Shown here piece after piece: positions 1 to 64,000 of a stretch of 64,000 bases of DNA. The notes below the pieces were generated by a model. That model had not been told where the DNA came from and did no database searches. It saw only the letters and a program-made list of their open reading frames with translations. The stretch is from Candidatus Marinacidobacterales bacterium (GTDB taxonomy: Bacteria > Acidobacteriota > Vicinamibacteria > Marinacidobacterales > DATDRI01), in contig OZ245365.1 in assembly GCA_965226495.1 (NCBI GenBank), positions 5,952,001 to 6,016,000 on the forward strand, given 5' to 3'. The position numbers were made by a program, and so were the translations under genes. Position 1 is the first letter of the stretch, and the number at the start of each line of letters is the position of its first letter.

Positions 1-746
1 CCACTCACCTCGAGCTCGAGATAGAGAATGCCCTTGGTCCCTAGGCGCATCTCGACCGAACCGTCCGACTGCTGCCCGGGTCCGGCCTGGAGCATGGCGT
101 CCGCCGTCTTCAACCGTTCGCGGTAAGGGTCTAACACTTCGTGGAAGTTTGGAGAACCCTGCTCCTCCTCACCGTCGCAGGTGAACATGATATTGACCGG
201 GAGCTCGCCGCCGCTGGCGAGAATGGCCTCACAAGCGTTCAAGAAAAAGCGGTTCGGCCCTTTGGAATTGAACGCGCCGCGAGCGAGGATGATCTCCTCG
301 AAGGGATCCATCGGCATTCTTTCTGCAGCCAAGGGATCTGCCGTCCACCGCTCCTTCTCGAAGGGTTGCGTGTCGTACATCATGTAGGTCGCGACGGTCT
401 TGGGAGCTCCGGCGTCGTAGTAGGCCCAGACCCCAGGGAATCCTTTTGTTTCGATCAACTTCACTTCCTGGCAACCCAGCGTGCGGAGGGATTCCACCAT
501 TCGATCTGCCATCTCGCGGATACCCATGTTCCAGGAGCTCACGGAGGCCTGACGCAGGTCGGCTTGTAGTTTGGCGATGTGCTCCTCTCTGTGCTCGGCG
601 ATATACCGGTGGGCGCGGCGGACCGCATCCGAGTTCAAGACATCTTGCGCATAGGCGGGGTTGGCTACGAACGGAAAAGCAGTGTAGGCGGCAGCACCCA
701 TCGCGGCGCGGCTGGAAAGCTCGAGGAACTGCTTGCGGGTGAGCAT
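1..746 (-). CDS. M20/M25/M40 family metallopeptidase with Tat-like signal (runs off left edge; missing from ORF track)
   Basis: Manual translation gives MLTRKQFLELSSRAAMG...YMMYDTQP...ILARGAFNSKG...LPVNIMFTCDGEEEQGS...LGTKGILYLELEV; GGAGG RBS at 759-763. Confidence 0.85.
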   Translation of the reverse strand, partial: MLTRKQFLELSSRAAMGAAAYTAFPFVANPAYAQDVLNSDAVRRAHRYIAEHREEHIAKLQADLRQASVSSWNMGIREMADRMVESLRTLGCQEVKLIETKGFPGVWAYYDAGAPKTVATYMMYDTQPFEKERWTADPLAAERMPMDPFEEIILARGAFNSKGPNRFFLNACEAILASGGELPVNIMFTCDGEEEQGSPNFHEVLDPYRERLKTADAMLQAGPGQQSDGSVEMRLGTKGILYLELEVS

Positions 747-941
747 CACGAATTGCGACCTCCCTGATCATTCGGATTAACGATGCGTTGTTGTCGGGTA
801 TAGCGTCTTCCCGTGCCGAGGTCAAGGCACCGCGCCGCCCTCCGCTCTTCCACGCATCATCTTGCTCTAAGTTGCTGGTTTGACACGGAGTTGCTGGGAT
901 GCTACAAATCTCAGCTTGCCTCTAAGCTAGACTCTATTACC

Positions 942-1721
942 TTGCTCAAAAACCTACGAAACCTCGTCCGCTACCGCGTCCTCATCCATAGCCTCGTGGT
1001 GCGCGAGATCAAGGCCCGCTATCGCGGGTCGGTTCTGGGCTTTCTCTGGTCATTCATCAATCCGCTTCTTCAGCTGCTCATCTATACATTCGTCTTCGCC
1101 TACGTGATGCCCGGTCGCTTCCAGGTCGAACCCTATCCTCTATTTCTCTTCACCGGCATCCTCCCCTGGACATGGTTCAGCTCCTCGGTTCTGGAGTCTT
1201 CGAACGTTCTTATTACCAGCGGAAATCTCATCAAGAAGATCCTCTTCCCCGCAGAAGTGCTGGTGTTCGTCGTGGTGCTCTCGAACCTGTTTCATTTTTT
1301 TCTCGGGCTTCCGATCTTGGTCGCTTTCCTGATCTACTTCGGGAAGATCCACCTGACGGTCGTGTTACTGCCCGTCGTGATTCTTATTCAGCTCGTCTTC
1401 AGTCTTGGAGTCTGTCTCTTCTTCGCGGCGCTATCCGTCCACTTTAGAGACGTTCAAAACATCCTGGCGAACCTCATGATGTTGTGGTTCTTTTCGAGCC
1501 CGGTCATCTACCCATACCTGGATATCTCTCCCAATATTCAGCGCTGGCTCAATTACAACCCGATGACCCACATTCTCGTGGGCTATCACCAGACCCTCTT
1601 TACCGGCAGCCTGGGGCATTGGCCTTGGCTCTTGGCGGTGTCGGTGGGGGCAGTCGTAACTTTCTTGGTTGGTTACGCTTTTTTTGACCGCCTGCGGGAC
1701 ACATACGCCGAGGAGGTATGA
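942..1721 (+). CDS. wzm: ABC-2 polysaccharide export permease (Wzm/TagG)
   Basis: REIKARYRGSVLGFLWSFINPL and NPMT motifs, about 6 TM segments; start uncertain (TTG at 942). Confidence 0.88.
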   Translation: MLKNLRNLVRYRVLIHSLVVREIKARYRGSVLGFLWSFINPLLQLLIYTFVFAYVMPGRFQVEPYPLFLFTGILPWTWFSSSVLESSNVLITSGNLIKKILFPAEVLVFVVVLSNLFHFFLGLPILVAFLIYFGKIHLTVVLLPVVILIQLVFSLGVCLFFAALSVHFRDVQNILANLMMLWFFSSPVIYPYLDISPNIQRWLNYNPMTHILVGYHQTLFTGSLGHWPWLLAVSVGAVVTFLVGYAFFDRLRDTYAEEV

Positions 1722-1725
1722 AGAA

Positions 1726-3039
1726 GTGGGCATAGCGGTTCGCGTTTCCGATGTGACGAAAGTCTATCAGCGTTATGCACACCGCAAGCAGTTCCGCACG
1801 CTAAAGAGCGCTCTACTCACGGGCAGCTTGATCGACGACCTCAAACCGGAGGAGACCTTTTCTGCCTTGTCCGGCGTGACCTTCAACGTATGGGAAGGCT
1901 CGACCTTCGCCATCATTGGGCGAAACGGATCTGGGAAGAGCTCCCTACTCAAAGTCCTCGCCGGAATAACCAAACCCACTTCTGGGGAAGTGGAGGTCAA
2001 GGGGCGGATCTCGGCACTCATCGAGCTGGGAGCGGGTTTCCATCCCGAGATAACAGGACGGGAGAACGTTTTCATCAACGGGATCATGCTCGGACTCAGC
2101 AAGCGTGAGATTACCGAGCGTTTCTCGGAGATCGTGGCATTCGCCGAGCTCGAGGAGTTTATCGACGCTCCTGTCAAGACATACTCGTCCGGCATGTATA
2201 TGAGACTCGGCTTCGCCGTTGCGATCCACGTGAACCCCGACGTGCTCATCATCGACGAAGTGCTTGCGGTGGGAGATCAAGAATTCGTGCATAAGTGCCT
2301 CGACAAGATTAGCGAGTTTCGCCGGAGGGGGAAGACGATTTTGCTGGTAACGCATAGTCTCGGGTTGGTGGAGAAACTGGCCGACGAGGCGTTATGGCTG
2401 GACCAGGGAAAGATCCAGGTGCGAGGCGATCCGAAGAAGGTGGTGGATGCGTACTTGGCGCAGGTCACGTCGTTCGAAGAGGGGGCGATGGCGGCTGCGG
2501 AGGAGCAGGCAGTGGCGGAGTTCGCCGAGCCGCAGCAGGAGTCGGGAGATTCTGAGAAAGAAGAGTCTTCCGCGAGGGAAAAGGGTCGTTGGGGCTCGCG
2601 AGAGGTTGAGATCAGCGAAGCCGCGTTGATTGGAGAAAACGGTCAACCCCGCCACGTCTTCGACACCGGAGAGTCGGTGAGCATCCGGTTGAAAATCAAG
2701 AGCAGCGGAACCATCAAGGATTTCGTGTTCGGGGTCGGGATCTTCAACGCCGACGGTATATGCTGCTATGGGACCAATACTCAGATCGAAGAGTTCACGC
2801 CCGTCTCGCTTGTAGGGGACGGCGAGGTGAAGCTAGCCCTCGATCGATTGGATCTCGTGGAAGGGACCTACTTTGTGGATGTGGCGGCTCACCAGCGAGA
2901 CGGTTACCCCTTCGACTACCACCGCGCGCTCCACACGTTCCGCGTGAACTCGCGAATCAAGGATACCGGGATCTATCGACCAAATCACCGCTGGGAGTTT
3001 TCTTCCAACATCGTTATGAAGCCGCCGGAAGACGAATGA
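1726..3039 (+). CDS. wzt: Polysaccharide ABC exporter ATPase with C-terminal Wzt_C domain
   Basis: [21 protein letters not shown]; C-terminal beta-domain after [10 protein letters not shown]. Confidence 0.92.
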
Positions 3040-3536
3040 GCGCCGCGAAACTGCTCGACTCGGAGGCCATGAGAAACGAGCGGGAAAGGCTTCGCGCCGC
3101 CGGTATCCGACTCGTCTTTACCAACGGTTGCTTCGACCTACTCCACCCTGGACACGTTCGCTACCTGCCGGAGGCGCGAGCGCAAGGAGATCGACTGGTG
3201 GTGGCAGTCAATGCGGATCGTACGGTCACCGCGCTGAAGGGGGAGGGACGACCCATCCTCCCGCTCGCGGAACGGATGGAGATTTTGGCTGCCCTCGAGG
3301 CCGTGGACTACGTCATAGCATTCGATGAAGAGACGCCGGCACGAGTAATTCAGGATCTGGTGCCGGATGTTCTAGTAAAGGGGGGAGACTGGTCGACCGA
3401 TCAGATCGTAGGTCGGGACACAGTCCAAGCCGCGGGAGGGCGCGTTATGTCGCTGCCTTTCTCGCCAGGCTATTCCACCTCCCGTCTCATTGACGTGGTC
3501 GTCAGAGGCCAGAACAAACTTGAAGAAGACGAGTGA
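3036..3536 (+). CDS. rfaE2: D-glycero-beta-D-manno-heptose 1-phosphate adenylyltransferase
   Basis: [34 protein letters not shown]. Confidence 0.92.
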
Positions 3537-6500
3537 AGCCGGTGTTGGAGACGCACGAGTTGGCGCGCGTTCTGGAGGATGCGGGGATTGGCGAGATCCG
3601 CTCCGGCCTCTCGACCCCCCCTGGAGGACGACCAGGCGTCCGACGCATCAGCGGGCTCATGGGACCGGCTCGCACGTTGGTCGAAGCCATTCTGGCTGCC
3701 CCCGAGCCAGGCCCCGTCCTCCTAGTCGTTTCGCACGAGAGGCGGGTCGCGGAAGTCTCCTCCGACGTGGCGGCATTTTTCACGTCGATGGGAATCCGTC
3801 GAGAGATATTCCCTTTTCCCGCGCTAGAGGTTGACCCCTACCGCGGGCTCTCTCCACATTTCGACATCATGGCAGCGCGTGCACGTGCGCTGGCGGCTTT
3901 TCTGCAAGAGACACCGGCGCTATTCATCGCACCGGCTGCTGCACTCCTTTTTCGAACGGCGTCTCCTCAGATTTTTTCGGAGGGGATCCTTTCACTTCGT
4001 AGTGGGCAAGTTATCGAGCCGAGCGACATCGAGCGGACGCTCGTCGATTCCGGCTATCTACATGAGGACCCCGTTGTCAGCCCTGGCGATTTTGCGCGAC
4101 GGGGAGGAATTCTGGACATCTATCCGCCCTCGCGCGACGAACCGCTTAGGCTTGAGTTCGTGGGTGACACGCTGGAAGAAATCCGGAGTTTTGACCCAGA
4201 GAGCCAGCGTGCGACCGGCACGTTAGAATCGGTCGATGTTTATCCGGCTCGAGAGTGGATCTTCAGAGAAAATGAGCGTCAACGCCTTATCGACCGGCTG
4301 AGCGATGAAAACGTAGGCGACCTCGAGTTGAAGGAGAGGCTCGAGAGAGAAAGCTTTCCCCCCGGAACGTCCTTCGTTCTTCCCCACCTCGCGGAGTATC
4401 GCGCGACGCTTTTCGATTATTTGCGAAACGGCACGCTTCTGGTCGAGGAACCGGCAGAAATCGCCCGGCAAGCGACGTCAGAATGGGAGCGCGTCCTCGA
4501 GAGTTACGGAGAAGCAGCCACGACCCGCGACACCGCCTACGCGCGTCCAGCGGAGCTGCTCCTGACTCCCGAAGACCTCTCCGCTCACTTCGGAAACCGT
4601 TCGGTGACCATCCAAGAGTTGGACGTCCTGGATGAAGATTCCGGTTCCGCTAGCGCCTTTCACCTGCCGAGCCAACTGCTTCCCTCCTTTAGGGGGAGGA
4701 TCAAGGATTTCCTCGCCGAGATCCGGCAGCAGCTCGACAAGGACCGTCGTATTCACGTCTTTGTTGGCAACCGGGGGTTGGCCGAGCGATTGGTTGAGAT
4801 TCTCGAAGAAGCACAGATCTCGGCCGCGATGGCTTCCGAAGAGTCACAAGCGCGGGGGACGGTAGTGCTTCACATCGGCAATCTCTCACATGGTTTCCTG
4901 CTTCCTTCGCTCGGTCAGGCGGTGTTTGCGGGTAGAGATGTCTTCGAAGAGCCTCCACGACCGGAGCGCAGGCGTTCGAGCAAGCTCGGTCGTTTTCTTT
5001 CCGACTTTCGGGACTTGAAGGTCGGCGACTACGTTGTCCATGCGGATCACGGGATCGGTGTCTTCACCGGCCTACGTCAGATTGCCCCGCAGTCGGGAAG
5101 CGGTGAGTTTGTCATTCTCGAGTACCTGGGAGGGGACAAGCTCTACGTTCCGGTTGAGAAGCTCGATCTGCTCGAGAAGTACTCGGGCCCCGAGGGCCAG
5201 AAACCGCGTATCGAGAAGCTTGGCGGTACGGGGTGGGAGCGGGTCAAGAGCCGGGTTAAGAAATCGATGCGCGACATGGCGCAGGAGCTCCTGAAGCTGT
5301 ACGCGGTGCGGAAGTCCATGCCCGGTCACTCGTTTGCTGCCGATACTCATTGGCAACGCGAGCTCGAGGATCAATTCGAGTATCAGGAGACAGTGGATCA
5401 GGCCCAGGCCATCGAAGAGGTCAAGCGTGACATGGAGGCACCCTTCCCTATGGATCGGCTCCTCTGCGGCGATGTGGGTTATGGGAAGACGGAAGTCGCG
5501 ATGCGCGCTGCTTTCAAGACGGTGATGGATGGAAAACAGGTGGCAGTTCTCGTGCCTACTACCGTCCTAGCGTTTCAACATCTTCATACCTTCCGGTCAC
5601 GGTTCAGCGCTTTTCCGGTTCGTGTCGAGATGCTCTCTAGGTTTCGGACGCCGAAGGAGCAGAAGGTAACCGTCAAGGAGCTCGCTGCCGGTGCCGTCGA
5701 CGTGGTCATCGGAACTCACCGCCTCTTTTCCAAGGACGTTCAGTTTAAAGACCTGGGCCTTCTGGTGGTTGACGAAGAGCAGCGATTCGGCGTTGGGCAC
5801 AAAGAAAGGTTGAAGCAGCTTCGCAAGCAAGTGGACAGCGTGACGATGACCGCCACCCCCATCCCGCGTACGCTCCATATGTCGCTTGCTGGCATCCGCG
5901 ATCTTTCCGTTATCGAGACGCCGCCGAAGGATCGGATGGCGATTCAAACCTACGTCACACGATTGGACTCCAAAATTTTGGCCGAGGCTCTCCGCTACGA
6001 GTTGGGACGAGGTGGCCAGGTCTACTTTGTTCACAATCGGGTAAGTTCCATTTATTCGATGGCATCTTATCTGCAGCGGCTCGTGCCCGAGGCTCGCATC
6101 GGAGTCGGCCATGGCCAGATGAAAGAAGCCGACCTCGAGCGAACCATGCTTCGATTCGTCCGGCAGGAGTTCGATGTGCTGGTCAGCACAACCATCATCG
6201 AGAACGGTCTGGACATACCGCTCGTCAACACCCTGATCGTCAATCGTGCCGACCGCTTTGGTCTCTCCCAGCTCTATCAGCTTCGCGGCCGGGTCGGCCG
6301 CTCCAACCGGCGCGCCTATGCGTATTTTCTCGTTCCCGATGAGAGTGCTCTGACCCCCGTCGCCCGGCGCCGGCTCGCCGCGATCCGCGAGTTTAGCGAT
6401 CTCGGCGCCGGCTTCCGCATCGCGGCGCTGGATCTCGAGTTGCGGGGCGCGGGGAACGTACTCGGCGGCGAACAACACGGGCACATTGATGCGGTCGGCT

Positions 6501-7048
6501 TCGAGCTTTACTGCAAGCTTTTGGAGCAGGCGATTCGGGAGCTGTCCGGAGAAGAGGCCGAGCTCGCTCGATCCACTTTGAATCTCAAGATCGATCTGAA
6601 GATCCCAGAGTCGTTTATTCCCGACATCAATCAGCGTATGTCGGTATACAAGCGGGTTTCCACTGCCAGCGACGCCGCAGCCATCGAAGCGTTGGCGGCG
6701 GAGATCGGAGATCGCTACGGCACGATTCCGGACTCGGTCGAAAGACTCTTCGAGTACGCTCGCCTCAGACTGTTGGCGGAGGGTCTGCGGGTAGTGGCGA
6801 TCGATCGCGAGGGCGATCTGCTGGCCTTTCGATTCGACGCTGCGTCTCCGGTCGACCCTACGAGCTTGGTCAAGCTTGCTGGAGAGCTTCCGGGGGCGCG
6901 GATGACGCCGGGGGGAGTCCTCAAGCTACCGCTTACTCAAACCGAGACTGCCGACCTTCTCCTCCGGGTGAGGGAGGTTTTGCTCGAGCTCTCTCCCTAC
7001 TCTAAAATGAAAGGAACTAGCCCTAGGGAGACGGAGGCCAGGACGTGA
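3533..7048 (+). CDS. mfd: Transcription-repair coupling factor
   Basis: RGGILDI, CarD-like domain, [40 protein letters not shown]. Confidence 0.98.
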
Positions 7049-8010
7049 GGTGGCTGGAAGCGGCCACAATTGTGGGGTTTATCGCGCCGCTATTGGGTTG
7101 CGCAGAGCCTGCGGCGGATCCAATTATCGCAGAGGTTGGCAGCGACGTGGTGACCCTGTCCGAGTTCGAAGCCTACGTCCGAGCGGTTGGCGAGGAAGAC
7201 GTTCCCCTTGTCGGGGGCGAGCTGAAATCGGCTTTGTTGGAACAGCTCATCGAGGAGTTGCTCTTGCTGCAAGCCGCCAAGGATGAAGGCATAGAAGTCG
7301 CTCCCGGTGAGGTCGAGGTGCTCCGCGCCCAGTTGGTGTCGGGGCTGGAAAAACCGGAGCAAGTTGGCCCGGCCGAGTCGCAGGAACACTCGGGCCATAA
7401 TCTTCGCGACCTGACGGCTCACCTGACGCTCAAGAAGCTCATGGAGGCTAAAATTTTGAGGGACATCGCGGTCACCGAAGAAGAGATCGCGGCCTACTAT
7501 GAGGCCAACCGCACCTTTTACAAACGGCCAGAGGCGGTAGCGATTTCCCAACTTCTGGTTGAGAAAGAAGAGGAGGCGAGTCGGCTGCATCGAGAGCTGA
7601 CCGCGGACACGTCTCGCTTCGAGGAACTGGCTCAAGCGCATTCGGTAGGGCCTGAGGCCGGCAATGGGGGACACCTCGGTGCCTTTCGCCGTGGCGAGCT
7701 ACCGGCATCCTTCGAGAGAGAAGTGTTCGGCATCAAGAAGGGAACGCTGTCTCCGGTCGTCAAGACTGACTTTGGGTTTCACATTTTCCGCGTCGATCAG
7801 ACGTTTCGGGCGCGGGACTTGCCGCTGAAAGACGTGGAACAGGCTATCCGGGTTGAGCTACTGCGCCAAAAGAGCGACGAAGCCTTGGCGCTCTTCATGG
7901 AAGTTCTAGAGAAACGTTACCCGGTCCGGGTCGCTACCGAAGAATTGGACTTTCCGTTCATGAATCGGAATGGGTATGACACGGAACCGAGAACAGCGGG
8001 TGAGCAGTAA
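7045..8010 (+). CDS. PpiC/PrsA-type peptidyl-prolyl isomerase, probable lipoprotein
   Basis: LLGC lipobox, FEELAQAHS, GGHLG, VKTDFGFHI. Confidence 0.88.
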   Translation: MRWLEAATIVGFIAPLLGCAEPAADPIIAEVGSDVVTLSEFEAYVRAVGEEDVPLVGGELKSALLEQLIEELLLLQAAKDEGIEVAPGEVEVLRAQLVSGLEKPEQVGPAESQEHSGHNLRDLTAHLTLKKLMEAKILRDIAVTEEEIAAYYEANRTFYKRPEAVAISQLLVEKEEEASRLHRELTADTSRFEELAQAHSVGPEAGNGGHLGAFRRGELPASFEREVFGIKKGTLSPVVKTDFGFHIFRVDQTFRARDLPLKDVEQAIRVELLRQKSDEALALFMEVLEKRYPVRVATEELDFPFMNRNGYDTEPRTAGEQ

Positions 8011-8035
8011 TCAGTCATCAGAGGCCAGAAAAGAC

Positions 8036-9061
8036 ATGATATACACAATCATCGCAATCACGTTGGCGGGAGCGCTCGGCGCTTCTCAACCCGAAATAGT
8101 AGAGCGTGTGGTGGCCAAAGTGAACGGCAGGATCATCACCATGACCGAGCTGGATGATGAAATGAAGACGGTCCTGGAACAGTTGGGACCGGCCGCGAGC
8201 GCGGAGGAGGAGCGGCTCCGGATGGCCGAGTTACGTCCCGAGGTCCTCCAGAGCATGATCGACAACATGCTCGTCCTGCAGCTCGCGACCGAAAGAGGTC
8301 TCGAGGTTCCACCACGCTATTTCGAAGAGTGGAAGGCCAACGTCATGGAGGAAATGAGCCTCGAGTCCGAAGAGGAGCTTACCCGTCAGATGGAATTACA
8401 GGGCATGAACATGGCCCAGTTCAAGAAACAGTGGGAAGAGGGCCTTCTGATACAAGAGATCCGCCGTATCGAGGTAGATAACAAGGTTTCTGTCAACGAG
8501 CCGGAGATCGAAAAGTACTATCACGAGCACATCAGCGAATACACGCAACCGGCGAAGGTTCGGTTTCGTGAGATCGTCGTGCGATTCGATGCAAGCACCG
8601 AGTTTGAAGCGGTCGACAAGGCGAAGCGCCTGCATCAAGATCTGCTGCAAGGAGCCAGCTTCGCCGAAGTGGCCCGACTTCATTCAGACTCTTCATCGCG
8701 TGACGCGGGCGGCGATCTAGGTTTTTTCGAAAAGGGCGAGCTCGCCGAGCCGCTGAACGAGGTGGCCTTCAGCCTCGCGCCGGGAGAAATTAGTGAAGTG
8801 CTACGCATGGGTGCCGCGTTCTACATCGTGAAGGTGGAGGAGACGACGGAGGAGCACACCCTGCCGGTCGAAGACGTCCGCAAAACGATCGCCGACTCCA
8901 TTTATCAAGAAAGCGTGCAGGAACAAAGCAAGAAGTACATCACCAAACTCCGTGAGCAAGCCATCATTGAGATCCAGCTAGACCCGAAACCCAAGGGACC
9001 CGTTAAGCCCGACGGGCCCGCTAAGGAAGCGCAGGCTCCCGGCGAGAGCCCAGGCCAGTAA
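8036..9061 (+). CDS. SurA-like peptidyl-prolyl isomerase/chaperone
   Basis: VERVVAKVNGRIIT SurA N-domain, FAEVARLHS, GGDLGF. Confidence 0.88.
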   Translation: MIYTIIAITLAGALGASQPEIVERVVAKVNGRIITMTELDDEMKTVLEQLGPAASAEEERLRMAELRPEVLQSMIDNMLVLQLATERGLEVPPRYFEEWKANVMEEMSLESEEELTRQMELQGMNMAQFKKQWEEGLLIQEIRRIEVDNKVSVNEPEIEKYYHEHISEYTQPAKVRFREIVVRFDASTEFEAVDKAKRLHQDLLQGASFAEVARLHSDSSSRDAGGDLGFFEKGELAEPLNEVAFSLAPGEISEVLRMGAAFYIVKVEETTEEHTLPVEDVRKTIADSIYQESVQEQSKKYITKLREQAIIEIQLDPKPKGPVKPDGPAKEAQAPGESPGQ

Positions 9062-9086
9062 GGGGCAGTAAGAGACGGGTTCGTGA

Positions 9087-9353
9087 TTGCGAATTGATAA
9101 CTTCCTCAGGCAATCGCGGCTGGTGAAGCGTCGAACGCTTGCGAAGGAGCTTTGTGAGGAGGGAGCGGTGACCCTGAACGGGAGACCGGCGCGGGCGGGA
9201 AAGGAAGTCGCGCCCGGAGATCGGCTCGGTTTGAGGCTTTGGAACCGGCGGCTGGTGATCGAGGTCGAGCAGATTCCAGAAAGGGCTCCATCGGTTGTGG
9301 AAGCCCGCCAGCTGTACAGGATCATAGAGGAGAGTCGGGTAGAGGAACTGTAG
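9087..9353 (+). CDS. S4-domain RNA-binding protein (Hsp15/RqcP-like)
   Basis: MRIDNFLRQSRLVKRRTLAKELCEEGAV. Confidence 0.88.
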   Translation: MRIDNFLRQSRLVKRRTLAKELCEEGAVTLNGRPARAGKEVAPGDRLGLRLWNRRLVIEVEQIPERAPSVVEARQLYRIIEESRVEEL

Positions 9354-9355
9354 GT

Positions 9356-10375
9356 ATGAAAAGCCTAGTCATCGATCGTCTCGAAGTGAATCCGCCCTTG
9401 GTCCTCGCTCCACTCGCGGGGCATACTGATCGAGCCTTCCGTGGCTTGGTAAGGCACCTAGGTGGCTGCGGTCTGGTGGTGACCGAGATGGTCAGCTCTG
9501 AGGGGTTGACCCGAGGTAGCCAGGCTTCCCGAGATATCGCCGCCGTGACTCACGAGGAGCGCCCGGTGGGCGTCCAGGTATTCGGAACCGATCCCGACCG
9601 GCTCGCCGCCGCCGCCAACATGGTTGACGAGTTCGGTGCTGATCTGGTCGACGTCAACATGGGGTGTCCGGTTCCCAAAGTGACGCGGCTCGGCGCGGGT
9701 GCCGCTTTAATGCGTGATGTGAAGCAAGCGAGCAAACTTATTTCTCAGATGGTGAAGTTGGCCACCATTCCGGTGACGGCCAAGATCCGTTCTGGTTGGG
9801 ACTACGATTGCATCAACGCTCGAGAGGTGGCCTGCGCACTCGAAGATGCCGGCGCCGCCGCCATCACCGTACACCCGCGTTGTCGCAGTGAACGACACCG
9901 TGGGAAAGCCGCTTGGCAAGTCATTCGAGACGTGAAGGAATCGGTAAAAATTCCTGTAATCGGGAATGGAGACGTGCGCTCTGCGGAGGATGCGCGAGCG
10001 ATGATCGCCGAGACCGGCGTGGACGCCATTATGATCGGCCGCGGCGCCCTCGAGAATCCCTGGGTGTTCCGCCAAGTGAGCGACGAGCTTAGCGGTAGAG
10101 AATCGTCTCATCCCACGATGAATGACTACCGACAGGCGATCACGTTTTTTACCCAGAGTCTCAAGGAGTATCTGCCGGATAAGCTGGTAGTGAATCGTGT
10201 GAAAGCCCTCATCGGGTGGATCTCGAAGGGCTTGCCGGGAGGCGCGGCTCTCCGGCGGAACATATACGCTTCGAAGACACTTCCGGAAGTTACTCACGTT
10301 TTCGAAGCCTACTTCGCAGACCCGAACTGTCAGCTGGCGGAAGAAGAACCCCGCCTCGCACCTTACCCTGCCTAG
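9356..10375 (+). CDS. dusB: tRNA-dihydrouridine synthase B
   Basis: LAPLAG, TEMVSS, DVNMGCPV, IPVIGNGD, MIGRG. Confidence 0.92.
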   Translation: MKSLVIDRLEVNPPLVLAPLAGHTDRAFRGLVRHLGGCGLVVTEMVSSEGLTRGSQASRDIAAVTHEERPVGVQVFGTDPDRLAAAANMVDEFGADLVDVNMGCPVPKVTRLGAGAALMRDVKQASKLISQMVKLATIPVTAKIRSGWDYDCINAREVACALEDAGAAAITVHPRCRSERHRGKAAWQVIRDVKESVKIPVIGNGDVRSAEDARAMIAETGVDAIMIGRGALENPWVFRQVSDELSGRESSHPTMNDYRQAITFFTQSLKEYLPDKLVVNRVKALIGWISKGLPGGAALRRNIYASKTLPEVTHVFEAYFADPNCQLAEEEPRLAPYPA

Positions 10376-10758
10376 CCCGCCTGGCCCGTTCGCTCGGTTC
10401 CGCGAAGAGGGAGGGGACGGAAAAAGAAAACCACCGTGACGGCGAGTAGGGTCATCGCCGCACTCACCAAGAGCCATTGCGGAGCTCGAAAATACACCAA
10501 GTTCTCCACGTAGTGAATAAGGAAGGCCCCCTCGTACGCCGAAGATCCAGCTCGCCTCCACAAGGCTTGCTCAAGGTGAGTCAGCGGGCAGGTCCAACGG
10601 AAGACTTCGATCGCCAGGCTATAGATGACCGCAAGCAAGTGAATGCGCCTCAAGCGGGAGTGTCGACGTAACCAGAAAGCCCCGGTGATAACGAAAACGA
10701 TCCACGCCAAGTGCAGTAGGACTGTGGCTTCGGCGGCCAGGGTGTATACGAGCTTCAA
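10372..10758 (-). CDS. DUF2784-like membrane protein
   Basis: HLAWIVF...CPLTHLEQALW...FLIHY; start uncertain. Confidence 0.75.
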   Translation of the reverse strand: MKLVYTLAAEATVLLHLAWIVFVITGAFWLRRHSRLRRIHLLAVIYSLAIEVFRWTCPLTHLEQALWRRAGSSAYEGAFLIHYVENLVYFRAPQWLLVSAAMTLLAVTVVFFFRPLPLRGTERTGQAG

Positions 10759-11855
10759 TGAGGGGATACCTCTTCTTCTTCCCGCTCTTTCAAAACGCGA
10801 AGCACGTTTTCCCCTAAGATCTTGCGGACTCTCTCTTCGCTCCATCCCGCATCGAGCATGAGCTGGGTGAGCCCGGTAGCATCGACCGGGGTTTGCACGA
10901 AGCCGTCAAAGTCACTGCCCAGCGCCGCCACGTCCTCTCCTCCAACCGAGACCATGTGCCGGAGGTGTGCCATCACTTCGAGGAGATCCGATTGCTCCGT
11001 GGCCGGTGGGGCCAGCATGACGCCGATCACTCCCTCCTTGGCCGCTATGACCCGGATCTGCTCATCGCTGATGTTTCGCGGCGTGTCGTGGATGGCGCGT
11101 GCGCCGATGTGGCTAACGAGCGGAGGCAGAGTGGTAAGCGCGAGTGATTCCTCGAAGCTCTTTGCACTGGCATGTGAGAGATCGACCATGACGCCCCGCC
11201 GGTTCATCTCTAGAATCAGCTCTCGACCCAGATCGGTGAGCCCTCGATTCGAGCCCTGGGAGCTTCCACCGTACTTATTGTCCGCCAAGTGCACCGGCCC
11301 GATGAAGAGCACGCCTTGGTGTTTCACATCTTCGACTCGAGAGAGATCGTCGTCCAGCGCATGGGCGCCTTCAATGCCGTGAAAGACTGAGAGAACGCCT
11401 CGTCGATGGTTTTCCCGAATGGCGTCGGCGGTATCGACTCGCTGCACGAGGCCCTCGGATTGAGCGACGAAATCGTGCATGCGTTGAAGCTGATACTGAA
11501 GTCGCTCCCATGGCGACAGCCAGGTCGCTGGTGGCCAGAAGTCATGGAACGCCTTGAGTCCCGCGACACCGAAAAAGAGGGTGGCGGTGGTGAAGGCAGT
11601 AGCGTCCAAGCCCCCTTCTCGCATGCGAGAAAAATCCACGTGTCCACCAGAGGGTGGGAGGTTGAGATCGCGCGGCCAGAGGAGGGAGTCGACATGAAGG
11701 TCGATTACGATGGCCTCGCGGTGAATACGAATTGCCTCTGGACCGGGCTTCACCGCGGGGGGTGCATAGCGGGGAGTCGGTTCTAGATCGACGAGGAAGA
11801 AGATGACCAGAAAGACTAGTGAGATGGAGAGTAGGTAGCGGAGAGTGCGCCGCAT
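10755..11855 (-). CDS. Membrane dipeptidase (peptidase M19)
   Basis: IDLHVD, IEGAH, VDLSH, SH, LGSDFDG; likely start MRRTLRY, since the upstream extension lies in repeat DNA. Confidence 0.88.
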   Translation of the reverse strand: MRRTLRYLLSISLVFLVIFFLVDLEPTPRYAPPAVKPGPEAIRIHREAIVIDLHVDSLLWPRDLNLPPSGGHVDFSRMREGGLDATAFTTATLFFGVAGLKAFHDFWPPATWLSPWERLQYQLQRMHDFVAQSEGLVQRVDTADAIRENHRRGVLSVFHGIEGAHALDDDLSRVEDVKHQGVLFIGPVHLADNKYGGSSQGSNRGLTDLGRELILEMNRRGVMVDLSHASAKSFEESLALTTLPPLVSHIGARAIHDTPRNISDEQIRVIAAKEGVIGVMLAPPATEQSDLLEVMAHLRHMVSVGGEDVAALGSDFDGFVQTPVDATGLTQLMLDAGWSEERVRKILGENVLRVLKEREEEEVSPH

Positions 11856-11898
11856 GGGGCACATTGTAAAGCGAAAAAACAAAAGGGGGGCCTTGCAC

Positions 11899-12079
11899 CC
11901 CTCCTCCGGTGTCTGGCTACATGGGAACGGCACGCCGTAGCTTGACGCCACCCTCTCCCAAAGGGAGAGGGGAAAAGGAAAAAGGCCGTGGCCCTCACCC
12001 GGCGTCTGGCTACATGGGAACGGCACGCCGTAGCTTGACGCCACCCTCTCCCAAAGGGAGAGGGGAAAAGGAAAAAGGC
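11899..12079 (+). repeat. Two tandem copies (93-bp period) of a REP-like palindromic element
   Basis: GG(C/T)GTCTGGCTACATGGGAACGGCACGCCGTAGCTTGACGCCACCCTCTCCCAAAGGGAGAGGGGAAAAGGAAAAAGG occurs twice. Confidence 0.9.
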
Positions 12080-12085
12080 TCTTTG

Positions 12086-12694
12086 TTAAGACGCGGGCGC
12101 GGCTTCGAGATTGATCGTTACCGTTACTTCTTCGCCAACCAAGACTCCGCCGGCTTCGAGGACCTCGTTCCACGTCATACCGAAGTCCTTCCGGTTGATA
12201 ACGGTAGTAGCTTGGAATCCATACTTCAAATTGCCCCAGGGATCCTTGCCCTTTCCGAGAAGCTCGGCATCGAGGACGACTTCCTTCTCCACACCATGCA
12301 TGGTTAGGGTGCCTTTCATCTTCCCCTTCTTGCCGTTCAGTTTGGCAGGAGCGGTGCTCTTGAAGGTGAGGGTAGGGTACTTCTCCACGTTGAAAAAGCG
12401 CTTGCTGCGCAAGTCCTTGTCCCTTGCCTCGACGTTGGTATCGACGCTGGCAGTCTGGATCGTCACCACGACATTCGAGATGGTGTTGGTCTCTTCATCG
12501 AGGTCGAAAGTCCCTTCGAACTCGCGAAACTGACCGTCGACTTTCGTGAACATGAGATGGGTCACCTGAAAGGTGACCGAGGAGTGTTGCGCATCGATCT
12601 TCAGCGACCCGGCCTGTGCAATCGCAGCGCCTATGATTAGACTCGCGACAAAGGCTGCCGGCACGACGTATTTGGCGTTCATTTTCTGCATCAT
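12086..12694 (-). CDS. YceI family periplasmic protein
   Basis: IDAQHSSVTF, SVDTNVEARDKDLRS, INRKDFG; signal peptide. Confidence 0.93.
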   Translation of the reverse strand: MMQKMNAKYVVPAAFVASLIIGAAIAQAGSLKIDAQHSSVTFQVTHLMFTKVDGQFREFEGTFDLDEETNTISNVVVTIQTASVDTNVEARDKDLRSKRFFNVEKYPTLTFKSTAPAKLNGKKGKMKGTLTMHGVEKEVVLDAELLGKGKDPWGNLKYGFQATTVINRKDFGMTWNEVLEAGGVLVGEEVTVTINLEAAPAS

Positions 12695-12767
12695 CTATCC
12701 TCTGTGTGGACAGACCGGCGAGGAATTATGGCCTCGCCGGCCTGTTCCGTTGGAGTGTGTACTCGCC

Positions 12768-13046
12768 TTACTCTGTTTCCGCCGTCAAGCGTCCACCGTC
12801 GATCTTCAGGCAGAGCTCCTTGTCCATGTCAAGGTACCCTTCACGCTTGCAGCTATTCTGATTGGCGCAGGAGTGTCCCTTGCCACCGCAGTCACCCGTT
12901 GCTTTGCACTTGTTGACACCGTAACAATGGACTTCATCAATCTCATGGGCAGCGGTGTTACCGCTGAAGGTTGCCATCGCCAACGGCACGGTGAGAACAC
13001 CGGCCAGAGAGGCAACCAGAAGTGATCTTGGACTGGGCTTCTTCAT
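12768..13046 (-). CDS. Cys-rich secreted RiPP precursor (bufferin BufA2-like)
   Basis: Signal peptide, then CYGVNKCKATGDC...HSCANQNSCKREG...C; adjacent to MNIO genes. Confidence 0.82.
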   Translation of the reverse strand: MKKPSPRSLLVASLAGVLTVPLAMATFSGNTAAHEIDEVHCYGVNKCKATGDCGGKGHSCANQNSCKREGYLDMDKELCLKIDGGRLTAETE

Positions 13047-13061
13047 TTGAATCCTCCACGT

Positions 13062-13898
13062 TTATTGGGAGACCGCACCATGCGACCTCCCGGTTTTCAA
13101 GAAAAGGCCTTCGTCAACCAGCCGACGAAAGCGCTGCAAAAGTCCCTGGACGGTGTCGGGGTCGTCGTCATCATCTACCAGGACGGTTTGGAGCTCCGCC
13201 AGGCTAGTGCCCTCGGCTGCCGCCTCGATGAATCGGGCGTCCTCTTCGTCCAGGTTGCGGCAGCGGGCTTGCAACTCATAGCGGTAGACGAGGACGATCG
13301 ATGGACGCCCCTCGACAGCCAGCGAGACCTCATCGTCGCTCTTGTCCTTCAAATTGCGAATATCGATGATCGGCCAGTCCGATCGAATGACCGCCGTCCC
13401 CGGGTTCAGTACGAGCGGCAGATTGGACACCGCTTCGGGCGCCATCGTCTGGAGCACGCTCCAGAGAAGAGGCTCCGGATCCTTCGCGACGAACGCTTCC
13501 GAAAAGTGCCACTCGAGCTTGGCGAGATCCGGTAGGAAGGGGAGTTTCGCAGTCAATGGATCTTGCTCTAAGAAAGAAGCTAGACGGTCTCCCACGTACC
13601 GTAGGTCGAAGGATCGTGGTGAGTGAGCGGCGAGGTACCGTTCGGTCAAGGCCTCGAAGTGAACGTTCCCCAGTGCCCGCTTCACCGCGGGGTAATCGTG
13701 CTCCAAGGTTTCGACGATGCGGGCGAGATATCCGGACGCATAGATGTGCCAGCGGCTCTCTAGTGTACCCTGCGGTGGTTTGTGGATATGGCGCTTACGG
13801 GCTTCGGGTCCAAACGTCTCCTCGCCCAGAAGCTCACCGAGCATCGCGGTCTGGAGACCTTGTAGAGGAGGGCGATCAGGGAGTGGCGGGGACGGCAC
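13062..13898 (-). CDS. DUF2063-type MNIO partner protein (BufC/HvfC-like)
   Basis: RWHIYASGY...YPAV...DLAKLEW; overlaps the MNIO gene. Confidence 0.85.
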   Translation of the reverse strand: MPSPPLPDRPPLQGLQTAMLGELLGEETFGPEARKRHIHKPPQGTLESRWHIYASGYLARIVETLEHDYPAVKRALGNVHFEALTERYLAAHSPRSFDLRYVGDRLASFLEQDPLTAKLPFLPDLAKLEWHFSEAFVAKDPEPLLWSVLQTMAPEAVSNLPLVLNPGTAVIRSDWPIIDIRNLKDKSDDEVSLAVEGRPSIVLVYRYELQARCRNLDEEDARFIEAAAEGTSLAELQTVLVDDDDDPDTVQGLLQRFRRLVDEGLFLKTGRSHGAVSQ

Positions 13899-14724
13899 GG
13901 GTAGTCTCCAAAATGAGTTGCGCCTGTTGGGCTTCTCGTTGCAACACCGGGAACTCGGGGATATGCGCGTCGCGCTCGATCAGCGTCGGTTGAGGACCGA
14001 AACGTTCTACCGCTTTTCGGTACAATGCCCAAACTTCATCGCAGACCGGGTGGTCATGAGTGTCGATGACGAAATCTCCGTGGTCTTCGTGTCCGGCGAG
14101 ATGAAACTGCCGGACACGGTCGTTCGGAATACCTTCGAGGTAGCGATGGGGATCGATCCCGTGATTGCGAGCGTTCACGTAGATGTTGTTCACGTCGAGC
14201 AGGAGATGGCAGTCGGCCTCCTCCAGTACCGCACGGGTGAACTCCCACTCGCTCATTTGTGAATGATTGAACTCGATGTAGGTAGAGATGTTCTCGAGGA
14301 GTATCCGGCGTCCTAGTGTCTCTTGGACCACGCAAACGTTTCGGACCACGTTCCGAACTGCTTCGGCGGTAAACGGGAGTGGCAGCAGGTCGTGACTATT
14401 GTGACCTCCAATACCGGTCCAGCAGAGATGGTCGGATACCAGCTCCGGCTCGAGCCAGCCGACGAGCTCCTTGAGGCGTTTCAAGTAATCGCTATTGGGC
14501 GGTGACGCCGTACCGATCGAAAGAGAAACGCCATGAATGGCCATCGGATGGTCACGCCGCACTCGTTCGAGAATATGTCGCGGACGTCCACCCGCTCCCA
14601 TGAAATTCTCGGAGATGACCTCGAACCAAGGTATCGGCGGTCGCTCGGAAAGGACGAAATCGTAATGTTCTTTTCGGAGGCCGATTCCGCAACCGCTCGG
14701 TCGTTGTGTCATGACTACCGCCAC
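13876..14724 (-). CDS. Multinuclear non-heme iron oxidase (DUF692/MNIO, BufB-like)
   Basis: GIGLR, EVISENF, HGVSLSIG, SDHLCW, LLENISTY, LLDVNNIYV, HLAGH, IDTH, LIERD. Confidence 0.95.
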   Translation of the reverse strand: MAVVMTQRPSGCGIGLRKEHYDFVLSERPPIPWFEVISENFMGAGGRPRHILERVRRDHPMAIHGVSLSIGTASPPNSDYLKRLKELVGWLEPELVSDHLCWTGIGGHNSHDLLPLPFTAEAVRNVVRNVCVVQETLGRRILLENISTYIEFNHSQMSEWEFTRAVLEEADCHLLLDVNNIYVNARNHGIDPHRYLEGIPNDRVRQFHLAGHEDHGDFVIDTHDHPVCDEVWALYRKAVERFGPQPTLIERDAHIPEFPVLQREAQQAQLILETTRAVPATP

Positions 14725-14814
14725 GATAGGGAACCGCTATGGGTTCCGGTATGAAGTAGCTAACAGGTTGAGGAGATCCCCGGAAGGTGTTGTGGTTAAA
14801 CGCATAGGTAGGAC

Positions 14815-15855
14815 TCAACCGCCGCGGGTATGCATTTCCAAATGAGGGTTTTGCCGCAGTCCGTCCGCTTCGACCAGAGGGGTTCGCACCGCGATCCCAA
14901 GGCGTTCCTCGGCGCCGCGATCGTTCCGCCGAGACCAGTTGGACACGATGGTGTTTCGGAGCTCTTCCTCGGAAGCATTTTGTCGAAGCGGCGCTCGCAA
15001 ATCGACGCCCTGTTGGGAGTAGAGGCAGAGATACCATTGGCCATCCGCGGTGAGTCGACTTCGGTCACAGCTTTGGCAAAAGGGTTGTGTCGTGGACGAG
15101 ATGATCCCGAAAACCGTCCCGTCGGATAACGTGTACCTCTCGGCGGGTGCGGAGGGGTCTTGTCCTTTGGTCAGGCGCTCGACGGAGCCGTAATGCTGTT
15201 CGAGTGACTGCAGGATTTCGGATTGAGAGAAAACTTGTTCCATGGACCACTGCGTCGCTCCACCGACATCCATGTACTCGATGAAGCGTACCTCCGCGCC
15301 GACTTCTTTGCCGTACTCGATCAAGTCGGTGAGCTCATCATCGTTCGTTCCGCGGATGACGACGGTGTCGATCTTCAAGCCCTTGAATCCCGCGTCCTTG
15401 ACGGCGCGGATTCCCTCTTGAACTTTGTCCAGAAAATCTCGGTTGTTCATCGCCTGGAAACGCTCACGCCGGAGGGTGTCCAGACTGACCGTCACACGGC
15501 CGAGCCCTGCCTCGAAAAGCGCGCTGGCCTGCTCGGCTAGTTGCACACCATTGGTCGTGATGGCTAAATCCTTGAGGCGGGTATTTTGGCTCAAGAGAGT
15601 CACGAACACCGGGAGGTCTTTTCTGAGCAGCGGCTCACCGCCGGTGAGTCGCAGTTTTTCTACACCGAGATCGGTGAAGACATCCACCAGCCGGCCCATC
15701 TCCTCGAAGGTTAGGAGGTCTTTTCGCGGGAGCCAGACGTACTCCGCCTCCGGCATACAGTATTGGCAGCGGAGGTTACATCGGTCGGTCACCGATAGCC
15801 TCAAATTACGCATTGGCCGACCGAAAGAGTCGGTCGACCGTCTTGTTGTGCTCAC
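14815..15855 (-). CDS. moaA: GTP 3',8-cyclase (molybdenum cofactor biosynthesis)
   Basis: LRLSVTDRCNLRCQYCMP, LTGGEP, FCQSCDRSR, C-terminal GG; likely GTG start at 15855. Confidence 0.95.
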   Translation of the reverse strand: MSTTRRSTDSFGRPMRNLRLSVTDRCNLRCQYCMPEAEYVWLPRKDLLTFEEMGRLVDVFTDLGVEKLRLTGGEPLLRKDLPVFVTLLSQNTRLKDLAITTNGVQLAEQASALFEAGLGRVTVSLDTLRRERFQAMNNRDFLDKVQEGIRAVKDAGFKGLKIDTVVIRGTNDDELTDLIEYGKEVGAEVRFIEYMDVGGATQWSMEQVFSQSEILQSLEQHYGSVERLTKGQDPSAPAERYTLSDGTVFGIISSTTQPFCQSCDRSRLTADGQWYLCLYSQQGVDLRAPLRQNASEEELRNTIVSNWSRRNDRGAEERLGIAVRTPLVEADGLRQNPHLEMHTRGG

Positions 15856-16047
15856 GGTGGGTAGTTTAGGCCGAGCCGAAGCGGCTCGGCAAGTCGGAGC
15901 GGGGACTAGAGCAACCATGTGATTTGGGTGCCAGCCAGGTAGTTGAGGCGCGGAGTTAAAAGGGCCGGCCGGGAAACGAGAGCGAGCCCCCGTGTAAGCC
16001 ATCCCTCCCGTTTCCCGGGCCGGACCTACCTTCGGTAACAGAGTTTT

Positions 16048-16062
16048 GCAGCAACCATGCCA
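16048..16062 (-). promoter_or_regulatory. Putative sigma54 -24/-12 promoter
   Basis: TGGCATGGTTGCTGC (GG-N10-GC) in the intergenic region. Confidence 0.5.
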
Positions 16063-16280
16063 GATACCGCTGGTAAGGATAAGACGCTGTGTATCAAGCG
16101 CTTCGGATGAAAAACCGAATCGGAGCTTCCGGGCCCAGTGTCCTCGAAGGAGCACAGCGGTGTATCCCCTGACTGCCTGCCCGTCTGAGACCGCCAGACC
16201 GCCAGGGCCACCCTCGATCGATCGAGCTTGGTCGAAAGGCTAGAGGTGGTCTAGGGAGAGGGCAAAACAGCCAGGCGACG

Positions 16281-17082
16281 TCATTCGGCGGGAGTGGAGA
16301 GGTTTCCTCTCATGATCGTTACCGCCTGACCGGCGAGCTTCACACGTTCTCCTTCGACACGGACCCGAAGCGACCCTCCTCGGCGAGAGGCCTGGTACGC
16401 GAGAAGCTCCTCCTTGCCGAGCCGCTCCATCCAGAAAGGGCCGAGGCAACAATGTGCCGATCCCGTCACTTGATCTTCCGGCAAACCGGCGCGGGGAGCG
16501 AAGAATCGCGACACGAAGTCGTACTCCCGCCCACTACACGGGCTAGTCACTATCACGCCGCGCGTGGGGATGGTGATGAGCAGCGAGAAATCGGGTCTCA
16601 TCTGGCGCAGCACTTCTTCGGAGTCGACCTACCACGAGATAATCGAACCGATTCCGACCAACGTGGCGCGCACGCACCCTCAGGGCAACTTCGAGATCGG
16701 CGGGGCACTCGGTCGGCTGCTGCGGCTCGCTTGGAAAATCAAGCTCGATCCATTTTCCTCGGCGCTCTGCTCCGAGAGGACCCGACTTGGTCCGAAACCT
16801 CGCCGGAGCGCTCCCTGGCAACAGCCCTTCCTCCCATGGTGCATGCGCCGCGGCGAGCGTGGTGTGGCCCGAGAACTCCACTTCCACCGCCGGCGTGAAA
16901 AAGCGGAGGCGGAGCTCATCACCGCTTCCGGACAGGAAAGCGGTGCCGCCGGTATTCACTTCCGCGGCCACGCTCTGCATCCAGTCATCGCTTCCTGGCT
17001 CTTGGAGGAAGCAAACCGTCGCTGGGTTTCCAGAGAAGGGTTGGTCGGTAAAGGAATTGACCCTCAGAAACCGAAGCTTCAC
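16281..17082 (-). pseudogene. PhzF family protein split by a 1-nt insertion
   Basis: N-terminal FTDQPFSGNPA/SGHTTLA and C-terminal SRFFAP/EDQVTGSAHC lie in different frames; removing one base near 16631 restores YLVEVDSEE. Confidence 0.8.
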
Positions 17083-17085
17083 GGG

Positions 17086-18006
17086 TCAACCTTGGTTACG
17101 CACCGCCCACGGTTTCAAAATTGCGTAGACCACCTCGCATCGGGGCGTCTCGATTCCGTGCTTTCTCGCCAACCGCACGGCGGTGCCATGTAAGGCTTCG
17201 AGCTCCATCGGTTTTCCGTGCGTCAGATCATGATGCAGGGACGAAAAGGACTCCGGGTCCAGCTGCATGGCCAGTTCGTGCAACTTATCGACCACGTCTT
17301 CTGGCAGGCCGACGCCTTCCGCTCGAGCTACAGCAACGACCTCTTCCATAATGCCCCTGGCGAGCTGCATAGCGTGTTTGTCTTCCCGGATCGGGCCAAC
17401 CGGAAGGCGGGTCGTGGCGGTCATCCCTGCGAAGGCGCAGATGAAAGCGAATTTGTTCCACAGCACGGAGCGAACGTTTCCGGAGAGCTCGACTTCGATT
17501 CCTGCCTCCTGGCACAAGGCGAGCCACCGTTCGGCTCGCTCACTGCGTTTTCCATCCAGCTCGCCAAAGACGATGCGTGATAGCGCCCCGACGTGCTCGA
17601 TGATCCCCGGCTCGGAGATGGTCGACATGATGAATGATGCACCGCCCAGTACGTGATCGAGGCCCACCACAGCGCCGATCTTTTCCTCGTTGTCCACACC
17701 GTTTTGGAGAGTTATCACCGCGGTGTCGTTCTTGAGGAGGGACTGCAAACGGGCCGCGGCTTTCTCGGTGTCGAAAGACTTGACGCAAAACAGAACATAG
17801 TCCGACGGACCGATGTCCTCTGCGTTCTCAGTGGCTGGGAGGCGAAGCTCGACGTCTCCCTTGGGGCTGCGGATTCTGAGACCTTTTTCCTTGAGTGCGA
17901 GGAGATGCTGGCCCCGCGCAATCAGATGAACGTCTGCCCCCGCCTGAGCGAGGCGGGCCCCATAGTACCCTCCCACGCCTCCTGCTCCGTAGATGGCGAT
18001 CTTCAT
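17086..18006 (-). CDS. panE: 2-dehydropantoate 2-reductase
   Basis: GAGGVG, CVKS, LQNG, WNKF, SSLHHD, ELEAL. Confidence 0.92.
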   Translation of the reverse strand: MKIAIYGAGGVGGYYGARLAQAGADVHLIARGQHLLALKEKGLRIRSPKGDVELRLPATENAEDIGPSDYVLFCVKSFDTEKAAARLQSLLKNDTAVITLQNGVDNEEKIGAVVGLDHVLGGASFIMSTISEPGIIEHVGALSRIVFGELDGKRSERAERWLALCQEAGIEVELSGNVRSVLWNKFAFICAFAGMTATTRLPVGPIREDKHAMQLARGIMEEVVAVARAEGVGLPEDVVDKLHELAMQLDPESFSSLHHDLTHGKPMELEALHGTAVRLARKHGIETPRCEVVYAILKPWAVRNQG

Positions 18007-18056
18007 TGCCTCTCAGCATACTCCAAGTGATCTGACGAATTGGAGAGGCTTCCCTT

Positions 18057-18207
18057 ATTCCCTCTCCCTTCCGCCTTCGCTAAGAGCTTCGGCGGACCCG
18101 CCGAAGTCCTTTGAACGAACACCGACGAAGGCGGGCTGGGGAGACTGCGGGCGTCAAGGAATGTCGCGCCGCTATCGACGGGGTCAGACGCCGGGTGAGG
18201 GCCACGG
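18057..18207 (-). repeat. Inverted copy of the REP-like element with a second palindrome inserted
   Basis: Minus strand reads CCCTCACCCGGCGTCTG...TTGACGCC...[CTTCGGCGGGTCCGCCGAAG insert]...AAGGGAGAGGGG. Confidence 0.7.
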
Positions 18208-18283
18208 ACTCTTCATCAACAAAACGTAAGGGGGATGAACTCAGTCATCCCCCTTTGCCGGTTTGTCCGGCGATGTACTTTAG

Positions 18284-18625
18284 CTAGGCGACCGGGATCA
18301 AGCTGGTCAACTTCTCGGCCAGCGCCTTCTTGGGGGCTACCCCCACGACCTGATCCACAACCTTGCCGTCCTGGAAGAACAACAAGGAAGGAATCGATCG
18401 GATTCCGTACTGCTCGGCAACGCCAGGCTGCTCGTCGATGTTCACTTTGCCGATCGTAGCCTGCCCATCGAATTCGGAAGCCAGCTCTTCGATGGTCGGA
18501 GCAATCACGTGGCAAGGGCCACACCAGCTAGCCCAGAAATCCACGAGCACGGGCTTTCCGCTTTCCAGCACTTCGCTCTTGAAGTTCTCTTCGGTCAAGG
18601 TCACGTATTTTGCATCATCTGCCAT
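18284..18625 (-). CDS. trxA: Thioredoxin
   Basis: VDFWASWCGPC, IRSIP. Confidence 0.95.
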   Translation of the reverse strand: MADDAKYVTLTEENFKSEVLESGKPVLVDFWASWCGPCHVIAPTIEELASEFDGQATIGKVNIDEQPGVAEQYGIRSIPSLLFFQDGKVVDQVVGVAPKKALAEKLTSLIPVA

Positions 18626-18664
18626 TAGCTATCTCCTTTGGTCTCTTCAAGTGCCTCAGTGCGC

Positions 18665-18860
18665 GCTCACTCCTCCATAAGTGGCGCGGGGCCCCACCCC
18701 CACGCCTCATGCTGCGTCGACTGGCGACTCCGCATGGGCTCATGGCTGCGTTCGCGCGCTTGGCCTCGCTCCTTAATCATTGCCGCGGGGCCCCACCCCC
18801 ACCGCCGTCCCTTTGCCGGCCTCTCTTAACTGCGGTCTCACTCCTCGTTCGGCCGCTGGC
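18665..18860. repeat. Short intergenic repeat pair
   Basis: CGCGGGGCCCCACCCCCAC twice and CTCACTCCTC twice. Confidence 0.55.
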
Positions 18861-18936
18861 CTCCGCCCGAGAAGCTCACCGCGGCCGGCGGCGGGACAGC
18901 CGATGGCTCCTCGCGCAGGGTGCCGCCACATCGTCC

Positions 18937-19521
18937 TCACCCTGCCAGAACGGAAAGAGTCACTCGTACGACGTCACGGAGAAGCGCCCGATCCGGGCAT
19001 GCCTTCCCCATGACTCGAAGGCCCTGAAGGCTGCTGGTAAGAAAGCGCCCCAGCGCCCTGGGATTTTGCTTCTTGCCGATCTCACCGTCGGACTGCGCGT
19101 GCCGAAGTACCTTTACAAAGGCCTCCTCGACCCGTGAGAAATTCGCCGCGACCAGCGCCGCGGTGTCGCGGTCGTGAGCGGCGAGCTCCACCGCTGAGTT
19201 CGTCATCAGGCAACCCTTTCGACCCTCGTCGCACGAACATTCTTGAACCACATCTTCGAAGACACCGCGGATGGCTTGCATCGGCGAGCCACCTTCCGCC
19301 AACCTCTCCGATATCGTCGAGTGGAAAATCTCTTCATAGCGATGCAATGCGGCGAGGAAGAGCCCGTGCTTGTCACCGAAGGCACCGTAGAGGCTGCCCC
19401 GGTTGATCCCCATGGAATCGACCAGGTCTTGTACCGATGTCCCCTCGTACCCGTGCTGCCAGAACACCTCGATGGCCTGATCCAGCACTTCCTCGTGGTC
19501 GAACTCTCTAGGCCTCGCCAT
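18937..19521 (-). CDS. TetR/AcrR family regulator (NemR/ComR-like)
   Basis: MARPREFD...FWQHGYEGTS...SLYGAFGDK, GCLMTN. Confidence 0.93.
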   Translation of the reverse strand: MARPREFDHEEVLDQAIEVFWQHGYEGTSVQDLVDSMGINRGSLYGAFGDKHGLFLAALHRYEEIFHSTISERLAEGGSPMQAIRGVFEDVVQECSCDEGRKGCLMTNSAVELAAHDRDTAALVAANFSRVEEAFVKVLRHAQSDGEIGKKQNPRALGRFLTSSLQGLRVMGKACPDRALLRDVVRVTLSVLAG

Positions 19522-19541
19522 GGCTACCTCAACGAACTCGT

Positions 19542-19573
19542 ATCATAGCCATTCTGGAACGATTAGTCAAGAA
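19542..19573 (-). promoter_or_regulatory. Sigma70 promoter with overlapping palindromic TetR operator
   Basis: TTGACT-N17-TATGAT; imperfect inverted repeat TTCTTGACTAATCGTTCCAGAA. Confidence 0.7.
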
Positions 19574-19617
19574 CTCCTTCCCCGGGACGGAGCGGTGCCC
19601 TCCCCCGACGGACCGCC

Positions 19618-21165
19618 CTACTTCGGGGGGGGCCGTCTGCGCTTTCCCAGTTCGTCACCCTCCCTTAGGCTTCGGTCGGCGACTTCCTTGATTTGTTGTT
19701 GAACCTTTTCCTGAAGGGCGGCCGCTTCCAGGTGGTCCGGCTGCAACCGGAAGATCTCTGAGAGCAAGGGTAAGCATGCAGCGAGATCTGCTGTTTCGAA
19801 CTTGGCGGCGGCGGTTTGAAAAAGCTCCGCTGCTTGCCGGGCCCTCCCTTCTTCGAGCCGTTGCTCCTCCAGGCGGGCGGTAACACGGGAGTAAAGAGTC
19901 TTCGCGCCGGGGTGTTGGGGATCCAGGTTCCGAGCACCTTCCACGACCGAGAGAGCACGGTGGAGTTCGCCCCGCTGATAAAAGGAATGGGCTTTCGAGA
20001 GGAGCTCCGCGATGTGACGTTCTTCCACAGGACGTTTGTCGACGGCTTGAGCCTCTTGCGGCGGCTCGCTCGCCCTTCGGGCTAGGTGTTCCTTTGCACG
20101 TGATACGCGACCGGCGACACGTTCGTATGCGCGCACGGCGCGAGTATGCATCTCCACGGACTCGAGGTATCCTGGGTCAGGATCCAGTCCGGGGGCATTT
20201 TGACCCGCGTCCAATCGTTGTCGAAGCCATCCAACGAACTCTGTCGTTGCGCCAACGGCTGGAAACAGTTCGAGCGGCTGCCTGTTTTCTTGGAGCAGTC
20301 CATCTAGCCCGTCGACGACTTTTCTGGTCTCATGCTGAATGTGGACTCTGCGGCTGTCGAGAGCCTTTGCCATTTGACCGATGTCCCGCGTGAAGTGCTT
20401 TATCCTTTGATAGCGATGGGACGGGTCCTTCGCGAGTGCTCGTACCACGATGGCCGTGAGCTCTCGGGGGAGGGATGGCTCTACCTGCTGTAGAGGCTCC
20501 GGATCCTGCGTGACAATGTTCGTGAACGTGTCATGGTACGACTTGCCGGTGAAGGGCTTGCGGAAAGTGAGTAGTTCATACAAAACCGCGCCGGCAGAGA
20601 AAATATCGGAGCGATGGTCCACCCGCTTGCCCATTACTTGCTCGGGAGACATGTAGTTGGGTGTCCCCATCACCATCCCAGTCTTCGTGAGTTCAGACGA
20701 GGCAATGCGAGCAATACCGAAATCCAGGATCTTCACGTGGCCCTTGCGAGTGATGAAGATATTGCCGGGCTTGATATCCCGATGGACGATCTCCTTCTGG
20801 TGCGCGTGCTCGAGGCCTTCCGAGAGCTCCTGCATCCAACGGAGCTTGCACTCGAGTGATATCGGTTCGGCTCGAGTGATCTTGGACTTGAGCTCTTCGC
20901 CATCCAAGTACTCCATGGCGATGAAGGTGCGCCCCTTTTCTTCGAAGAGGTCGTAAATGGTGATGAGGTTCTTGTGGGAAAGCCTTCCGGCAGTCCGGGC
21001 CTCACGCTCGAATCGTTCTCGGAGCTCCGGCTCGCTAGACAGATCGCCGGACATGGTTTTGACCGCGAGGACACGGTTGATTTGGGGATCGAGGGCCTTG
21101 TAAACGACCCCCATGGCGCCTTCGCCAATTTTTCCGAGAACTATATACTTGCCGATTGTGTCCAC
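19618..21165 (-). CDS. Hanks-type Ser/Thr protein kinase with C-terminal TPR-like helices
   Basis: IGEGAMG, HRDIKPGN, DFG, YMSPEQ. Confidence 0.92.
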   Translation of the reverse strand: MDTIGKYIVLGKIGEGAMGVVYKALDPQINRVLAVKTMSGDLSSEPELRERFEREARTAGRLSHKNLITIYDLFEEKGRTFIAMEYLDGEELKSKITRAEPISLECKLRWMQELSEGLEHAHQKEIVHRDIKPGNIFITRKGHVKILDFGIARIASSELTKTGMVMGTPNYMSPEQVMGKRVDHRSDIFSAGAVLYELLTFRKPFTGKSYHDTFTNIVTQDPEPLQQVEPSLPRELTAIVVRALAKDPSHRYQRIKHFTRDIGQMAKALDSRRVHIQHETRKVVDGLDGLLQENRQPLELFPAVGATTEFVGWLRQRLDAGQNAPGLDPDPGYLESVEMHTRAVRAYERVAGRVSRAKEHLARRASEPPQEAQAVDKRPVEERHIAELLSKAHSFYQRGELHRALSVVEGARNLDPQHPGAKTLYSRVTARLEEQRLEEGRARQAAELFQTAAAKFETADLAACLPLLSEIFRLQPDHLEAAALQEKVQQQIKEVADRSLREGDELGKRRRPPPK

Positions 21166-21364
21166 GGCCCTGCCTCCGGGCCAAAACATGCCCTATCGAG
21201 ATCGGCAAGAGCGCCAGGTCGCCTTGTGGGGACGCAACCTCGTGATTCGAGACTAGCCGACAAGCCAAAAACACTCCGGCCCAACCATTCGATAGAACTT
21301 GAGCGACGAGTTTATCACGGCACGGAGTTTCGGAGCAACAACTTGGAGGGTTTAGACGCTCGTG

Positions 21365-22500
21365 CTACTCGTACCGGAGCGTGATGATCGGATCGATCCG
21401 CGCCGCCCGAAGTGCAGGAATCAGGCTGGCGACGAGTGCAACGACTACGAGCACCAGCGGGGTTCCGATAAACGTCAGCGGATCGTGGGGGCTTATGCCG
21501 TACAGCATACTGCCCATGGCTCGAGAGATGGCGAAAGCGCCCAGCATCCCTAGCGTTAGACCAAAGACAACGGGAGTGACACCCTTGCGCATCACGGTCG
21601 CCATGACATCTGTCCCGCGAGCGCCGAGAGCCATGCGAACCCCTATCTCGTGTCTCCGTTCGCTCACAAAGTATGAAACCACTCCGAACACCCCGGAGAT
21701 CGCGAGACCCAGCGCCACCAACGCGAAGTATCCCATGAGACTCGTTAGGACGAAGCTGCCGGCTACGTCGTCGTAGAGGATCTCTCTCATCGTTCGTGTG
21801 TCGTAGATTGTCTGATCGGGATTCATTTCCCATATGGCGTCGCGAACGCTGGGCAGTACCGTCAAGGTGGTAGATTTCCTTCCAGCTCGTTGAAGAACGG
21901 ACCGGCTCGGTTTTCTTTGTCGCCCGAAGCCGTTCGCACGTCGAGGGGAAGGGTCAGGAGGTTCTCGGTATCGAAGCCGGGATCCATATCACTAAGGGCG
22001 TGCACGCTGCGGATCGTCAGGACGGCTACGACCAGGAGCACCAATGCCAACGATGACTGAGCAGCAACGAGAGCCGAGCTAAAGCGGTGTCTTCCGGCTC
22101 CGGAACGGCCTCCCGCCTCTTTGAGCTCCTGACTCAACTTGGGCTTCGAGGCGCGGAGCGATGGCAAGAGGCCGAACACGATGGGGGTCACCAGCGCGAG
22201 ACCGAGCACAATTAGCGTCCTTTCCTCACCACCGACTCGGCTCTCAGCCATAGCCAAGCGGTGTCCAGATCTCTACGTCTCGAAACAAACCCAGCTCGAG
22301 CTTGGGCGGCATGACACCCACCACGGTGGTTGGGTTTCCGTCCAACACGATCTGTCGACCGGCGATCCCACGGTCCGCCTCGAACCGGCGTTCCCAGGAG
22401 CCGTGGCCCAGGATGGCGACGTTCTCACTGGCGGGGGAGTCTTCTTGAGCTGAAAACGCGCGCCCCATGAGCGGAGAGAGAAGCTCGGCTGGAAGTTCCT
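21365..22500 (-). pseudogene. Fragmented ADOP/MacB-FtsX ABC permease
   Basis: Pieces in several frames: GRAFSAQED, DPGFDTENLL, EIGVRMALGA, RAARIDPIITLRYE; large internal deletions. Confidence 0.82.
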
Positions 22501-22555
22501 CCTCCGAAAATCCAAGAGGCTTTGATAAGCCGAACAATGTTGATATCTTCCATCG

Positions 22556-23719
22556 GTGGTCGAACTTGGCAGGCTTAGTAGACGCTACGCGGTCGTTGGC
22601 ATCGGCGAGGCCCGCATCGGGAGGCGAGAGGACCTCACCGGAATTCAACTTGCCGTCGAAGCCACGGACAATGCTGTCTCAGACGCCGGTTTATCCTACG
22701 GTGCTATCGACGCCATACTGAGTCACGCACCGTACGGAGACCCCGAGTTTCTCTATACGATCAAGCTCGCCGAGGCACTCGGCATCCAGCCGTCGTTTGC
22801 CTTCGACCTTCACATCGGTGGCGCGACACCGTGTGCGGCCGCGGCGGTTGCCGCCGGGGCGATCGAAGCCGGCCTGTGCGAGACCGTACTGTATGTCGGT
22901 GCGGAAGCGATGTGGTCACAGTACAAAGAGGGGCGCCCCACCCACGGAAAGTTTCGCTGGGGATATGAAGACTTCGAAGAGCCTTTCGGTCTCGTGGAAG
23001 CGGCCCCGGCTTACGCGCTCTTCGCTCGTCGACATATGCACGAGTTCGGTACTACCCACGAGCAGCTGGGAGCCATAGCGGTCACGACCCGTCGTCACGC
23101 CACGATGAATGACAACGCTCAGATGAGCAAACCCATCACCATGGACGACTATCTCGGATCGCGATGGATAGCGGAGCCCTTTCGCCTGCTCGATTGTTCG
23201 CTCATTTCCGACTTCGGGGGTGCCTTCATCATCACATCTTTGGAACGGGCTCGGGATCTTGCGAACCGACCGGCTATTATCCTCGGCGCCGCACAGCAAC
23301 ACACGCACCGTTTCGTAACCTCCGCAGACCTCACTCAGTGCGGTGCCGCTAAAGCGGGGCCGCGCGCCTTCGAGATGGCCGGGCTTCAACCGAAGGATAT
23401 AGATGTGGCGGAGCTCTATGACTCTTTTACTTACACCGCGCTCGTCCAACTCGAAGACTACGGGTTTTGTGGAAAAGGTGAGGGGGGACCTTATGTAGAG
23501 AGCGTCGGGACCGCCCTAGGAGGTAAACTACCGGTGAACACGCACGGCGGACTCCTCTCGCAGGCTCACGCCGACGGAATCCTTCATCTGACCGAGGCGG
23601 TCAAACAGCTTCGGGGCACTTGTGGTCAGCGGCAGGTCGAAGGCGCTGAGGTGGCGCTGGTGAGCGGAAGCGGTGGCATCTTCGCAACGCACAGTAGCTT
23701 GATCCTTGGGCTCGAGTGA
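22556..23719 (+). CDS. Thiolase-like (SCP-x/Ltp2-type) protein
   Basis: AVVGIG, LLDCSLISD, AELYDSFT, PVNTHGGLLS. Confidence 0.9.
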   Translation: MVELGRLSRRYAVVGIGEARIGRREDLTGIQLAVEATDNAVSDAGLSYGAIDAILSHAPYGDPEFLYTIKLAEALGIQPSFAFDLHIGGATPCAAAAVAAGAIEAGLCETVLYVGAEAMWSQYKEGRPTHGKFRWGYEDFEEPFGLVEAAPAYALFARRHMHEFGTTHEQLGAIAVTTRRHATMNDNAQMSKPITMDDYLGSRWIAEPFRLLDCSLISDFGGAFIITSLERARDLANRPAIILGAAQQHTHRFVTSADLTQCGAAKAGPRAFEMAGLQPKDIDVAELYDSFTYTALVQLEDYGFCGKGEGGPYVESVGTALGGKLPVNTHGGLLSQAHADGILHLTEAVKQLRGTCGQRQVEGAEVALVSGSGGIFATHSSLILGLE

Positions 23720-23720
23720 G

Positions 23721-24140
23721 ATGGAAAAACCCGCTTCTTTGCCTATTCCCGATCCCGACAGCCGGCCCTTTTGGCAGGCGTGTCAGGAGGAGAGGCTCGT
23801 TGCGCAGGCCTGTGGCGGCTGTGGTAAGTTGCGCTTGCCACCCTTGCCGGCCTGTCCGGAGTGCCACTCTCGGGATTTCCAGTGGGAGGAGCTTTCGGGG
23901 CTCGGTTCGGTGTGGAGTTTTACGGTCGTACACCATGCGTTTCGGCCGAACCTTGAAGGCAAAGTTCCCTACACCGTAGGACTAATAGATTTGGATAAAG
24001 GCCCGCGTATCGTGGGCAAGATCGTTGCCGGGGATCGCGACGCGAGTATCGGCGCGAGAGTGCGAGTCCGGTTCGAAGAGGTCGAGGGGACGCGCTTGCC
24101 GTACTTCGCGCTGGAGCCCGACACTACAATACTTAGCTAG
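23721..24140 (+). CDS. DUF35 Zn-ribbon/OB-fold protein
   Basis: PFW, CGGC...CPEC, GSVWSFTVVH; typical thiolase partner. Confidence 0.9.
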   Translation: MEKPASLPIPDPDSRPFWQACQEERLVAQACGGCGKLRLPPLPACPECHSRDFQWEELSGLGSVWSFTVVHHAFRPNLEGKVPYTVGLIDLDKGPRIVGKIVAGDRDASIGARVRVRFEEVEGTRLPYFALEPDTTILS

Positions 24141-24159
24141 GCTGAGGAGCACAGAAAAG

Positions 24160-25335
24160 ATGAAATGGCCCGCCGATCGATTGGCAAGTCAACTCGACAA
24201 GAGCTTTGGACTGTATGAAGTCGCTAGCGAGATGGAGAAAGCTGGCGCGGACGACATCATCCACCTGGAGGTGGGGAGACCTTGGTTCGACACCCCCTCC
24301 CATATCAAAGAGGCATCGAAGACCGCCTTGGACAACGGGGTCGTACACTATGGCGATCTACGGGGCAACACCAAGCTTCGCCAAGCACTGACCAAGAAGC
24401 TCAAGGAGTTCAACCGCATCGAAGTGGTTCCCGACGAGGTTTTGATTACCAACGGTCTGACTCAGGCTTCTTTTGCAACCTTTATGGCAGGGCTCGAGGT
24501 AGGGGACGAAGTGATCGTCTTCGAGCCCTACTATCCGCAACACAACAAGAAGATCGAGCTCTTGGGAGCAAAAGTGGTCACCGTCCCGCTCGCAAAGGCT
24601 GAAGGGTACCGGCTGGACCCGGACGCGTTGGAGAAGGCGATCACACCGAAGACGCGCATGATCGTCTTCGTCAACCCCGCCAACCCGGTGGGAAGAGTGT
24701 TTACACATGACGAGCTCTCCGAGCTGGCCGAGATCGCAACCAAACACGATCTGCTGGTGCTAACGGACGAAGTCTACGAGTATGTGACCTACGATGACAA
24801 CCAGCACCTGAGTTTGGCGGCGCTCCCCGGGATGCGCGATCGAACCATCAGTACCTATGCCTTCACCAAGGCTTATGCGATGGATGGTTGGCGGCTGGGC
24901 TACGTCGCGGCGAAGAAGGAGTTCGTAGACGCGGTCTACAAAGTGGTCATGAACGAGACCACTCACCCCAACGTGTTCGCCCAGGAAGGAGCCCTGGCCG
25001 CGGTCGTCGGCTCACAAGACTGCGTTCGGGAGATGGTCGAAGACGATCGGAGGTGCAGGGATCTCGTGCACGAACGTTTGAACGCGATGCCCAAGGTCCA
25101 ATGCGCCAAACCTCAAGCCACGATCTACGCCTTTCCTGATTTCGGCGAGTGGGGCAAGTCGTCCGATGACCTGGCAGATGAGCTCTTGAGGGAAACGCAT
25201 GTGGCTATCGAATCTGGGACTTTCTATGGGGCGACCGGGGAAGGTCACCTCAGGATCTGTTTCGGCTCCGAGCCCTATGAGAAGCTTGTCGAAGCGATGG
25301 ATCGCATCGAGGCCTATCTTAAAAAGAAGGCCTAG
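24160..25335 (+). CDS. PLP-dependent class I/II aminotransferase
   Basis: VNPANPVG, DEVYE, TKAYAMDGWRLGY. Confidence 0.92.
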   Translation: MKWPADRLASQLDKSFGLYEVASEMEKAGADDIIHLEVGRPWFDTPSHIKEASKTALDNGVVHYGDLRGNTKLRQALTKKLKEFNRIEVVPDEVLITNGLTQASFATFMAGLEVGDEVIVFEPYYPQHNKKIELLGAKVVTVPLAKAEGYRLDPDALEKAITPKTRMIVFVNPANPVGRVFTHDELSELAEIATKHDLLVLTDEVYEYVTYDDNQHLSLAALPGMRDRTISTYAFTKAYAMDGWRLGYVAAKKEFVDAVYKVVMNETTHPNVFAQEGALAAVVGSQDCVREMVEDDRRCRDLVHERLNAMPKVQCAKPQATIYAFPDFGEWGKSSDDLADELLRETHVAIESGTFYGATGEGHLRICFGSEPYEKLVEAMDRIEAYLKKKA

Positions 25336-25338
25336 CTC

Positions 25339-26775
25339 TTGACCGTCTACGACCTGCTCGCGCGGCGGGCTAGTGACCGTGGCGACCAGCCGTTCCTGGT
25401 CGGTGAAGACCGTACCCAGTCTGCTTCGGAGATGCTCGCATGGAGCGACGAGTGGGGTGACCGCTTCCAAAGCGCTGGCGTCAAGCTTGGCGACAGGGTT
25501 CTCCTAAAGCTCCCTAACTCTCCCGAATTTCTCGCCATCTGGTTCGGCCTGGCTCGACAAAGCGCGGTGATGGTTCCGATCAACCCGGCTTCGGCGCCCG
25601 CGGAAGTTGACTGGTTGATCGAACACTCGCAAGCTCGCGCGATGGTCGACCTCGATGGGCTGAAAGATTGCCCCGACACCGGAAGCGACGTCCATCTGCC
25701 GGAGGATACCGCGGCGGTTCTTTATACATCGGGTTCCACCGGGAAACCCAAAGGCTGCATGCTTTCTCACGAATACTATGAGATTGGGGGACGGGTTGCG
25801 GCGGATGCCATGGAACTCACGCCCAAAGACCGTCTTCTCATGATGCTCCCTTTGTTTCACATGAACGCTCAAGTCACGAGCGTTTATGCGGCGCTTCTCT
25901 CGGGAGCGACCGTTGTTTGGATAGAGCGCTTCAGCCTGTCGCAGTTTTGGAGTCAGGTAGATCTGCTGAAGCCGAGCCAAACATTCTTGATCGGGGCCAT
26001 TCCGGTTCTCCTCGCCCGAGCGCAAGAAGGCAAGCGTTCCAGCAGTCTCCGCAAAGTCTTCTGCGCCGGCTTGCAGGACGACCTACGGGCTGAATGCGAG
26101 GAGCGATTCGGATTCCAGATGATCGAAGGGTACGGTCTCACCGAAGGGGGAGTGGTCACCATGGAGCGACTCGGGGAGCCCCACCTGCCCGGATCGGCGG
26201 GCCGGCGGGTCCCCGGAAAAACGGTCGAGATTCGAAGCTCCGACGGGACGCGCTGCAAGGCGGGTGAGGATGGAACCATTTGGGTTGGTGGAGAAGGGTT
26301 GATGTCCGGTTATCTCGGCAACCCGGAGGCGACGGCCGAGGCCTTTCCAGAAGAAGGTTGGCTGCGCACTAACGACGTGGGCCATATCGATGCCGAAGGG
26401 CATCTGCACTTCACGGGTCGCGGCGGCGACATCGTTCGCCGGTCGGGAGAGAACATTTCCCTGAGCGAGGTGGAGGTCGTCCTGCGATCGCACCCGGCGG
26501 TCTCCGAGGCCGCACTGCTCGCGGTGCCCGATGAGATCTATGGCGTGGAGCTCCAAGCGTATGTCGTTTTGAGTGAAGAAGCGACGGCTACCGGCAAAGC
26601 ACTGTACGACCACTGCGCGAGCGAGCTCACTCCTCACAAAGTCCCACGCTCGATTCATCTGTGTCGGGACTTGCCTCGGACCGGTATGGAGCGGGTCAGC
26701 AAGGCTCGGTTAAAAGAAACAGGACCCATCGAAGAGTACGAGACCTTCGAGCGGCCGAGCAAGCGTTCCGTTTAG
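25339..26775 (+). CDS. AMP-binding acyl-CoA synthetase (CaiC-like)
   Basis: YTSGSTGKPKG, PLFHMNA, EGYGLTE, RRSGENIS. Confidence 0.9.
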   Translation: MTVYDLLARRASDRGDQPFLVGEDRTQSASEMLAWSDEWGDRFQSAGVKLGDRVLLKLPNSPEFLAIWFGLARQSAVMVPINPASAPAEVDWLIEHSQARAMVDLDGLKDCPDTGSDVHLPEDTAAVLYTSGSTGKPKGCMLSHEYYEIGGRVAADAMELTPKDRLLMMLPLFHMNAQVTSVYAALLSGATVVWIERFSLSQFWSQVDLLKPSQTFLIGAIPVLLARAQEGKRSSSLRKVFCAGLQDDLRAECEERFGFQMIEGYGLTEGGVVTMERLGEPHLPGSAGRRVPGKTVEIRSSDGTRCKAGEDGTIWVGGEGLMSGYLGNPEATAEAFPEEGWLRTNDVGHIDAEGHLHFTGRGGDIVRRSGENISLSEVEVVLRSHPAVSEAALLAVPDEIYGVELQAYVVLSEEATATGKALYDHCASELTPHKVPRSIHLCRDLPRTGMERVSKARLKETGPIEEYETFERPSKRSV

Positions 26776-26777
26776 CT
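26521..26777 (+). repeat. 257-bp direct repeat, copy 1 (3' end of the acyl-CoA synthetase gene)
   Basis: Near-identical to 37214-37470. Confidence 0.9.
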
Positions 26778-26799
26778 GTGACCTTGCCCGAGAAAAGGA

Positions 26800-27035
26800 T
26801 AGGAAAATTTCATCCGCGTCCGAGCGCCGGCCGCCGCGTCTATGCCGAAGCGCTCGCGACGACAGAGTACTTGGAGGCGCGCCGCGGACAAGTCTCGTTC
26901 GTCAAGATCCTGCCGTTTCTCGCCCGGAACAAGATGATGAACGAGGCTTTGAAGGCGGTGGTCGGCCTCGACTGCCAGGAATTCCAGACCACGTGGGAAG
27001 CCGACCTCGACCGGTTCCGCCCACGCGGGCATTGA
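26800..27035 (+). pseudogene. Orphan C-terminal gene fragment (possibly peptidase MA-like)
   Basis: YAEALATTEYL...LDCQEFQTTWEADL* with no credible start. Confidence 0.35.
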
Positions 27036-27138
27036 CCCGCAAGCGAAGATTCTTGGCGCGGTTTCAGGCCTCGAGCGCTCGCATCACGGATCGGCCACTG
27101 GCACTGGCAAATGGAAACTGATATACGCTGGGCTCGTA

Positions 27139-27879
27139 ATGTCCAAGCTATCGACCCGCCGAACACTGATCGCAGGAGTCCTTTCGCCGCTTCTTGCCGC
27201 CCTTCTAGGCGCGGGTGTCTACACAGGACTGACACAGGCGAGTGCGGATCGCGACGCCGATTTCGCCTTTCGACTCTCGATGACGACCCTGGTCATGGTC
27301 TTGCCATTCGTGCTGACACTCCTCGCCGCTCTGGGCGATCGGCGCCGTCAGGCATTCACGACGTCCGGCAAGGTCGGTCTCGCTCTGGCGATTCTCTCTC
27401 TGGCTCTCGCCTGGCTTCCCGTCCGCGGCATGCTCGCCCGCATGCGACAGGCCGAGAACCTCGCTCTGACCGGCGTTGCCGCACCCCCCTTCGATACTGT
27501 GGATATCAACGGCGACCCTCACCGTCTCGGCGAGCACGAAGGCAAAGTCGTGCTCGTGAACATTTGGGCGACCTGGTGCACCCCGTGCCGCGTGGAGATG
27601 CCTGAGCTCGAGCGGCTGTATCAGGAACGCAAGGACGAGGGGTTCATGATCTTCGGTATTTCCACCGAGGACGTGGAGACCCAGCAGAGATTTTCCAAAG
27701 AGATCAAAGTAAGCTACCCGCTTCTCACGGACCAGGGCGAGGTACCCGAAATTTACAGAACCACGGCACGTTACCCCGTGAACTTTCTCATCGATCGAGA
27801 GGGTCGACTGCAACCGGGGCCGAGCACGGACCAGCCTTTCGAGAACCTCGAGGCTGCCGTCGAAGCGCTTCTGCAGTGA
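27139..27879 (+). CDS. Membrane-anchored TlpA-family thiol:disulfide oxidoreductase
   Basis: 3 TM helices, then GKVVLVNIWATWCTPCRVEMP. Confidence 0.9.
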   Translation: MSKLSTRRTLIAGVLSPLLAALLGAGVYTGLTQASADRDADFAFRLSMTTLVMVLPFVLTLLAALGDRRRQAFTTSGKVGLALAILSLALAWLPVRGMLARMRQAENLALTGVAAPPFDTVDINGDPHRLGEHEGKVVLVNIWATWCTPCRVEMPELERLYQERKDEGFMIFGISTEDVETQQRFSKEIKVSYPLLTDQGEVPEIYRTTARYPVNFLIDREGRLQPGPSTDQPFENLEAAVEALLQ

Positions 27880-27913
27880 GAAAGCAACTAAAAATCGTCC
27901 AGCGTTGACCGCA

Positions 27914-28086
27914 CCGGCGAGGCTCTATACGACCACTGCGCGAGCGAGCTGACTCCTCACAAGGTCCCACGCTCCACTCATCTGTGTCGGGACCTGCCGC
28001 GGACCTGTATGGAGCGGGTCAGCAAGGCTCGTTTGAAGGAGACCGGACTGATCGAGGAGGACGAGAGGTTCGAGCGCCCGGACAAG
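27914..28086 (+). repeat. Degenerate third copy of the acyl-CoA synthetase 3' end
   Basis: TACGACCACTGCGCGAGCGAGCT...GGAGCGGGTCAGCAAGGCTCG. Confidence 0.85.
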
Positions 28087-28160
28087 CCCACGACCGTGAG
28101 GGCGGGGCGATGCCCGAGGCCGGACATGCTCGAGGTCTGAGGCATCGCTTCGTGATTCGT

Positions 28161-29720
28161 CTAGCGCTGCGGCGGCCGGTCTTCAGGTGGAGGCGTGGGC
28201 TGAGGAGGCTTCGCGTAGATGTCGATAGCCTTTGCGTTCTCCTCTTCCACTGACGGTGGCGATACGCCGGCGGCGAGCATCACCGCCTCCAAAGCTGCCA
28301 CGGTCACGGCCGAGGGCTTGAAGTTGCCGAATCGGTATCCGCGGGCGATCGACAGCGGCGTCCATCCGTACTTGTTGCGCTGGTTCCAGATCTCGATCTC
28401 AGCACCGTTGGCGGCGACGAACTCCACGGCCTTTGGCAGGTTCTTGTACGCCGCGCCGTGCATGGCGGTCTCACCGTTGTCGTCGACCGCACTCACGTCG
28501 GCGCCGAGATCCAACGCCACCTGCAACGCCTCCAACACTTCTTCCTCCGTGCCGGCGTGTTCGCCGGGCGACACCGTCCCGAGTCCGGCCGCCACCATCA
28601 GCGGCGTGCTGTTCTCGACGTTTCCCAGCAACGGATCCGCCCCCAGCTCGGCCAGCGTCCTCATCAACTCGGCGTCCGCGGTCAGAGCAGCCAGCAGGAA
28701 CGGCGTCGCACCGAGCTCGTTGAACCCTGTGTTGTTCAAGCCTGGCCGCTCCGTCATCCGCGCGTTCAAGTCCGCGGCATCGGCCGCAAGCCGCCTGACG
28801 AACTCGAGACTGGTCGTGGTGCCGGACCCGTCGGGCGGCGGATTGTTGTCGCCGGCGCCTGGCTTGCGGACTCTCGCGAGCATGTGCAGGACGGTGTATC
28901 CCGGCAGGTCGGCATTCGGATCGGCGCCGGCATCCAGGAGCTCTGCCGCCAGGTTGAAATGCGCGTTCGTGACTGCCACCAGCAGCGCGCTGGAGCCAGG
29001 CCGGATCGACTGCCCTCCAGGGAGAGGCCGAATCCGCTCGGGAGACTCGATGGGTGTGGTCTCGTTCGCGTCGGCGCCCGCCCGCAGCAGGGCCCGCACA
29101 ACCCCGATCCGCCCTTCCCTGGCGGCAAACAACAGAGGTGTAAACCCGGAGTCCAGCGGCGTGCGGAAATCCGCTCCGGCCTTGATGAGCTCCTCCACCA
29201 CGTCGACGTGACCCTCCGCCGCCGCCCACATGAGGGCCGTCTGTCCACGCCGACTCTCCTTGGCGTGAACCTCGGCGCGGCCCGCTAGCAGGGCCTTCAC
29301 GGCTCCGATGCTGCCCGTGCGCGCGGCGGTCATCAACGCAGTTTCGCCTCCGGGCAGCGTGGTGTTGGGGTCGGCGCCGGCATCCAGCAAACGCTCGACC
29401 ATGGGGCCGTTGGCGTTCGTGCAGGCCAGCGACAGCGGCGTCACACCATAGCGGTTCACCGCTTTCACGTCGGCTCCGACACGCACCAGCAGTTCCACTA
29501 ATTCCAGATCGTCGTGATACGCCGCCCAGTGCAGCGCCGTCATCCCATCGACCTGAGGCGCGTTCACGTCAATCGGCTGCTGCAGCTGACTGCGAATGGT
29601 TGCCCGATCCAACTCTTCGACCGCGTCCGCCAGCGGGGCGTCGGAGTCGGCGGCGACCAGCGTTGCCGTCGAGAAGAGAGGAACCATCAGGCATCTGCCA
29701 AACGCTCGTCTAACTTTCAT
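28161..29720 (-). CDS. Secreted ankyrin-repeat protein
   Basis: Repeated TALHWAA/TPLSLAC/TALMWAA units; signal peptide. Confidence 0.92.
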   Translation of the reverse strand: MKVRRAFGRCLMVPLFSTATLVAADSDAPLADAVEELDRATIRSQLQQPIDVNAPQVDGMTALHWAAYHDDLELVELLVRVGADVKAVNRYGVTPLSLACTNANGPMVERLLDAGADPNTTLPGGETALMTAARTGSIGAVKALLAGRAEVHAKESRRGQTALMWAAAEGHVDVVEELIKAGADFRTPLDSGFTPLLFAAREGRIGVVRALLRAGADANETTPIESPERIRPLPGGQSIRPGSSALLVAVTNAHFNLAAELLDAGADPNADLPGYTVLHMLARVRKPGAGDNNPPPDGSGTTTSLEFVRRLAADAADLNARMTERPGLNNTGFNELGATPFLLAALTADAELMRTLAELGADPLLGNVENSTPLMVAAGLGTVSPGEHAGTEEEVLEALQVALDLGADVSAVDDNGETAMHGAAYKNLPKAVEFVAANGAEIEIWNQRNKYGWTPLSIARGYRFGNFKPSAVTVAALEAVMLAAGVSPPSVEEENAKAIDIYAKPPQPTPPPEDRPPQR

Positions 29721-29729
29721 CGCGACTCC

Positions 29730-31082
29730 TCAGCCCGTCAGAGAAACCGGTTCCAGCAGGGTGTCGATCTTGCCGGTGCTATCGGCGAACGACTCGAGAT
29801 GCACGCCCACACTGTCGAGCAACGTGAGGTGAAGATTGGCCATCGGTGTCGGTTCCGCGTACTTGATGTGACGTCCTCCCCGAGCCTTGCCGGCCCCGCC
29901 GCCGGCGACGACGATCGGCAGGTTCACGTGGTCATGCACGTTGGGGTTGCCCATCCCGCTGCCATACAGGTAGAGCGAATGGTCGAGTAGTGAGCCGTCG
30001 CCCTCCGACACGGACGCCAGCCTCTCGAGGAAGTAGGCGAACAGCGACACGTGGAACTGGTTGATCTTGGCGATCTTCGCGACCTTCTCCGGATCCTTCC
30101 CGTGATGCGAGGTGGGGTGGTGCGGATCGGGAACGCCGATCTCGGGGTAGGTTCGGTTGCTCGACTCGCGAGCGAGCTGAAACGTAATCACCCGGGTGAC
30201 GTCGGCTTGCAGAGCCAACACCTGCAAGTCGAACATCAGCTTTGCGTGGTCGGCATAGGCGGCCGGTACGCCGGCCGGACGATCCAGGTCGGGCAGCGGG
30301 TCGTCCAGCGACTTCCCTTCGGCCTTCTGAATGCGGCGCTCCAGCTCGCGGACGGAATCGAGATACTCGCCGACCTTGACGCGATCGCCTGGGCCGAGCT
30401 TCCTCTGTAGGCGAGCGATGTCTTCACGAATCCAATCGAGCAGGCTGGCCTGTCTGCCCAAGGCAGCGCGCCGGTCCTGGGCGCTGCCCCCCTCACCGAA
30501 CAGACGCTCGAACACGATCCGCGGGTGGGCCTCGGCCGGTAGCGGCGTCGTTGGTGACGACCACGAGAGGTTGTTCTGGTAGACGCATGCATAGCCGTTG
30601 TCGCACTGACCGACCATGTCCATCAAATCCATGGCCAACTCCAGAGACCGCAGCTGGGTGTTCTGACCAATCTGCTGGGCGGCTATTTGATCGACTGTCG
30701 TTCCCAGGTAGTAGTCCGTGCTTTCTGTCCACTTCGCCTTGGCCGCGCTCAGAAAGGAGGAATTGGACGTGGCATGGGTCCCGGGATAGGCGTTCTTCAA
30801 CTCCAGGTTGCTCACCACCGTGATCTGATCCCTGACCGGGGCGAGCGGGCTGAGGCTAGAGGAAAGCTCGGTCAGGCGACCGGCCTCGTCTGGCGGCGTC
30901 CACTGGGAGTGCTCACATCCCATCGGCATGTACACGAAGCCCAAGCGACGCACCGGACTGGCTGGCGTCTTGGCAAGGGCCGTCATGGAGGGAACCATCG
31001 CATCCAGCAAGGGCAGCGCCACCGTGGCGCCCAAGCCCCGCAAGAACGTGCGGCGAGGGAGTGCCTTCTTCGAGATGATCAA
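29730..31082 (-). CDS. DUF1552 family protein (Tat-like N-terminus)
   Basis: LPRRTFLRG...LPLLDAM; TTG start overlaps the upstream stop. Confidence 0.88.
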   Translation of the reverse strand: MIISKKALPRRTFLRGLGATVALPLLDAMVPSMTALAKTPASPVRRLGFVYMPMGCEHSQWTPPDEAGRLTELSSSLSPLAPVRDQITVVSNLELKNAYPGTHATSNSSFLSAAKAKWTESTDYYLGTTVDQIAAQQIGQNTQLRSLELAMDLMDMVGQCDNGYACVYQNNLSWSSPTTPLPAEAHPRIVFERLFGEGGSAQDRRAALGRQASLLDWIREDIARLQRKLGPGDRVKVGEYLDSVRELERRIQKAEGKSLDDPLPDLDRPAGVPAAYADHAKLMFDLQVLALQADVTRVITFQLARESSNRTYPEIGVPDPHHPTSHHGKDPEKVAKIAKINQFHVSLFAYFLERLASVSEGDGSLLDHSLYLYGSGMGNPNVHDHVNLPIVVAGGGAGKARGGRHIKYAEPTPMANLHLTLLDSVGVHLESFADSTGKIDTLLEPVSLTG

Positions 31083-33481
31083 GAGGATCTCCGCATCTGG
31101 AAAGGCATGCTGTTCACAATGCCTACGACAAGTGACGAGAAGCGATAACCCTCCACGCGCGCCTCCCGGAGAATCTTGCGGATGGCTGGTCCGTCGTAGT
31201 ACTCGACTCCCCGCCCGGTCGCGAACACAAGAAGCTTCTCGGTGACCGTGGTGACAAACAGCTCTGGACGACGGAGCAACGCCTCCTCCAGCTCGCCAAC
31301 GCCGTCGATCGGGGTGCCCTCCCACAGCTCGCCAGAGGTATCAATCGGCAGGCCTGCCTCGGCGCTTCGCCAGCGCCCGATCGCATCGTAGTTCTCGAGA
31401 GCAAAGCCGATCGGGTCCATCAGTCTGTGGCAGTGCGCACACGCCGCATCGGCCCGATGCTCCGCCAGGCGCTCCCGCATCGACAACTCTCTTCCGACGG
31501 TCTTCGTGTCTGGCAGATCCGAGACGCCCGGCGGCGGCGGCGGTGGTGGCACCCCGAGAATATTGTCGAGGATCCAGTTGCCGCGGATTACGGGAGAGGT
31601 CCGGGTGGCATAGGACGTCACCGCCAGAATGCTCCCGTGGCGTAGCAGCCCTCCCCGCGTGCGGTCCTCGTCGAACGTGATGCGACGGAAACGGCTGCCG
31701 TACACGTGCGGGATGCCGTAGTGTTTGGCGAGGCGCTCGTTGACGAACGTGTACTTCGCACGCAGCAGGTCGAGCACGCTCCGGTCCTCACGGAGAATGC
31801 TCTCGACAAAGAGCTCCGTTTCCCGCCGAAACGCTTGCCGCAGATTGTCATCGAAGTCCGGGAAGATTCGCTTGTCGGGCGTTAACGATTCTAGATTGCG
31901 CAGGTGGAGCCACTGCGAGGCAAAGTTGCTCACCAGGTTGAGCGCCCGGGGGTCCGCCAGCATTCGCCGTGCCTGTTGCTCCAACTCCGCAGGGTTCGCG
32001 AGCTCTCCCCGAGCGGCCACATCCAACAGCTCGTCGTCCGGGATACTGCTCCACAGGAAAAACGACAGGCGCGACGCTAGCTCCAAATCGCTGATGCGGT
32101 AGGCGGTGTGAGGCGCCACGCCGGCTGGATCCTGTTCGATCCGGAACAGGAACTCCGGACTCACCAGGAGCGCGGCCAGACCGATCTCGATACCCGCTTC
32201 GAAGCCTTCTTTGGCTCGCGCCGCGCGGTAGAGCTCGATTGGTTTCTCAAGGTCCTCATCGGTCACGGGTCGCCGATAGACCCTCCGCATCAGTGTCGCA
32301 AGGATGCGTCTGGCGCAGCCATCTTCCTCGTCCGGGTTGTCCGGCCGGCACACGAAAACGCGGCGCCGGCTCGGCGTGTCCCCGACACCCTCCGCATCGT
32401 ACGGACCGGTGATCGAGACTGAATAGACGGCCGGCTGCATGCGGGGATGGCGGTAGTAGTTGAAGTGGGACTCGTAGGGTTGACGCGCCGTTTCGGGCAG
32501 CAACGACGGCTTCTTGGGAAACGTGACGCCGAGTGTGTGCGGGCCGGCGGTCACCGGAACGCGGATTTTGAGGTGGTCGTCCAAGTTCGGCTGGGATGGT
32601 TGGAAAATCAGAAGATTCTCTTCTCGAATCGGGGCCGGCTCCACCGTGAAGACACCCACCCGCTCCCTATCCAACAACAGCTCCAGCTCGTGAGTCTCGC
32701 TCAAGCCCTCGACGTGCTCGTTGCGGTCTCTCGCCAGCCGAATCTTGATCTCGTACTCGCCGTCGACAGGGAACGTGTGAGGAACGAGTGCTCCGCCGCG
32801 GGTGCCGACTGGAAGCCCGTCGAGATGCTTCTCTTGGGTCAGGTCGGGTCGGATCCGGATAGTGGAGCCACCCGGTCGACCGGTGAGTCGCCCCACCGCC
32901 AGCCGGCTGATCTTCTCCGCCGCAGCAACGTAGCGCTCCAATAGGGTGGGCGAGAGATTGCCCACCGTCACATTGTCGAAGCCATAGCTGGACGAGTCGC
33001 CCGGCAACAACGACGCGACGTCGACCTCGAGCGCAAGCAGGTCGCGGATGGCGTTGTGGTACTCGGTGCGGTTGAGCCGCCGGAAAGTATCGGTTCGGCC
33101 TGGATTCGGAGTCGCGGCAGCCAGACTATCGAGTGACGTCTCCAGCGAAGCGAGCGCCGCCCGGTAGGTGTCCTCATCCGGTCGGGGCATGCCGGCCGGC
33201 GGCATCTGACGTGCGCGAAGCTTGCGGACGACTTTTTCCCACGCCTCCCAGTTCGAGTCCATCGGCTGCGCGTTGATCGTGTCGAGCTCGAGCCCCGCTG
33301 TTTTCGCAAAGCTGTTGTGACAGGAAAGGCAATACTCGTTGACCAAGGGGTGGTGTGGGGCAGCGGACGGCAGCGATCCCCCGCGAGATTCTTGCTGTGC
33401 CCCCACGGTGCACACGAAACCGCCGGCGGCCAGGAAACCCGTCATGCAGCGCAACAACCACACTCGCCGAGGGTTCAGCAT
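31079..33481 (-). CDS. DUF1592/1588/1587/1585/1595 protein with cytochrome c motifs
   Basis: CLSCH, RRLNRTEY, LASRLSFFLWSS, TSPVIRG, CAHCH. Confidence 0.9.
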   Translation of the reverse strand: MLNPRRVWLLRCMTGFLAAGGFVCTVGAQQESRGGSLPSAAPHHPLVNEYCLSCHNSFAKTAGLELDTINAQPMDSNWEAWEKVVRKLRARQMPPAGMPRPDEDTYRAALASLETSLDSLAAATPNPGRTDTFRRLNRTEYHNAIRDLLALEVDVASLLPGDSSSYGFDNVTVGNLSPTLLERYVAAAEKISRLAVGRLTGRPGGSTIRIRPDLTQEKHLDGLPVGTRGGALVPHTFPVDGEYEIKIRLARDRNEHVEGLSETHELELLLDRERVGVFTVEPAPIREENLLIFQPSQPNLDDHLKIRVPVTAGPHTLGVTFPKKPSLLPETARQPYESHFNYYRHPRMQPAVYSVSITGPYDAEGVGDTPSRRRVFVCRPDNPDEEDGCARRILATLMRRVYRRPVTDEDLEKPIELYRAARAKEGFEAGIEIGLAALLVSPEFLFRIEQDPAGVAPHTAYRISDLELASRLSFFLWSSIPDDELLDVAARGELANPAELEQQARRMLADPRALNLVSNFASQWLHLRNLESLTPDKRIFPDFDDNLRQAFRRETELFVESILREDRSVLDLLRAKYTFVNERLAKHYGIPHVYGSRFRRITFDEDRTRGGLLRHGSILAVTSYATRTSPVIRGNWILDNILGVPPPPPPPGVSDLPDTKTVGRELSMRERLAEHRADAACAHCHRLMDPIGFALENYDAIGRWRSAEAGLPIDTSGELWEGTPIDGVGELEEALLRRPELFVTTVTEKLLVFATGRGVEYYDGPAIRKILREARVEGYRFSSLVVGIVNSMPFQMRRSS

Positions 33482-33662
33482 TCGGTCTCCTCCTCAACAG
33501 GGTTTTCAAGCCTGGCGGACAGGATGAGAACCGGTTATACACCAATCGCTCCCCATCAGGCCAGTTCCTTCGGCCGACCCGGGTGAAGCGAGAGCCCCTC
33601 GCTCAGGTGCTAAGCGTTTGGGTGTTACGGTCCACTAGCGGTCGGAGCGACCGAAGAAGACC

Positions 33663-34334
33663 GATTCTGTGGAGTACACGGCGATACGGAAGGATCTATT
33701 TCGGTCCCGGTACTTCGGATGAAGGCAGAACCGTCGAGGTGGCCGGCATCGATCACGTCGGGTTGGGCTCGGACTTCGACAGCGCGCCGACCTTTCCAGA
33801 AGGGATGACGGATGTCGGAGATTATCCCAACCTTACTATGGAGCTTGCCGGTCGCGGCTATACCAAAGCGGATTTGCGTAAAGTTCTCGGCGAGAACGCG
33901 CTGCGTGTGCTAACCGCGGCGAAAGAAACTGCTGTTCGGCTCGGCGACAGCTCTCGTTAGGACTCCGGCCTCTCCCACACCGACTTCTGGTGCGTCAGAT
34001 TCTGTGGAGTACACGGCGATACGGAAGGATCTATTTCGGTCCCGGTACTTCGGATGAAGGCAGAACCGTCGAGGTGGCCGGCATCGATCACGTCGGGTTG
34101 GGCTCGGACTTCGACAGCGCGCCGACCTTTCCAGAAGGGATGACGGATGTCGGAGATTATCCCAACCTTACTATGGAGCTTGCCGGTCGCGGCTATACCA
34201 AAGCGGATTTGCGTAAAGTTCTCGGCGAGAACGCGCTGCGTGTGCTAACCGCGGCGAAAGAAACTGCTGTTCGGCTCGGCGACAGCTCTCGTTAGGACTC
34301 CGGCCTCTCCCACACCGACTTCTGGTGCGTCAGA
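33663..34334 (+). repeat. Tandem duplication (335-bp period) containing a dipeptidase C-terminal fragment
   Basis: GATTCTGTGGAGTACAC starts at 33663 and 33998; both copies encode GIDHVGLGSDFD...KVLGENALRV*. Confidence 0.92.
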
Positions 34335-34350
34335 ATCAGGGATAGGTAAG

Positions 34351-35436
34351 CTAAGACTCTGGTCTCCATCCACTCACGCACGAGCTCACCATGGTTGGCA
34401 CTATCCAACTCGAAATCCCGGCCTTCGTCAGCGCCTGCGAAAAGGCCCGGTTGCCGGTCGGGATGTGTTGTAGGTGATCGGACATTCCGGTAGCGAAACG
34501 GATTCCTTTTAGCTTTAGAAGGTTGGAGCGATACTTGTCGACCATATGGACGGGAAAATTAGCGAGCCACTTATTGTAGGCGCTCTCGGATCGCCGGATT
34601 TCCCCGTTCACGATCTCGAAGGGGTAATCAACGAACAGGGGAGGCTTATCGGGGTTGGGGGATAGACCTGCCGCCAATGCCGTGAGCGCGCGGGGATAGT
34701 CTCCGTGGCTTGGCGTGACGAAATGACTCTGGACCAAACCTTTCCTGTCTTTAGCTTCTATGGTCGGAATCCACTCGGGATTGCCAGCTTCTAGGTCTTT
34801 CACCATATCCAAACAACAGGCACTGAGTCCGTAAACGGCGCTAAAGACGTCCGCATTTTTGATCGCAATGTAGAGCGCGGAGTATCCACCCATCGACTGG
34901 CCGACAATACCCCGGCTGCTCGCGTCAGCAAGCGTGCGATAAGTCTCATCGATATACTGAACCAGGTCCCGAGCCACAAAGTCTTCCCAATTGCCGATCA
35001 CTGGCGAGTTGACGAAATAGGAGCCGCCATAGGCATTGCGGCCGTCTGGCATGACCACCATCATCTCTTGGATCTTGCCCTCGCCGATGAGCTGGTTCAT
35101 GGCTGTTTGAATATTGAAGCCCTGATAGCTTCCATCTCGCCACGAGGTATTGGCGTCGTTAAACCCGTGCAGAAGATAAACGACCGGGTAGCGCTTTTGG
35201 GAGCTGGTGTAGCCAGGAGGCAAGTAGACCATGACCTGTCGATTCGGCGAATCGCCCAAGAGGTTACCTTCCAATCCAGGGCTGTGGACCGTCTGATAGG
35301 TTAGGAAACCTTGAGCCATGGCGGCCGAGGGCGCTGTCACCATGATCGCCAGCGCTGCAAAGACAAATGCGCCTGCAGGAGTACGCTTCGATTGGTTCTT
35401 GGGCATGATTTCCTCCTCGAGAGGTATGATCTCCAT
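34351..35436 (-). CDS. Secreted alpha/beta-hydrolase (putative esterase), frameshifted near the C-terminus
   Basis: VYLPPGY, YPVVYLLHG, GQSMGG; a His-containing tail lies in another frame. Confidence 0.82.
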   Translation of the reverse strand: MEIIPLEEEIMPKNQSKRTPAGAFVFAALAIMVTAPSAAMAQGFLTYQTVHSPGLEGNLLGDSPNRQVMVYLPPGYTSSQKRYPVVYLLHGFNDANTSWRDGSYQGFNIQTAMNQLIGEGKIQEMMVVMPDGRNAYGGSYFVNSPVIGNWEDFVARDLVQYIDETYRTLADASSRGIVGQSMGGYSALYIAIKNADVFSAVYGLSACCLDMVKDLEAGNPEWIPTIEAKDRKGLVQSHFVTPSHGDYPRALTALAAGLSPNPDKPPLFVDYPFEIVNGEIRRSESAYNKWLANFPVHMVDKYRSNLLKLKGIRFATGMSDHLQHIPTGNRAFSQALTKAGISSWIVPTMVSSCVSGWRPES

Positions 35437-35908
35437 TGCTTAGAGAAGAACCGGGAGTCTTGTATAGAGTGTTTTGAAGTGGGAGTCAACAACACACTTC
35501 TCGTGAGAAAACTTTTGATCTTTTTCCTGATTGTCTGCTCGACACCGGTCGACGGGAAGGTCAAGGAGGAATCTCCCAAGTTACTCTCTTGGATCGAGCC
35601 GATCGAAGTTCGTGAACAATGGCTGCCCAAAATGAACTCCTCCGAGGATAGTCGAGACCGGTTTAGGTGGTCCCTTTTTTTGGAGGATATCAAAAACAGT
35701 CGGCTAAGAAAACGTGATGCGGCATAACCATCGTATTCAAGTGACGAACTGCGTTCCGACATTCCCCGACTATGCTGCTCCTTACTACCATTTTCGGTAT
35801 TCTGAAATGCAGAACCTCGCATGGTTCGCACTTGATACGAGGAGCGTATGTGTTTTGTAGGTTTTGGAATAGTATCATGGAGTTAAATACAAAACCTTGC
35901 AATTTTGA

Positions 35909-37198
35909 ATGGAAAATATGCATATGCGAAACAAGATTAATAGAGCTTCGAAAATAGCTCTTGTGTATTTCCTTTTAGTGCCCTGGGCAAATCTGTCTGC
36001 TCAGGACTACAAGGGCTTCACATTAGAAGAATCAAGGTCTTATCATGACAAATTTTCCAAAGATATTTTCGTTGGATGGGGTGGTGGCGGTCGGCTCACC
36101 CGATACGTATTTCTTCACTTTTCGGAGTTTTGGCCACACTCAGTCATTAATCGGGCAGGAGCTGTCAAGGAATTGCCGCTTGCCCCTCGGGAAGATGTGG
36201 CTAATTTCATTACCAAAACACAGTTAGGAGAGCTATCCCTTAGGGAGTATGTAAGTAAAGCTGCAGTAGATGGCGTAGTGATACTCCACAAGGGTCAGAT
36301 TATCTTCGAGGACTATCCACGCATGTTTCCTAGCGATAAACACATTTACTTTTCAGTTTCAAAGGTGCTTATTTCCACAGCGATTGCAATTCTGGAAGAT
36401 CGTGGACAAATCGATGTTAGTAAAACCATAGATTTCTTCTTTCCTAAGCTAAAAGAATCCGACTGGAAGGGCGTTCAAGTAATAGATATCTTGGACATGA
36501 GTTCTGGCATGGATTGCAAGACTGAGTTCGGTGATCCAAACAACTGTTTTCAAAAATCTTTTTATGCCTACGGTTGGCCTTCAGTTGAAAATGCACTGGC
36601 AGATCCGATGGATTATTTTGCAACCATACGCTCTATTCGTCCACCAGGACAGATGTTCGAATATGTCAATGTCAATACTCTTATGTTGACTCTACTGGTG
36701 GAGCGAATTAGTGGATTGACGTTTTCTGATTTTATGGAGCAAGAAATTTGGCAACCTATGGGAGCTGAAGCTGACGCACTAATGCTCAGTGCAGCTTATG
36801 GGCGGGCTGTCACAACACTAGGTGTGAATTCTACAGTACGTGATATGGCACGCTTTGGATTGTCCTTTACCCCAACCGGAAGAAAGGGACAAAATCCGTT
36901 AATCTCGGATACATATCTCCGTAAAATTCAACAGGGTGGACGTCCTGAACTTTTCAGGCAATCGGATTTTCCGGACAAGTTTAAGGATGGATCGCTGAGT
37001 CATAACACCTATCAATGGGATTATGTAGCGAAGGATGGAGACTTCTACAAATCAGGCAGTGGCGGTCAGGGACTTTATATCTCACCCAGAAGAGATCTCG
37101 TAATTGCTTATTTCGGCACTTATGGTGAAGATAAAATATGGAATGAAATGCATCTTATCAACAGACAGCTTGCTAAATCGGGGCTCTTTGATGAGTAA
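35909..37198 (+). CDS. Serine hydrolase, beta-lactamase class C/NylB-like, low GC
   Basis: FSVSK (SxxK), LDMSSG, FEYVN, RDMARFG, GGQGLYI. Confidence 0.88.
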   Translation: MENMHMRNKINRASKIALVYFLLVPWANLSAQDYKGFTLEESRSYHDKFSKDIFVGWGGGGRLTRYVFLHFSEFWPHSVINRAGAVKELPLAPREDVANFITKTQLGELSLREYVSKAAVDGVVILHKGQIIFEDYPRMFPSDKHIYFSVSKVLISTAIAILEDRGQIDVSKTIDFFFPKLKESDWKGVQVIDILDMSSGMDCKTEFGDPNNCFQKSFYAYGWPSVENALADPMDYFATIRSIRPPGQMFEYVNVNTLMLTLLVERISGLTFSDFMEQEIWQPMGAEADALMLSAAYGRAVTTLGVNSTVRDMARFGLSFTPTGRKGQNPLISDTYLRKIQQGGRPELFRQSDFPDKFKDGSLSHNTYQWDYVAKDGDFYKSGSGGQGLYISPRRDLVIAYFGTYGEDKIWNEMHLINRQLAKSGLFDE

Positions 37199-37213
37199 AC
37201 ACTGTTCGCAGGT

Positions 37214-37470
37214 GCGGTGACCGATGAGATCTATGGCGTGGAGCTCCAAGCGTATGTCGTTTTGAGTGAAGAAGCGACGGCTACCGGCAAAGCACTGTAC
37301 GACCACTGCGCGAGCGAGCTCACTCCTCACAAAGTCCCACGCTCGATTCATCTGTGTCGGGACTTGCCTCGGACCGGTATGGAGCGGGTTAGCAAGGCTC
37401 GTTTGAAGGAGACCGGACCGATCGAGGAGTACCAGAGGTTCGAGTGCCCGAACAAGCGTTCCGTTTAGCT
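37214..37470 (+). repeat. 257-bp direct repeat, copy 2
   Basis: Matches 26521-26777. Confidence 0.9.
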
Positions 37471-37539
37471 AACCTCCTCCCGGACGAACGAGAAGCTGTT
37501 GTATCTCGAGCTCGACGGCACGTACCTGCGCTACCACCA

Positions 37540-38120
37540 AGGAGCGGAGAGGAAAGGATCCTCGTTGCGACCGCTATCGCGCTGATGGGACGCGAGTTCT
37601 TCTTCATATCGGTGTCGGCAACCGGAATCCTACGAGAACTGGAAGGGGTTCTTGCAGGAGATTGGCCCGAGGAATGAGGGAGCCGTTACTCATCGTGACG
37701 GACGGGAATCCTGGAGGCTCAAAGCGATCGCAGAGGTCTTCCCTCGAAGCCTCAAGCAACGTTGCCAGAAGCACCGCCTCGAGAACATCCTGGGCAAGGC
37801 TCCGAAGGAAGTGCGCGACGAACTCAAGGCGGCCATCCTTGAGTCGTTCCATGCGAACAGCTCGAGCAAGGGCTGAAGAAGGGTCGGGAGGTGATCGCTC
37901 GGTACCGTCAACGATTCCCGAGCGCGATGAAGTGCATGGAAGAGACCCTCGAAGCGTGTCTTCAGGCGCTACGCCTTCCTGCGGCGCATCACAAAAGGCT
38001 TCGCACGTCGAATCTAAGCGCACGTTCGGAGAGCACAAACGTCGCACAAAGGTCATTCCTCACTTCTTCACCGAGGAGGCCGCGAATCGGACCCGAAGAT
38101 CTCCGGCGGCGTTGCTCAGG
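37540..38120 (+). mobile_element. IS256-family transposase remnant
   Basis: PLLIVTDG, GLKAIAEVFP...QRCQKH, RLRTSN, RRTKVIPHF spread across frameshifted frames. Confidence 0.82.
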
Positions 38121-38124
38121 TGCC

Positions 38125-38886
38125 TCAAGAACAAGAACCATAGAACCATAGAATCGAGATGCTCGCCATCTCGATCGCTTCTTCGAACGATTTGGAAAAA
38201 TGGCGGAGCGCATCGAACGCGGTCTCGCCGAACCGTGCCTGGGTCCAGGGCTCCAGGTCATACCGATTCGCGATAATTGTGTAGAGGTTCCAGCGGTGTT
38301 CGGCCTCGAGACCTTCCACGAAGTCCATAGCAACCGCGACGACCTGTAAGAAGACAGCGGTCATCAAGAGCAGGCGTGACGACCTCGAACCGAGCTCGTA
38401 CCAGAGAAATCCGAACATGAACAGCCCAAGAGCGCCGAAAAAAGGCAGGAAAAGAATTTGCCAAGCGTAGCTCGGGAAAAAGTTGAGAGTGGCGCCCGTC
38501 GCATTCCACAAGGCTTCTTTGAAAGTGCTCCCGAAGCGCTCGTGGAGTTGGGCGCCGTCATCGATGGCCATATAAAAGAAGAAGATGGACAGTACGAGCC
38601 ATCCCCATGACTTCCATCGCGGTCCGGGTCCGTTCTTAAGCGAGAGGTAGATCAATCCCAAGGTAAGGCTCGCCAAGAGCGTCTGGGTCATGGCGAACCA
38701 GGATGCCAACCCATCCTCCCTCGCGGTATTGAACATGCGGCGCATCGCCCCAATGTACGTCCACTCCCCGTAGTTGATGTGGTAGTCGAGGAACACGAAG
38801 ACGATCTCGGCCAGAATGCAGAAGATGAGGATCCGGAGGGCCAGGCGCTCGGAATTGATGGTCAGCTGAACCGGTTCCGGTGACAC
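38125..38886 (-). CDS. Multi-pass membrane protein of unknown function, possibly 3'-truncated by the IS remnant
   Basis: About 6 TM segments; IDDGAQLHE and EEAIEM motifs. Confidence 0.65.
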   Translation of the reverse strand: MSPEPVQLTINSERLALRILIFCILAEIVFVFLDYHINYGEWTYIGAMRRMFNTAREDGLASWFAMTQTLLASLTLGLIYLSLKNGPGPRWKSWGWLVLSIFFFYMAIDDGAQLHERFGSTFKEALWNATGATLNFFPSYAWQILFLPFFGALGLFMFGFLWYELGSRSSRLLLMTAVFLQVVAVAMDFVEGLEAEHRWNLYTIIANRYDLEPWTQARFGETAFDALRHFSKSFEEAIEMASISILWFYGSCS

Positions 38887-38913
38887 TCACAATAGGCTAA
38901 CACGAGGGTCGGC

Positions 38914-38997
38914 TTACTCGTAGCGGAGGGCAGTCATGGGATCGACGCGGGTGGCGCGTCGGGCGGGCAAGTAGCTGGCTACTGCGGCGACCGCCAT
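38914..38997 (-). pseudogene. ADOP ABC permease extreme C-terminal remnant
   Basis: VAAVASYLPARRATRVDPMTALRYE*. Confidence 0.75.
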
Positions 38998-39000
38998 CAA

Positions 39001-39203
39001 CTCTCACCCGGCGTCTGACGTCGTTGATAACTGCACGGCATCCTTTGACGCCACTCTTCCCCAAACGGGGAGAGGGTGAGAATCGAGCAACGACGCGCAT
39101 CAGTTCACAGGCCTCGTCGGACCGGGGCCCCTCACCGGCGTCTGACGTTGTTGATAGCAGCACGGCATCCTTTGACGCCACCCTTCCCCAAAGGGGAGAG
39201 GGG
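39001..39203 (+). repeat. Two further copies of the REP-like element
   Basis: CTCACC(C)GGCGTCTG...TTGACGCCAC..TTCCCCAAA(C)GGGGAGAGGG occurs twice. Confidence 0.85.
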
Positions 39204-39324
39204 TAGTTCGAGCGGCGAGGCGCTTCGGCCGAAATAACTCGCCGGACCAATAGTAGAGGGTCTTCACCCCGCTTGCCGTCAAGGTTGTGGTAGCTTTAGG
39301 GCTCCTTTCGAAAGGACGGTAGCC

Positions 39325-40596
39325 GTGAGCAGGTTTCTACTTTTGTCGGTCCTCCTGACCACCCTCGTAGTCGTCGGCCCAGTCGGTGCTCAGTCGGTGG
39401 CGGAGAGTGAAGATCAAGCGCTCGAACACGCCAAGGAGATCCTCCGTACCACGCCACTCATCGATGGGCACAACGACCTTCCATGGACTATCCGGGAGGA
39501 CTCCGAGGCCCCGCGGGACGTTGAAGCGTACGATATTCGACAAAAAACGGCGGGAGATACCGACCTGCCGAAGCTACGGGCCGGCCAAGTCAGTGCCCAG
39601 TTTTGGTCGGTATGGGTCCCAGGCGAGACCAAGGAAGGCTACGCTAAGGTGCAGCTCGAGCAGATCGACATCGCGCGACGAATGATCGCTCGCTATCCGG
39701 AGAGCCTGACCTTGGCCCTCACTGCCTCGGACATCGAAGCCGCTTTCGAACAAGGGCGCATTGCCTCACTCCTAGGGATGGAAGGCGGTCACGTGATCGA
39801 GAATTCCCTCGGAGCTCTTCGGGCCTTCTATGCTCTGGGCGCTCGCTACATGACCCTGACTCACAACGTCACACTGGATTGGGCCGATGCCGCACTGGAC
39901 GAGCCGAGACACAAGGGTCTCACCCGTTTCGGAAGAGAAGTCATTCGAGAGATGAATCGGCTCGGCATGTTGGTAGACCTCTCGCATGTCACACCCGAGG
40001 TCATGAACGATGCTCTCGATGTCAGTGACGCACCGGTGATTTTTTCGCATTCCTCTTCTCGCGCTTTGGTCGATCATCCCCGAAACGTTCCCGACGCGAT
40101 TCTCGAGCGCATGCCAAAGAACAAAGGCGTAGTGATGGTTAACTTCGTTCCGGGCTTCATATCAAAAGAAGTGGCGGCATGGGAAGCTCCATTGATGAGT
40201 CGTCTCATCGGAACGCTCTCAAGCGGAGAGTACGACCGCATTCGCACGGAGTACGCTGTCGAGCATCCGATGCCCCGCGCGACACTTGGCCAGGTCGCCG
40301 ATCACATCGAGCACGTCGCCAAGATCGCAGGCTTCGATTATGTAGGCATTGGAAGCGACTTCTGGGGAGGAGACGACATGCCGGTAGGCTTGGAGGACGT
40401 CTCCAAGTTTCCTCATCTCTTCGCTGAGCTCATCCGCCGAGGCTGGAGTGAGGCGGATCTCCGAAAGCTAGCGGGAGAGAATTCCCTGCGGGCGTTTCGT
40501 GAAGCCGAGGCGACAGCCAAAAGACTTCGGGAGTCGCGGCCTGCTTCCGCGGCGACAATCGAAGAGCTCGACGGGCCGGGCGAGCCAAAAAGCTGA
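39325..40596 (+). CDS. Secreted membrane dipeptidase (M19)
   Basis: IDGHNDLP, GMEGGH, VDLSH, FSHSS, GIGSDF. Confidence 0.93.
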   Translation: MSRFLLLSVLLTTLVVVGPVGAQSVAESEDQALEHAKEILRTTPLIDGHNDLPWTIREDSEAPRDVEAYDIRQKTAGDTDLPKLRAGQVSAQFWSVWVPGETKEGYAKVQLEQIDIARRMIARYPESLTLALTASDIEAAFEQGRIASLLGMEGGHVIENSLGALRAFYALGARYMTLTHNVTLDWADAALDEPRHKGLTRFGREVIREMNRLGMLVDLSHVTPEVMNDALDVSDAPVIFSHSSSRALVDHPRNVPDAILERMPKNKGVVMVNFVPGFISKEVAAWEAPLMSRLIGTLSSGEYDRIRTEYAVEHPMPRATLGQVADHIEHVAKIAGFDYVGIGSDFWGGDDMPVGLEDVSKFPHLFAELIRRGWSEADLRKLAGENSLRAFREAEATAKRLRESRPASAATIEELDGPGEPKS

Positions 40597-40628
40597 AGGT
40601 TGCAATAACGAGGGTCTCTTCGAGGGAC

Positions 40629-41975
40629 ATGGACCGCGCAGTTGTTCACGAAGGCCGCGTTGACTCGGTCTGGCTCGCTGGCGAAGCCACGTATGAGCCC
40701 ACCCGAAGACTCACCGCTGTGCGCCGCGCCGATGTTGCCATCATCGGAGGTGGTTTCACCGGCGTGTCCACTGCCTATCACCTGTCGAAGCGACACCCGG
40801 ACAAGCGGATCCTGATCCTGGAGGCCCACGAGCTCGCTTCCGGAGCGAGTGGCCGTAACGGGGGTTTGGTCCTCACCGGGCTACCCGGTCTTCACCCGAA
40901 CGACCCCGATGAGTACCGCGATCATTACGAGATGAGCCGTGCAGGAATTGATCTCATCGAATCGATCATCAAAGAAAATGGACTGGACGTTTCGTTTCGA
41001 CGTGACGGTTGCCTCAAGCTTTTTACCAGCCAGAGACGAGCCGATATCGCCGCCGCCGAGACCGAAAGGCGTCATGCAGCGGGTGTTCCGGAGGAGTTTC
41101 TTGCTGGGGAAGTGTTAGACGATTGGATTCGAATGCAGGGCGTCAAGGGCGCCATACTCGATCCCACTGCTGGGCAGCTGAACGGTGCTCAGTTCGTACG
41201 GAGTTTGCGTCCGATCTTGGCGAACCGGGGTGTCGAGATATACGAGCGAACGCCGGTGATCTCGGTTCAAGAAGGTTCTGAAGTGAGGCTCGAGACACCG
41301 GGAGGCGAGGTCCGGGCGCGAGCGATTGTCTTGGCGACCAATGCCTACACCCCACGCCTCGGCTACTTCAAGAACCAGCTCATTCCCTTACATTCTCACG
41401 TTCTCGCGACCGAACCTCTTACTAGTAGGGAATGGGGTGAGATCGGTTGGCGAAGAGGTTGTGGGTTCATCGATGATTCGGGTCGAACAGCCTATGGTGC
41501 CATGACGGCGGAGGGCCAGATGGTCTTTGGAGGCGGGAGTAACGCTTCCTACGACTATCTTTTTGGTAGCAGGGCGAATCTTTCCGAGAGGAGAGACCAG
41601 GCGACGAACGCCGTTTACAGACAGCTGGGACGATATTTCCCGAAAGCTCGCCTCGTGGGTGTTCGTCAGCGATGGAGCGGAGCGATCGGAATGACCTTCA
41701 ACCGCGTGCCCACGATAGGCGTCCGTGGTTCCCACCGCAACGTCTACTATGCAGTAGGGTACAGCGGGTTCGGAATCACGATGTCGAACCTCGCCGGTAA
41801 GATACTTTGCGATATCTACAGCGATGACGATGATCGCTGGCGCACGTTGCCGTTTTATTGTCGGGAGCCGTCGTGGATTCCGCCCGAGCCGCTCCGTTGG
41901 TTAGGCTACAAGGCCTTCACCGGCTTGACCGGCAACTCGCCCCGCACCTGGCACAAGAAGCGCCTGCGCTCGTAG
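40629..41975 (+). CDS. FAD-dependent oxidoreductase (DadA/PuuB-like)
   Basis: IIGGGFTG, GASGRNGG, LATNAY, GYSGFG. Confidence 0.9.
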   Translation: MDRAVVHEGRVDSVWLAGEATYEPTRRLTAVRRADVAIIGGGFTGVSTAYHLSKRHPDKRILILEAHELASGASGRNGGLVLTGLPGLHPNDPDEYRDHYEMSRAGIDLIESIIKENGLDVSFRRDGCLKLFTSQRRADIAAAETERRHAAGVPEEFLAGEVLDDWIRMQGVKGAILDPTAGQLNGAQFVRSLRPILANRGVEIYERTPVISVQEGSEVRLETPGGEVRARAIVLATNAYTPRLGYFKNQLIPLHSHVLATEPLTSREWGEIGWRRGCGFIDDSGRTAYGAMTAEGQMVFGGGSNASYDYLFGSRANLSERRDQATNAVYRQLGRYFPKARLVGVRQRWSGAIGMTFNRVPTIGVRGSHRNVYYAVGYSGFGITMSNLAGKILCDIYSDDDDRWRTLPFYCREPSWIPPEPLRWLGYKAFTGLTGNSPRTWHKKRLRS

Positions 41976-41981
41976 CTGCCC

Positions 41982-42407
41982 CTACTCACCAGGTACAACC
42001 TGAATCGACCAAAGAAAGTGGGTGAGCTGGTTGATGCGTTCTTGCGCTTGCGCCTCGGTGTCGGTGGTTTTGAAGGCGTTTCCCCAGACCGGCATGTCTT
42101 TGCTCCCATGGCCGGCCACCTTTTCACGGCCGTCGATTATTTTGCCGACGTCGTCGAATGGGAATTCCCCGTTTCTCTCTCTGATGCGAGTGAGATCCGC
42201 CGGCGCCACTCTCAGATCGTTGGCGAGGGGTCCATCTCCCTTGGCGCCCAAGCCATGGCAGCTCCCACAATAGGTCTTGAAGGACTCACCTCCCGCGGCG
42301 GCCGCCGCGTTGGGCCTTTCTCTTTGCTGTCCAGCGCCCAGCAGAAGGATCGCCAGGAGGCCCGGAACGAGCAGAAGGTCAACAGTCGCAGATCTTGTCT
42401 TTTGCAT
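41982..42407 (-). CDS. Monoheme c-type cytochrome
   Basis: Signal peptide, CGSCH, PADLT, MPVWG. Confidence 0.9.
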   Translation of the reverse strand: MQKTRSATVDLLLVPGLLAILLLGAGQQRERPNAAAAAGGESFKTYCGSCHGLGAKGDGPLANDLRVAPADLTRIRERNGEFPFDDVGKIIDGREKVAGHGSKDMPVWGNAFKTTDTEAQAQERINQLTHFLWSIQVVPGE

Positions 42408-42595
42408 GTTTATTCCTCCTACTAAAGGAATGTTTCCTTTGAAGGGAGGGGCAAGAAATATTCCACCGGAGTCCCAGGATCCTCTTTCTCTATGTGGTTC
42501 TGAAGGTGTACGTTAGCAAGGTAAACCGAGGCTCGCGGGCAGTCCCGTGGCTCGGTTGGGGGATTCGGCGCAGTTTTCTGGGCTAAATAGACCAA

Positions 42596-43738
42596 ATGGC
42601 AAAGACGGGAAGTACGGTCCGATTGCTTCTGGTTGGAGCGGGGCACGCCCACATGGAGGTTATTCGACGCCTCGTAGTGAGCTCTGATTCTTGGGCGCAC
42701 GTCACCGTCGTATCCCAATTCGACAAGCACCACTATTCGGGCATGGTGCCGGGGTATCTCCGGGGGAGCTACCGCGAGGAAGACGTCTCTTTCGACCTGC
42801 CACCCCTGATCACCGCGGCCGGGGGTGAGTTCGTCTGCAAGCGAGCGGTCGGTATCGATCCCGCCCGCCGCGTCGTTCGCTTGGAAGGTGGTGGGGAGAT
42901 CGAGTACGACATCGTTTCCTTCAATGTGGGATCCCGGACCATCGCGGGGGATTCCGCCGGCCCGCATGCGGCGCTCGTGAAACCCATGTCCCGAGCGGTC
43001 GACCTTCATCGCCGCATACTCGAGCTCGCCCATCGGGACGGGAGCAAAACACGGCATGCCGCCGTTGTCGGCGGCGGGTCCGCGGGCGTGGAGATAGCCT
43101 TTGCAATATCCGCGGTGCTCGACGACGCTGGTCGCGATCGGGACGTAAAGATCCTCGAGGGTTCGGACGGGATTCTCCGGGGGTACTCGGAGCGCTTTCG
43201 AGAACGCGCCGTAAGTATCCTGAGGCACAAGAAAATCAACGTGCGTACGGGCCGGAGAGTCGTCAAGGTTCATCCGGACACGGTCGAGCTCGAGGACGGT
43301 TCTCGCGACGAGAGTGACCTGACCGTGTGGGTCACCGGACCAGCCGGCCCTGGGATCTTCGAAGGGTCGAAGCTCCAGCTCGACGGTCGCGGGTTCCTTC
43401 TCGTCGACGACTCCCTTCGCTCGTTGAGCGATCCCAATGTGCTTGGCGTCGGCGACTGTGTCACGTTGGCTAACTATCCGGCGACACCGAAGGCGGGGGT
43501 CTATGCGGTAAGAGAGGCCCCGATCCTTTGGGAGAGCCTTCTTTCGGCCGTCGGCCAGGGGGCTCGGCCTCGCTACCGACCCCAAGAAGGTTTTCTTTCT
43601 ATCCTTAATACTGCCGACGGAAAGGCCTTGTTGCGATATAAGTCCTACATCACGCATAGTCTTCCCGCCTGGTGGCTCAAGGATTGGATCGATCGGCGCT
43701 TTGTGGCGAAGTACCAAAGTTTGGTTGGAGCGAAATAG
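42596..43738 (+). CDS. Pyridine nucleotide-disulfide oxidoreductase of the type usually fused to the N-terminus of SelD
   Basis: LVGAGHAH, YSGMVPG, GGGSAGVE, GDC, PKAGVYAVR, WLKDWIDRRF. Confidence 0.85.
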   Translation: MAKTGSTVRLLLVGAGHAHMEVIRRLVVSSDSWAHVTVVSQFDKHHYSGMVPGYLRGSYREEDVSFDLPPLITAAGGEFVCKRAVGIDPARRVVRLEGGGEIEYDIVSFNVGSRTIAGDSAGPHAALVKPMSRAVDLHRRILELAHRDGSKTRHAAVVGGGSAGVEIAFAISAVLDDAGRDRDVKILEGSDGILRGYSERFRERAVSILRHKKINVRTGRRVVKVHPDTVELEDGSRDESDLTVWVTGPAGPGIFEGSKLQLDGRGFLLVDDSLRSLSDPNVLGVGDCVTLANYPATPKAGVYAVREAPILWESLLSAVGQGARPRYRPQEGFLSILNTADGKALLRYKSYITHSLPAWWLKDWIDRRFVAKYQSLVGAK

Positions 43739-43740
43739 TC

Positions 43741-44439
43741 ATGTATTTTTGCCATTCTGACGAGATGTGGCGAAAGTTTCCGCAGCTCGTTCCTGGGGCG
43801 ATGGTTATTACCGGAGTTCACGCCGATGCCGATGTGAGTCTCGCGCCTTGGTTCGACCGCGCTCGGGAACGCTTGGAGGTCGGCCCGGAGTCCCAGTTGC
43901 CGGAGATCGTCGCTTGGCGCCGCGCCTACGCGCAGATGGGAATGAAGCCCACGCAGTACCTCTCCGCCGCAGAGGCACTTCTGCGTCGCTTCCGGACGGA
44001 GGGCGATTTGCCTCTTCTTCATCCTCTGGTCGATCTTTGTAACGCGGTCTCGCTAGCCTTCGCGCTACCGGTTGCGGTCTTCGATCTCGGGAAGGTGGAT
44101 CGGTATCTCGAGGTGCGCCATTCGAAGGGTGTCGAGCAGTACCTCACCTTCGGCGGCGAGATAGAGACACCTCCTCAGGGTGAGGTGATCTTCGCCGATG
44201 CTTCGAATCAGGCTCATGCTCGCCGGTGGACGTTTCGCCAGAGCAAGAGATCCGCGATGGGCCCGGGGACGACGACGGCGCTCGTTGTTGCCGAGGGATT
44301 GCATGAGACGGCCTTCCGGGATGTTCCCGCACTACTTGATGCGCTTGATGAGGCGGTCACAAAGTCTTGGGCTGCTCCGCACCAGCGGGCCGTTTTGAGC
44401 GTCGAGGGTCCTCGCTTGGAGTTTGCTCTCGATCTCTGA
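43741..44439 (+). CDS. Standalone B3/B4 (PheRS-beta editing) domain protein
   Basis: AWRRAYAQMG.KPTQY.SAAEALLRR, LVDLCNAVSL, GEVIFAD, RRW. Confidence 0.88.
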   Translation: MYFCHSDEMWRKFPQLVPGAMVITGVHADADVSLAPWFDRARERLEVGPESQLPEIVAWRRAYAQMGMKPTQYLSAAEALLRRFRTEGDLPLLHPLVDLCNAVSLAFALPVAVFDLGKVDRYLEVRHSKGVEQYLTFGGEIETPPQGEVIFADASNQAHARRWTFRQSKRSAMGPGTTTALVVAEGLHETAFRDVPALLDALDEAVTKSWAAPHQRAVLSVEGPRLEFALDL

Positions 44440-44458
44440 TATTTAAAAGGAGGAAACC

Positions 44459-45274
44459 ATGCCGACGGTCCGATTGAGACGCGTGTCCGAGTATCCCGAG
44501 AAGATGCAGAAGCGTTTCGAGTTGGCTAAGGAATGGTTCAACTATGATTTCGAGACGCCACCGGCGATGAGTCTGGTTATGGCGTGGGACCCTGGGTTCG
44601 GCGCTCCCCATGGCCGCGCCATGAAGCGCGCCGCCGAACCGGGAGAGTTCACGCGCGCCGAAAAGGAGATGGTGGCGTCCGTCGTTAGCGGCGTGAACGC
44701 CTGCGAGTATTGAGTGAAGGCGCATACTGCAGCCGGGAAGCTGCAAGGAATGAAAGAAGACGCGCTCTGGTACGAGGCGGCGAACACGGTGGGAATCACG
44801 AACGCGCTGAACGTGGTAACGGATTCTCTGTCTCCGGACGCGAGCACGCACCTTATCGAGCCGGTGGACGAGAGGATCGATGACAAGAGAACGGCCTCGT
44901 GTTTCGCGAATATCCGAGACTTCTATGACAGTGAGAGTGTGCCGCTCCCGTTTCGGATCGCGGCGCATGACCCTGGCTATCTGGGCGATCTTTGGGAGAC
45001 GGTCCGGCACGCATTCAGCGATAGACGGCTCACGAGACGCTTCAAGGAGGCGCTGGCATTCGCAGTGTCGGTCACGACGAGCTCTCGATTCGGCACCGCC
45101 TTTCACCTCGCGGAGATGCGCCGGCTAGGAGTAGGAAACAAAGGGGTCATGGAAGTTTTGGGCATGACCCAGATGTTCTCTAGCTATACGAAGATTGCGG
45201 ATACGCTTCAGCTCGATCCGGACATGGGTGACATCGCGCCTATCGACCCGTCTCCCGTTCCCGATCCGAGCTGA
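44459..45274 (+). CDS. AhpD/CMD-like selenoprotein (CxxU, Sec85), two CMD domains, 271 aa
   Basis: In-frame TGA at 44711-44713 within VNAC-E-Y-U-VKAH (AhpD CxxC-xxxH pattern); frame stays open; AAGGAGG RBS; downstream hairpin. Confidence 0.88.
44728..44745 (+). promoter_or_regulatory. Putative bacterial SECIS element (AhpD-like gene)
   Basis: TGCAGC-CGGGAA-GCTGCA hairpin; loop starts 20 nt after the UGA and has G near its 5' side. Confidence 0.65.
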
Positions 45275-45288
45275 CTCGAGGAGGAATC

Positions 45289-45948
45289 ATGAAGAAGTGG
45301 TTGATTGGAATCGCCATAGTTGCCGGCGTGGCCGCGCTCGCTAGCCAGGGCTACTACTATGCTCTCAAGAAGGCATGGGTCCTCTACAACGAGTACGACA
45401 TCCGCAGCGAGGGTACGCTGCGGGTGGGCGATCTGGCTCCGGACCTGGAGCTCGCGAGTGTGGACGGTGGAACCCAAAAGTTATCCGATCTGTTCAAGCA
45501 AAAACCGCTGGTCCTCATTTTTGGAAGCTACACCTGACCGCCTTTTCGAGCCAGTTTGGCCGAAGTCGAAGAGCTGAGGGAGAAGTTTCGAAGCGACGCC
45601 GAGTTCGCCATCGTTTACATCAAAGAAGCTCATCCTGGGGACGAGTGGCAGCTAGATAGCAACATCGAGGGGGAGATCGTCTATAACCAACCGAACTCTT
45701 TCGAGGCGCGGATGGATCTCGCCAAGACCTTCATCGATAAGATGGAAGTGAAGACACCGACGCTCGTCGACGATATCCAGAATACGGCGATGGCTTGCTA
45801 CGCAGCGTGGCCGGAGAGGCTCTACGTCATCGACACCGATGGCACGATCGACTACAAGGGGGACATGGGACCCTTCGGATTCAAGCCGGAGCAGTTGGAA
45901 GGCTACCTCGAGGAGCGATTCGCGGGAAGGGGCGCGACAGACCGCTAG
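45289..45948 (+). CDS. Iodothyronine deiodinase-like selenoprotein (Sec83), N-terminal membrane anchor, 219 aa
   Basis: In-frame TGA at 45535-45537 within PLVLIFGSYT-U-PPF; downstream YIKEAHPGDEW, YAAWPERLYVI, YKGDMGP. Confidence 0.92.
45544..45565 (+). promoter_or_regulatory. Putative bacterial SECIS element (deiodinase-like gene)
   Basis: TTTCG-A-GCCA-GTT-TGGC-CGAAG bulged hairpin; GU-starting loop 16 nt after the UGA. Confidence 0.65.
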
Positions 45949-46985
45949 TGGCAACTCCCACTCAAACGTTCGATGCCGCGAAGGTCAAAGAACTGGCCCT
46001 CGAGCTGGGGGCCGATCTCGTCGGCATCGCCAGCGCGAAGACGCTCAACGCGTTCCCTCCCGATCCGAAGTATCCGCAGACGCCGGAGCGCGTTTCTCCT
46101 CACTGCAAGAGCGTCGTCGTCGTCGTACAACGGATCCCGGTCGGTGCCTTCCGCTGCAAGTCCAACGTGCCGGTTCAGTACTTGGATATGCTCGTGCTCC
46201 GGAAGATGGACAAGGTCGCTTATCGGTTGGCCGAGCATCTGGAGCGCGCCGGCCATCCGTCCTTCGTGACCGCGGCCCAAGAGACCGACTGGAACTATAA
46301 AAAAGCAAGCTACGGACGGCTGAGCACGCGCCACCTCGGCATCGAAGCGGGGCTCGGCACATTCGGTCTAGAAGTGAACATCTTGACGCCGGAGTACGGG
46401 CCTCGGGTCTATCTCACTGGAGTTCTGACCGAGCTCGAGCTCGAGCCCGACGCACCCATGACTGAGCAGGTGTGTATCGGCGAGTCCTGCAGCCGTTGCC
46501 TCTATAGCTGCCCAACGGATGCCATCGGGCATTTCGACATCGATAAGCGTGAATGCGCGAAGGAGGCGCAAGAGTTTGGTTTCGTCACAATCCTCAAGTA
46601 TTTCGAGCGGTTCGTCGCGGCGCCCCGAGAAGCCAAGGCGGCGATGCTGAAGTCGCGTGACCTCTACGGTTTCTGGCAGGGGTTGCTCCGGGTGGTTGGA
46701 TCCTTCGGGGATTGTCCGAGGTGCCTCGCTGTCTGCCCGGTCGGAGATGACTACTACGCGCATTTGGTCGAGATACAAAAGTTCATTCCCGAGACGACCG
46801 ACGAGAAGATCGCCAAGGCTAAGAAGTTCAAGGCGGCTCGCAAGCGTGGCGATGCCGTCGAGGGGCTCAACGAATGGAACGCCCGATGGGTAGGGCCGGA
46901 AGGTTACCAAGGTCTCGTGGCACGGCACGTCAAGAAATTCCGCGAGAAACAAAAAGAACTCCTCGCGCGGTCTGGGAAGAGATAG
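45948..46985 (+). CDS. QueG/reductive dehalogenase-like cobalamin-Fe-S protein, paralog 1
   Basis: LGADLVGIA, RHLGIEAGLG, LTPEYGPRV, CIGESCSRCLYSCP...C...CPRCLAVCP; GTG start overlaps the upstream TAG. Confidence 0.85.
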   Translation: MATPTQTFDAAKVKELALELGADLVGIASAKTLNAFPPDPKYPQTPERVSPHCKSVVVVVQRIPVGAFRCKSNVPVQYLDMLVLRKMDKVAYRLAEHLERAGHPSFVTAAQETDWNYKKASYGRLSTRHLGIEAGLGTFGLEVNILTPEYGPRVYLTGVLTELELEPDAPMTEQVCIGESCSRCLYSCPTDAIGHFDIDKRECAKEAQEFGFVTILKYFERFVAAPREAKAAMLKSRDLYGFWQGLLRVVGSFGDCPRCLAVCPVGDDYYAHLVEIQKFIPETTDEKIAKAKKFKAARKRGDAVEGLNEWNARWVGPEGYQGLVARHVKKFREKQKELLARSGKR

Positions 46986-46995
46986 TTTCCGCATC

Positions 46996-48012
46996 ATGGC
47001 CGAGATCTACCAAGCACATCTGACTGCCCAGCAGATCAAGGCGAAGGCACGGGAGCTCGGCGCCGACCTAGTCGGAATCGCCGACGGTAAGATGATAGAG
47101 GAACACCCTCCCGAGCCGAGCGATCCGCGGCGACCATCCGATATCACCGACTATGACGGTGAGCGCGTCATCGTTATGGCGAAGAAGTATACGAGTGGCA
47201 CCACCCGTATTCTTCCTTGGAACGACCGTCACAAGTACTACAACGACGAGCTGACGTTGACGCTCTTGGAAGAGGCTTCGCTCGAGCTCGTTTACTGGCT
47301 CGAGGACAACGGCTACCCGTCCATCATCATTCCTCCCACCCACGTCGATCCCTGGCGCTACCAGGACAAACCGGAGGAGCACCAAAAGACGTTACTGTCG
47401 CTAACCCATGCAGCGGTCGAGGCGGGCTTGGGAACCCTCGGTCTAAACTTGCAACTGCTTACGCCCGAGTACGGACCGCGGGTGATCCTCACCGCGGTAC
47501 TGTGCTCCGTGGATTGCGAAGCAGACAGTCGCATCGAAGAAGCGCTCTGCCTCGGGCCCGAGTGCGGGCGGTGTTTGGAAACCTGCCCCGGAGACGTCGT
47601 CCAGCACTGGAATCGCGATTGGGAAGGGTGCGATCGCTACCGATCGCCGCACGGCTTCGCCCAGTTGACCGACCACCTCGTCACCATCCTGGACGAGGCG
47701 GACGTTGCCAAACAGAAGGAGATGGTCCGTTCGGAGGAAAGCTTCAACCTTTGGCAGAGCATTTTGCGAGGGGCCGGTGTCATTACCGGTTGCCGCCGGT
47801 GCCAGGACGTCTGCCCGGTGGGCGAAGACTACGCCGTCCTGGAGGATGCTCTAGAACGGATCCCCGAGAGCACGCCCGAGAAGAAGACACACCTCCTCGA
47901 GATGATGGAGGTCGAAAAAAGGGAAGTCCCCCCTGGCGGCTACCAAGCCCAACGCCGTTGGATCGGGGAGGTTACGTACCGCAAGCCCTGGCCTAAAGCC
48001 TTCGATGTCTGA
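46996..48012 (+). CDS. QueG/reductive dehalogenase-like cobalamin-Fe-S protein, paralog 2
   Basis: LGADLVGIA, THAAVEAGLG, LTPEYGPRV, CLGPECGRCLETCP...C...CRRCQDVCP. Confidence 0.85.
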   Translation: MAEIYQAHLTAQQIKAKARELGADLVGIADGKMIEEHPPEPSDPRRPSDITDYDGERVIVMAKKYTSGTTRILPWNDRHKYYNDELTLTLLEEASLELVYWLEDNGYPSIIIPPTHVDPWRYQDKPEEHQKTLLSLTHAAVEAGLGTLGLNLQLLTPEYGPRVILTAVLCSVDCEADSRIEEALCLGPECGRCLETCPGDVVQHWNRDWEGCDRYRSPHGFAQLTDHLVTILDEADVAKQKEMVRSEESFNLWQSILRGAGVITGCRRCQDVCPVGEDYAVLEDALERIPESTPEKKTHLLEMMEVEKREVPPGGYQAQRRWIGEVTYRKPWPKAFDV

Positions 48013-49114
48013 CGCAATCCGCCTGCTTTGTTCGATCGTCGCAGCCTCCCTTCTTTCATCGACTACAACGTCCGCGCAAACCGTGCTCCGAACCCGGAAC
48101 GTCGTTCTGGTTACCGCCGACGGCCTGCGGCACCAGGAGCTCTTCGGTGGACTGGACCGCGCTCTTCTCGAGGGCGAACGAAAGAGTGGAATCGAGGATC
48201 CCGAGGCCCTTTCGGCACGCTTTTGGCGCCACTCAACACGGGACCGTCGCGAACGGTTGATGCCCTTTTTCTGGAAGACCCTTGCACCCCGGGGGATCGT
48301 TCTTGGGAGTCGCGCCGACGGGGCCACGGTCTCGGTGACCAATCCTCATCGCGTCTCCTATCCCTGCTATGCGGAGATACTCACCGGTCAAGTACAGCCA
48401 AAAGTAACCGGCAACATCCCGATCCAGATTCCCCACGAGACGGTGCTCGAGTTCGTCCGACGAGAGCTCGAGCTGGAGACGACCCAAGTCGCAGCCTTCA
48501 CTTCATGGAATCACTTTCCTTATATCGTCGAGCACCAGCCCGGGTCCATCACCGTAAACGCTGGAGGGCCGTTGCCCGAGGGCATGCAAACCGAGGAGAT
48601 CCGTCGCCTTGTATCGCTCGAAAAGAGAACGCTGTCTCCATGGAGCTCGGTGCGGCAGAACGTCTTCACCGAAGGCCTAGCCTTCGCTTACCTCAGGGAG
48701 TTCCAGCCGCGCTTTCTTTTTCTCGCGCTCGATGAGACCGACGAGTGGGCCCACGGGCGGCGCTACGACCGTACCCTCCAGGCGATCCGAAACTTCGATG
48801 AGACGCTTCGGTTGTTATGGACGCTCCTCCAGTCGATGGAGGCTTATCGCGACAAGACGACGTTCGTGATCACGACCGACCATGGACGGGGCCGCACGCC
48901 CGCCGATTGGACGTCACACGGCAAAGACATCCCGGGGGCCGAGGAGATTTGGATCGCGATCATCGGCCCCGATACAACTGCCCAGGGGGTCGTCCCCAAC
49001 CATCCCCCTTTTAAGCAGACCCAGATCGCCGCCACGATTCTCAAGTTCTTCGGGCTGGATCCAGGAAAGTTCAACCCTCGAGCCGGGGAGCCGGTTTCGC
49101 TCGCGTTACCCTGA
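48005..49114 (+). CDS. Secreted alkaline-phosphatase-superfamily protein
   Basis: VVLVTADGLR, SYP.Y.EILTG, ETDEWAH, ITTDHGRG. Confidence 0.85.
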   Translation: MSDAIRLLCSIVAASLLSSTTTSAQTVLRTRNVVLVTADGLRHQELFGGLDRALLEGERKSGIEDPEALSARFWRHSTRDRRERLMPFFWKTLAPRGIVLGSRADGATVSVTNPHRVSYPCYAEILTGQVQPKVTGNIPIQIPHETVLEFVRRELELETTQVAAFTSWNHFPYIVEHQPGSITVNAGGPLPEGMQTEEIRRLVSLEKRTLSPWSSVRQNVFTEGLAFAYLREFQPRFLFLALDETDEWAHGRRYDRTLQAIRNFDETLRLLWTLLQSMEAYRDKTTFVITTDHGRGRTPADWTSHGKDIPGAEEIWIAIIGPDTTAQGVVPNHPPFKQTQIAATILKFFGLDPGKFNPRAGEPVSLALP

Positions 49115-49233
49115 GCCTGCCGCTAGATCTCCGAGCGAGGACCGGGTACAGGATTTGATCTACGTCACAGTCATCGCCACCGTTCGCGTGGTAGAACTGA
49201 ACTGCGGGTTTCTCGAACCCGCAGGGGGTTCCA

Positions 49234-49887
49234 ATGATGAGAATCGATCACGCCTCGGTCCTCTTTCAAAACTGGACGTTCTCGAAAGGCCTGAGTGAGG
49301 TCCAAGAAACCTTTACATCGATCGACGAGCTATTCGACCTTTGTGTCGTTAAGGAGATGTCCCCGGAGCGGGTCCTTCTGTCCGGAAAGGATGAGACCGG
49401 TCGCGAACACTTTCTTACGCTACTTTACGGAGTGATGCGCGTCGCTCCAAGCGATTCGAACGGGGAGCAAATCACCGACGATTCGAGTCCACCACCGAAG
49501 GCGGATCCGGCCCAACTCGACGTTCATTCAAAGGGTTCGTTGCACGAACTCGAGCAAGCGGTACTCGGCGCTATGCGCCCCGGTCCAGATTCACCGGCTG
49601 AAGAACCGAGTTACCTAGACGAGATTCGGGAGCTCTGCCACGAACGAGCTTGGGACGCGACGGTGAGACTATCGGATTTGGCCCAATCGCTAAGTAGCCT
49701 GGTCAACGGTATCACTTGGGCGCAAAAGGTCGTTGAGTTCCGCGGGGCGCAAGATGGCGAGGGATCGGAACGTACGGAGTTGGCCACCATGCTCGAGGGC
49801 GGGGTCGGGAGAATAGGACATATGCGGAGCATGCTGGCCGTTTTCGACCGGCAGCTCATTGCTCTGGCTGGTCGTCTCGCGAAATAG
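49234..49887 (+). CDS. Hypothetical protein
   Basis: 217-aa ORF with plausible composition, no recognised motif. Confidence 0.55.
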   Translation: MMRIDHASVLFQNWTFSKGLSEVQETFTSIDELFDLCVVKEMSPERVLLSGKDETGREHFLTLLYGVMRVAPSDSNGEQITDDSSPPPKADPAQLDVHSKGSLHELEQAVLGAMRPGPDSPAEEPSYLDEIRELCHERAWDATVRLSDLAQSLSSLVNGITWAQKVVEFRGAQDGEGSERTELATMLEGGVGRIGHMRSMLAVFDRQLIALAGRLAK

Positions 49888-49911
49888 TCTCAAAAACCTT
49901 AGGCAGGACGT

Positions 49912-51549
49912 CTACTCCTCTATTGATTTTCTTTCCGACTCCTTCTGTCGCAGTTCCACACGGCGGATCTTGCCGGTTTGGGTGCGAGGAAGCTCGGATA
50001 CAAACTCGACTTCGCGCGGATATTTGTATGGCGCGAGCTGCTCTCGCACATGCTTTTGGAGCTCCTCGGTGAGCTCGGCACCAGCGTCGAAGCTCTTGTT
50101 CAGGACGACGAAGGCTTTCACGATGTGCCCGCGAAGCTCGTCCGGCGAAGCGACGACCGCCGTTTCCGCTACCGCCGCGTGTTCCATTAGAACGTTCTCC
50201 ACCTCCGGGCCGGCGACGTTGTAGCCGGAAGTGATAATTAGATCGTCGCCGCGACATTGGTAGTGGAAGTAACCTTCTGAGTCGCGCGTGTAGATGTCCC
50301 CGGGTAGGTTCCAACCTTCCCGGACGTATCGCTTCTGACGCTCCGGCTTGCCCCAGTACTTGCAACCGGTGGGTCCGGAAACGGCGAGCATCCCCGGTTT
50401 TCCGTCGGGAAGATCCTGCATTTTTTCGTCCACCACTCTTGCCTGATAACCCGGAACGACTTCGCCCGTTGATCCGGCTCGTGCGCGACCCGGCTGAGAG
50501 GAAATGAAGATGTGGAACAATTCGGTGCTCCCGATCCCGTCGAGGAGCTCCATGTCGAACATCTCTTTCCACTGCTCGAACGTCACCGCAGGGAGAGTCT
50601 CCCCAGCACTCACCGGCGCCCGAAGGCTCGAGAGATCGAACCGTTGTTTTACGTTCTCGACCTGCATCATGAGTTTGTAGGAAGTCGGCGCGCAGAACGC
50701 GCCGGTCGCGCGGTATCGAGTGATGGTATCCAACATCGTTTCTGGAGTGAACCGCTCGATGAGACATGTCGCGGCCCCGAATCGGAGCGGATAGACCAAC
50801 AACCCGCCTAGTCCGAAGGTGAAGGCGAGAGGCGGATGACCGGTGAAAATATCTCCCGGCTCCGGGGCGAGGACTTTCTTGGCATAGGTGTCCGCGGAGG
50901 CGAGTACGTCGCTCGGGAAGTGGACGCAGCCTTTGGGAACACCGGTGCTGCCCGATGTGTAGGCGATGAGCGCCGGCTCGTCCCGGCCGATCTCCACCGA
51001 GGGCACCGGTTCGTACGCGGCGAGCTCCTCGAAGGTCGGTGAGCCTGGTGAGCCTGACGTAGAGTCTCCCGACACAACAATCTTCTCGATGGTGTCGAGC
51101 TGTGGTCGCGCTTTCTCCATCTCTTCGTAGAGGTCTGAAGAGACCAAGGCGACTTTTACTCGAGAGTCGTTTGAAACGTATTCCAACTCCCGCGCGCGAA
51201 GCAGTGGCATGGTCGCTAGCACGACCGCGCCCAACTTCTGAAGGGCGAACCAGGCGACGACGAATTCGGGACGATTGGGGAAGCGAAGCAAAACTCGATC
51301 GGTCGGCTCGACGCCTATGCTACGAAGCCCCCCCGCGAGCCGACTCGCCCTCTCGTCGAGCTCCCGGTAGCTGATGATCTCGTCCCGGTAGTAGATCGCA
51401 GGCATTTCGGCGAGCCCGGAATCCATCGCACGGCGCAGAAGCTCGTCGGCGAGGTTGAGTCGTGAAGGAATTTCGACAGTGACCCCATGCGCCCGGCGTG
51501 GCGGCATGAGATCCGCCGCGGGAAGGTAATCGGTTAGGTCGAAGGCCAA
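49912..51549 (-). CDS. Benzoate/2-aminobenzoate-CoA ligase family protein
   Basis: YTSGSTGVPKG, PPLAFTFGLGG, SAGETL, DGIGSTE, APYKYPR, TGKI. Confidence 0.88.
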   Translation of the reverse strand: MAFDLTDYLPAADLMPPRRAHGVTVEIPSRLNLADELLRRAMDSGLAEMPAIYYRDEIISYRELDERASRLAGGLRSIGVEPTDRVLLRFPNRPEFVVAWFALQKLGAVVLATMPLLRARELEYVSNDSRVKVALVSSDLYEEMEKARPQLDTIEKIVVSGDSTSGSPGSPTFEELAAYEPVPSVEIGRDEPALIAYTSGSTGVPKGCVHFPSDVLASADTYAKKVLAPEPGDIFTGHPPLAFTFGLGGLLVYPLRFGAATCLIERFTPETMLDTITRYRATGAFCAPTSYKLMMQVENVKQRFDLSSLRAPVSAGETLPAVTFEQWKEMFDMELLDGIGSTELFHIFISSQPGRARAGSTGEVVPGYQARVVDEKMQDLPDGKPGMLAVSGPTGCKYWGKPERQKRYVREGWNLPGDIYTRDSEGYFHYQCRGDDLIITSGYNVAGPEVENVLMEHAAVAETAVVASPDELRGHIVKAFVVLNKSFDAGAELTEELQKHVREQLAPYKYPREVEFVSELPRTQTGKIRRVELRQKESERKSIEE

Positions 51550-51570
51550 AGGTTAGGTGGCCCCCCGTTG

Positions 51571-52059
51571 TCAAGAAGCCGGAGTTGGCTGGATCGGTGG
51601 CGGCGGAGCACTTGTGCCGCCGGCAATTTGCGGTCCCAAGAAAAATGTCAAGATCGAGAGAATCTCCCCACTGTCTCCGAGATAGAGAACGATGACCCGA
51701 CCCTCGAGAAAGAAATGAGGCGTGGCGGGCCACGGGATGAACTCGCCATTGATCGTCACTCCGTCTTCGGAGATAGCGGAGGCGATCGAGATAGCGGTGC
51801 CGGGTCCGATCACCTCGAAGACGAGGACGTCGGCTCCCTGAACGTCGAAGTGCAGAGCAGGGATAGGGAGGAAACCGAAATTTTCCTCGCTGCCCAGCTC
51901 GACGGCGACGCCGTTGGCGAAAAGCTGCTCGGCGAAGTCTGCCAAATCAAAGACTTCCTCGCCGGGAGAGATGGCCTGACCCGTGCTGTTGGTATCGCAC
52001 GCGGCTAGGGCCATGTTCAAGACCAGGAGGAAACCAAGCGGGATGAGGACCTTTTTCAT
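51571..52059 (-). CDS. Hypothetical lipoprotein
   Basis: MKKVL...LAAC lipobox; GAGG RBS. Confidence 0.7.
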   Translation of the reverse strand: MKKVLIPLGFLLVLNMALAACDTNSTGQAISPGEEVFDLADFAEQLFANGVAVELGSEENFGFLPIPALHFDVQGADVLVFEVIGPGTAISIASAISEDGVTINGEFIPWPATPHFFLEGRVIVLYLGDSGEILSILTFFLGPQIAGGTSAPPPPIQPTPAS

Positions 52060-52191
52060 TGCAGTTACCTCGGCACCTATATTACCCCAACACAAAGGGT
52101 GAGCACCCATGGGCGCGGCTTCCCATGGCTGGGGGGGGCGGGCAACCGCTATGTTACCATGCGCTCCCATAGCGTCCAACTGGAAGTGCCC

Positions 52192-54069
52192 ATGTCCCGT
52201 CGAGCAAAGGCCGCCCTCATCTCTCTGAGTCTCTTCGCCTTCGGAGCGCCTGCCGCTGGACAGGATCTCGACACGATGGTGACCCGGATGGCCAGGATTG
52301 GCTCTTCCTGGTCCCCTAGCTTCTCGCCGGATGGCAGCCGCTTGGCCTTCGTATCCGATCTGACTGGAGTGCCTCAGGTCTGGACCATCCCCACGCAAGG
52401 CGGCTTTCCGGAGCAGGTGACTTCTTTGGGCGATCCCGTCGGGAGCGTTTCATGGTCCCCGGAAGGTTCCTGGCTCAGTTTCTCCCTGGCTCCCGGTGGG
52501 GGTATGAACGCCCAGGTATATATCGTTCGACAAGACGGAACCGGGCTCCGAAGGCTGACCGATGGCGGAAAGGAAACCAATTGGCTGGGGGTGTGGGCAG
52601 ATGACGGCACCGCGCTCACTCTAGGCTCGAACCGAAGGAGCGGTGAGGCCATCGATGCTTATCTCGCGGATATCCCCGGCGGAGAGATCCGGCTGGTCAG
52701 TGAGAACAAGGGCGTCGGCCAGGTCAGCTCCATTAGTGAGGATGGGCGCCACGCCGTTCTCTCCCGACTGCAGAGTCGGGGTGACAACAATCTCTACCTG
52801 ATTCATTTGCAGGGCGGTAGAGAAGTGCACTTGACTCCTCATGAGCCGCCCGGAACGTTCAGCGGCAAGATTACCGCTGATGGCCAAACCGTGTACCTCC
52901 TTTCGAACAAAGGGCGGGATCTCGCTGCCTTCGCCCGGATACGGCTCGGCGACAACGACCGCCCGGGCCCCATCGAAGTGCTGGCGGAACGAAAGGACGG
53001 GGAGCTCCAGGACTTCGCTCTCAGCAAGGATGGAAAAGTTGCCGCCTTGTTCTGGAACGTTGCGGGAAGGAACGAGCTGTCCTTCTTCGACCTCCGCAAA
53101 GTGAAATCGAGACCGGGACCGAAGCTGCCGGGCGAGATCGTCAGCAGTTTCACTCTTTCCGAAGACGCCACGCATTTGGCGATGACGATCTCCGGCGCGA
53201 CGTTGCCGAACGATGTTTGGGTGTATGACCGCAAGAGCGATCGTCTCACGCAAGTGACACGCAGCCCCCATCCCGGGGTGGATCTTTCCACTTTGGTGAG
53301 CCCCCAGCTCGTGAACTTCCAGTCATACGATGGCCTGGAGCTGTCGGGCTGGCTCTACCGACCCCATCATGCGGCTGGAGGAGCGGCGGCAGGCCCGATC
53401 GTTCTGAGCTTCCATGGCGGGCCGGAGGGACAGGAGCGGCCGCGTTTCCGCAGTACGTACCAAGCACTCTTGTCGCAAGGGATCTCGGTTTTCGCACCGA
53501 ACGTGCGCGGTTCCGCCGGCTTCGGGAAACGATTCGTGAACTTGGACAACGGTGCGTTGCGCTTCAATGGGATTCGAGACATCAAAGCGTGTGTCGACTA
53601 CGTGATTGATTCCGGCGTGGCCGATCCCAAGCGTATCGGCGTCATGGGCGGATCCTATGGTGGTTATATGACGATGGCGGGACTCGTCGAGTACCCGGAA
53701 CTTTTTTCTGCGGGAGCCAACCTATTTGGTGTCGTCAACTTCGAAACCTTCTTCAAGTATACCGAGCCTTGGATGGCGGCCATCTCCACGATAGAGTATG
53801 GCGACCCCCAGACCGAGGCAGACCTGCTTCACCGCCTCTCTCCGATTCACAAGATCGATAACGTCGTGGCCCCCACGATCGTGCTTCATGGCGCCAATGA
53901 CACCAACGTTCCCGTGGTCGAGGCGGAGCAGGTCGTTGCCTCACTGAAGAAGCGGGGCATTGCGGTGGAGTACATCCTCTTTGCCGACGAGGGGCACGGA
54001 TTTCGCAAGGAGCCGAATCGTATCCGCTCGGCGGTGGCGATCGTTCGTTGGTTCGTGGAGCACCTGTGA
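52192..54069 (+). CDS. S9 family prolyl oligopeptidase/acylaminoacyl peptidase
   Basis: Beta-propeller SPDG repeats, HGGPE, GGSYGG, GANDTNV, DEGHGF. Confidence 0.93.
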   Translation: MSRRAKAALISLSLFAFGAPAAGQDLDTMVTRMARIGSSWSPSFSPDGSRLAFVSDLTGVPQVWTIPTQGGFPEQVTSLGDPVGSVSWSPEGSWLSFSLAPGGGMNAQVYIVRQDGTGLRRLTDGGKETNWLGVWADDGTALTLGSNRRSGEAIDAYLADIPGGEIRLVSENKGVGQVSSISEDGRHAVLSRLQSRGDNNLYLIHLQGGREVHLTPHEPPGTFSGKITADGQTVYLLSNKGRDLAAFARIRLGDNDRPGPIEVLAERKDGELQDFALSKDGKVAALFWNVAGRNELSFFDLRKVKSRPGPKLPGEIVSSFTLSEDATHLAMTISGATLPNDVWVYDRKSDRLTQVTRSPHPGVDLSTLVSPQLVNFQSYDGLELSGWLYRPHHAAGGAAAGPIVLSFHGGPEGQERPRFRSTYQALLSQGISVFAPNVRGSAGFGKRFVNLDNGALRFNGIRDIKACVDYVIDSGVADPKRIGVMGGSYGGYMTMAGLVEYPELFSAGANLFGVVNFETFFKYTEPWMAAISTIEYGDPQTEADLLHRLSPIHKIDNVVAPTIVLHGANDTNVPVVEAEQVVASLKKRGIAVEYILFADEGHGFRKEPNRIRSAVAIVRWFVEHL

Positions 54070-54194
54070 GTATTTCTCTTAGTCCGTTAATCCCTCTCCC
54101 TCTGGGAGAGGGCCTGGGTGAGGGTCCTACCCCTTGACTTTGGCCACGACGAGCGTGACGTCGTCCGCAAGGGGGGCGCCGCGAGTGAACTCGG

Positions 54195-54557
54195 TCAACC
54201 CCGAAAGGACGCCCTCTTTAATGGCATCCGCACCTCACGGCGGAAGCGTTCTAACTTGGTCTCGTCGCCCTGGATGTCCTCGGGAAGAAATTTTAGGGCG
54301 ACCGCTTGACCGAGCTCGAGGTCGTTGGCTCGGTAGACCTCGCCCATGCCGCCTCTGCCTACGCGCAGTTCGATGCGGTAACGTTCGGCTAAGACGTCGC
54401 CGGGGCTGAATCTAACTTTTTCGGACTTCCGGGGAGCCGACAGCGAAAGCTGTGCCTTGGTGACGGTCGAAGAGAGCTGTTCCAGCGGCTCGCCGCAGGA
54501 AGGGCAGAAGCGGTTCTCCTGGGTGATTTCCTCCGAGCAGGCTGGGCAGTTCAGCAT
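54195..54557 (-). pseudogene. Truncated Ser/Thr kinase with N-terminal zinc ribbon
   Basis: CPAC...[29 protein letters not shown], then stop. Confidence 0.8.
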
Positions 54558-54693
54558 GTGTGGATTCCGAAATGTCGAGCGACGGAAATGTTAGCGGTTC
54601 TCCTGGGTGATTTCCTCCGAGTTGGCGAGAAGCGCCGACGCAACTCTATCGCCCTTGCAGAGTTACCAAGGGCAGGGTTTAATTCCAGACAAG

Positions 54694-55230
54694 ATGCTGC
54701 ACTGGCTGAGGGAATCGCTCTTCGGGTACTTGGTCTTTCTGGCGTTCGTCTGGGTCCTCATCCCCAGTGCGCTCGTCTACTTCATCGTCTTCCGCCGACG
54801 GTGGCGCGATCGTCTGATGGGTGCATCGATCACCATCGCCGTTTTGGTGACCAACGCTTATCTCTTTTGGCCCATCTTTACACTGAACGACGGGCCCTTC
54901 TACTCGGAGCCCTATGAAGGGGACCTTGCGGCCATGGAGCTATATAGCGAAACGCCTCTCCAACGATTAGGCGAGACGGTCTACCGCCTGGAGGTCCGGG
55001 TCGGACACGACAAGAACGTGTTTGTCCTGAGGGATCCCGACGGGACGTTGCGCTGGCAGCGAGTGCCCGACCATGACGGCCCGCTCGGCAAGATTCGGCT
55101 CAGAGAGCAATACACGCGCCTTTCGTGGTGGGGCGGCTGGACGGTGGCCATCGATCCCGAAAAGCAGGAAGGCGGGTCCCTCTATCTTGGCCCGCTCGGG
55201 GGATTTCGCTACTTCTATCTAAGCTGGTAG
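54694..55230 (+). CDS. Hypothetical membrane protein
   Basis: 2 N-terminal TM helices. Confidence 0.55.
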   Translation: MLHWLRESLFGYLVFLAFVWVLIPSALVYFIVFRRRWRDRLMGASITIAVLVTNAYLFWPIFTLNDGPFYSEPYEGDLAAMELYSETPLQRLGETVYRLEVRVGHDKNVFVLRDPDGTLRWQRVPDHDGPLGKIRLREQYTRLSWWGGWTVAIDPEKQEGGSLYLGPLGGFRYFYLSW

Positions 55231-55249
55231 AGAATTGAAGCGGTAGAGT

Positions 55250-56100
55250 TGCGACGGCTCTCCACTTTATCCCACCGCTCGGCCGGTCGCTGGGTCGTCG
55301 GCGTGATCCTCGTCGCTCGAAAAAGAATGCCGCGATATGGGCTGGCCTGGTGTTGGGAATCGCCGCGGCTATCCGCTATAGCGAAATCCTCTTCGTCGTT
55401 CCTGGTCTCATCCATCTCGCTTTGGACAAACGCTACCGTGACGGAGCCGTCTTCGTGGTTAGCTTCGTCTGCTCGCTGTTCCTCGTCCTCGAAGTCACCA
55501 ACGGTCTTTATTGGGGGGAGCGACTGGTTGACCTTCGGCCTTGCATTGGCCTCTTTGAAGTGGGCGCCGTCTCGGATGGCGTGGTGGGCATTCCTTCCCG
55601 TGGTTTTGCTGAGTTTCTTGTCTCACAAAGAAGCTCGCTATCTATTACCCGTGGTTCCTTTCGTCGTCATGTTGGCAGCGGCGGTCTTTTGGCAACTGCT
55701 ATCGAGTTCCAAGGGGTGCGCACGGCCATGGTCGGGGGACTGCTCATAGCGATGGTCGCGCTGGGACTGACTCTTCTCCGCTTTCGGAGCTCGGAGGAAG
55801 CGGTGGATGCGGCACGTTACGTCGCAGAAAGCGCGGACGGTGGCGTCGTGGTGCAGCGATGGACTTCGGGTTGAAGGCTGTACTTATGGAAGCTCCCGCG
55901 GTTCGAGCGTCTCACCCAGGAGCAGATGGAAGATCGAGAGGTCTTTCGTGCGAGCATCTCGCAGGAGTGTATTTCGTGGGTGTTCGTCGATGGGCAGGAC
56001 GTCGACCGATTGGATTACGAGGGAGTTCTGGTAGAGCTGGAGTACGAAGCCGTCCTTTTTCCCACTCGCCGCCGGTCGGGCGAACACAAACTGTTCCGGC
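55250..56100 (+). pseudogene. Degraded GT-C (Alg9/PIG-B-like) glycosyltransferase
   Basis: LGIAAAIRYSE and LSFLSHKEARYLLP in different frames. Confidence 0.6.
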
Positions 56101-56123
56101 GATAGAGATCGTGCCGCGGAGCC

Positions 56124-57098
56124 TTAGCGAATCGCGATCGGCCTCGCCGGCGAGCCGGTGGCTCCCTTGAAACGAATCGGCGTCATGATGAAGAGAAACT
56201 CCGTGACACCGTCCCGAGCGAGCTCCTCGAGGGCCATATTCTCGAGGTTGAAGATTCCGTTCTTGGTGATGATCTCTTGGTGGATGGGGTAGGCAAGGTT
56301 GGGATCGGGATTGGGAACGACTTCCGTGGAGCCGCCGTCCGAGCCGACCATCGAGGGTTTGCGGTCGATGACCCACGTAGCGGCTTCGAAGCCGATTCCG
56401 GGCATGTTTCCCTGGTTCTTGACGGGATCGCTCCATGTCTTCGACCAGCCGTAGCGAAAAATGAGGGCGTCGCCCGACTGGATGTCATCCTCCGACAAGC
56501 CTTGCTTGGCGAGCGCTCCTTGGATGTCGGCCAGCGTCACCTCGTAGCCCGGCCCCAGCATGTCGACTCCCTTGTACCCCGCGACATCGATGAGGATGCC
56601 GCGCGTGAAGATAGGTTTCACGTGCTCGATGCCGAGCTTCTTTAGGCCGTACGGACTCTTCATCTCCGCGACCGTATGTCCGTTGTAGAAGATGTTCTTC
56701 ACCGACCCGTCGTCTGCGGTCACCTCTGTCCCGACGTGTCCCAACCCGTCGAACTGCGTTCCCACCTGTCCGATTTCAGCGCAGACAAACTCGTCGTGGT
56801 ACACGATCTTGTTTTCGCCGAGCGGCCCGCCGGTCGGGGAGCCGGGGATGAACATCGCGTAGGATCGACCGGGGAAGAGAGGCATTCCTCGCTCGTAGAC
56901 ATGCCCCAGCTCATAGACCTGGCCCGATTTCACGAGCCGGCTCGCCTCGAGAATCTTCTCCGGAGTGATCCAGTTGGATCCGCCCGCCTGGTCGCCTTCT
57001 CCCCAAATGGGATGCGGCCACCAGGGTTCGGTTTGCGCACCGACCCCGGGCGCTCCGAAGGTGGCGACCAAAAAGGCGAGTAACAGCGTCTTCTTCAT
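56124..57098 (-). CDS. Secreted cyclase family (kynurenine formamidase-like) metal hydrolase
   Basis: GTQFDGLGH, RGILID, VGSD, H..., LEN, GATGSP. Confidence 0.88.
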   Translation of the reverse strand: MKKTLLLAFLVATFGAPGVGAQTEPWWPHPIWGEGDQAGGSNWITPEKILEASRLVKSGQVYELGHVYERGMPLFPGRSYAMFIPGSPTGGPLGENKIVYHDEFVCAEIGQVGTQFDGLGHVGTEVTADDGSVKNIFYNGHTVAEMKSPYGLKKLGIEHVKPIFTRGILIDVAGYKGVDMLGPGYEVTLADIQGALAKQGLSEDDIQSGDALIFRYGWSKTWSDPVKNQGNMPGIGFEAATWVIDRKPSMVGSDGGSTEVVPNPDPNLAYPIHQEIITKNGIFNLENMALEELARDGVTEFLFIMTPIRFKGATGSPARPIAIR

Positions 57099-58402
57099 GG
57101 CGTCACCGGCATCACCGTATCCGTGGAGCGATTGTCGCGGACGATCTTTCCGCCTTGGATAACCAAAATCGGTTGGGTAAGCACCTTGATATTCTCGAGG
57201 GGATTGCCGGGAACGACGATGAGATCGGCAAGCTTCCCCACCTCCAACGTTCCGACCGAGTCGGCCACGCCGCACGCCATGGCGCCGACGCGGGTTGCGG
57301 CCTCGATCGCTTCCTGGTGCGAGTACCCCCACGTGATGAACTGCTCGAGCTCTTCGATGAAGTAGTTGCCGATCTCGCCTTGCCGCCCGCCCTCGACGTC
57401 GGTCGCAATCGCCATGGGCACGCCGGCCTCATGCATCTTGCGGAATCGGTCCTCGGCATGTGCGCGCGTCAGTTGGAAGCGGATATCCGACTCGCTCGGC
57501 TCACGCGTTCTCCTTCCGATGCCGCGAATCGTCGGCACGACGATGGTCCCTTTTTCCTTCATCATCGCGATGACCGCCGCCTGGTTCTTCATTGGGTAAA
57601 GATGTTCGATCGTGTCGGCGCCCGCCGCAACCGCCCACTCCACCATCATCAACTCTGGATCTGAGTACCAGTCGGGCGACACCGGCTTCCCGCCTTTTCG
57701 CCCTCCCGCATGGACCGCAATCATGGCACCGAGGTTGTGCGTCTCCTCGATGGCGATCTCGATCTCTTCGCGAGTAAAGGGTGACGTGACTTTGGTGACA
57801 TCCGCTCCCAGTTTGAAATTCTGGCGGATGTGTCGTCGCCATTCTCCTGGGGTGTCCGAGGCAAGGAGCCACTTCGGTGGCACCATCAACTCAAACTCGG
57901 AGGCGTGCGCCCCGGTCTGCCCCACCACGCCGTTCGCCACGATGAGTCGGGGTCCTTCGATGTAGCCATTCGCCAGTGCCTGCTTCAGGCCGATGCCCAC
58001 GTTGTGCCGCGACCCGAGATCGCGCATCAGGGTGATGCCGGCATCGAGCGCTTGCCGCAGGATCGCCGACGCACGAAGCGCGGAAAGCGAATCGTCTTCG
58101 AAGTCTCTGGGGGCGGCAAGGAAGAAGGCCGGGTGCACGTGAACGTCCGCGAGACCGGGAAGAACGGTGGCCCCCGATACGTCAATGACTTCCGCTCCTG
58201 CGGGAATGCGGACTCGATCCTTCGGACCCACCTCGGTGATGCGTTCCCCTTGGATGACGACCGCATAGTCCTCGTTGACGCCGGCGCCCGTTGCGTCGAT
58301 GAGCCGATCGCCGATTATGACGATGGAGTTGGTCTCGGAATCCTGGGCGGCGGCGCTCGCGGCGATCAGGATCGTGGACAGGAAAAGCGTTGCTGATTTC
58401 AT
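57095..58402 (-). CDS. Secreted amidohydrolase family protein
   Basis: LPGLADVHVH, AVHA, IEH, ATD, GTLEVGKLADL. Confidence 0.9.
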   Translation of the reverse strand: MKSATLFLSTILIAASAAAQDSETNSIVIIGDRLIDATGAGVNEDYAVVIQGERITEVGPKDRVRIPAGAEVIDVSGATVLPGLADVHVHPAFFLAAPRDFEDDSLSALRASAILRQALDAGITLMRDLGSRHNVGIGLKQALANGYIEGPRLIVANGVVGQTGAHASEFELMVPPKWLLASDTPGEWRRHIRQNFKLGADVTKVTSPFTREEIEIAIEETHNLGAMIAVHAGGRKGGKPVSPDWYSDPELMMVEWAVAAGADTIEHLYPMKNQAAVIAMMKEKGTIVVPTIRGIGRRTREPSESDIRFQLTRAHAEDRFRKMHEAGVPMAIATDVEGGRQGEIGNYFIEELEQFITWGYSHQEAIEAATRVGAMACGVADSVGTLEVGKLADLIVVPGNPLENIKVLTQPILVIQGGKIVRDNRSTDTVMPVTP

Positions 58403-58468
58403 GGAATCCTCCGATTATTGTCGGAGGATGATATCCCCGCGGGGGATGCTGAAGCAATCTAATAGAGG

Positions 58469-58918
58469 CTATTTGCCAGGGAAGGTGTTCGTCGGAAGCG
58501 GCATTTTCTCGTTCGAATCGTCTCCTTCGGGCCTTTCGGGCCCTCCGAGGACACTCGAACTAAAGGCGACCCGGAACTCGGGTCGTTGAAGAATGGCGTA
58601 GAGCGTCTTGAGTTGTTCTTCTTCGAGCCGGGAGAATTTGACGCCGTGGACGAAACTGGATTTGCCGGCTTCTTGCTGTGTGCTCCACATGACGTTGGCT
58701 TCGGTCACGAAGGGCTCCATGTCGCGATCGAAGCTGATTCGTAGAAGGATGGTCGAACCGGCTGCGTAGGAAATGCCTGTATCGAAGCTGCACCCTGCCT
58801 CGGAGATGTCGGTGATCAAACCGAAGGCCTGGCCGTGCTGCACGTCGTGGATCGCCACTGGGATAGAGTTCTGCGGCACCAGCCGAGGGAACTTTCGATT
58901 CGCAAGGTATTTGCTCAT
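58469..58918 (-). CDS. PilZ domain protein
   Basis: RKFPR (RxxxR) and DISEAG (DxSxxG). Confidence 0.85.
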   Translation of the reverse strand: MSKYLANRKFPRLVPQNSIPVAIHDVQHGQAFGLITDISEAGCSFDTGISYAAGSTILLRISFDRDMEPFVTEANVMWSTQQEAGKSSFVHGVKFSRLEEEQLKTLYAILQRPEFRVAFSSSVLGGPERPEGDDSNEKMPLPTNTFPGK

Positions 58919-58948
58919 TTCTCTCCTTTAAACCACCTAATCCCTATG

Positions 58949-58963
58949 GCAACTATCACGCCA
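58949..58963 (-). promoter_or_regulatory. Sigma54 promoter of the PilZ gene
   Basis: TGGCGT-GATAG-TTGC about 30 nt upstream of the start. Confidence 0.65.
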
Positions 58964-59084
58964 GTTCTGACCCTCGGACCCTATGCTAGATCGCGTGCAA
59001 TGACAGTCATTTAGCCGAAGGGAGCTGGGCGAGCTCCGGCGGTAGTGGAGGGAAACTCCTACGTCTTAGGGGGAAACTCAGACG

Positions 59085-59153
59085 CTCGCGGCTTTGGTGC
59101 CTGCCTATCGGGCGTCGCGCGTCGACCCAATTCTTGCGCTCCGGGACGAATAG
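59085..59153 (+). pseudogene. ADOP ABC permease extreme C-terminal remnant
   Basis: LAALVPAYRASRVDPILALRDE*. Confidence 0.7.
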
Positions 59154-59155
59154 AT

Positions 59156-60241
59156 CTATAGACGACGCGGTTTGTGTTTTTTCACCGCCTTGTGAAGAGC
59201 GGCGGTCTTCTTGTTCTCGATCCTTCTCGCGGCGTCGTCCTGTTGAAGCTCCAAGAAACGGAGCTCTTTTCCGAGAGCCCGAAAGCTTTCGAGTCGGTCG
59301 GCACCGAGCTGTCCGTTTTCTACTGCACCGAGGACAGCGCAACCCGGTTCACTCTCATGGCTACAGTCCCGGAACTGGCAATCCGCGGTAAGTTCTTCGA
59401 TGTCCTTGAACGCGTCGCCGAGCCCTTCGTCGGCACTCCAGAGTGCGAGCTCTCGAATCCCCGGATTATCGATCAGCAAGCCCCCTTCCGGGAGCAGAAC
59501 GAGCTGACGATGTGTGGTCGTGTGCTTCCCTTTTTCATCTCGTGCTCGGACCTCCTGCGTCCGCAGTACGTCTCTTCCACAGAGACGATTGACCAACGTC
59601 GATTTTCCGACGCCAGACGATCCGATGAGTGCAATCGTCTCGCCCTTATTAATGTAGGAGCCCAGGGCCGAGAGACCGTCGCCGGCCAAGAAACTTACCG
59701 TCAGCACAGTAGCTCCTGGCGCGATGGTCTCGATTTCGTCACGCCTTTCGTCCAGCGTATCGCAGAGATCGGCCTTGTTGAGGACCACCACCGGGAGAGC
59801 GCCGCTTTCCCAGGCGGTAACCAGCAAACGCTCCATCCGTCGCGGATTGAAATCACCGTCCAATCCCATCACCAGGAAGACGGTGTCGAGGTTCGCAGCA
59901 ACAGCTTGCTCCCGAGTTCGCGTCCCCGCCACTTTGCGGGAAAACTTGCTCTTCCTGGGAAGGACCGCTTGGATTCGGGCCTGGGAATCTCCGGCCCTTG
60001 GCGACTCGATGGCCACCCAATCACCCACGATTGGCAGATCATGTGGTTCGTCAGCTTGATGCCGCATCCGACCGGTGGTGACGGCGTCGATCTCTCCGGC
60101 GTCGGTTACGAGCCGGTAGTGACCGCGCGTCTCGAAGACGACGCGTCCCGGCGAAAGACTTTGTCCGTGGTAGGGCTCGAAGGCGTCGGCAAAGAAGGCC
60201 GACCAGCCATAGTCAACTATGCTCATTGGAGTTTCCCCCAT
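59156..60241 (-). CDS. rsgA: Ribosome small subunit-dependent GTPase A
   Basis: VGDWV, NKAD, GSSGVGKST, GKHTT, DNPG, CQFRDCSH..EPGCAV. Confidence 0.95.
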   Translation of the reverse strand: MGETPMSIVDYGWSAFFADAFEPYHGQSLSPGRVVFETRGHYRLVTDAGEIDAVTTGRMRHQADEPHDLPIVGDWVAIESPRAGDSQARIQAVLPRKSKFSRKVAGTRTREQAVAANLDTVFLVMGLDGDFNPRRMERLLVTAWESGALPVVVLNKADLCDTLDERRDEIETIAPGATVLTVSFLAGDGLSALGSYINKGETIALIGSSGVGKSTLVNRLCGRDVLRTQEVRARDEKGKHTTTHRQLVLLPEGGLLIDNPGIRELALWSADEGLGDAFKDIEELTADCQFRDCSHESEPGCAVLGAVENGQLGADRLESFRALGKELRFLELQQDDAARRIENKKTAALHKAVKKHKPRRL

Positions 60242-60420
60242 GGAAACAGATACAGAACGATTTGTCTGAGGAGAAGGCGAGCCGAGGATTAACGGATCGC
60301 CGCGTCCGGGAAACCGACTAGGCTGGTCTAAACAATCATAGGCGAGTTAGTGTCGCACGATCGGCTCAAAGAGGCAAGTCGTTTGAATCGAACACGGAAG
60401 AGGATCTAGTCGGAGACCGT

Positions 60421-60708
60421 TCACATCCTGAACTGCGGAAGGAAGTGCCACGCCTCAAGAACTCCGATCACCCCGACTAGGATGAACACCAGGCCAATCC
60501 AAGCAGATTCGAGGTTGCGGTAGCGGAAGAGACCGAACAGTGAGTTGGCGATAAGAACGATCCCAGCGACCGGGGCGAGCAGCACCAATGCGAGAAAGTG
60601 GTACGCGTCACCGTCAGTCACGAAGCATACATAGAACAGAGGGCCGGCAACCAGAGCGCTGCAGAGGACTCGACAGGTGAGTGTAAAACCACCGAGTCGT
60701 CGGCTCAT
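60421..60708 (-). CDS. Small 3-TM hypothetical protein
   Basis: Hydrophobic 95-aa ORF. Confidence 0.5.
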   Translation of the reverse strand: MSRRLGGFTLTCRVLCSALVAGPLFYVCFVTDGDAYHFLALVLLAPVAGIVLIANSLFGLFRYRNLESAWIGLVFILVGVIGVLEAWHFLPQFRM

Positions 60709-60885
60709 GCGCTCAATCTATGATTACCGTCGGTAATCCATACAACAGTGTAGTTTGGCCCAACTTGTTCCGAATTAGTAGCTTGTGCGGCGACACGGGT
60801 TTTGTGACGTCGGAATTTTTTACAAGAAGGCTGGAGGTTCTTTTGTAAAGTCATTCTAAGTCAGTAGGTTAGAGGGGAGTCCTTG

Positions 60886-60900
60886 TGGCACGCCGCTTGC
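60886..60900 (+). promoter_or_regulatory. Sigma54 promoter of the PEP-CTERM gene
   Basis: Consensus TGGCAC-GCCGC-TTGC; upstream TTTACA/TGTAAA enhancer-like boxes at about 60820-60850. Confidence 0.8.
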
Positions 60901-60939
60901 GTTAAAATCGAAGAGGTTTGCGCACGAAAGAGGTCTCTT

Positions 60940-61692
60940 ATGCAGCTAGGCAGGAACTGGAACGGCGTCGCTAGAAGCGGAATCCTCATTGCCGTTGTGA
61001 TGCTCGCTCCCGCGATGTCGCAGGCCACCGTGCTCTATGATGCATCCTTAGGCACAGCGCCATCCTCACAAGGCTGGGTTTTACCTTTCCCCCCTCTGGC
61101 CGAATCCGTGTCGGTCGGCGTTCTGAGCTTCGAAAGCACATTGCTGGGCTCTGCCGGCTACGTTAAGTCGCCTCCCGTTCTGCTGGATGCGGATGCCGGC
61201 TATCGACTTGCCTTCGAGCTCCGCGTCGTCTCGGAGTCGGCGGGCGCTTCCGTGAATCGTGCGCCGTTCAGCCTCACCGCGGTGTCCGCTAATACCAACC
61301 AAGCGATCGAGCTCGGGTTCAAGCCCGGTGAGATCTTCTCCCAGGATGATTCTCCGCTGTTCGTGCGCGGCGAAGTGGCGGCTTTCACAACGTTCGACTT
61401 CGTCTTATACGAGCTCTTAGTTCAGGGCCCGGGATACCAGCTGCTGGCGAACGGCTCGTCGCTTCTTTCGGGAATGCTTCGCGATTACACTCCGTTCGTA
61501 GGCATCATCGATCCGTACGGAATTCCGAACTTCCTCTTCTTCGGCGACAACACCAGCTCATCGGGAGGCGCCTGGCAGCTCAAGACGCTCGAGCTGACCG
61601 GATTGCCGTGGTCCGAAGTGCCCGAACCTAGCTCGCTCTCACTCGTTTTGCTTGCGGGACTCGTCGCCGTGCTCCGACGGCGGCGGATCTAA
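60940..61692 (+). CDS. PEP-CTERM sorting domain surface protein
   Basis: Signal peptide; C-terminal VPEPSS-TM-RRRR. Confidence 0.92.
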   Translation: MQLGRNWNGVARSGILIAVVMLAPAMSQATVLYDASLGTAPSSQGWVLPFPPLAESVSVGVLSFESTLLGSAGYVKSPPVLLDADAGYRLAFELRVVSESAGASVNRAPFSLTAVSANTNQAIELGFKPGEIFSQDDSPLFVRGEVAAFTTFDFVLYELLVQGPGYQLLANGSSLLSGMLRDYTPFVGIIDPYGIPNFLFFGDNTSSSGGAWQLKTLELTGLPWSEVPEPSSLSLVLLAGLVAVLRRRRI

Positions 61693-61739
61693 TCCTCGCG
61701 CGTTGTCGTCGAACAGCGTGGACCAGAGAGTGAGAGGAC

Positions 61740-61904
61740 TCAGGTGCGCCCCTCTAGCGCGTGATCTCCCGCCATTCGACCATGCGATGCACCGTAACCC
61801 CATTTTGGCATTCGATCGCGAAGGGACATCGAGAATACATCCTCCGGCCTCTTGAAGGTAGGATCCAGCAGCTCGTGTTCTGCCCCGCAGATCTCGCATT
61901 TCAT
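61740..61904 (-). pseudogene. Truncated cassette-like ORF (CxxC N-terminus, DUF2199-like)
   Basis: GAGGAG RBS just after the attC R' box; MKCEICGAEHELLDPTFKRPEDV, 54 aa. Confidence 0.4.
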
Positions 61905-61923
61905 TGATCACGGCTCCTCGTCT

Positions 61924-62044
61924 ACCCAACAGTTGCGATAAGGGGCCGTACGGTCAAAACGTTCCCGGAGGCTCGACGCACCGACCACGTGCCCTCACAC
62001 GCTAACGAAGTCTAAGTACCGTTCGCTCGATCGCATAGTTAGGC
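61924..62044 (-). mobile_element. attC-like integron recombination site
   Basis: Minus strand GCCTAAC-TAT-GCGATCGAG...CTTATCGC-AACT-GTTGGGT, beginning 3 nt after the stop of the beta-lactamase-like gene. Confidence 0.65.
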
Positions 62045-62047
62045 CGC

Positions 62048-62869
62048 CTACCGGCTGAGCTCCAGAACCCCGAGATGCCCGAGCACCCGTCGAGTCACGG
62101 CTTGCCTCGCTGGACCAAACGTTTGGTCGGGCGCCCTCGCCTCCAGAACGTTCGCGAATACGTGTACTCCGGACTCGCGCTCTATCCACCCTATCCACCA
62201 GCCCACATTTTCGGTCTCCGGTAGCACGGCCCACCCAGTCTTCGAGCGGATGGTGTGCTCAGGCGTTTGTTCGCTCACCATCATCTCTTTGACCATCGCC
62301 ATGGTCGTCGGCGAAAAGGGTAAGCCCCCTCTGTATAAGCGCACGAGGAAGTCGACCTGCTCTCGCGGCGAGATTCGTAAATCACCAGTCAACCAGAACT
62401 CGTCAATGCCGCCCGAGATGTCGCCATTTCCGTAATCGACCGTGTCGATGAACTGCTGCATTCGTTCAGGCCCAATACGTCTGGCCAGTTCTTGAAAATG
62501 AGGCACTGCCGAAATTCGAAATGCTGTCTGCAAATCAAGATCTCGATTCAGCTCACTCCTCTTGCGGGTAATTCCGTCCCACTTAATGACGGCATGCTGG
62601 TCAATGATCACGCCGGTCTCGAGTGCCACGAGAGAACTGAAAATCTTGAACGTTGACGCTGGGATCAGTCGGTGATCGACTCGCTCTGCATGTCCAGCAA
62701 GATACGAGTTCTCGTTGAGATCGTAGACAAGGACCGCCCCCACAAATCCTGTGGCATCAATGGACTCTCGAGCCGATGAAAGCTCACGTACGGGCGTCTG
62801 CGCCCCGATTTCGCCTGGCCCGAGGATCGCGAGCAGGCAGGTCAGTATCAGCACCGGTCTTTTGAACAT
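62048..62869 (-). CDS. Class D (OXA-like) beta-lactamase
   Basis: PASTFKI (SxxK), SAV, YGN, FWL, KTG; signal peptide. Confidence 0.9.
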   Translation of the reverse strand: MFKRPVLILTCLLAILGPGEIGAQTPVRELSSARESIDATGFVGAVLVYDLNENSYLAGHAERVDHRLIPASTFKIFSSLVALETGVIIDQHAVIKWDGITRKRSELNRDLDLQTAFRISAVPHFQELARRIGPERMQQFIDTVDYGNGDISGGIDEFWLTGDLRISPREQVDFLVRLYRGGLPFSPTTMAMVKEMMVSEQTPEHTIRSKTGWAVLPETENVGWWIGWIERESGVHVFANVLEARAPDQTFGPARQAVTRRVLGHLGVLELSR

Positions 62870-62963
62870 TCAATTTCAACCTTCGCACGTGGCGGTCTGA
62901 CAGGGCCGCTTCGCGGCGAGCAGGGCCACCCGAAGGGCATCCAAGATGTAGGCACCCCTCGGT

Positions 62964-63587
62964 TCAACACTGCGCCACATATGCGATATCGCCAATGGGA
63001 TGGAGCTCACAGGGGCCCACGAGCTCGCGGAGCCGATCTTCCGTGAAATGCTCCGACGTGAAACCACCCGCTGCAACGATCTCCTGATCCGTGGCGTCCT
63101 GCACCTCGTGTCCCATGTTGGCATACCACTCGCTTCGGGCCGGCACCGACGAGGCGGCGTACACGGTAAGCAGCCGTGAGCCAGCGCGGGGTGAAAGACG
63201 CTTCATTTCATTGAACACGGCCGCCTTGTCGCTCATCGTGCCCCAAGTGTTGGTAAGGCACACCGCAATATCGAACGACGCCCGCATCGGGACCGCTGTC
63301 GCGTCCGATACGAAGAAGTGGAGATGAGGGGCCGCTGCTAACTTTACGGCTTCGGTGATATACGCGACCTCATAATCAAAGCCGACGCCAAACGCGACGT
63401 GGTCATCGAGCTCCATCAAGTGTCGACCCATGCCACAACCGAAGTCGACGATCCGACTCGCCGGAGGGATAAGTCGTCGAAGCAGGGTGGACTCCTCCCG
63501 CAGAAACGACCGGATAGCGACCGGCTGCGTGGCGGGATCCAGGGCTTTGTTCAATAGACCTTGGGCGTAGACCTCATCGTTATTCAC
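62964..63587 (-). CDS. Class I SAM-dependent methyltransferase
   Basis: IVDFGCGMGR motif I. Confidence 0.85.
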   Translation of the reverse strand: MNNDEVYAQGLLNKALDPATQPVAIRSFLREESTLLRRLIPPASRIVDFGCGMGRHLMELDDHVAFGVGFDYEVAYITEAVKLAAAPHLHFFVSDATAVPMRASFDIAVCLTNTWGTMSDKAAVFNEMKRLSPRAGSRLLTVYAASSVPARSEWYANMGHEVQDATDQEIVAAGGFTSEHFTEDRLRELVGPCELHPIGDIAYVAQC

Positions 63588-63634
63588 TGTGAGTCTCGTC
63601 TTCCATCTCGGCGCGCCAGTCGCCGGTATAAGCC

Positions 63635-63707
63635 ACCTAACTACTGGTCATAAGCTGCGAAACTCTGCAGTTGACGCCGCCTCGCCAGCTTGATCGCCTT
63701 GTTGGGC
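63635..63707 (-). mobile_element. attC-like integron recombination site
   Basis: Minus strand GCCCAAC-AAGGCG-ATCAAGCTGGCGA...TCGCAGCTTAT-GACCAGTA-GTTAGGT. Confidence 0.72.
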
Positions 63708-63739
63708 GGCACCTCGGTACAACCGGGGTACATAGCTTA

Positions 63740-63903
63740 CGGATGTCCGGGTACGAGGAAGTCCAAGACGGCATCTGGAACATCCTCTTCTACGAACCCC
63801 TGCTCGGCCGATTCGACGAACGGAGCAAAACCTTTACTGGGGCACCTGCACTTCGGGAAAAGTGTTAAACATGTACCCGGACGTTTTGTCAGCGATGTTC
63901 CCC
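63740..63903 (+). mobile_element. IS481-like transposase 3' remnant and terminal region
   Basis: EEVQDGIWNILFY..LLGRFDER followed by TGTTAAACATGTACCCGG..TGTCAGCGATGTTCCC. Confidence 0.45.
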
Positions 63904-64000
63904 GTTTCTCATGGGCGGGGCATGTTCGTCGACACCCGATACAGAATCGCTCGTTACGCTCCTTGATATTAAGGAACGAGCGCATGGGTGAGCAATGCTG

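Follow-up and report, generated by a model that had tools for sequence, protein, structure and literature searches.

The seven genes at positions 42596-49114 of the window (the whole stretch of 64,000 nucleotides that was analysed) are, on balance, probably a genus-specific mosaic, in which selenoprotein redox genes stand beside a laterally acquired, probably heterodimeric reductase that resembles the class III B12 enzymes. The most interesting piece of the string is this borrowed and uncharacterised pair of vitamin-B12-type reductase genes, named QA and QB here. The sequence-only reading of this DNA had proposed that all seven genes serve one dehalogenation pathway. However, the neighbourhood is found in a single genus (three genomes), and the partners of QA and QB elsewhere are not selenoproteins.

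Gene content and organization

The seven co-oriented genes were confirmed at the positions listed in Table 1, and the family that had been proposed for each of them agrees with its Pfam/NCBIfam-type profile matches. The tight spacing and overlapping stop and start codons described earlier also hold; the successive gaps from g1 to g7 are 2, 19, 14, -1 (a TAGTG overlap between g4 and QA), 10 and -8 nucleotides. Shine-Dalgarno-like sequences precede g3 (AAGGAGG) and g4 (GAGGAGG), and no convincing forward-strand terminator was found between the genes of the string. These six tight junctions, together with the lack of a convincing terminator, make it likely that the deiodinase gene (g4) and QA are co-transcribed and translationally coupled within the genus, and their recruitment to a common function could be the reason. 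A near-identical DNA contig from a public run, which may derive from the source sample, spans 41900-49859 with 0 differences.

Table 1. Genes of the string and its two flanks
Gene	Position	Strand	Family evidence and remarks
Cytochrome c gene	41982..42407	-	Pfam Cytochrome_CBB3, 32.2 bits; divergent from g1, outside the seven-gene string
g1, NDH-2/SQR-type flavoprotein, 'N-terminal to SelD' family	42596..43738	+	Pyr_redox_2, TIGR03169
g2, stand-alone B3/4-domain protein	43741..44439	+	B3_4, PF03483
g3, AhpD/CMD-family CxxU selenoprotein, 271 aa	44459..45274	+	CMD, TIGR00778
g4, deiodinase-family selenoprotein, 219 aa	45289..45948	+	T4_deiodinase, PF00837
g5 (QA), QueG/RdhA-superfamily Fe-S protein	45948..46985	+	Profile against PDB; QueG/RDH partial matches
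g6 (QB), paralog of QA	46996..48012	+	QueG/RDH partial matches; 34% identity to QA
g7, alkaline-phosphatase-superfamily protein	48005..49114	+	Metalloenzyme/Phosphodiest; Metalloenzyme 35.8 bits
Benzoate-CoA ligase family gene	49912..51549	-	TIGR02262, 389.9 bits (cut-off 375.25); convergent with the string

The g1 flavoprotein (Pyr_redox_2, 97.1 bits; TIGR03169, 299.6 bits, slightly below the cut-off of 310) is the unfused counterpart of the Ndh-SelD fusion proteins (TIGR03169/TIGR04369), the flavoprotein half of which is homologous to it. Homologs with 35-42% identity lie in one open frame with SelD, 789-911 amino acids long, in four relatives of the same order (G008, G028, G013 and G009) out of the five related genomes checked for SelD. 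In contrast, g1 is a separate gene some 300 kb away from selD, and it diverges from the cytochrome c gene. This divergent pair also occurs in the related genome G003 (locus L151), where tblastn gives 69% identity beside the g1 ortholog; the cytochrome c gene has no match in L106 or L018, the loci of the sister genomes G001 and G002. Inspection of the g1 sequence found no CxxC or CxxxxC pair.

The g2 protein (B3_4, 76 bits) likely starts at ATG 43741 rather than at the upstream GTG 43672, and five fetched loci of other genera that hold its orthologs (59-66% identity) have no other cluster gene nearby. The g7 protein has a signal-peptide-like N-terminus and widespread relatives, which are recorded as 'hypothetical / alkaline phosphatase family'. 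It has no match in either sister locus (L018, L106) and, at this position, it is specific to the window's genome.

The two selenoproteins

Both g3 and g4 have an in-frame TGA at the redox residue of their families, as had been proposed. The TGA of g3 (44711-44713; motif C-E-Y-U; CMD 57.2 bits and TIGR00778 47.1 bits, with a cut-off of 27.8) corresponds to the second of the two Cys in the AhpD CxxC of 2oyo, and that of g4 (45535-45537; active site G-S-Y-T-U-P-P-F; PF00837 125.3 bits, E 3e-36) aligns with the selenocysteine (Sec) of FGSxTUPPF in mouse Dio3 (4tr3, E 1e-25); g4 also matches Dio2 (9h48, E 3e-20). The g3 codon is retained in G001, G002 and weaker matches (29-37% identity), and the g4 codon in all 20 distinct orthologous sequences. 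The warning that standard annotation would break both genes was well founded. Translation table 11 splits g3 into fragments of 84 and 186 amino acids and g4 into 82 amino acids plus a 130-amino-acid ORF with a TTG start, and nearly all g3 relatives in the database are entered as the piece of about 186 amino acids that follows the UGA.

The Sec machinery that such genes call for was looked for in the window's genome and found (selA, selB, selD and two tRNA-Sec genes), as were B12 genes (cobQ, cobS and a B12 riboswitch). A hairpin follows each UGA. That of g4 (about 45545-45564) is conserved, and 91.6% of its cells are paired, as compared with 13-60% when the partners are slid; its covariation is not significant, being reached by 93 of 500 shuffles, and the two hairpins fold no better than shuffled sequences (z-scores 0.00 and 0.29).

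Among the relatives searched, the AhpD-like CxxU selenoprotein is present in this genus only, with no g3 ortholog in 400 other genomes sampled from the phylum. The g4-family deiodinase gene is present in 17 of the 41 genomes of the order, and 12 fetched deiodinase loci from 11 genomes outside the genus have no other cluster gene within about 10 kb. The window's genome also has unlinked second copies of both selenoprotein families.

The g4 protein shares the Pfam family, the Sec site and an N-terminal membrane anchor with the mammalian deiodinases (Dio3 4tr3, Dio2 9h48). Each of 11 sequences has the hydrophobic anchor, which probably places the protein outside the cytoplasm; no export signal was seen by eye in g3, QA or QB. 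The g4 protein keeps a Sec-centred, peroxiredoxin-like catalytic core made of Ser-x-Thr-Sec, Tyr, Glu, His and Trp, the last four being those of YIxEAHPxDxW (Dio3 Y197, E200, H202 and W207). However, Dio3 Cys168, His219, Cys239, Phe258 and Arg275 correspond to Tyr, Pro, Thr, Pro and Met in g4, and so the thyronine-binding residues as mapped (Arg275, Phe258, His219) are not conserved; the Dio3 numbers Sec170, His202, Trp207, Asp211, Phe258 and Arg275 come from the available text of PMC11592359, and the others, including His219, from our own counting. The same text describes deiodinases as peroxiredoxin-like, and the accessible part of PMC1088965 regards thyroid hormones as unexpected in bacteria. 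Presumably, the two selenoproteins would have a thiol/selenol redox role of the peroxidase type.

Neither family is new. AhpD-like and deiodinase-like selenoproteins appear in the portions available of PMC1088965, PMC2398784 and PMC13188914. Those that Zhang and Gladyshev found in ocean metagenomes (PMC1088965, PMC2398784) have, as far as these portions go, the same CxxU and Sec positions and likewise a bacterial hairpin downstream of the UGA, and one adjacent pair of Prx-like and AhpD-like selenoprotein genes is described in PMC2398784. The present case differs in that g3 adjoins g4 and a string with a SelD-family flavoprotein, in one genus only.

The putative QA/QB reductase pair

QA and QB each have eight invariant Cys, which in QA form two [4Fe-4S] motifs. 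The QA profile matches QueG (5d08, 4e-19), PceA (8q4h, 5e-17; 4uqu, 9e-16) and NpRdhA (4ras, 7e-11), and the alignments extend over the cobalamin-binding domain of all three. Neither paralog varies in the stretches AGLG and TPEYGPR, which they share with QueG and PceA. QA is strongly conserved (44% of columns invariant in 78 sequences; dN/dS 0.053) and keeps R128, the equivalent of QueG Arg141 under the corrin, whereas QB is more variable and does not have this Arg. We infer that the pair is a class III reductase (base-off cobalamin plus two [4Fe-4S] clusters) with cobalamin as its cofactor. It is probably a heterodimer, given two natural QA-QB fusions (P0121 and P0122) whose halves group in the QA and QB clades.

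The pair differs from true QueG, as had been proposed. The genome has its own QueG (376.6 bits), and QA and QB form a clade apart from it (99/99 support). They share the cobalamin-binding and two-cluster ferredoxin domains with QueG (5d08, 5d6s), but they lack the DYH motif and Asp134 and show no similarity to the tRNA-binding (HEAT) portion at its C-terminus, and QueG is a monomer (PMC5175355) whereas QA and QB are two side-by-side paralogs. Like the catabolic-type reductive dehalogenases they are predicted to be cytoplasmic, but unlike reductive dehalogenases in general they have no TAT signal, RdhB or fused reductase, and their conserved partner is a CoA ligase. In the profile alignment, which is poorly reliable at this point, Leu takes the position of PceA Tyr246.

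QA and QB are adjacent in all 80 of the genome_contigs loci, 47 of which are alphaproteobacterial and 28 betaproteobacterial by record title; the five others include one acidobacterial locus. Matches to g1-g4 occur in only one of them (L018, same genus) and matches to g7 in none, as judged by tblastn with the window's proteins, which very distant analogues beside orthologs would escape; several metagenome contigs are also too short to show the neighbours. What accompanies the pair elsewhere is a PaaK-like ligase (NCBIfam and Pfam PaaK-family and AMP-binding matches). It is present in 65 of the 80 loci, in 62 of the 68 whose sequence continues for at least 1.3 kb past QB, and directly 3' of QB in at least 48. 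Liv-type ABC parts are present in 35 and thioesterases in 13 of the 80 loci. These partners (ligase, importer and sometimes a 4HBT thioesterase) would imply a reductive step on a CoA-activated carboxylic acid. The gene logic is like that of the 4-chlorobenzoate pathway, with an importer, an adenylating CoA ligase, a modifying enzyme and a 4HBT thioesterase, but that pathway uses a hydrolytic dehalogenase of the crotonase family.

Within the order (41 genomes), the window's genus alone has QA orthologs (3 of 3), and a further 400 genomes sampled from the phylum gave none at 1e-40. Because of this distribution and the 70-79% identity to proteobacterial copies, the genus would appear to have acquired the pair laterally from proteobacteria. 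The GC content is not anomalous, and no donor can be told from the tree.

Variation within the genus

A search for the whole neighbourhood in other genomes found essentially no conservation outside the genus, and even there it varies. In G002, a ligase remnant separates the deiodinase gene from QA, and this N-domain (residues 11-356 of 434, 56% identity) runs in frame into QA within one ORF of 732 amino acids; the AhpD gene is interrupted by a gene for a Mutator-family transposase (127 bits), and AbiE toxin-antitoxin genes occupy the position of g7. In G001, QB directly abuts the benzoate-CoA ligase family gene without g7 or g8 (L106, with ends at 8397 for QB and 8326 for the ligase), and the junction between the deiodinase gene and QA is identical to that of the window. 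These arrangements suggest that the PaaK-type ligase was deleted in the window's genome, and the deletion would have produced the 1-nucleotide overlap of the deiodinase gene with QA. The eight genes shared with G001 have dN/dS values of 0.05-0.22; the cluster is intact and its genes are under purifying selection in two genomes (G000 and G001).

Alternative explanations

A single selenium- and cobalamin-dependent pathway for the reductive dehalogenation of iodo- or bromo-aromatics, in which the flavoprotein and the AhpD-like protein recycle the deiodinase-like selenoenzyme while QA and QB strip further halogens, is weakened though not disproved, and we now consider it very improbable. Its neighbourhood ends with one genus, the junction of the deiodinase gene with QA would have arisen by loss of a ligase gene, the AhpD gene is disrupted in G002, and g7 is missing from both sister loci. 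Moreover, g4 does not conserve the counterparts of Dio3 Arg275, Phe258 and His219 (our count), it would probably face the periplasm while QA, QB and the AhpD-like protein have no export signals, and both selenoprotein families have unlinked second copies. These points stand against the packed, co-oriented genes, the real deiodinase-family (125.3 bits) and RdhA/QueG homology, the Sec and B12 machinery, the adjoining benzoate-CoA ligase family gene, the purifying selection on an intact cluster in two genomes, and a closest named relative from a marine-labelled lineage, organohalogens being common in marine settings. A looser link, also quite unlikely, would make g3, g4 and g1 a hydroperoxide- or disulfide-reducing system, co-expressed with QA/QB after the transfer, that shields an oxygen-sensitive Fe-S/corrinoid enzyme of an aerobe or supplies it with electrons. 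AhpD proteins do recycle peroxiredoxins, as in the mycobacterial Lpd-DlaT-AhpD-AhpC system. The tight junctions, the peroxiredoxin-like nature of deiodinases (available text of PMC11592359) and the adjacent ocean-metagenome pair (PMC2398784, in the part available) point the same way, but 79 of the 80 QA/QB loci have no such selenoprotein genes, neither a CxxC nor a CxxxxC pair occurs in g1, the fusion of its relatives to SelD suggests a part in selenium metabolism and not in peroxide reduction, and the inferred topology parts the deiodinase-like protein from AhpD.

As for the reductase itself, QA and QB might instead be Fe-S (or flavin) proteins without cobalamin and with a nitroreductase-like fold, for example an electron-transfer pair for the ligase pathway. 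According to the available part of PMC4646009, class III B12 enzymes lack a sequence motif for cobalamin binding, no B12 riboswitch was found near the pair in eight loci searched, the scores of QA and QB lie far under the cut-offs for QueG (57.7 and 38.9 bits; cut-off 200) and RDH (39.8 and 27.5 bits; cut-off 160.35), and the absence of DYH and Asp134 from both, and of the corrin Arg from QB, would fit as well. We nevertheless think this unlikely, in view of profile homology that spans the entire cobalamin-binding domain in three B12 enzymes of solved structure, the invariant AGLG and TPEYGPR, and the Arg141 equivalent kept in QA.

Origin of the string

If the string is a mosaic, as we favour, it would have four components. 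The g1 flavoprotein, the B3/4 protein and the membrane-anchored deiodinase-family selenoprotein, which are solitary genes in related genera, would be one, and the AhpD-like CxxU selenoprotein of the genus another. The third would be the proteobacterial QA-QB module, taken up laterally, whose paralogs most likely form a heterodimeric class III reductase; elsewhere it is accompanied by an adenylating ligase of the PaaK type, often also by a Liv-type ABC importer and in some loci by a 4HBT thioesterase, and it could carry out the reductive dehalogenation, dehydroxylation or de-epoxidation of a carboxylic acid held as a CoA thioester. In the window's genome the ligase would have been lost, leaving the g4/QA overlap, with a benzoate-CoA-ligase-family gene convergent downstream. 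The strain-specific phosphatase-superfamily gene g7 would be the fourth.

A second locus of the same genome has a B3/4 paralog directly before an RdhA-family gene (TIGR02486, 170.1 bits; cut-off 160.35). This adjacency is confined to the window's genus (2 of the 18 paralog loci) and hints at a recurring link between B3/4 and RdhA-family genes.

Composition of the Gene String

Seven plus-strand genes fill 42596-49114, and profile searches place them in the families that the sequence-only reading had proposed, so the string exists as described (see the table). The successive gaps are 2, 19, 14, -1, 10 and -8 nt, and the genome that carries it (G000) is a single contig of 6.34 Mb with 59% G+C, in which the window is C1:5952001-6016000. 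A GTG at 45948 is the sole in-frame start near the homologous N-terminus of QA (g5), the first of the two QueG/RdhA-like paralogs; because of this, QA probably now relies on translational coupling with the deiodinase gene (g4). The dN/dS values of all eight genes common to G000 and its sister genome G001 are 0.05-0.22, which indicates purifying selection; therefore, these are working genes, whatever their mutual relation.

The FAD oxidoreductase encoded ahead of the string has as its nearest family a putative aminophosphonate oxidoreductase, at 197 bits, which is far under the cut-off of that family. Nothing meaningful was returned by an Rfam search of 41000-52000, the one match being to whalefall-1 (20.9 bits, under the gathering score). 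Scanning for promoters and terminators was likewise uninformative.

Features of the gene string, of the loci related to it elsewhere in G000 and of the corresponding locus (L018) in the sister genome G002
Feature	Position	Strand	Description
M19 membrane dipeptidase and DAO-family FAD oxidoreductase genes	39325-41975		dipeptidase start signal-peptide-like
g1	within 42596-49114	+	Pyr_redox_2 flavoprotein, TIGR03169 'N-terminal to SelD' family (profile search)
g2	within 42596-49114	+	B3/4 protein (profile search)
g3	within 42596-49114	+	AhpD/CMD protein, motif C-E-Y-U (profile search)
g4	within 42596-49114	+	T4_deiodinase family, E 3e-36; site G-S-Y-T-U-P-P-F
g5 (QA), g6 (QB)	within 42596-49114	+	partial QueG and RDH matches; mutual identity 34%
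g7	within 42596-49114	+	alkaline-phosphatase-superfamily protein
g8	49234-49887		217-aa ORF without Pfam or NCBIfam match; G002 copy with frame breaks; none at the G001 locus
tRNA-SeC genes (two)	G000:C1:173953-174050 and 176351-176447		ARAGORN
second 'tmRNA'	408773-409255		odd tag (ARAGORN)
second B3/4 paralog	L130 128..856 (G000:C1:887-889 kb)		directly 5' of an RDH gene
RDH gene	L130 865..2052 (G000:C1:887-889 kb)		TIGR02486, 170.1 bits
second deiodinase-family selenoprotein	L126 9746..10483 (G000:C1 ~4.273 Mb)		G-S-I-T-U-P-F-C; PF00837 44.7 bits
second AhpD/CMD CxxU selenoprotein	L125 9633..10376 (~5.468 Mb)	-
Mutator-family transposase gene, G002	L018 4526..5899	-	127 bits; interrupts the AhpD gene
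732-aa ORF, G002	L018 6813..9011		between the deiodinase gene and QB
AbiEi/AbiEii toxin-antitoxin genes, G002	L018 10176..11930		after QB, at the place of g7

Selenocysteine Decoding

Under translation table 11, g3 and g4 are each cut at a TGA, and nearly all public entries for g3 relatives contain just the ~186-aa piece that follows the UGA; the expectation that standard annotation would fragment two of the genes is thus borne out. Profile searches find selA (570.1 bits), selB (377.7 bits) and a Sec-containing selD (332.6 bits) in the genome, together with the two tRNA-SeC genes, which are separated by 2.3 kb. Also present are cobQ, cobS and a cobalamin riboswitch, and so the claimed capacity for selenium and B12 was confirmed. 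The second 'tmRNA' called in the same genome may be a false call.

The in-frame TGA of g4 is retained in all 20 distinct orthologous sequences. In a hairpin proposed 3' of this codon 91.6% of the cells are paired, versus 13-60% with slid partners. Its covariation is not significant (93 of 500 shuffles reach the observed level), the RNAalifold consensus structure differs from it and shows no compensatory pairs, and neither in g3 nor in g4 does the 60-nt segment 3' of the UGA give a minimum-free-energy fold better than those of shuffles. Three features by which bacterial selenoproteins are recognized were found, namely a conserved UGA at the redox residue, a downstream hairpin and the presence of selA, selB, selC and selD. 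Predicted Sec decoding of both g3 and g4 is well supported, mainly because of codon position and conservation. Two bacterial selenoprotein families whose members annotation pipelines routinely cut at the UGA are represented in the window by clean full-length sequences.

The Deiodinase-Like and AhpD-Like Proteins

The g4 protein scores 125.3 bits with PF00837, versus a cut-off of 27, and it aligns with mouse Dio3 (4tr3, 1e-25) and Dio2 (9h48, 3e-20). With NCBIfam deiodinase_rel (NF038285) it scores 189.3 bits versus a cut-off of 250, the match covering profile positions 177-338 of 347. Residues S80, T82, U83, Y110, E113, H115 and W120 of g4 align with S167, T169, U170, Y197, E200, H202 and W207 of Dio3; at Dio3 Cys168, His219, Cys239, Phe258 and Arg275 the 4tr3 alignment places Tyr, Pro, Thr, Pro and Met. 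The Dio3 positions were counted from Sec170, partly by our own count, which reproduces His202, Trp207, Asp211, Phe258 and Arg275 as these are named in passages of PMC11592359. Compared with mammalian Dio3, g4 thus keeps the Sec-centred core but lacks the mapped resolving residues and those mapped as thyronine-binding. Such a pattern fits the view, put forward in PMC1088965, that bacterial deiodinase-like forms have a different redox role.

Each of the 11 g4 orthologs examined has a hydrophobic segment at its N-terminus, with a higher net positive charge before the segment than after it. By the positive-inside rule, this charge bias would put the catalytic domain on the periplasmic side. As for g3, it passes two AhpD/CMD profiles (PF02627, 57.2 bits over a cut-off of 23; TIGR00778, 47.1 over 27.8), and its C-E-Y-U motif is aligned with the CxxC of 2oyo.

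The QA and QB Paralogs

When the QA/QB family profile is compared with PDB structures, it matches QueG (5d08, 4e-19), PceA (8q4h, 5e-17; 4uqu, 9e-16) and NpRdhA (4ras, 7e-11), and these matches span the cobalamin-binding domain and the first cluster motif. Eight Cys residues are invariant across 78 QA and 66 QB sequences; they make up two four-Cys motifs of the ferredoxin type, which follow a cobalamin domain that is nitroreductase-like. With two four-Cys motifs and a cobalamin-type domain, QA and QB would belong to the class-III cobalamin/[4Fe-4S] superfamily, whose members are described in a section of PMC4646009 as binding cobalamin without any sequence motif.

The two proteins are distinct from the true QueG and RdhA families, the former being in line with what the sequence-only reading had expected. 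QA scores 57.7 bits and QB 38.9 bits with TIGR00276 (QueG), for which the equivalog cut-off is 200, and the true QueG of the genome, encoded at another locus, scores 376.6 bits. Likewise, they reach 39.8 and 27.5 bits with TIGR02486 (RdhA), below its cut-off of 160.35. A maximum-likelihood tree places QA and QB as sister clades (99/96), and a 99/99 branch divides them from the genome's QueG and three of its RdhA-like genes. Using the B. subtilis QueG residues given in portions of PMC5175355 and PMC4646009, Arg141, which lies under the corrin, corresponds to R128 in QA, whereas QB has no Arg at this position; the DYH motif is aligned with K-V-A in QA and the catalytic Asp134 with Ser121, so that QA has neither. 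As to the C-terminal HEAT-like tRNA-binding domain of QueG, no profile match extends past QueG model position 207, and the stretch after the last Cys motif is only about 80 residues long.

QA is by far the more constrained of the two, with 44% invariant columns versus 18% in QB and a dN/dS of 0.053 versus 0.101. Natural fusions exist (P0121, 670 aa; P0122, 678 aa), each consisting of one QA half and one QB half, and a search for domain fusions among QA relatives found only these and multi-repeat forms. Because of the natural fusions, and because the two genes are adjacent in 80 of 80 loci, a QA-QB heterodimer would be the simplest reading. The multi-repeat forms are more distant proteins of 760-794 aa (P0187, P0217, P0228, P0239, P0252 and P0256) with two to four QA-like repeats, and some of them carry weak QueG_DUF1730 matches. 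In the protein atlas, the QA homolog P0045 falls only in 'hypothetical', 'epoxyqueuosine reductase family' and ferredoxin clusters.

Distribution of the Genes

Among 41 genomes of the window's order, QA orthologs are present only in G000, G001 and G002, which belong to one genus, and a search of 400 further genomes sampled from the phylum found none (at 1e-40); g3 orthologs have the same distribution in both samples. The deiodinase gene is present in 17 of the 41 genomes, its full-length matches always with TGA, and 12 of its loci in 11 genomes outside the genus have no other cluster gene within ~10 kb and have varying neighbours. B3/4 orthologs in five loci stand alone, without cluster partners, and these partners are also absent from AhpD-paralog and flavoprotein loci outside the genus. 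A metagenome scan with the g4 protein returned only eight loci, four of them under 3 kb.

Homologs of g1 are present in 36 of the 41 genomes. The g1 match to TIGR03169 is full-length (2-365 of 365) at 299.6 bits, the cut-off being 310. In G008, G028, G013 and G009, which are outside the window's family, the g1-type flavoprotein and SelD are in one open frame without TGA; within the family (G000 and G003) the two are split, and SelD has a Sec codon. As in the window, the unfused g1 gene of G003 is divergent from a cytochrome c gene, but it has no B3/4 gene after it.

The RDH gene that follows the second B3/4 paralog passes TIGR02486 (cut-off 160.35). This adjacency is present in two of the 18 paralog loci, those of G000 and G002; since it is limited to the window's genus, a conserved functional link between B3/4 and RdhA was set aside.

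Outside the phylum, QA and QB have different companions. A scan that took a single genome for each species retained 80 loci, their QA relatives at 68-94% identity and QB after QA in every one; the labels include Alphaproteobacteria (47), Betaproteobacteria (28), SAR324, 'Pseudomonadota' and Enterobacteriaceae (one each) and acidobacterial (one, L018). Genes g1 to g4 are present only in L018, and g7 in none; consequently, the synteny check did not find a conserved neighbourhood in independent lineages, 79 of the 80 loci having neither g1-g4 nor g7. The commonest neighbour is a PaaK-family adenylating ligase of ~433 aa, found in 65 of the 80 loci and in 62 of the 68 with at least 1.3 kb beyond QB. 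Liv-type ABC transporter parts are present in 35 and 4HBT thioesterases in 13 of the 80. These counts refer to cluster membership and not to gene order, because the GC3-weighted ORF caller missed the anchors in 19 loci. Rfam showed no riboswitch in the eight loci searched. The QA-QB-ligase triad is widespread, is very strongly conserved (70-79% identity across bacterial classes) and is without a curated family, and a literature search of main texts found no description of the triad or of the seven-gene combination.

Sister Loci and Origin of the String

In G001 the row consists of the dipeptidase, the FAD oxidase, g1, g2, g3, g4, QA and QB, followed immediately by a convergent CoA ligase; g7 and g8 are absent. 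At the G002 locus a cytochrome c gene is absent, and the transposase gene interrupts the AhpD gene. The 732-aa ORF there is a composite that joins an N-terminal PaaK-like ligase domain (residues 11-356 of 434) to QA in the same frame. This ligase remnant has 56% identity to a proteobacterial PaaK-like ligase. The deiodinase/QA junction, TAGTG, is identical in the window and in G001. The simplest history would have a ligase-QA-QB module arriving in the genus 3' of the deiodinase gene, with later decay of the ligase in G002 and its deletion on the branch that gave rise to G000 and G001. Two smaller points concern the sister loci. The G002 AhpD match falls in two frames, perhaps through an assembly error, and in both G001 and G002 the dipeptidase and FAD oxidoreductase genes lead directly into g1, without a cytochrome c gene, which makes a longer co-oriented string.

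The sequence-only reading had joined all seven genes in one selenium- and cobalamin-dependent dehalogenation operon. This interpretation is partly supported: its parts list and its selenium and B12 capacity stand, but the single pathway is not supported, the neighbourhood being limited to one genus. The tight packing argues for a link among the seven genes, as does the second B3/4-RDH locus of the genome, itself a feature of this genus; on the other side, the second deiodinase-family copy (in which no N-terminal anchor was seen) and the second AhpD CxxU copy are linked neither to each other nor to the window. We would consider a single dehalogenation pathway to be very unlikely. A narrower version, confined to this genus, would couple the acquired proteobacterial QA/QB translationally to g4 and, with the AhpD-like protein and the neighbouring benzoate-CoA ligase, form a selenium-plus-cobalamin route for the reductive dehalogenation of halogenated aromatic acids; we view it, too, as very unlikely.

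We consider it probable, though by no means assured, that the string is a genus-specific patchwork of unrelated modules that includes a laterally acquired proteobacterial QA-QB. The combination of deiodinase and RdhA/QueG folds would then have arisen by chance through gene insertion and deletion and should not count as a new dehalogenation system. The locus would be a dated example of a foreign enzyme module that was wired into a host gene string. As part of such a patchwork, the QA-QB-ligase triad would be a variant within the class-III B12 enzyme superfamily, widely conserved yet uncharacterised, and it deserves experimental follow-up. A more specific proposal, that QA/QB, the PaaK-type ligase and a Liv-type importer are a new heterodimeric branch of this superfamily acting on CoA-activated acids in aerobic Proteobacteria, is tentative and, in our opinion, rather unlikely.

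Expression and Occurrence

One metatranscriptome run gave three short contigs from the locus, including one of 195 nt that bridges the QA/QB junction and one of 186 nt at the g1/g2 junction, which extends just 30 nt into g2 and so misses the length required for a bridge by one nt. These are a weak hint of expression, DNA carry-over being possible. Nearly identical copies of the 6.5-kb stretch are present in 19 runs from seven coded studies, and one public DNA contig spans 41900-49859 with 0 differences.

Follow-up and report, generated by a model that had tools for sequence, protein, structure and literature searches.

A deiodinase-like selenoprotein gene read through an in-frame TGA in an uncultured Acidobacteriota bacterium

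Two short open reading frames follow one another in the same frame between positions 45289 and 45948 of the window, the whole stretch of 64,000 nucleotides analyzed here, and raise the question of whether they are two small genes or a single gene interrupted by a recoded stop codon. The question has a precedent. A family of bacterial deiodinase-like selenoproteins was predicted computationally in 2005 by Zhang, Fomenko and Gladyshev from four Sargasso Sea sequences (PMC1088965), and the family also appears in the GOS survey of 2008 (PMC2398784) and in reviews (PMC9312934, PMC13188914), the more recent of which, from 2026, describes the functions of such predicted selenoproteins as largely unknown (PMC13188914). 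An earlier note on this DNA had described this state of knowledge in the same terms, and these sources (PMC1088965, PMC13188914) bear it out. In the literature searched (titles and abstract openings) we found no experimentally characterized bacterial PF00837 protein. The family itself has thus been known since 2005, and the gene described here adds a member to it.

The program-made list of open reading frames gives one piece of 82 amino acids with an ATG start (45289..45537) and one of 130 amino acids with a TTG start (45556..45948), and the sequence between them holds a TGA at 45535-45537. When that TGA is translated as U, a single product of 219 residues results (...KPLVLIFGSYT-U-PPFRASL...), with the next stop a TAG at 45946-45948, and the proposal that the two pieces form one frame joined by the TGA is confirmed by the sequence and by this translation. 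What occupies 45289-45948 on the plus strand of this uncultured Acidobacteriota bacterium is one gene and not two open reading frames. The features referred to below are as follows.

45278..45284, plus strand: Shine-Dalgarno sequence GAGGAGG, read from the sequence, 4 bases before the ATG
45289..45948, plus strand: deiodinase-like selenoprotein gene, 219 codons and a TAG stop, with UGA-Sec at codon 83
45298..45354, plus strand: N-terminal hydrophobic segment, a predicted signal-anchor, residues 4-22, WLIGIAIVAGVAALASQGY, Kyte-Doolittle 19-mer mean 1.62
45535..45537, plus strand: in-frame TGA, codon 83, read as selenocysteine from the ortholog column, the Dio3 Sec column and contig agreement
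45542..45573, plus strand: candidate bacterial SECIS hairpin, MFE fold of -11.5 kcal/mol
45616..45648, plus strand: loop-D edge Y110-I-K-E113-A-H115-P-G-D118-E-W120, the conserved edge of the DIO loop-D insertion
45796..45798, plus strand: Cys170 codon TGC, a clade-specific second Cys placed by the family alignment and a candidate resolving Cys

The full-length product belongs to the T4_deiodinase family, as had been suggested. It matches PF00837 with E=3.2e-36 and 125.3 bits against a gathering cut-off of 27, and the match is a single stretch that crosses the TGA, from residue 24 to 209 and from profile position 53 to 235 of 237; at this E-value the homology across the TGA is far beyond chance. 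The closest solved relatives in a single-sequence search were mouse Dio3 (4tr3, E=9.7e-26) and mouse Dio2 (9h48, E=3.3e-20), and a profile built from the family and searched against the PDB returned Dio3 at E=4.3e-40 and Dio2 at E=5.9e-35, with the next best thioredoxin-family protein at 8.9e-08. The AhpC/TSA model PF00578 (44.8 bits, cut-off 26) and the Redoxin model (35.1 bits) also score above their cut-offs, while the T4_deiodinase model scores far higher than either. The product is a selenoprotein of the PF00837 fold and one of the bacterial deiodinase-like selenoproteins predicted in 2005.

Several lines of evidence indicate that the TGA almost certainly encodes selenocysteine: the Sec machinery of the genome, the retention of the TGA in relatives, the existence of Cys homologues, a hairpin with a G in its loop, and the agreement of independent contigs. 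The genome holds a tRNA-Sec with anticodon UCA (70.9 bits, cut-off 47) together with SelB (377.7 bits), SelA (570.1 bits) and SelD (332.6 bits), all above their cut-offs, so the host possesses the Sec-insertion machinery expected for a bacterial deiodinase-like selenoprotein. In the alignment with Dio3, codon 83 falls on the catalytic Sec170, a residue replaced by Cys in the crystallized construct. The same column holds TGA in 14/14 order-level orthologs at 59-100% identity and in 79 of the 80 best species-level loci (78 matched by pattern, plus locus L115, which has U-P-V-F); the remaining locus, L101, has TGC (Cys), and the TGA column is retained across sequences down to 38% identity and in several phyla. 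All five full-length database homologues (5/5) carry Cys at the Sec column, completing the pair of UGA in the catalytic column and Cys homologues that marks the bacterial family. The earlier note would have withdrawn its reading had the orthologs shown neither Cys nor TGA in this column; the opposite was found, with TGA at 79/80 loci and Cys in L101 and in the 5/5 database proteins. Nor is the TGA likely to be a sequencing error, as the same codon stands in independent contigs of 4 runs from 4 studies, which show zero differing letters over 45200-46000. RNA runs numbered 0 among the 24 runs listed as carrying the stretch.

Selenocysteine is nearly obligatory in the U-P-P-F deiodinase-like family. 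In a sample taken evenly across the phylum, the gene was found in 45/401 genomes (E<=1e-25), with TGA in 42/45 and absent in 3; this sample includes three unpublished genomes, all with TGA, and the counts without them are 42/398 and 39/42. Table 2 of the GOS survey likewise lists 22 Sec forms against 21 Cys homologues for the deiodinase-like family, compared with 253 against 7,348 for Prx (PMC2398784), and Dio enzymes in which Cys takes the place of Sec are reported to be about 1000-fold less active (PMC11592359). Among the 120 database relatives listed, 115 are C-terminal pieces of 121-156 aa and have therefore been cut at the TGA by gene callers.

The candidate SECIS hairpin begins 5 nt after the UGA. 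Its lower stem pairs 45542-45549 with 45566-45573, its upper stem pairs GCCA (45550-45553) with UGGC (45557-45560), and the apical loop is GUU (45554-45556), leaving a gap of 16 nt from UGA to loop; a stem-loop directly 3' of the UGA whose small apical loop includes a G has the form of a bacterial SECIS element. Taken singly, the hairpin of the window is weak (z=-1.17; 24/200 shuffles fold as well; rank 0.17 within its own gene). The family, viewed as a whole, has a hairpin at the same place, with a loop containing G in 71/72 genes and a loop start 16-17 nt after the UGA in 49/72. Stem sequences vary between clades, with position and G-rich loop kept, and the register of the hairpin differs by 1-2 nt from clade to clade, so that no one structure can be fitted to all members; positional and synonymous-recoding controls were therefore used. 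The family mean-z profile along the gene reaches its minimum (-1.11) in the 42-nt window that follows the UGA, and in 32/72 genes this window ranks among the best 10%. Under synonymous recoding, the hairpin window has a mean z of -1.35 against -0.26 to -0.59 in control windows, and the hairpin beats at least 95% of recodings in 27/72 genes, compared with 5-12/72 in four control windows. The RNAalifold consensus of the 14 closest orthologs contained compensatory double changes in 0/9 pairs, and an Rfam scan of 44400-46100 (E<=10) found no SECIS family, returning only four chance-level snoRNA/sRNA matches. The element is within the coding sequence, immediately downstream of the UGA, in contrast to the SECIS of type I deiodinase, which lies in the 3' UTR and is of a separate eukaryotic type (PMC1088965).

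The protein shares PF00837, the UGA versus Cys column, the hairpin with a G in its loop and a bacterial origin with the deiodinase-like selenoproteins described in 2005 and in the GOS survey of 2008, yet it differs from the form in which the family is described in the reviews, where the Sec motif is given as UxxC (PMC9312934, PMC13188914). Here the motif is U-P-P-F with no Cys at +3, and column 86 is Phe in 81/81 family sequences. The genome also encodes a second PF00837 selenoprotein (L126:446-1183) with U-P-F-C, that is of the UxxC type, which has no anchor and is 29% identical; the U-P-P-F type is much closer to the animal deiodinases than is this paralog. Two further assignments were considered. 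The C-terminal 160 residues match positions 177-338 of the 347-position NCBIfam model NF038285 (deiodinase_rel) at E=1.2e-55; membership was rejected, since the score of 189.3 bits falls short of the 250-bit cut-off and nothing in the protein corresponds to the N-terminal half of the model (~175 positions). Thiol-disulfide oxidoreductases of the TlpA/ResA type, which are membrane-anchored and periplasmic, share the order of an N-terminal anchor and then a thioredoxin-fold domain whose first helix begins with the redox residue, and there are matches to TlpA and ResA structures, but these matches are weak (ResA NF002854, E=1.1e-06, 28.7 bits against a cut-off of 170), the second Cys of CxxC is Phe in this protein, and a DIO loop-D insertion is present.

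The active site reads S80-Y-T82-U83-P-P-F and matches the animal deiodinases from F78 to F86 except at one residue. Both the HMMER alignment and the later profile alignment with Dio3 support the parallel that had been drawn between FGS-x-T-U-PPF and the animal active site, and in both the motifs pointed out downstream (YIKEAHPGDEW, YAAWPERLYVI and YKG..GP) align to IYIEEAHPSDGW, YGAYFERLYVI and YQGGRGP of mouse Dio3 (4tr3). Y110, E113, H115 and W120 correspond to Dio3 Tyr197, Glu200, His202 and Trp207. The Tyr, Glu and His of this loop-D edge belong to the DIO proton relay and the Trp pairs with the His; in Dio2 the relay comprises Ser127, Thr129, Tyr157, Glu160, His162 and His182 (PMC11592359). 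Five of the six relay residues are present and invariant (S80, T82, Y110, E113 and H115), and across the family S80, T82, Y110, E113, H115, W120 and R177 are each invariant in 81/81 sequences, with E176 in 80/81 and a gap in the other.

Animal Dio1-3 thus share with the bacterial protein the fold family, FGS-x-T-U-PPF, the loop-D Tyr, Glu, His and Trp, the E-R pair before a beta-strand, an N-terminal anchor and, with the bacterial U-P-P-F family, near-constant use of Sec. They differ at the second relay His, at the clamp residue, which is not basic here, and at the distal Cys, which is not seen. The second relay His (Dio3 His219) is Pro135 in 81/81 sequences; the carboxylate clamp (Dio3 Arg275, Dio2 Lys241) is Met193, and the six commonest residues in that column (M, P, T, L, V and S) account for 79/81 sequences, none of them basic. 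The distal-Cys column, 156, holds I, L, T, V, M or G in 78/81 sequences, and Cys occurs in at least eight sequences only at columns 83, 131 and 170. The proximal Cys of SCTU is replaced by Tyr81, as had been noticed; the Dio alignment and the 81-sequence columns agree on this, and the family has F in 49, Y in 30 and C in 2 of 81. Dio2 likewise lacks this Cys and has Ala (PMC11592359).

From the missing proximal Cys it had been argued that reduction may depend on an external partner. The loss of the Cys stands, and the dependence drawn from it is incomplete, because Dio2 also does without a proximal Cys and the clade of the window protein carries a conserved Cys170. Exactly one second Cys is found in 77/81 sequences; it sits in column 131 (64 sequences), 170 (11) or 81 (2), and these positions exclude one another. 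Cys170 occurs in 11/81 genomic sequences, all without Cys131 and Cys81, and in 115/115 C-terminal database fragments from the clade of the window protein. A quick tree separates, with a support value of 99, a clade with Cys131 (65 rows) from a group with Cys170, Cys81 and three sequences with none (16 rows). The second-Cys labels change 5 times in all on this tree, and the mutually exclusive pattern rests on few evolutionary events.

An N-terminal membrane anchor like that of the animal deiodinases had also been proposed. The hydrophobic segment itself is present (mean 1.62), with a comparable segment in 71/81 family members; the same orientation is not supported, the domain being probably periplasmic. 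The charge bias is of the N-in/C-out kind in 64/66 anchored sequences, and by the positive-inside rule the catalytic domain is therefore predicted to face the periplasm, an orientation that probably differs from that of the animal deiodinases.

Judged from 80 record titles, the family's carriers are mainly uncultured Acidobacteriota, Planctomycetota and Myxococcota, together with cultured Polyangium strains, and four orthologs come from Polyangium. A few relatives (four) carry frameshifts. No conserved neighbor gene was found around the family loci. By tblastn, six neighbors of the gene in the window occur in same-genus genomes only (at three loci); all-against-all clustering of flanking ORFs gave a largest cluster of at most 13/81 loci; and Pfam scans of the nearest upstream ORF (77) and downstream ORF (79/80, leaving out L075) found no family in more than 4 loci. 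Sulfatase genes turned up in 1/77 upstream and 2/79 downstream ORFs, and a general association of sulfatases with the family was rejected. A promoter and terminator scan of 41500-50000 gave nothing usable for operon limits. Two QueG/RdhA-like genes adjoin the gene in the window, an adjacency that is broken by an additional AMP-binding gene in one sister genome. A dehalogenation operon with the QueG/RdhA-like genes was considered and does not hold for the family in general, since the arrangement recurs only within the genus.

We propose a mechanism in which a short basic N-terminal tail and a hydrophobic helix would hold the protein in the cytoplasmic membrane, leaving its catalytic domain on the periplasmic side. 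The Sec83 selenolate would attack an electrophilic atom of a small substrate, and a DIO-type relay of Ser80, Thr82, Tyr110, Glu113 and His115, with Trp120, would deliver a proton. Cys170 might then resolve the selenenyl intermediate to a selenenyl-sulfide, the part played by the proximal Cys in human DIO1, and an external thiol-disulfide relay could reduce that bond. A selenenyl-sulfide formed with a neighboring Cys is reported to need re-reduction (PMC9141512), and the genome encodes one membrane protein of the CcdA/DsbD_TM type (65.3 bits). Taken as a whole, the reading of a single Sec gene of the deiodinase fold family, with this proposed anchored, periplasmic and Cys170-resolved mechanism, is in our judgment highly probable.

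Alternative explanations concern the codon and the substrate. If the TGA were a true stop, the locus would be two small genes, a decayed pseudogene or an assembly error. Gene callers do split or shorten family members (the 115 C-terminal pieces among 120 relatives listed), a TTG start candidate is available at 45556, four relatives have frameshifts, and the hairpin of the window is weak on its own; against this, a single HMM stretch crosses the TGA, which falls exactly on the catalytic Sec/Cys column, is kept down to 38% identity in several phyla, occurs in a genome with full Sec machinery and is the same in four independent contig sets. This explanation is scarcely credible and is already effectively refuted. 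A genuine iodothyronine or iodotyrosine deiodinase, acting on thyroid-hormone-like molecules of an animal host or of the environment, would account for Dio3 and Dio2 being the best solved relatives and for the agreement of all but one residue between F78 and F86, and one review asserts deiodinase-like activity of bacteria on T4, from older work without a gene (PMC12521424). The clamp residue is, however, Met here and most commonly M, P, T, L, V or S in the family, none of them Arg or Lys, and Dio3 His219 is Pro in 81/81. The carriers are moreover mainly uncultured Acidobacteriota, Planctomycetota and Myxococcota with Polyangium, a gut or faecal source is named in 0/80 record titles, and the authors of 2005 judged a thyroid-hormone substrate unlikely (PMC1088965). 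We regard such an enzyme as improbable, and thyroid hormone as such seems a very unlikely substrate because the clamp residue is not basic and the second relay His is always Pro.

A stronger contender is a selenium-dependent, peroxiredoxin-like peroxidase with no dehalogenation, in which Sec83 would reduce a hydroperoxide and become a selenenic acid, Cys170 would resolve it and a thioredoxin-like partner would recycle the enzyme; the bacterial proteins would then be peroxidase ancestors of the animal deiodinases. The AhpC/TSA and Redoxin models pass their cut-offs at 44.8 and 35.1 bits, and both the Ser at -3 (S80) and the Arg that precedes the beta-strand (R177) are the same in every family sequence, residues that we take to correspond to the catalytic Thr/Ser and Arg of peroxiredoxins. 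The presence of this Prx-type Ser/Thr and Arg makes a peroxidase an equally good fit. A second Cys in any of three columns agrees with a movable resolving Cys, which is typical of Prx subfamilies. A redox function was also what the 2005 authors proposed for the family (PMC1088965). On the other side, the profile search favors the DIO match over that to any Prx or Trx structure by more than 30 orders of magnitude, and the DIO-specific loop-D edge EAHPxDxW is invariant; we know of no Prx protein with this edge. Sec is also nearly obligatory here (79/80; 42/45), whereas Cys forms dominate Prx and GPx (PMC2398784 Table 2). We hold this peroxidase to be a serious possibility, though one we would not bet on, and give a hydroperoxide, reduced in the peroxiredoxin manner, the same standing as a substrate. 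A halogen on a halogenated phenolic compound, removed by DIO-like reductive dehalogenation, is our tentative first choice, at somewhat less than an even chance, and what probability remains falls to a substrate that is neither. The second relay His being Pro in 81/81 sequences and the clamp not being basic speak against dehalogenation. Flanking-ORF clustering and the Pfam scans found no dehalogenation or aromatic-catabolism partner conserved beside the gene. The broader idea that anchored U-P-P-F proteins are widespread selenium-dependent, cobalamin-independent reductive dehalogenases of natural halogenated phenolics, facing the periplasm and forming the bacterial stock of the animal deiodinases, with a resolving Cys moved between at least three positions, is rather unlikely.

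With 115 of 120 relatives listed cut at the Sec codon, the gene described here would be reported as two hypothetical ORFs. To the family as predicted in 2005, the present work adds the closeness of the U-P-P-F type to the animal deiodinases, the pattern of relay and clamp residues, the second Cys at three positions, the predicted periplasmic domain and the lack of a conserved neighbor. These features narrow the search for a substrate: the DIO relay is kept and the hormone-specific residues are not, the second Cys is movable, the domain is probably outside the cytoplasm, and no neighbor serves as a guide. The cultured Polyangium strains with orthologs make a genetic and biochemical test possible. 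The family itself is one of the few selenoprotein families common to bacteria and animals, with Sec used in nearly every member.

Two open reading frames on the forward strand of the window, 45289..45537 (82 aa) and 45556..45948 (130 aa), share one frame, and the sequence read directly places a TGA at 45535-45537 between them. With this codon translated as selenocysteine (Sec, U), a single 219-residue protein results, ...KPLVLIFGSYT-U-PPFRASLAEVEEL..., ending at the TAG at 45946-45948, and a Shine-Dalgarno sequence (GAGGAGG) is located four bases 5' of its ATG. The sequence, the ORF list and the translation thus bear out, as written, the proposal of the earlier note that the 82-aa and 130-aa pieces are one frame joined by TGA. 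The read-through product matches Pfam T4_deiodinase (PF00837) in one stretch across the TGA (E=3.2e-36, 125.3 bits, cut-off 27), and its matches to AhpC/TSA and Redoxin are far weaker. Among solved structures, mouse Dio3 (4tr3, E=9.7e-26) is its best match, followed by mouse Dio2 (9h48, E=3.3e-20); a family profile of 44 members likewise found Dio3 (4.3e-40) and Dio2 (5.9e-35), and then a thioredoxin-family protein (8.9e-08). Membership in NCBIfam NF038285 ('deiodinase_rel'), a longer family than the window's protein, was rejected, as the score was 189.3 bits against a cut-off of 250 and only the C-terminal half of the model was matched.

The window's own genome (G000), a single 6.34-Mb contig, contains a tRNA-Sec (70.9 bits, cut-off 47; ARAGORN anticodon tca) and the Sec machinery proteins SelB (377.7 bits), SelA (570.1 bits) and SelD (332.6 bits). 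The SelD gene (locus L019, G000:C1:5697778-5698710) has one TGA in frame, so the selenophosphate synthetase of this genome is probably also a selenoprotein. Orthologs of the deiodinase-like protein were found in 13 of the 40 related genomes searched, at 59-89% identity and with a TGA within the match in each, and the TGA aligns at a single column (FGSYT-U-PPFRA) in all 14 loci, the window's own included. Scanning one genome from each species confirmed 357 relatives; among the best 80 of these, the TGA lies in G-S-x-T-U-P-[PSA]-[FY] in 78 and in U-P-V-F in locus L115, and locus L101 has TGC. An even phylum sample of 401 genomes yielded the gene in 45 at E<=1e-25, with the TGA in 42/45 and none in 3/45; without three unpublished genomes among the 45 (G064, G089 and G192), the gene is present in 42/398 and the TGA in 39/42. 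The protein database contains 274 relatives at E<=1e-5, and among the 120 matches listed 115 are C-terminal pieces of 121-156 residues, meaning that gene callers halted at the TGA, and the full-length relatives have Cys at the Sec column in 5/5.

Two observations had been named in advance as contrary to this reading: orthologs with neither Cys nor TGA, and a TGA that is a sequencing error. Both points came out in favour of the reading: the TGA is present in 79 of the 80 best loci and Cys in L101 and in the five full-length relatives; at 45200-46000 of the window, contigs from four runs, each of a different study and one of which may be the assembly's source, agree without a letter difference or indel. 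We are all but certain that the product is a genuine Sec-containing PF00837 protein. Frameshifts interrupt several orthologs (L037/L049, L038/L055, L039 and L073), in which the N-terminal portion lies in a different frame or the C-terminus overruns; these could be long-read assembly indel errors or real decay.

A candidate SECIS hairpin can form just after the UGA:

45542-45573, + strand, candidate SECIS hairpin, CUUUUCGA-GCCA-[GUU]-UGGC-cgaag-UCGAAGAG

Its UGA-to-loop spacing is 16 nt. Alone it is not unusual, as 24 of 200 shuffles fold equally well; an Rfam search of the region matched no family, and hairpin changes among the 14 closest orthologs are one-sided only. The signal is clearer across the wider family than in the window alone. 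Stem sequences vary by clade (GCCA/UGGC, GGCGCUC/GAGCGCC, GUCGCC/GGCGAC, AAGAUC/GAUCUU) and the position is constant, with a G in the loop in 71 of 72 genes and a loop start 16-17 nt past the UGA in 49 of them. Along the gene, mean z reaches its minimum (-1.11) in the 42-nt segment past the UGA, which ranks among the best tenth of segments in 32/72 genes. In 27/72 genes this segment folds better than 95% or more of its synonymous recodings, compared with 5-12/72 in four control segments, although counts over the 72 genes overstate independence because the genes are related.

Residues were compared across 81 sequences (the window and 80 loci) and mapped to the animal iodothyronine deiodinases (DIO) by structure-hit and family-profile alignments, with residue roles as described in PMC11592359 and PMC9141512. 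Ser80, Thr82, Sec83, Pro84, Phe86 and Arg87 are invariant (81/81), as are Tyr110, Glu113, His115 and Trp120, the equivalents of Dio3 Tyr197, Glu200, His202 and Trp207 (loop-D edge, proton relay). Trp174 and Arg177 are found in 81/81, and Pro175 and Glu176 in 80/81. In contrast, the second relay His of Dio3 (His219) is Pro in all 81 sequences, and the carboxylate clamp (Dio3 Arg275, Dio2 Lys241) is Met193 in the window's protein and M, P, T, L, V or S in 79/81, with no Arg or Lys among those listed. The column of the distal Cys239 of Dio3 is I, L, T, V, M or G in 78/81 and is not among the columns with Cys in at least 8 sequences. At the proximal Cys column, 49 sequences have Phe, 30 have Tyr and 2 have Cys. 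The proximal Cys is also absent from animal Dio2, which has Ala instead (PMC11592359).

A hydrophobic 19-mer (Kyte-Doolittle mean of at least 1.6) lies N-terminal of the domain in 71/81 sequences. The median tail before it spans 6 residues (n=66 analysed), and in 64/66 the tail carries more positive charge than the 15 residues past the helix. Under the positive-inside rule this bias predicts an N-in/C-out protein with a periplasmic catalytic domain. One CcdA/DsbD-type membrane protein is encoded in the genome and could be an outward electron source.

Exactly one extra Cys is present in 77/81 sequences, and its column is 131 (64 sequences), 170 (11, the window's clade) or 81 (2, with an animal-like S-C-T-U); no sequence combines two of these. 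The 115 C-terminal fragments from the database, closely related to the window's protein, all have Cys170, and none has Cys131. The proximal Cys of human DIO1 forms with Sec the selenenyl-sulfide that glutathione reduces, though deiodination proper can do without it (PMC9141512); by analogy, Cys170 is read as a candidate resolving Cys. In a quick maximum-likelihood tree, a 99*-supported branch parts the C131 rows from the C170 and C81 rows, with 5 label changes overall, so the pattern stems from few events. The gene tree (L046-L125) points to horizontal transfer between phyla, with Planctomycetota, Myxococcota, Acidobacteriota, Verrucomicrobiota and other sequences intermixed in the C131 clade.

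The deiodinase-like gene lies within a tight same-strand gene row:

42596-43738, + strand, 'N-terminal to SelD' family oxidoreductase (TIGR03169, 299.6 bits, cut-off 310)
about 43744-44439, + strand, B3_4-domain protein (PF03483 B3_4, E=4.6e-21)
44459-45274, + strand, AhpD-like gene with its own TGA in frame at 44711-44713 (C-E-Y-U-x3-H)
45289-45948, + strand, deiodinase-like gene (PF00837 match, one frame with TGA=U)
45948-46985 and 46996-48012, + strand, two QueG/reductive-dehalogenase-like Fe-S proteins (QueG 5d08, E=2.3e-11; PceA, 1.7e-07)
48005-49114, + strand, alkaline-phosphatase-superfamily protein (PF01676 Metalloenzyme, E=8e-09; Sulfatase, E=5.1e-04)

The first of these encodes a pyridine-nucleotide-disulfide oxidoreductase and precedes, by two genes, a pair of neighbouring selenoprotein genes. 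The tandem QueG-like genes are paralogs (TIGR00276, E=1e-15 and 5e-10), both far under the QueG and RDH cut-offs, and the first starts at the last base of the deiodinase-like stop codon. The row was found again in the genus only (G001, G002), and the selenium-flavoured neighbourhood was likewise seen nowhere else. In G002 (locus L046) a Mutator-family transposase is inserted in the AhpD-like gene and an AMP-binding (phenylacetate-CoA-ligase-like) gene separates the deiodinase-like and QueG-like genes (L046 6433-7722, -, and 8717-10912, +). BLAST clusters of flanking ORFs covered at most 13/81 loci each, with nothing common beyond the genus, and a Pfam scan of the nearest upstream (77) and downstream (79/80) ORFs found each family in 4 loci at most, so the gene context offers no clue to function. 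A 'dehalogenation operon' as a general feature was unsupported, the QueG-like adjacency being seen in the genus only.

The AhpD/CMD-like gene next upstream, which the ORF list breaks into pieces of 84 aa and 186 aa, encodes a second hidden selenoprotein (motif C-E-Y-U-V-K-A-H; AhpD core domain, E=1.2e-12). A CUGCAGC/GCUGCAG hairpin lies 17 nt past its UGA. Orthologs within the genus share this TGA, as do homologues of 33-37% identity; AhpD-like CxxU selenoproteins form an established family (PMC1088965). The genome also encodes a second PF00837 selenoprotein of 246 residues (E=1.3e-11), without a membrane anchor and 29% identical to the window's protein:

L126:446-1183 (G000:C1, about 4273245-4273982), UxxC-type PF00837 paralog, FGSIT-U-PFC

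This paralog has a C-terminal extension of ~80 residues, and relatives with the same TGA are found in G012, G018, G026 and G036. Reviews give UxxC as the motif of the bacterial deiodinase-like family (PMC9312934, PMC13188914). Against Dio3 the paralog scores 41.4 bits and the window's protein 93.8; the real resemblance to animal DIOs is that of the anchored U-P-P-F type. Related genomes (G003-G039) contain dozens of weak thioredoxin-fold matches, each with a single TGA in frame, which suggests an order rich in Trx-fold selenoproteins.

We infer a chemistry in which the Sec83 selenolate would attack an electrophilic atom of the substrate as a DIO-type relay delivers a proton, a Sec83-Cys170 selenenyl-sulfide would then form, and an external thiol relay would then reduce it. 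Our leading candidate for the substrate, held tentatively, is a halogenated phenolic compound, because the DIO-specific relay is invariant and Sec near-obligatory. A hydroperoxide comes close behind, given the Prx-like fold and residues and the movable resolving Cys, and some other substrate is less likely. Thyroid hormone itself, a subset of the halogen case, is very improbable because the carboxylate clamp and the second relay His are missing.

A 2005 study of the Sargasso Sea described deiodinase-like selenoproteins (4 Sec sequences, Cys homologues and bacterial SECIS elements), for which its authors proposed a redox role outside thyroid-hormone metabolism (PMC1088965). Table 2 of the GOS survey gives 22 Sec forms versus 21 Cys homologues for this family, 253 versus 7,348 for Prx and 40 versus 3,287 for GPx (PMC2398784). 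A 2026 review describes the biological roles of computationally found selenoproteins, the deiodinase-like family included, as largely unknown (PMC13188914), and no experimentally characterised bacterial PF00837 member was found in the literature searched, by titles and abstract openings. The window's gene is a further member of an already known selenoprotein family and will not surprise a specialist; its read-through annotation is correct and worth making.
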